A stretch of 15,581 bases of DNA from Candidatus Hermodarchaeota archaeon (GTDB lineage: Archaea > Asgardarchaeota > Hermodarchaeia > Hermodarchaeales > Hermodarchaeaceae): NCBI GenBank assembly GCA_016839365.1, contig JAEOUH010000090.1, positions 1 through 15,581 of the forward strand, given 5' to 3'. Below the pieces are notes generated by a model. That model was not told the origin of the DNA. It worked only from the letters and a program-made list of their open reading frames with translations, and ran no database searches. Position 1 is the first letter of the stretch. Each line of letters opens with the position of its first letter. This document shows, piece after piece, positions 1 through 15,581 of the stretch. The translations under genes were made by a program, and so were the position numbers.

Positions 1-1209
1 CACACAACAGCTGCGTTAATCGGAGCGGTTTTGGTATCGATAGCCCTAATCATCAATGGAGTTACTGGCCAAGAAATCTTGGCGATGGTGCGGCTAGAAC
101 CGATACTGGTCATCACCGGGATGACCGTTGTGGCGGAGGTTATGCGGGGAGCCGGTGTCTTTCAATTTTTTGCCGTCTACTTCATCCGGTTAACGCGAGG
201 AGATCCCAAAAAGCTCTTTGTCATATTTTGTGGAATGAGCGCAGCGCTATCCTCGGTCCTAATGAATACTGTGGTAATTCTAATCATGGGGTATTTAGTG
301 ATTCTAACCTGTTATGCCCTTGAAATTAAGCCACATGGACTCTTGCTAGGAGTATTGTTAGCGGTTGGCGTCGGTGGTGCATTCTCACTTATTGGAACAG
401 CATCGAACGTTATTATTGCTGATTTTGCGGGGTTTGGATTTGATTATTACCTTATACGTTTTGGAGTTTTTGCCATTATCGCGTTCACCGTGTCATTGGG
501 CGCCGTTTTTTTGGTAGTTCGGCGCCAGTTAACTATCGAAGATTCGAAGGCGATTGATCGAATACGGGAGTTAGATCCGTGGATGATGGTTCCCAATCGG
601 CGATTGTTTTGGGTGTATGCGGGACTCTTTGCCTTACTCATCGTAGCTTTTGCCCTGTTTCGTCAACCCTTTGTAGTTGCCATTGGGGGGATGATGGTAT
701 TCATGCTTGTCAGTCATGCGGATCCCCGGGCAAGCCTTCGTGATGTAGAGTGGACCATTATCTTTTTCATTGGTGGGCTCTTCGTTGTGGCAGGAGCCCT
801 CCAGCTTGTTGGAATTCTTAGCATACTTTCAAACGCCATTCTTATGGCAAGTGGCGGATTACTGATTCCAGCTTCATTGATGCTGTTATGGAGCACCTGG
901 ATTGGAACATTCTTCATTGGAAATTCACCTATCGCCACAGTCTTTGCACCCCTAGCGGGCGAAATAGCTACCATCATGGGTTGGCCGATTGGAGTACGTG
1001 ATCCACTATTTTGGGGCGTGGGATTTGGCGCCGCCCTTGGTGGGATAACAAGCCCCTTTGGTGCTGTACCCTTGCTTGTGTTATCAATGGTGAGTTTCAA
1101 AGATTCGAAGCTGTCTTGGCGCCGGTTTCTCATAATAGGGACACTTGTGAACATTCTGCAAATTGGGCTATGTTCGCTTTTTATCATGCTTTTCGCCCTT
1201 CCCATCTGA
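1..1209 (+). CDS. ArsB/NhaD (ion transporter superfamily, P-protein/CitMHS-like) permease, 5' end outside window
   Basis: Frame is open from base 1 (HTTAALIGAVLVSIAL...), so the TTG at 31 is not the true start. About 11 hydrophobic segments. Family-like motifs GMTVVAEVMRGAGVF, GGAFSLIGTASNVII, VEWTIIFFIGGLFVV, LFWGVGFGAALGG. Stop TGA at 1207-1209. Confidence 0.8.
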   Translation, partial: HTTAALIGAVLVSIALIINGVTGQEILAMVRLEPILVITGMTVVAEVMRGAGVFQFFAVYFIRLTRGDPKKLFVIFCGMSAALSSVLMNTVVILIMGYLVILTCYALEIKPHGLLLGVLLAVGVGGAFSLIGTASNVIIADFAGFGFDYYLIRFGVFAIIAFTVSLGAVFLVVRRQLTIEDSKAIDRIRELDPWMMVPNRRLFWVYAGLFALLIVAFALFRQPFVVAIGGMMVFMLVSHADPRASLRDVEWTIIFFIGGLFVVAGALQLVGILSILSNAILMASGGLLIPASLMLLWSTWIGTFFIGNSPIATVFAPLAGEIATIMGWPIGVRDPLFWGVGFGAALGGITSPFGAVPLLVLSMVSFKDSKLSWRRFLIIGTLVNILQIGLCSLFIMLFALPI

Positions 1210-1256
1210 GAACGAGGAAGGGACTTCATATGTGGTGGTTGAAAGTAGATGCGATG

Positions 1257-1472
1257 CTACTCGGATTCCTCTAAATAGCCCCATGAGATTCCCTGAAAGA
1301 TGCGCTCTAAAATATAGTAAAGAATGGTTTTCAGAAAGTTAGCGATAAGGGCGATTAGCAATGATGTCTCAATGCTCCCTGTAAATAGCCACGCGACCAA
1401 ATAGGTGACCGTCAAGGCGACTGCCCGCCAAATCAATGCTTTCACAATTGAACGAGTTCGTGTCTCTCTCAA
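1257..1472 (-). CDS. DUF2061-like small membrane protein (71 aa)
   Basis: ETRTRSIVKALIWR...WLFTGS...KTILYYILERIF..ISWG follows the DUF2061 pattern (RSxxKAxSWR...TG...KxxLYYxHERxW..xWG). TTG start preceded by GAGGTGGAGG on the minus strand. Confidence 0.8.
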   Translation of the reverse strand: MRETRTRSIVKALIWRAVALTVTYLVAWLFTGSIETSLLIALIANFLKTILYYILERIFQGISWGYLEESE

Positions 1473-1815
1473 TAACCTCCACCTCGCTGAGGATTATGCG
1501 GAAGTATTGTTAGACAATAATTTGTATAAATATCTGTCTATTACAAAATTGTTCACAGGAAAAGCTGTCCTTTTAGCAGTTTAAATAGCGCTTGTCATGA
1601 TTGCCAATAATTTCAAGATAATATTGTTTGTCAAACTTTGGAAATGATATTTTTCAAAGTGTTTTTGTTTTTTCGTTCACCTCTAGTAAATGCAAGGGTG
1701 TGAAGAGTCAGCCTGTGTAACTATAGAGGTCCTAAAAAATCGCACATCCTTACAACAAAACTTTGGAGATTGAATGAGAACGTGGTAACAAAGGATCCTT
1801 ATGGGGTGGTAGAAT

Positions 1816-2046
1816 TTGAAGTATTGGACGTGTCCTGAATGTGGAGTATCTAATTTTATTCATTTACGTTTGTGCCAGCATTGTCGTTATATCCGGCGAG
1901 AGGCCGATGTGACACTAACAACAATTGATTTTTGGAAATGCCAATGGTGTGGGGCGCTTAACGTTATGCCTCGTTACATCTGCCGTAATTGCTATCAAAC
2001 GCGCTATCGCGTCCCCCTTCCTACTTCTGAGAGTAAAAAAAAGTAA
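1816..2046 (+). CDS. Small protein with two RanBP2/NZF-type zinc fingers (76 aa)
   Basis: WTCPECGVSNFIHLRLCQHC and WKCQWCGALNVMPRYICRNC both fit W-x-C-x2-C-x3-N-x6-C-x2-C exactly. GGGGTGG SD-like motif just upstream of the TTG. Confidence 0.8.
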   Translation: MKYWTCPECGVSNFIHLRLCQHCRYIRREADVTLTTIDFWKCQWCGALNVMPRYICRNCYQTRYRVPLPTSESKKK

Positions 2047-2189
2047 ATTCTCATCAGGAATAACAAAACTAGTTGCAGCCATTGATAGCCTTTCTTAAAC
2101 AGGGCAAGCTTTTTTGTCTTAGCTACGTTACTTGACAATTAGAGTTATCATGTGTATTTCTCCACCGAAATCATGAGAAGGACCACAAG

Positions 2190-4718
2190 ATGAATGTATA
2201 TGCGGCTTTAGCCCACCCACTCCGCGAACAAATTCTTCGGATATTAGACGCTGAACGACTAATCACCTATAATGATTTGATGAAAAGATTAGGGCTTAAG
2301 AAAACAGGCCTATTCAATTATCATCTCAAAAAACTCGAGGGGTTCATTGAGAAGCGGAATGGCTTCTATCAGCTTTCAGCCGCAGGAGCAAATGCGATCC
2401 GGCTTATGACCGCTAAGGAACAATTGATGGCCGGAGAATCAATCGATCTTAGCGAAGCTGATTCACGTGGTGCAATTTTCCGTATTGGGGTGATTGTCTG
2501 TTCTTGTGGTGAGGAAATTCATCAAGCCATTAATGTCGGGGAGCTTATGGAGAAAATTAATGATCTGCCCTACGTTGAACGCACGATGGTGTTTCAGCAT
2601 TTATGTTTGTTAGAAAACGTTGAGAAGCTTAAAGCATGGTGTGATCGGTATTTTTTAAATAATCTTGTAATCGCGGCCTGTTCTCCTCGTCTTCACAGCC
2701 AAATATTTTCCACTATTCGAATGCAATTGGATATACCGATTGAATTTGCCAATATACGTGAACATTGTGCTTGGGTTCACAGTAATAAGCCCGAACAAGC
2801 CACAGAAAAAGCGTTACTTCTAATACGAGCCAGCGTTGAAATGCTCCGGCACCGGGTTTCAATTCCTAAGCGTACTTTACCAATTCGGAAAAGTGTCGCC
2901 ATCATTGGCGGTGGTCTAGCCGGATTAGAGGCGGCTAAGGTGTTGACCCAATCCAACTATTCCATTATTCTATTAGAGAAAGAGTCGTGCCTAGGTGGAA
3001 TCGCGCGGCGATGGGAAAGCATCTATGGGGCCATTGATTGCGGTCCATGTATGATTGCTGAGGATGTATCCTCAGTTATGCTTTCTGGGAATATACGAAT
3101 TCTTACTAATACAGAACTCTCCGATATTTCAGGAACAATCGGCAATTATGAGATTACGGCTCTACAACAGCCCCGATATATCGATCTATCAAAATGCATC
3201 ATGTGCGGCTCTTGTGTCGATGTATGTCCTGAGTCTCGTCCAGATGAATTTGAGCACCACATTACCCAACGTAAACTCATCCATCTGCCGTGCCCTGCCG
3301 CATATCCCAATAGACCCGTCATTGAACAGGAGGATATTGATTTTTGCCGGACATGCCGAAAATGCGAAAAAGCATGTCCCTCTAAAGCGATTAATCTTGA
3401 TCAAGAACCTGTAATTAAGAAGTTCACTGTTGGCGCTATAATTCTTGCAACAGGGGCAGAAGTATGCGATCCTAAAACCTTACCACCCCAAGGTGCAATT
3501 CAATATAACCCCGCTAAGGATATTATCACTTCATCTGAATTTGAACGAATGTTAGCGCCTGATGGGCCAACGGGAGGCAAAATAATCTGCCCAACAACAG
3601 GCCAACCTGCCCAGTCCATAATTGTTCTCCAATGTCAGAACCGAAATAGGACATGTTCACACTATTGTTGTAATGTCGGGCTCAAATACCTAGAGATTGT
3701 AGAAAAAAAGGCCCCTAATACTTCTATCAATGTTCTTTACCAGATATCCCTAATTCCACCTGATCGAACCACCTTCATCCCTGAATATTCTCATATTCAC
3801 TTTTGTGAAAGTATAAAGATCATTCATCGGGGACATAAACGCTTAATCCAAACTGATACAAATTCATTCCCAGCAGATCTTATTGTTCTCAATATGGGTA
3901 TGACGCCAGGAGACCAACAACTAACCCTTCGTAGCATGACTAATTTTTCCTTGGATAGACTTGGGTACATTGATCCAAAGAGCTTATCTTCAGGTATTTG
4001 GGCTTGCGGGTCTATAACTGGTCCTAAAGCTTATGCCAAATTAGTAACAGATTCGCGAGATACTGCATTAGAAGTTCTTCTTCTCTTAGGAAAAGATAGC
4101 CTCCCTGCAGGGGACATGCCAATTCAAATTAACAAAGAAAAATGTGGATTATGTAATCTCTGTGTTGAGTCATGTCCCTTTAACGCTCTCACCATCATAG
4201 CTGACACACTTCGTATCGATACCCTGAAATGTGAAGGCTGTGGAGCCTGTATCGCTATATGCCCGACCGGTGCCCTATCTTCCCCTCCAATTCAGGAGGA
4301 GATTCAAGCGGCAATGGTTGCCCTCTCAATGAGCACAACCTCCCCCCGAATACTTGTGTTTTCCTGCGACTCATGTGGATACCCTGCAGTAGATAATGCG
4401 GGCATTCGCCGACTGGACTATGATCCAGGTGCAATGGTCATCAGATTGCCTTGCGCGGGTTCAATCGATGCAAATTATGTAATAACAGCGTTAAATCTCG
4501 GATTTGATGGCGTTGTGGTTGTTGGCTGTCATGAAACAGCTTGCCGGTTCTTTGAAGGTATCAAGAAGGCTCAGACACGAATTGGTGTTCTCGCTGCTTT
4601 TTATGGAGACGAATTACAAAATCGCGTACGTGTATTGAATGTGTCAGCCGTTGAGGGCCACGAGTTCGCGAACCAGGTCAATCAATTTTCCACTGAACTA
4701 AAGGAGCTAATAAGCTAA
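2190..4718 (+). CDS. hdrA: Fusion protein: N-terminal ArsR-like winged helix-turn-helix + heterodisulfide reductase subunit A-like FAD/FeS protein + C-terminal MvhD [2Fe-2S] domain (842 aa)
   Basis: aa 1-73 are wHTH-like (YAALAHPLREQILRIL...TGLFNYHLKKLEGFIEK...YQLSAAG). HdrA motifs: RIGVIVCSCG, VIAACSPRLH, ANIREHCAWVH, IIGGGLAGL, inserted ferredoxin CIMCGSCVDVCP / CRTCRKCEKACP, VGAIILATG, EFERMLAPDGPTGG, CSHYCC, GIWACG..TGPK, and a C-terminal 2x[4Fe-4S] domain. MvhD from about nt 4344: ILVFSCDSCGY, IRLPCAGSID, GFDGVVVVGCHETAC, NVSAVEG. Confidence 0.92.
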   Translation: MNVYAALAHPLREQILRILDAERLITYNDLMKRLGLKKTGLFNYHLKKLEGFIEKRNGFYQLSAAGANAIRLMTAKEQLMAGESIDLSEADSRGAIFRIGVIVCSCGEEIHQAINVGELMEKINDLPYVERTMVFQHLCLLENVEKLKAWCDRYFLNNLVIAACSPRLHSQIFSTIRMQLDIPIEFANIREHCAWVHSNKPEQATEKALLLIRASVEMLRHRVSIPKRTLPIRKSVAIIGGGLAGLEAAKVLTQSNYSIILLEKESCLGGIARRWESIYGAIDCGPCMIAEDVSSVMLSGNIRILTNTELSDISGTIGNYEITALQQPRYIDLSKCIMCGSCVDVCPESRPDEFEHHITQRKLIHLPCPAAYPNRPVIEQEDIDFCRTCRKCEKACPSKAINLDQEPVIKKFTVGAIILATGAEVCDPKTLPPQGAIQYNPAKDIITSSEFERMLAPDGPTGGKIICPTTGQPAQSIIVLQCQNRNRTCSHYCCNVGLKYLEIVEKKAPNTSINVLYQISLIPPDRTTFIPEYSHIHFCESIKIIHRGHKRLIQTDTNSFPADLIVLNMGMTPGDQQLTLRSMTNFSLDRLGYIDPKSLSSGIWACGSITGPKAYAKLVTDSRDTALEVLLLLGKDSLPAGDMPIQINKEKCGLCNLCVESCPFNALTIIADTLRIDTLKCEGCGACIAICPTGALSSPPIQEEIQAAMVALSMSTTSPRILVFSCDSCGYPAVDNAGIRRLDYDPGAMVIRLPCAGSIDANYVITALNLGFDGVVVVGCHETACRFFEGIKKAQTRIGVLAAFYGDELQNRVRVLNVSAVEGHEFANQVNQFSTELKELIS

Positions 4719-5452
4719 TGACCAAGATTGGGTTTCTTCAGCTAAACTCTTGTAGCGGGTGTATGTTTGCAGTACTTGGTAGTGCCCTATTTCCTGAACT
4801 CCTAAAATCAGTTGATATTCGTTTGTTTCGATTAATCTCTGATATTCAAGTTGATACTGATTTAGATATCGCCTTTGTAGAAGGCGGAGTCACTCGAGAT
4901 GAAGACGCAGAGCTTCTTCGAAGACTATGGACCGCCGGAACCAAAATCATCGCTTTGGGAAGCTGTGCCGTTCTTGGTGGAATAATGAGCCAATCCCCCA
5001 ACATGCATATCGATCCCATCAGTAAATTCGTTGATTTACACTTGTCATTACCTGGCTGTCCGCCACCACGAAAGCTACTTGGAAATCTTTTGATGAGTGC
5101 AATTGATGGTTCTGAAATCACCCTCCCTGAGAAAAACGTGTGTGGAGAGTGCCCGTTTGCACAAGATCAAGCATTTGATGTTGAGATAACGTCCTTACAT
5201 AACATACACCCACCCCAAAGCTGTTTCTTACGCGAGGGAATACTCTGCTTAGGCCCAATAACCCGTGCCGGGTGTGAAGCCCTTTGTATTAACGGAGCCA
5301 CGCCCTGTGATGGCTGTATGGGTACCATAGACCGGAATCTGCCCTCCACTATTGCTAACTTCTTTTCTCTCATAAAAGTGAGCGACGCCATTCGAAAGTA
5401 TGCAGCTCTCGCTTTTAGATACCAAAAACCGGAGCTGAAGTTCAAACAATGA
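4718..5452 (+). CDS. mvhG: Group 3 (3c-like) [NiFe]-hydrogenase small subunit, MvhG-like
   Basis: CSGC, FVEGGV, ALGSCAVLGGI, LPGCPP, VCGECP, CLGPITRAGCEALC...PCDGCMG. The start overlaps the upstream stop (TAATG). Confidence 0.88.
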   Translation: MTKIGFLQLNSCSGCMFAVLGSALFPELLKSVDIRLFRLISDIQVDTDLDIAFVEGGVTRDEDAELLRRLWTAGTKIIALGSCAVLGGIMSQSPNMHIDPISKFVDLHLSLPGCPPPRKLLGNLLMSAIDGSEITLPEKNVCGECPFAQDQAFDVEITSLHNIHPPQSCFLREGILCLGPITRAGCEALCINGATPCDGCMGTIDRNLPSTIANFFSLIKVSDAIRKYAALAFRYQKPELKFKQ

Positions 5453-6783
5453 AAATTCGGCTATCTTTACCAATGACACGTATTGAAGGCGAAAGCAAGC
5501 TCATTGTGACGCGAGACAAGGATCGCATAACAAATGTTGTATATAATATGCCAACTGCACGAGACTTTTTGAATGTTCTAATTGGACAACACATTAATGA
5601 CTTACCAAAAATTGTTCCCCGGATCTGTGGAATTTGTCCAGTTGCCCATAGAATTGGAGCAATAAAAGCAATAGAATCGACAACTGATGTATCAATCCCC
5701 CCAATTGCCGAGTTAATCCGCGAACTAGCGCTCCTGGGGGAAATCATCCGATCGCATACATATAGTGTGTTTTTTTCTACTTTGGCGGATTTGATGTATC
5801 TTACAAACCAAATTTCTCGACAAGACATCTTTGGCATTGATCGCATGCAACCACGGGTTCTACCAATTGCTACAAAATTATACGATTGTGCAGAAGCGTT
5901 AATCACAGCAACAGCGGGTAATACTAATTTGGCCTTTAACCTGATTCCAGGTGGAGTCGTACAAAACATCAGTAGTACTCAACAGCAAGATCTTATCCAA
6001 CAACTTTCGTTAACACTCTCGGGAGTAAAATGGGCTAAAGAATATTACAATTTGCTCCTAAATGAAATTGAAGAGGAAATCCAAAACTATGCACTTCCTC
6101 GTCCGCTTTATATCAGCTCCTTTGAAACAAAGGCCAATCGATTTTCTGGTATTAATCAAGTCCAGTTCATTTCAGATGATGGAATACAAGAAACCATTTC
6201 CGGTGATGATTTTTCTGAATATCTAGTGGAGCAGGACTTGGTAGAGGCCCCCACAAAGGTTGCGTATATCAAATCAAACGAGGAATCCAAGAATCTTCTA
6301 GCGGGACCATATGCCCGACTAGCTGTACTCCAGTCTAAGCCAAGAAAAAGTAAGAAATCGTCCATTGGAGAGCCTAACCTGTTTCGATCCGGGCTTCTTC
6401 GAATTGATGAAATGGAATTCGCTCTCACGAATGCAATCAATCTGTTGGAAACAGAATGGTCGAAAGATGAAGACGTATCAATTGGGGTGAATCCGGGAAC
6501 CAGAGTTGGGGCTAGCGCCGTTGAAGCTCCACGGGGAATCCTCCTTTATCGAGTAAGAACAAATGGGGGCAACAGAATCGAAGATATCGATATTCGAGTG
6601 CCAACAGAGCTTAATGCCCGTGCGATAGCTGTGATTGTAAAAAACGTTATGAATGCTTGCATAAATCTTGGTTGGCCAAATGAAAAAATCCTTGAACGGG
6701 CAATGATGGCCGTTCGATGTTTTGATCCCTGTGTTTCGTGTGCAGCTCATACAGATATTAGATTCCGAGAAGCGAGATGCTAG
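5449..6783 (+). CDS. mvhA: Group 3 (3c-like) [NiFe]-hydrogenase large subunit, MvhA-like
   Basis: TRIEG, L1 motif PRICGICPVAH, VEAPRG, VPT, and L2 motif RCFDPCVSCAAH followed by a 10-aa tail typical of a maturation-cleaved extension. ATGA overlap with the mvhG stop. Confidence 0.9.
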   Translation: MKIRLSLPMTRIEGESKLIVTRDKDRITNVVYNMPTARDFLNVLIGQHINDLPKIVPRICGICPVAHRIGAIKAIESTTDVSIPPIAELIRELALLGEIIRSHTYSVFFSTLADLMYLTNQISRQDIFGIDRMQPRVLPIATKLYDCAEALITATAGNTNLAFNLIPGGVVQNISSTQQQDLIQQLSLTLSGVKWAKEYYNLLLNEIEEEIQNYALPRPLYISSFETKANRFSGINQVQFISDDGIQETISGDDFSEYLVEQDLVEAPTKVAYIKSNEESKNLLAGPYARLAVLQSKPRKSKKSSIGEPNLFRSGLLRIDEMEFALTNAINLLETEWSKDEDVSIGVNPGTRVGASAVEAPRGILLYRVRTNGGNRIEDIDIRVPTELNARAIAVIVKNVMNACINLGWPNEKILERAMMAVRCFDPCVSCAAHTDIRFREARC

Positions 6784-6959
6784 AGAACGAAAATCATGAT
6801 TTGAACTTAGGAGATACCGCCACGATCTAGTTCACAAGATGTGCATTGGACAACGAGCTTGACGATAAAAATTGTCATGTTTTCATTCAAAATAAATTTT
6901 CATCGCCTTTTTCTCAGATTGGAAGAAGTCTTAACTGCCTAACACTGGTAGGTGATCGT

Positions 6960-8654
6960 TTGAAAACATTAGAGCTTGCCCCCTTAAGTGGGAAAAAATT
7001 GCGGGTCTTCTTAATTAGAAAGGCCTACGACGAACCGTGGCTCATTCATTCGCCTTCTTCTGAATCTGAATCGAAGATTTCTGCAATAAAACGCCCTTCT
7101 ATGGCTTATTGTGATATGATCAAACAGATTGCAGAATCAGAGTCACCAGATTTTGCAACAGATGAATTGGGTCTACGGAGCCTGAAAGAATTCCGTGAAG
7201 ACAGCCCTGTTGCGGATGTATTTTCAAAATTAAAGATTCCTTTTTATGCGGTTGAGATGGACGAAGTCGCCCACTCATACCTCTCACGGAGTATCAAACT
7301 GAAACTGGAAAAGCGCAATGAGGTCTTAGACGGTTTAAGAATTCTATCAGATGAAAAAATTACTCCAAGTGTGCAAGACAAAATCGATCGGCTTGTCGCA
7401 TACGGACAGTATTTGCACGATGAACTTGAAGAGGAAATTAGACAAGTACAATTTGGAATTCGTGAAAGCTGGATTGCTATGGGAATTTTAAACCAAGCTG
7501 AGCTTCTTAAAAAGAAGCGATTAACCGCCTTTCACTTGAGCAGCCCTAGACATTTCCAAGGTATGATGGAACTTTTACAATCCTTAGAGGTGGATGTAGT
7601 CCCAATAAGCTTCAAACGAATTCTTGCGGAAGTGCCTAAAGAGGAAATGAAAGGCATGACGGAACTCACAGGAGTCTCTTCAGTTTCTGTTGTGCCAGTG
7701 ATTAAGCGGCCAAAAACAAAACTCAGTGATATTCTTTTTTTCCTAGAAGCGGATGAACACGCTAGCCCGTTTGATATCTGTGTAGCGTATGACGCAGGAT
7801 TTGATGTTGTAGTTCCATATTCTGGGGTGTCACTTAATCAAATTCAAGACTTAGTCCAAGATGCGATCTTTTCAAGAGGAACCAAAGGAGTAAAGCATCT
7901 CTGCTTCTTTGTTGGAGGCCGGCAGGTTTCAGTAGCCCGTCAAATGGCAGACAGAATTCAGAAGGCAATGGTGAAACCTTTCGAAACTGCAGTAATTATC
8001 GATCCACATGGTGCATTTTCCACTGCGGCGGCTATGGTTGCCAAAGCTGAGGACGCGCTGCGCAAACTGAACCAAGGTTCACTCAAAAGTAACATTGCCT
8101 TAATTCTTGCAGGTACAGGACCAGTTGGAGAGAGTGTGGCTCACTTACTTTCCAAGAGCGGAGCTCTCACAGTATTAACCTCACGAAATATTGAACGGGC
8201 TAAAGAAGTAGCTAACCGGGCATCAATCGAGGGTAATAAAGTAGAAAGGGTTCAATCAACTTCACCTGAGGACATTCATGAACTTCTAGAGGATGCTAAC
8301 CTTATTTTCGCTGTCGGTGCGCCTGGGATTCAATTAGTATCACTCGAACAGCTGCAATCTGTTTTAGGGACAAAAATCCTCTTGGATGTAAATGCTGTAC
8401 CTCCAAGTGGAATCGAATCTCTAACTCCAATAGATGATCTTCGTGAGTTAATCCCTGAAAACTATGGTATTGGTGCGTTGACTATTGGTGATTTAAAACT
8501 CAAGGTGCAGCGTCAGATGCTCCAAGAAGCACGGAAAAACGCTCAAGGCATCTACGATGATGAAACAGCCTTGGACATTGCTCGAAATATCCTCAAAGAA
8601 CAACGTGAAGCGATTAGTAAACCCAAACTCAAAATTGAGGTTGTTACAGCATAG
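6960..8654 (+). CDS. mtdB: NAD(P)-dependent methylene-tetrahydromethanopterin dehydrogenase (MtdB/MtdA family) with an extra about 220-aa N-terminal TraB/TIKI-like domain
   Basis: From about nt 7731: HASPFDICVAYDAGFD, LVQDAIFSRG, FVGGR, DPHGAFSTAAAMVA, Rossmann LAGTGPVG with LTSR, DVNAVPPSGIE, GIGALTIGDLK. Start moved from 6846 to TTG 6960 because AGGTGAT sits immediately upstream. Confidence 0.82.
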   Translation: MKTLELAPLSGKKLRVFLIRKAYDEPWLIHSPSSESESKISAIKRPSMAYCDMIKQIAESESPDFATDELGLRSLKEFREDSPVADVFSKLKIPFYAVEMDEVAHSYLSRSIKLKLEKRNEVLDGLRILSDEKITPSVQDKIDRLVAYGQYLHDELEEEIRQVQFGIRESWIAMGILNQAELLKKKRLTAFHLSSPRHFQGMMELLQSLEVDVVPISFKRILAEVPKEEMKGMTELTGVSSVSVVPVIKRPKTKLSDILFFLEADEHASPFDICVAYDAGFDVVVPYSGVSLNQIQDLVQDAIFSRGTKGVKHLCFFVGGRQVSVARQMADRIQKAMVKPFETAVIIDPHGAFSTAAAMVAKAEDALRKLNQGSLKSNIALILAGTGPVGESVAHLLSKSGALTVLTSRNIERAKEVANRASIEGNKVERVQSTSPEDIHELLEDANLIFAVGAPGIQLVSLEQLQSVLGTKILLDVNAVPPSGIESLTPIDDLRELIPENYGIGALTIGDLKLKVQRQMLQEARKNAQGIYDDETALDIARNILKEQREAISKPKLKIEVVTA

Positions 8655-8755
8655 AGAGACGGGCTTCAAAAACCATCTTGTGTCAATAATGGCAATTATG
8701 TCTTCGAAATCCAACAAGAATGGTAAATAAAACCCCAGAAAACTGCGTGCTCAGA

Positions 8756-8772
8756 ATAAAAGCAGCTTTTAT
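8756..8772. promoter_or_regulatory. Perfect 8-1-8 palindrome ATAAAAGC-A-GCTTTTAT overlapping a TATA-like TTTTAT; candidate operator/promoter of the ADC-family gene
   Basis: Exact inverted repeat read from the sequence, about 40 nt upstream of TTG 8810. Confidence 0.45.
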
Positions 8773-8809
8773 GTTATGCCGCTTCGTTATTACCAAGGAG
8801 GTGAACTGT

Positions 8810-9574
8810 TTGAAACTCGTACGTTCTGAGGAAGAATTTGCTCAGTTGAGGGAGTATTTTGCTAGGGGCTATTTGCTCGATGATGTCACCATGGTAATGG
8901 CCTTATTCCGTACGGATCCAGAGGTCATTAAACGCATCCTACCACCCCCCCTAGAACCTGCACCTAATCCAACTGCCAATGTATATGTTGCGGAGTTTCA
9001 CAAAACCAATTTTGGACCCCCCTACAACGAAGCCGCCCTCTTCCTATCCGCACAATATAAAGGAGAACTCGGTAACTATTGTATGTCGATGCCCGTAACT
9101 GAAGATAACGCTATGTGGGGCGGGCGAGAGAGATATGGATTTCCGAAAAAAATCGCTGAAATTATCCAAGTCAAACGGAAAGGAAATGTCGCCACCGGCA
9201 CCTGCATTCGGCGCGGCCATACCATCTTCAAGTTAACCGTTAAGCTAGCTGGTCCTTTCACCGAGGAAATTCCTTCAACACCGAATTACCTTGTTAAAGC
9301 CTTTCCCAGTGCAACTGGTGAAGGATTTGATTCACCACCGCTTCTTATCCAACAACATAATGAAATCAATTGGGGCGAACGGGAAATCGGTCAAGGCACA
9401 CTTGAAATAGGCGAATCCAACTTTGATCCTTTACATGAAATTCCCGTCCTAGAGGTTCTGATGGCAGGCTATACGACAAACATGCAGATTTGGATGAAAC
9501 CCGGTAAAATCCTCACCCAACTTGACAAGAAACAATATCTCCCATACAGCGCAATTAAGGAAGATTGGCTTTAG
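8810..9574 (+). CDS. Acetoacetate decarboxylase (ADC-like) family protein
   Basis: FRTDPEVIKRILPPPLEP, GPPYNEAAL, GGRERYGFPKK (Schiff-base Lys motif), DPLHEIPV. Start moved to TTG 8810, which follows a strong SD AAGGAGGTGA (8795-8804). Confidence 0.85.
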   Translation: MKLVRSEEEFAQLREYFARGYLLDDVTMVMALFRTDPEVIKRILPPPLEPAPNPTANVYVAEFHKTNFGPPYNEAALFLSAQYKGELGNYCMSMPVTEDNAMWGGRERYGFPKKIAEIIQVKRKGNVATGTCIRRGHTIFKLTVKLAGPFTEEIPSTPNYLVKAFPSATGEGFDSPPLLIQQHNEINWGEREIGQGTLEIGESNFDPLHEIPVLEVLMAGYTTNMQIWMKPGKILTQLDKKQYLPYSAIKEDWL

Positions 9575-9675
9575 CCGAGTCACTTTAAAACTAATAAAAA
9601 ATACCATAAATTGGTAAAGCTTAGAAAGCCAAGTTGAGGAAATGGCAGGCAAAACCAGAGGAATGGTGTTCGGTA

Positions 9676-10587
9676 ATGGAAATTGATAAAGTTCGAACAA
9701 TTTTAATCATTGGCGCTGGGACTATGGGAACACAGATTGGTTTTCAGTGCGCTAGCCACGACTACAGCGTGACTATCTACGATATTAATACAAATCAACT
9801 GAACGCGGCAAAAGCAAAAATTTACGCACTTGCCAAACAATTGGTAACCATTAATTACGTAACGCAAGAAGTGGCAGATGCTGCTCTAGGCCGTATCTCT
9901 TATAGCAGTAACCCCAAAGATGCTGCAGCAGAAGTAGATTTACTCAGCGAATCTGTGACAGAAGACCCTGAAGTAAAAATGGAGGTCTTTAGTCAATTCG
10001 GAAAACTCTGCCCTACTCATACTATTTTCACAACAAACACATCAGGCCTTATACCCTCTATGTTTGCTGATGCTACCAGGAGATCACATCAATTCGCAGC
10101 TCTTCATTTCAATTCCCCAATCTGGTACACTAACATAGTTGAAATTATGCCCCACCCTAAAACATCCAAGACAACAATACAACTACTAGAACTTTTTACC
10201 AAACGAATTGGACTCACCCCTTTCACCCTTAGGAAAGAGAACCCAGGCTATATCATCAACGCTTTACTTCCCCCACTACTCGCAGCAGCAGTCAAGCTAA
10301 AAATGAACGATGTGGCATCCATCGAGGATATTGACCGTGTCTGGATGAATATTACTAAAATGCCTATCGGACCATTTGGCATTCTGGATCATGTCGGATT
10401 AGATGTGGCATTTCATTCAACCAATCTGGTAACAAAAGCTACTGATGATCCCGGGGTTGTCGCAATGCTCAACTTCTACAAAGAATTTATCGATAAAGGT
10501 TGGTTGGGAGAAAAAAGTGGCAGAGGATTTTACACATACCCCAACCCTAAATTCCGACAACCAGGATTCCTGACCGGCGAATCATAG
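9676..10587 (+). CDS. 3-hydroxyacyl-CoA (3-hydroxybutyryl-CoA) dehydrogenase family protein
   Basis: IIGAGTMG, ESVTEDPEVK, FTTNTS, ALHF..P..VEIM, ENPGYIIN, IGPFGILDHVGLD, GWLGEKSGRGFY. ATG 9676 gives the usual N-terminus. Confidence 0.9.
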   Translation: MEIDKVRTILIIGAGTMGTQIGFQCASHDYSVTIYDINTNQLNAAKAKIYALAKQLVTINYVTQEVADAALGRISYSSNPKDAAAEVDLLSESVTEDPEVKMEVFSQFGKLCPTHTIFTTNTSGLIPSMFADATRRSHQFAALHFNSPIWYTNIVEIMPHPKTSKTTIQLLELFTKRIGLTPFTLRKENPGYIINALLPPLLAAAVKLKMNDVASIEDIDRVWMNITKMPIGPFGILDHVGLDVAFHSTNLVTKATDDPGVVAMLNFYKEFIDKGWLGEKSGRGFYTYPNPKFRQPGFLTGES

Positions 10588-10728
10588 TTGAAAAAATAGC
10601 TCTTTCAACAAAGCAAATTATCAATGAAGACAAATAGGTCTTCGAAAGTAGGAATAAAGGCAAATAACACTCTGGAAAGGCTTCTTCGCAAGAAAAGAGG
10701 CGAGAAGGAAGCGGTGCTACTTCCTTCT
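10587..10728. terminator. Cluster of hairpins between convergent genes, possible terminator or RNA-stability elements
   Basis: GTTGAAA-N9-TTTCAAC (10587-10609), GAAGAC-AAATAG-GTCTTC (10626-10643) and AGAAGGAAG-N8-CTTCCTTCT (10703-10728). Confidence 0.35.
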
Positions 10729-10762
10729 GTGACGTGCCTCCCATCCACAGACATGAGAAGGA

Positions 10763-10846
10763 TTATCGAATTCTTCTTTTCCGAATGAAGTATACACTGA
10801 CAACAATGATTGGGATTCCAATAATTAGTCCCGAAATCAGTGTCAT
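10763..10846 (-). CDS. Putative 27-aa single-pass membrane micropeptide MTLISGLIIGIPIIVVSVYFIRKRRIR, or the C-terminal remnant of a membrane-anchored protein gene
   Basis: Manual translation: about 20 hydrophobic residues plus an RKRRIR tail. It is in frame with the ATPase and the frame is open from the ATPase TAG to TAA 10763-10765. No SD motif is visible. Confidence 0.35.
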   Translation of the reverse strand: MTLISGLIIGIPIIVVSVYFIRKRRIR

Positions 10847-10924
10847 TGCGATTGGCGAACCAGGGGAGAAGGAGGGATTGGTGATGTGTAAGATGAGTGG
10901 GTAGTCCCTACCGAAAAGGCCGGG

Positions 10925-13720
10925 CTAGCCCTTGCGCAGTCTCTTCGCTACGAGCTTCCTTATTTCTTCAAGGACTACAACCAGGGATCCGAACAGGACC
11001 ACTCCTACCCATTCATACCAAGCAAGCGGCACAAGTCTGAAGATTGCTGCTAGCGCGGGGACCACAAAGAGGATTCCGACCAGTATGATGTCGATGAGAT
11101 AGACGACGAGTATGTATCGATTCCGAAGGATTCCCATCTCTCGGATTGACTTGGTGGGAGATCTGCAATTTTGGACGCTGAACCACTGGACCACGATGAG
11201 AGTAACGAACATCATTGTCCTAATCTTGTCCTCTGGCAAGCCAAGATACTGGTAGTAGACGATGATAACTAAGGATGCCATGATGCCACCATAGAAGAGC
11301 GCTCTACTGAGGGTTCCCCAAGAAAGAATTCGATCCTTCAGGGAGCCTGGCCCTTCATCCAAGAGCCCCTCCGCTTTTGGCTCGAGAGAGAGAGCAATGT
11401 CTAGCATACCATCGGTAACGAGATTGACCCAAAGGATTTGAATTGGAAGCAGAAGAACAGGATTCACAAAAATCAGGAGTACTGCAATGATAGTGAGGCT
11501 CTCGGCTAGAGTCGTCGATGTCAGAAAGAGAACAACACGCCGGAGCGCGGTCAGGATGTTTCTGCCCTCTTCAATCCCGTCGACTACTGCTTCAAAGCGC
11601 TCGTCCTGCAGCACGATATCGGAGGCCTCCTTGGCGATGTCAGTTCCTGTGACACCCATGGCTATGCCAACGTTAGCTTGTCTTAGTGCTGGGCTGTCAT
11701 TTACGCCATCGCCTGTCATACTGACGAGCTTGTCGAGGCTCTGCAGTGCTTTCACGACCCTGAGCTTGTGGATTGGGCTCGTTCTGGAGAGGACTGAGGC
11801 ACCATGAGTCAGTGCGTCCTGAAGCTGCTGGTCATCCATAGCATCTATCTCATCACCAGTAAATGTCAGGTCTCCTCTCTCCTCAACAAAGATGCCCACT
11901 TCCTGTCCAATTGCCTTGGCTGTAAAGGCATTGTCACCAGTCACCATGATGACAACAATGCCTGCACTGTTTGCTTTCTCGATGTAGTCACGAACTCCTT
12001 CCCTCGGCGGATCGCTAATTCCACAGAGCCCAACGAATGTCATATCTTGGAGGTCCTCGTTGGCGATCTGGGTCTTATCAGAGGGCACCGTCCTGACCGC
12101 GCATGCTAGCATTCTGAGTCCTTGTGAAGCGAACTCCGTTACAATCTCCTCTGTGTTGGAACGGCTCGCAAGGAACTGCTCTATGACCTCTGGGGCTCCC
12201 TTCACTATGACCAGATTTCCAACTCCTTCTGCACCCAGAAGACTGCTGGGCTGATGAAGCGTAGCCATGAATTTCCTCTCGCTATTGAAGGGAATCTCAG
12301 AAATACGTGGCCAGGCCTCATCGAGCACATACTTGTGAAGACCGACCTTCTCCAGCGCCACCAGTAGAGCTGCCTCGGTAGGTGACCCTCTTATCCTCCA
12401 TGCTCGGTCAGCTCCGGTGCAGATTCTCATTGGGTCGTCTTCTGTGAGGCACTCCGAATAGACTTCTGAGTCGTTACAGAGAGCCATCATTGTCATAAGT
12501 CTTTCAAGGTCGAGGTATTCTTTGAGCAGATCCCCCGCGATTCGTTCTTCTGAAGACGACCGGCTCACATCGAGGTCGGGCGAACGCAGGCATCCATCTG
12601 GTCCACAGCCTGCAAGGAAGACCCCGCCGCTTTCGACATCATATCCTGAGCCACTTACCTCGAACATATGGTTCGGAGTGAATATCCTGCGGGTCATCAT
12701 TTGGTTCTTCGTAAGGGTTCCGGTCTTATCCGAGCAAATGACATTGATTAGGCCTAGTGTTTCTACGACACCTAAGTTTCTCACAATGACATTCTTCTGT
12801 GAGAGCGTGTAGACCCCAACAGAGAGCACTATGGTGACAATGGCGATGAGTCCCTCAGGAATCGCAGAAACAAGTGCAGATAGTGAGAACAAAAAGAGCT
12901 CCACAATGGGTATGTTCCGATAGAGCCCCAAGACCACAGTGAGCACCAAGAAGAGCATTGCCACAGCAAGAAAGAAGAGGCTCAATCGCTTTAATCGAAT
13001 CATAATGGTTGGTTCTTTCTTAGCGACGCCCGCGAGCTCCTTGTTGATTTCGCCCAAGGTGGTATTATCACCAGTAGCCAGCACCAGAATACGGGCGCGT
13101 CCTTCAGTGACGTACGAGCCGGCGAAGACCTTGTTGGACTCCTCATAGTAGCGTGGGTTCTCAACCGCGCAGAACACATCCTTCTTGATTGGTACGCTCT
13201 CTCCAGTGAGGAGACTTTCATCGACATGCAGATTGCTCTCGAATAGCACCCTTCCGTCTGCTGGGACCTTCTCTCCAGCTCTGAGAAGGAGCAGGTCTCC
13301 AGGAACCAGCTCCGCAGAGGGGATCTCGGTCTCCTCTCCATCGCGAATGACGAGGGACCTCTGTTCTATGAGTTTCTTGATGGACTCGATGGTTCTTTCT
13401 GCCTTCCACTCTTGGACGAAGCCTATGGTCGCATTGATCAAGAGAATGATTGCGATGACCACTGCATCTATTGCATGGTCTACTAGAACAGAGACAACGG
13501 CTGCAAAAATGAGAACATACACCAGAGGCGATTTGAACTGACGGAGGAAGAGCAAAATGGGGCTCTGCCTTTCCTTCATTGTGAGTTCGTTACGTCCGTA
13601 TTCTAAGAGCTTCTTTTTCACCTCTTCTGGTTTCAGCCCTTCTGGGTCCATACCGAGGCTCATTAGACATTCCGAATAGTCAAGGAGCTCTTCTGGTGGA
13701 GATTCTTTGCTCATGCCCAT
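10925..13720 (-). CDS. Cation-transporting P-type ATPase, type IIA-like (Ca2+/cation, PacL/SERCA-like)
   Basis: YGRNEL, QEWKAE, LVPGD, VPADGR, VDESLLTGES, SAIPEGL, ICSDKTGTLTKNQM, KGAPE, DPPR, MVTGD, MTGDGVND, QILWVNLVTDG. Start could be GTG 13723, ATG 13720 or ATG 13714. Confidence 0.93.
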   Translation of the reverse strand: MGMSKESPPEELLDYSECLMSLGMDPEGLKPEEVKKKLLEYGRNELTMKERQSPILLFLRQFKSPLVYVLIFAAVVSVLVDHAIDAVVIAIILLINATIGFVQEWKAERTIESIKKLIEQRSLVIRDGEETEIPSAELVPGDLLLLRAGEKVPADGRVLFESNLHVDESLLTGESVPIKKDVFCAVENPRYYEESNKVFAGSYVTEGRARILVLATGDNTTLGEINKELAGVAKKEPTIMIRLKRLSLFFLAVAMLFLVLTVVLGLYRNIPIVELFLFSLSALVSAIPEGLIAIVTIVLSVGVYTLSQKNVIVRNLGVVETLGLINVICSDKTGTLTKNQMMTRRIFTPNHMFEVSGSGYDVESGGVFLAGCGPDGCLRSPDLDVSRSSSEERIAGDLLKEYLDLERLMTMMALCNDSEVYSECLTEDDPMRICTGADRAWRIRGSPTEAALLVALEKVGLHKYVLDEAWPRISEIPFNSERKFMATLHQPSSLLGAEGVGNLVIVKGAPEVIEQFLASRSNTEEIVTEFASQGLRMLACAVRTVPSDKTQIANEDLQDMTFVGLCGISDPPREGVRDYIEKANSAGIVVIMVTGDNAFTAKAIGQEVGIFVEERGDLTFTGDEIDAMDDQQLQDALTHGASVLSRTSPIHKLRVVKALQSLDKLVSMTGDGVNDSPALRQANVGIAMGVTGTDIAKEASDIVLQDERFEAVVDGIEEGRNILTALRRVVLFLTSTTLAESLTIIAVLLIFVNPVLLLPIQILWVNLVTDGMLDIALSLEPKAEGLLDEGPGSLKDRILSWGTLSRALFYGGIMASLVIIVYYQYLGLPEDKIRTMMFVTLIVVQWFSVQNCRSPTKSIREMGILRNRYILVVYLIDIILVGILFVVPALAAIFRLVPLAWYEWVGVVLFGSLVVVLEEIRKLVAKRLRKG

Positions 13721-13749
13721 CACTGGTCAGATGGTCTAGGCTTGAGGTC

Positions 13750-13765
13750 CCTATATATGCTTCAT
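13750..13765 (-). promoter_or_regulatory. Candidate BRE/TATA box of the P-type ATPase
   Basis: Minus strand reads GAAGCATATATAGG about 30 nt upstream of the start codons. Confidence 0.4.
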
Positions 13766-14045
13766 GCTGTGTGATGGTTTGAGAGCTAGTACGCCCTCTC
13801 ATTGGGAAAAGGTTCTTGATCATACGTACGCGGGGTGATAGCTCGCTCGCAGCACTATGAAGTACGGGTTGAGAGGAGAAGCAAACAACAGCCCAAGTTT
13901 GTGATGAGGACAAAATCTTCGTTTTTGCGATTGCTCAGAGAGAAGGTACAATTCAGATGGCTGAAGAAACCAAAAAATGAACACTTTTAAGGTAACATAC
14001 AGATGACTTGAACTCCCTTAGGAATTTCGAAAAAGGGTGTAAATC

Positions 14046-14369
14046 ATGTCTGATACAGCTAAGACATTAGTGCTAATCGGTGGCCTTCTGAACTTAATCG
14101 GAGCGCTCATTTTCATCGGGATATTCATTGTATCGTTCGGGTGGTGGTTTACTGATCCAACATTAGCGATATTAGCCTTCGTTATCGGGGGCATATTCCT
14201 AATTCCCGCTATTCTTGGTCTCCTATTTGGTCTACTACCACTTCGATGGCGCGATGAACCAGGACAGCATCGAGTCGGCCTCATCATTATCGGTGTTTTA
14301 ACTATATTCTCGATTGGTGGAATCCTAATCCTAATCGGTGGTATCATCGCAAAGGAAAAAAGCGCTTAA
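14046..14369 (+). CDS. Small Gly-rich integral membrane protein (3-4 TM, 107 aa), function unknown
   Basis: Hydrophobic Gly-rich helices, SD-like AAAGGGTGT before the ATG, and a T-tract after the stop. Confidence 0.75.
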   Translation: MSDTAKTLVLIGGLLNLIGALIFIGIFIVSFGWWFTDPTLAILAFVIGGIFLIPAILGLLFGLLPLRWRDEPGQHRVGLIIIGVLTIFSIGGILILIGGIIAKEKSA

Positions 14370-14391
14370 AATACATCAATGCTTCGATAAG

Positions 14392-14410
14392 TTCTCCCTT
14401 CTTTTTTTCT
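14392..14410 (+). terminator. Archaeal-type pyrimidine/oligo-T terminator
   Basis: TTCTCCCTTCTTTTTTTCT begins about 22 nt after the stop at 14369. Confidence 0.5.
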
Positions 14411-14610
14411 CAAATAATGAGATCTGAACTTGAGATTGAAACCCAAATCTAGTCAAAAAATGATGGCACATTTCTTGCCAGCGTTTGACTCTTTCACAGA
14501 GATGGTTTGTTAGCTAGCGATTTGTCTTCGAAGTTGAAACCAAGAGCGTAATACATGCTGAACTTCCGCTTGCTCTATTTACTGTGCATTGATTTTCCTA
14601 GTCTTTACTT

Positions 14611-15581
14611 CTATTTCTTACTCTTTCGTTTCCGTGGTTGGGATTTTCCACGGCGCCTCCGGAGGGCAACAATAACCACGATTACGATGACTATGATGAC
14701 GATAACTAACACAAGAAATAACGGATCAATTGGGAACGGGGTCGGAATGAATGGACCTGGCTCCGTAACTCGAAGCAACCAGAAATCACCGCCACCCGCA
14801 TCGAAGCTACTTGTGTCACCAAGAATGGCAAAACCACCGCTACTCACACGGATTATTTCCATCGCTCGATCTTCTCCAGCCCCCCCGAATGTCTGGTTCC
14901 ACAGCAGGGTTCCGTCTAAATCGGTTCGTAATACCCAGACATCATTAGCCCCTGCCCCAAAACTCGCCGTATAGGCTGCAATCGTTATTGCACCTGGACT
15001 CGCTTCTAGTACGGACATCCCATACTCAACTGCAGCCCCCCCATAGGTTTTATTCCAAAGTAGAGTGCCATCGGAAGCAGTGCGCAACAACCAAACATCG
15101 GAGTCGCCTGCGCCAAAACTATAGGTATAACCAGCGATGGCAAAGCCACCGGTACTTAACTCTATTACTGAAAATCCTTGGTCCCATCCGCCACCTCCGT
15201 ACGTTCTACTCCAGAGAAGATTACCATTGGCATCGGTCCGCACTAGCCACACATCTGATGATCCCGCACCATAGCTATTGGTATAGCCCGCGATGGCAAA
15301 GCCACCGGCGCTCACTTCCACCACCGAGTAGCCCTCGTCTAGGCTCCCTCCTCCGTATGTGCGATTCCAGAGATGGTTTCCATCAGCATCAGTTCGGAGT
15401 AACCATACATCCGTTGAACTCGCACCAAAATTATCCGTAGAACCAGTGATGGCAAAGCCACCGGTACTTACCCATACCATGGCGGTTGCGGAGTCACTAA
15501 ACACGCCTCCATAGGTTTTATTCCAAAGTAGAGTGCCATCGGAAGCAGTGCGCAACAACCAAACGTCTAAGGAGCCATTCC
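14611..15581 (-). CDS. Membrane-anchored surface protein with 52-aa repeats (beta-propeller-like), 5' end outside window
   Basis: Repeat consensus DVWLLRTDxxGxLLWNxTYGGxxxDxxxSVxExSxGGFAIAGYTxSFGAG, about 5 copies visible. Pro-rich linker, TM helix LFLVLVIVIIVIVIVVIVAL and RRRRGK tail. The frame stays open to the window edge (...NGSLDVWLLRTASDG). Confidence 0.85.
   Translation of the reverse strand, partial: NGSLDVWLLRTASDGTLLWNKTYGGVFSDSATAMVWVSTGGFAITGSTDNFGASSTDVWLLRTDADGNHLWNRTYGGGSLDEGYSVVEVSAGGFAIAGYTNSYGAGSSDVWLVRTDANGNLLWSRTYGGGGWDQGFSVIELSTGGFAIAGYTYSFGAGDSDVWLLRTASDGTLLWNKTYGGAAVEYGMSVLEASPGAITIAAYTASFGAGANDVWVLRTDLDGTLLWNQTFGGAGEDRAMEIIRVSSGGFAILGDTSSFDAGGGDFWLLRVTEPGPFIPTPFPIDPLFLVLVIVIIVIVIVVIVALRRRRGKSQPRKRKSKK
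15041..15564. repeat. Exact 56-bp intragenic direct repeat (15041-15096 and 15509-15564)
   Basis: CCATAGGTTTTATTCCAAAGTAGAGTGCCATCGGAAGCAGTGCGCAACAACCAAAC occurs twice, offset 468 nt = 3 x 156 nt. Confidence 0.9.

Follow-up and report, generated by a model that had tools for sequence, protein, structure and literature searches.

PutA of E. coli and Salmonella is a flavoenzyme that carries an N-terminal DNA-binding domain and represses its own locus, and reduction of its flavin takes PutA off the DNA. The bacterial regulatory [NiFe] hydrogenases HoxBC/HupUV (group 2b) signal via HoxJ-HoxA, a kinase and a response regulator distinct from the hydrogenase, and SurR of Pyrococcus furiosus, a stand-alone ArsR-type winged-helix regulator with a CxxC thiol redox switch, controls hydrogenase genes. 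Hydrogen-linked syntrophy, which is central to models of eukaryote origin, is the presumed way of life of Asgard archaea. In the archaeal RbkR, a riboflavin kinase is joined to a winged helix-turn-helix (wHTH); its operators, including one at its own gene, were predicted by comparative genomics and then validated, and its DNA binding is modulated by substrate and product (PMC5397151). A survey of archaeal fusions lists HdrA-HdrA and HdrA-MvhD fusions only (PMC11237513), and a three-gene cluster of Helarchaeota has been described as a possible energy-transferring, membrane-associated electron-transfer complex (Seitz et al. 2019, PMC6478937).

In the window (the whole stretch of 15,581 nt of Hermodarchaeota DNA that was analysed), a single uninterrupted ORF (2190..4718, + strand) encodes an 842-residue protein in which an ArsR-type winged helix is joined through a linker to a complete HdrA core and MvhD, followed by mvhG- and mvhA-like genes (Table 1). 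Compared with MvhAGD-HdrABC of methanogens (5ODC), the HdrA core, MvhD and MvhA all align, whereas the N-terminal winged helix, the fusion of MvhD and the predicted operator in the promoter are additions, and HdrBC is absent from the locus. With PutA the protein shares the plan of a flavoenzyme chain with an N-terminal DNA-binding domain, although PutA combines a ribbon-helix-helix with a bacterial proline dehydrogenase and a membrane-association switch, and here an ArsR-type winged helix sits on a hydrogenase-linked HdrA. RbkR provides the precedent of an archaeal enzyme fused to a wHTH with an operator (predicted in our case) at its own gene, but it is a small ligand-sensing kinase rather than a multi-cofactor redox subunit of a hydrogenase. 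The link between a hydrogenase and transcription control that we propose recalls HoxBC/HupUV; however, the best matches here fall in group 3 rather than group 2b, the large subunit has a tail of 10 aa instead of being tail-less, the window encodes no partner histidine kinase, and the complex itself carries the DNA-binding domain. SurR likewise ties an archaeal ArsR-type winged helix to hydrogenase genes, but it stands alone and has the CxxC, whereas the domain described here is Cys-free and fused to an enzyme. The Helarchaeota cluster consists of the same three genes (NODE_147_length_7209, L069/L146; NODE_1033_length_35804, L068/L116), and its description mentions neither a DNA-binding domain nor an operator (PMC6478937). 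Its reading as a membrane complex is not borne out in the window, where no segment of the four proteins reaches a transmembrane-type hydrophobicity score.

Table 1. Positions of genes, protein domains and operator-like sites in the window.
Feature	Position (nt)	Strand	Description
Palindrome site 3	1616..1633		AGATAA-N6-TTGTCA, 11/12; precedes the Zn-ribbon ORF
Small tandem Zn-ribbon (RanBP2-like) ORF	1816..2046	+	66-95% identity in L059-L062
T-rich block	2100..2121	+	AGGGCAAGC-T6-GTCTTAG; conserved in the genus (alignment of six genus loci)
Main operator-like palindrome	2133..2150		TGACAA-ttagag-TTATCA, 12/12; ends 39 nt before the fusion ATG
Winged helix, aa 1-80	2190..2429	+	ArsR-type, DUF7347; a1-a2-a3-aR-wing-a5; basic; no Cys, no metal-sensor motif
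Linker, aa 81-97	2430..2480	+	17 residues; low model confidence; least conserved part
HdrA core, aa 98-712	2481..4325	+	N-terminal cluster domain, FAD/TrxR-like domain, inserted and C-terminal ferredoxin domains; Cys motifs align to 5ODC
Fused MvhD domain, aa 713-842	4326..4718	+	Profile match; positions include the stop codon
mvhG-like small subunit	4718..5452	+	244 aa; 12 Cys, enough for three clusters
mvhA-like [NiFe] large subunit	5449..6783	+	444 aa; ligand motifs intact; 10-aa tail after the last His
Palindrome site 2	6860..6877		TGACGA-N6-TTGTCA, 11/12; 83 nt before the Mtd-like gene
Mtd-like gene	6960..8654	+	564 aa from TTG 6960; Asgard-specific N-terminal domain and MtdA/B-like methylene-H4MPT dehydrogenase domain; co-conserved

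The fusion junction (nt 2380-2500) is bridged without indels by metagenome contigs of three independent studies, and the same architecture recurs in about 60 protein clusters, with identities down to 37%, and in about 120 of the 400 Asgard genomes sampled; an assembly artefact is thus excluded. The order of the fusion and mvhGA is the same in 38 of 40 loci. In conservation the winged helix equals the catalytic domains, with a score of 0.65 versus 0.60-0.64. Judged by these comparisons, the fusion is real and under selection. The earlier note on this DNA had read the ORF as a wHTH joined to an HdrA-like protein and MvhD, and had proposed to look at coverage of the junction and at the spread and synteny of the architecture; the reading and both checks came out in its favour. 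Its description of translational coupling also holds, with TAATG at 4716-4720 between the fusion and mvhG and ATGA at 5449-5452 between mvhG and mvhA.

The redox part of the protein appears complete. Profile matches cover residues 98-840 for HdrA2-type HdrA and residues 721-840 for FlpD/MvhD; the HdrA core aligns with residues 5-634 of 5ODC_A (E 2e-90) and keeps the FAD GxGxxG and the Cys motifs of all [4Fe-4S] clusters, including C482/C489/C493/C494, which align with a 6-residue deletion. The HdrA Cys residues are invariant in 47 homologs, and the MvhD domain matches its 5ODC counterpart with E 1e-17. The large subunit contains RxCGxCxxxH and DPCxxCxxH, its best solved match being MvhA of the 5ODC complex (E 7.5e-36) and its nearest relatives belonging to group 3. 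The hallmarks of group 3c Mvh hydrogenases (Ni-Fe Cys motifs, a three-cluster small subunit and MvhD) are present but in divergent form, the VhuA model scoring 118 bits where its cut-off is 800, and the NCBIfam scores for the HdrA/Mvh proteins are all far below equivalog cut-offs.

The earlier assignment of the N-terminal domain to the wHTH fold was confirmed by profile search and structure prediction. Residues 3-71 match Pfam DUF7347 (PF24038; E 6e-14, 52.4 bits versus a cut-off of 27.6), with weaker matches to HTH_20 and HTH_24 and an NCBIfam ArsR/SmtB score of 22.6 bits (cut-off 55), and among solved structures the nearest in sequence is ArsR of A. fulgidus, 1Y0U (profile E 4.5e-7). The AF2 model (pLDDT 87) has the order a1-a2-a3-aR-b-b-a5, and its top Foldseek matches are ArsR, CadC, NolR, BigR and HlyU; regulators of the ArsR/SmtB and MarR types, among them NolR in complex with DNA, lead its structural matches. 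By profile and model, the domain is a genuine ArsR-type winged helix, and by fold, structural matches and charge (pI 9.5 versus 6.9 for the remainder of the protein) it looks like a DNA binder; R12, T39, G40, N43, H45 and L46 are its invariant residues. Sequence inspection found no ArsR/SmtB metal site (a3N Cys or a5 Asp/His/Glu), with no Cys in aa 1-96 and no D/H/H/E motif in a5 (aa 64-80), and as far as its sequence indicates the domain is without a ligand, metal or other sensor site of its own. Complex prediction for two copies of aa 1-90 scored 0.39 against a mark of 0.42 and counts neither for nor against dimerisation. The low model confidence and poor conservation of the 17-residue linker suggest loose tethering and argue against rigid allosteric coupling, which weakens the earlier proposal that redox changes would alter the geometry of two HTH heads.

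A candidate DNA target for this domain is an 18-bp palindrome with the consensus TGAYAA-N6-TTRTCA. The site at 2133-2150 is one of only two perfect copies in the 2.2-Mb genome. Since the motif was defined post hoc from related loci, its counts are phylogenetically non-independent: of 41 upstream regions, 16 have a perfect copy and 24 a match of 11/12 or better, against 0.05% and 0.9%, respectively, in shuffled sequences, while other half-site spacings occur in 0-3 of the 41 regions; in held-out loci the site was found in 51 of 55 (perfect in 37). Genome-wide counts are at chance level, so the palindrome was rejected as a general promoter element. Four genomes have 3-7 perfect sites each, two of these at the fusion locus, and in five genomes without the fusion there are scattered single sites only, so that among the genomes checked paired sites occur only in those bearing the fusion. 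A canonical TATA box lies 10-11 nt before the start of the palindrome in 50 of 80 distinct sites, which puts these in a position of repressor type, and in loci where an frhB-like gene leads the operon the palindrome moves with the promoter. The T-rich block upstream of the main site is likely the BRE/TATA-like promoter element of the operon. Taken as sequence evidence, the palindrome is a conserved, locus-specific predicted operator on the operon's own promoter.

We lean, by no great measure, toward the reading that the 842-residue protein is a bifunctional trigger subunit, whose winged helix would bind the palindrome and repress a small local regulon, with the redox module supplying the likely signal. 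The HdrA-MvhD body, MvhG and MvhA would form a soluble, divergent Mvh-type [NiFe] hydrogenase/flavoprotein module, and the winged helix on its flexible linker would bind TGAYAA-N6-TTRTCA as a symmetric pair, the second head being contributed presumably through the HdrA dimer. The predicted site at 2133-2150 would overlap the transcription start of the protein's own operon and that at 6860-6877 precedes the Mtd-like gene; from these positions we infer that the bound protein would act as a repressor of both. DNA binding would most likely respond to the redox module, being relieved or strengthened either through H2-dependent reduction of the FAD and Fe-S clusters or through cofactor or assembly state, in a manner analogous to PutA; control by H2 or redox state is plausible. 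An ArsR-type domain on the flavoprotein and a rare, conserved palindrome in the operon's promoter together make it probable that the enzyme controls its own expression, possibly in response to hydrogen or redox state; enzyme and DNA-binding domain lie in one chain with a predicted operator at their own gene, as expected of a trigger enzyme. The PutA-style autoregulation envisaged in the earlier note gains support from this conserved and locus-specific site. On the other side, lineages f21 and f28 and loci L068/L070 have no canonical site, with GACAA half-sites or a 10/12 variant only, and the model does not account for the distal site of each pair, which lies 110-170 bp upstream; an opposite-strand TATA box at the right distance was found in just 1 of 45 cases, which gives no support to distal sites as operators of divergent promoters. 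If redox control is true, the trigger-enzyme principle would extend to hydrogenases and flavin-based bifurcating modules.

A more specific form of this model, in which MvhG and then MvhD relay electrons from H2 to the HdrA flavin while that subunit is bound to the promoter, would turn H2 level into promoter occupancy with no kinase or separate regulator. We put such a self-contained archaeal sensor forward only tentatively and hold it to be rather doubtful; if true, it would be the first known archaeal H2 sensor and the first DNA-binding hydrogenase complex.

Autoregulation by the winged helix might instead answer to a signal other than H2 or redox state, such as a small-molecule ligand, simple negative feedback from subunit abundance, or whether the protein is apo, holo (Fe-S/FAD) or unassembled. 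The evidence on operator and fold fits this alternative just as well, and a flexible linker would suit DNA binding set by whether the subunit is free or assembled. We nevertheless consider it unlikely, given that the winged helix lacks a ligand or metal site of its own and that the whole redox module is kept attached in about 120 genomes, a retention that suggests the module as the source of the signal.

The surroundings of the locus raise the alternative of a dedicated, non-metabolic H2 sensor or regulatory hydrogenase, in which a divergent MvhAG reports H2 to an HdrA-MvhD-winged-helix transducer. In agreement with the earlier note, no CCG/HdrB-type gene occurs in the window, nor does one in 40 related loci, and no other acceptor is encoded in the window; CCG genes lie on other contigs of the genome, beside other HdrA paralogs, and the complex may work with HdrBC in trans. 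The canonical mvh/hdr sets, the presence of which the note had proposed to check, are likewise found elsewhere in the genome, and MvhG and MvhA of the fusion locus are just 25-30% identical to these paralogs. The patchy distribution within the genus and the Loki-type large subunit, which ends exactly at its last His, would also fit a sensor. However, the canonical paralogs are themselves short-tailed (5-6 aa, compared with 10 aa here), and the protein retains every HdrA cluster, FAD motif and MvhD ligand. In some lineages the operon also encodes an FrhB-like output subunit, and the metabolic hydrogenases are outside the regulon; a dedicated sensor thus appears very improbable to us.

We give least credence to a protein-docking or structural role of the winged helix (as in a related HdrA-type complex, where BamF, the MvhD-like adaptor of class II benzoyl-CoA reductase, contacts BamI via a wHTH motif) with the palindrome bound by another factor, e.g. 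a stand-alone DUF7347 paralog, for although DUF7347-type regulators are widespread in Asgard genomes and paralogs with similar recognition helices encoded in this genome could bind the same motif, the domain is basic, its closest structures are DNA-binding repressors, among DNA-binding domains it alone is conserved at the fusion loci, where no further transcription factor recurs, and the paired sites are confined, among the genomes checked, to those bearing the fusion.

Searches of the literature on DUF7347, HdrA with HTH or winged helix, ArsR with heterodisulfide reductase, TGACAA/TTGTCA in archaea and Asgard hydrogen sensing returned no description of the fusion or the operator. The earlier opinion that the architecture was undescribed thus stands for the DNA-binding domain and the operator, but not for the three-gene cluster, already known from Helarchaeota. 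The palindromic operator predicted on the operon's own promoter and at the Mtd-like gene is new here, and the 96-residue domain with its 18-bp predicted site offers a concrete pair from uncultured lineages that is open to in-vitro testing.

Conservation from locus to locus is limited to the fusion, mvhG, mvhA and the Mtd-like gene, and the regulon predicted from the palindrome comprises the fusion locus and the Mtd-like enzyme. Site 2 is the most conserved spacer element in Hermod and Thor loci. This small predicted regulon would tie the hydrogenase/HdrA module to an Mtd-like enzyme of the C1 pathway. An atlas search with the N-terminal domain of the Mtd-like protein matched unnamed Asgard clusters only; a TraB/GumN lead for this domain (score 0.76) was below the usable level and was dropped. 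A TTTAAATA box (1580-1587) precedes site 3 by about 30 nt. Five other genus loci were examined for this site: L059-L061 have it at -488 to -581, and no counterpart was scored in L062 and L063. The Zn-ribbon ORF downstream of site 3 is a conserved upstream neighbour of the fusion within the genus only and is a possible member of the regulon.

The N-terminus of the fusion protein (residues 3-71) matched the winged-helix family DUF7347 in Pfam (E 6e-14, 52 bits against a cut-off of 27.6), alongside weaker HTH_20 and HTH_24 matches, and residues 721-840 matched FlpD/MvhD. In NCBIfam, residues 98-840 resembled an HdrA2-type HdrA-MvhD with a score well under the equivalog cut-off. Among solved structures, residues 98-698 aligned with HdrA residues 5-634 of the MvhAGD-HdrABC complex 5ODC (E 2e-90); since this alignment starts at residue 98, the winged helix and linker are a purely N-terminal addition. 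The alignment retains the N-terminal cluster cysteines, AACSPR, FANIREHC, the FAD GGGxAG motif, both ferredoxin domains and, with a 6-residue deletion, the C482/C489/C493/C494 cluster beside the flavin. Both Ni-Fe motifs are intact in the mvhA-like large subunit, and the mvhG-like small subunit contains 12 cysteines, enough for three clusters. No CCG/HdrB-type gene was found in the window with Pfam, and no transmembrane-type segment was found in its proteins.

Features of the fusion operon and its surroundings
Feature	Position (nt)	Strand	Description
Region ahead of Zn-ribbon ORF	1580-1633		TTTAAATA box, TTGTCA half-site, 11/12 palindrome
Third operator-like site	1616-1633		upstream of small Zn-ribbon ORF
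Zn-ribbon ORF	1816-2046		tandem Zn-ribbon microprotein gene; upstream conservation within genus only
T-rich block	2100-2121		conserved in the window's genus in place of a TATA box
Main operator-like site	2133-2150		TGACAA-ttagag-TTATCA; ends 39 nt before fusion ATG
Fusion ORF	2190-4718	+	842 aa, single uninterrupted frame
TAATG overlap	4716-4720		fusion stop, mvhG-like start
ATGA overlap	5449-5452		mvhG-like stop, mvhA-like start
Second operator-like site	6860-6877		83 nt before Mtd-like gene
Mtd-like gene	6960-8654	+	564 aa; TTG start judged by homologs; ~265-aa Asgard-specific N-terminal domain + MtdA/B-like methylene-H4MPT dehydrogenase domain
Genes after Mtd-like gene	8720-10587		acetoacetate decarboxylase-family and 3-hydroxyacyl-CoA dehydrogenase; not conserved with operon in other lineages

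The earlier note had allowed for the fusion being a singleton or an assembly artefact. Neither holds: Logan contigs from three independent studies span nt 2380-2500 without indels, and the whole architecture recurs in ~60 protein clusters of 840-850 aa, down to 37% identity, labelled Hermod-, Hod-, Loki-, Thor-, Hel- and Jordarchaeal. Using a profile of residues 1-125, the full fusion (an open frame of ~850 aa) was detected in ~120 of 400 genomes from the phylum, among them 6 of 15 from the genus of the window itself, to which 'Ca. Hermodarchaeum yapensis' belongs. The synteny with mvhGA was also upheld, with the order fusion-mvhG-mvhA kept in 38 of 40 loci drawn from diverse families. Seitz et al. 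2019 (PMC6478937) had reported the same three-gene cluster from Helarchaeota and read it as a possible membrane-associated energy-transferring complex, with no mention of a DNA-binding domain or an operator; we found no other description of the fusion in the literature. Two fusion-bearing contigs (L177 and P0029) carry the labels 'Nanopelagicaceae bacterium' and 'Thermoproteota archaeon', probably through binning or labelling errors and not a wider host range. Two further copies (L078 on G279:C1, and G155:C223) look decayed, one being a 640-aa truncated fusion with no mvhG/mvhA nearby and the other having an internal TAA.

That the N-terminal domain is a wHTH, as the earlier note had proposed, was borne out by the DUF7347 match above cut-off and by an ArsR/SmtB-type fold in the model of residues 1-96 (pLDDT 87, 45 homologs in modelling; a1-a2-a3-aR-b-b-a5). 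All of its top structural neighbours (3F6O, 1Y0U, CadC, a NolR-DNA complex, BigR and HlyU) belong to the ArsR/SmtB or MarR-type DNA-binding regulators, the nearest solved sequence being Archaeoglobus ArsR 1Y0U (E 4.5e-7). The winged helix is basic (mean net charge +4.3, pI 9.5), with the remaining protein near neutral (pI 6.9), and its conservation is 0.65 versus 0.60-0.64 for the catalytic domains; R12, T39, G40, N43, H45 and L46 are invariant and K47, K48 and K55 nearly so. Its sequence contains neither a cysteine nor an a5 metal site, and thus no sensor of its own. Linker residues 81-97 are modelled with low confidence in the full-length protein (whole model pLDDT 86.5) and are the least conserved stretch of the fusion, so the winged helix appears loosely tethered.

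Reading the upstream regions of 41 loci revealed a recurring imperfect palindrome, TGAYAA-N6-TTRTCA, which was perfect in 16 and matched at least 11/12 half-site positions in 24 of the 41 regions (260 nt each), against a dinucleotide-shuffle background of 0.05% and 0.9%, respectively. Spacings other than N6 gave palindromes in 0-3 of the 41. As these loci had themselves supplied the pattern, we tested it on a second set of 55 loci, which came from a separate scan: 51 had a site of at least 11/12 within 1.5 kb upstream and 37 a perfect one, and within 450 nt there were 23 perfect palindromes at spacing 6 versus 0-1 at other spacings, counts that overstate independence as the loci are mutually related. 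Three of the genome's 11 intergenic sites of at least 11/12 (1616, 2133 and 6860) fall within the 15.6-kb window. Four other fusion-bearing genomes hold 3-7 perfect sites each genome-wide, two of them at the fusion locus in every one (1-4 sites for a reversed control pattern); in five complete or near-complete fusion-free genomes the palindromes are scattered and single only. A general promoter element was ruled out, the 2.2 Mb containing two perfect copies, about the chance number, one of them at 2133-2150.

The palindromes are mostly paired, 110-170 bp apart. Canonical TATA boxes (TTTATATA or TTTAAATA) start exactly 10-11 nt ahead of the palindrome at 50 of 80 distinct operon-proximal sites. 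In archaeal promoters such a placement lies between the TATA box and the transcription start, where archaeal repressors block RNA polymerase recruitment. With the T-rich block of the window's genus, the predicted transcription start would still lie inside the palindrome. In operons headed by an frhB-like gene, the sites shift with the promoter to ~75 nt before that gene. This leader, present in some Loki-type genomes (L091:1259-2350; also L092, L094, L098), has Fer4, FrhB_FdhB_N and FrhB_FdhB_C domains with the operator pair in front, and hints at an F420-type output. In Loki-type promoters (e.g. L090, L117), GATCA elements flank the TATA-operator unit (GATCAtaTTTATATA...TTATCAtagaGATCA), forming a larger symmetric element.

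Only four gene families are conserved over the 40 loci, namely the fusion, mvhA, mvhG and the Mtd-like gene, and no other conserved transcription factor was found across them. The Mtd-like gene neighbours the operon, downstream or divergently upstream, in 26 of the 40, and is patchy across the genus with the same distribution as the fusion. Its product, whose N-terminal ~265 aa have no Pfam match, may be the electron-accepting partner or pathway of the hydrogenase operon; in Loki-type loci it is split over 2-3 ORFs.

As to the canonical complex, whose presence the earlier note had wished to see checked, the source assembly (2.2 Mb, 84% complete) carries hdrA-mvhD-mvhG-mvhA twice, on contig C27, with a CCG (HdrB-like) gene nearby, and on C38. 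An HdrA-MvhD gene adjoins another CCG gene on C24, and C45 and C46 have more of them. The winged helix is absent from all five further HdrA paralogs in this 84% complete assembly, and the window's MvhG and MvhA share only 25-30% identity with their canonical paralogs.

The simplest reading of these sequence patterns is that of a trigger enzyme: a working hydrogenase/flavoprotein subunit that would also repress its own small regulon through the N-terminal winged helix. PutA offers a parallel, and RbkR, a validated archaeal wHTH-enzyme regulator, was identified by the same comparative-genomics logic. DNA binding may be controlled by the state of the attached module, whether redox, H2 or cofactor; this is the most economical idea because the winged helix lacks a sensor site while no lineage has dispensed with the full redox module. 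The mechanism put forward initially, a rigid change in the geometry of two HTH heads, is disfavoured by the loose linker, which better fits sequestration or an assembly-dependent switch.

In favour of a dedicated sensor are the lack of HdrBC at the locus, the divergence from canonical paralogs and the tail-less large subunits of Loki-type loci. However, the window's large subunit has a 10-aa tail and the genome's canonical paralogs are short-tailed too, no cofactor site has been lost, an FrhB-type output subunit joins the operon in some lineages, and the metabolic hydrogenases lie outside the predicted regulon. Alternatively, the winged helix could be a structural module, as in the precedent of BamF of class II benzoyl-CoA reductase, with the palindrome bound by paralogous DUF7347 regulators such as the one on C37 that carries a membrane domain. 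Several points weigh against this: the charge of the winged helix, the regulators that it most resembles in structure, the finding that no other regulator is conserved, and the occurrence of paired sites together with the fusion.

The mvhA homologs of two genus members (L062, L063) have Gln or Asn in place of the final His of DPCxxCxxH, and those of Loki-type loci (L084-L098) terminate exactly at that His. On C37 of the window's own genome (C37:48456-49202, minus strand), the DUF7347 paralog consists of a winged helix followed by a hydrophobic C-terminus that by eye looks RDD-like; its recognition helix, GKLNFHLQKL, resembles that of the fusion, and an 11/12 palindrome lies directly downstream (C37:48377).
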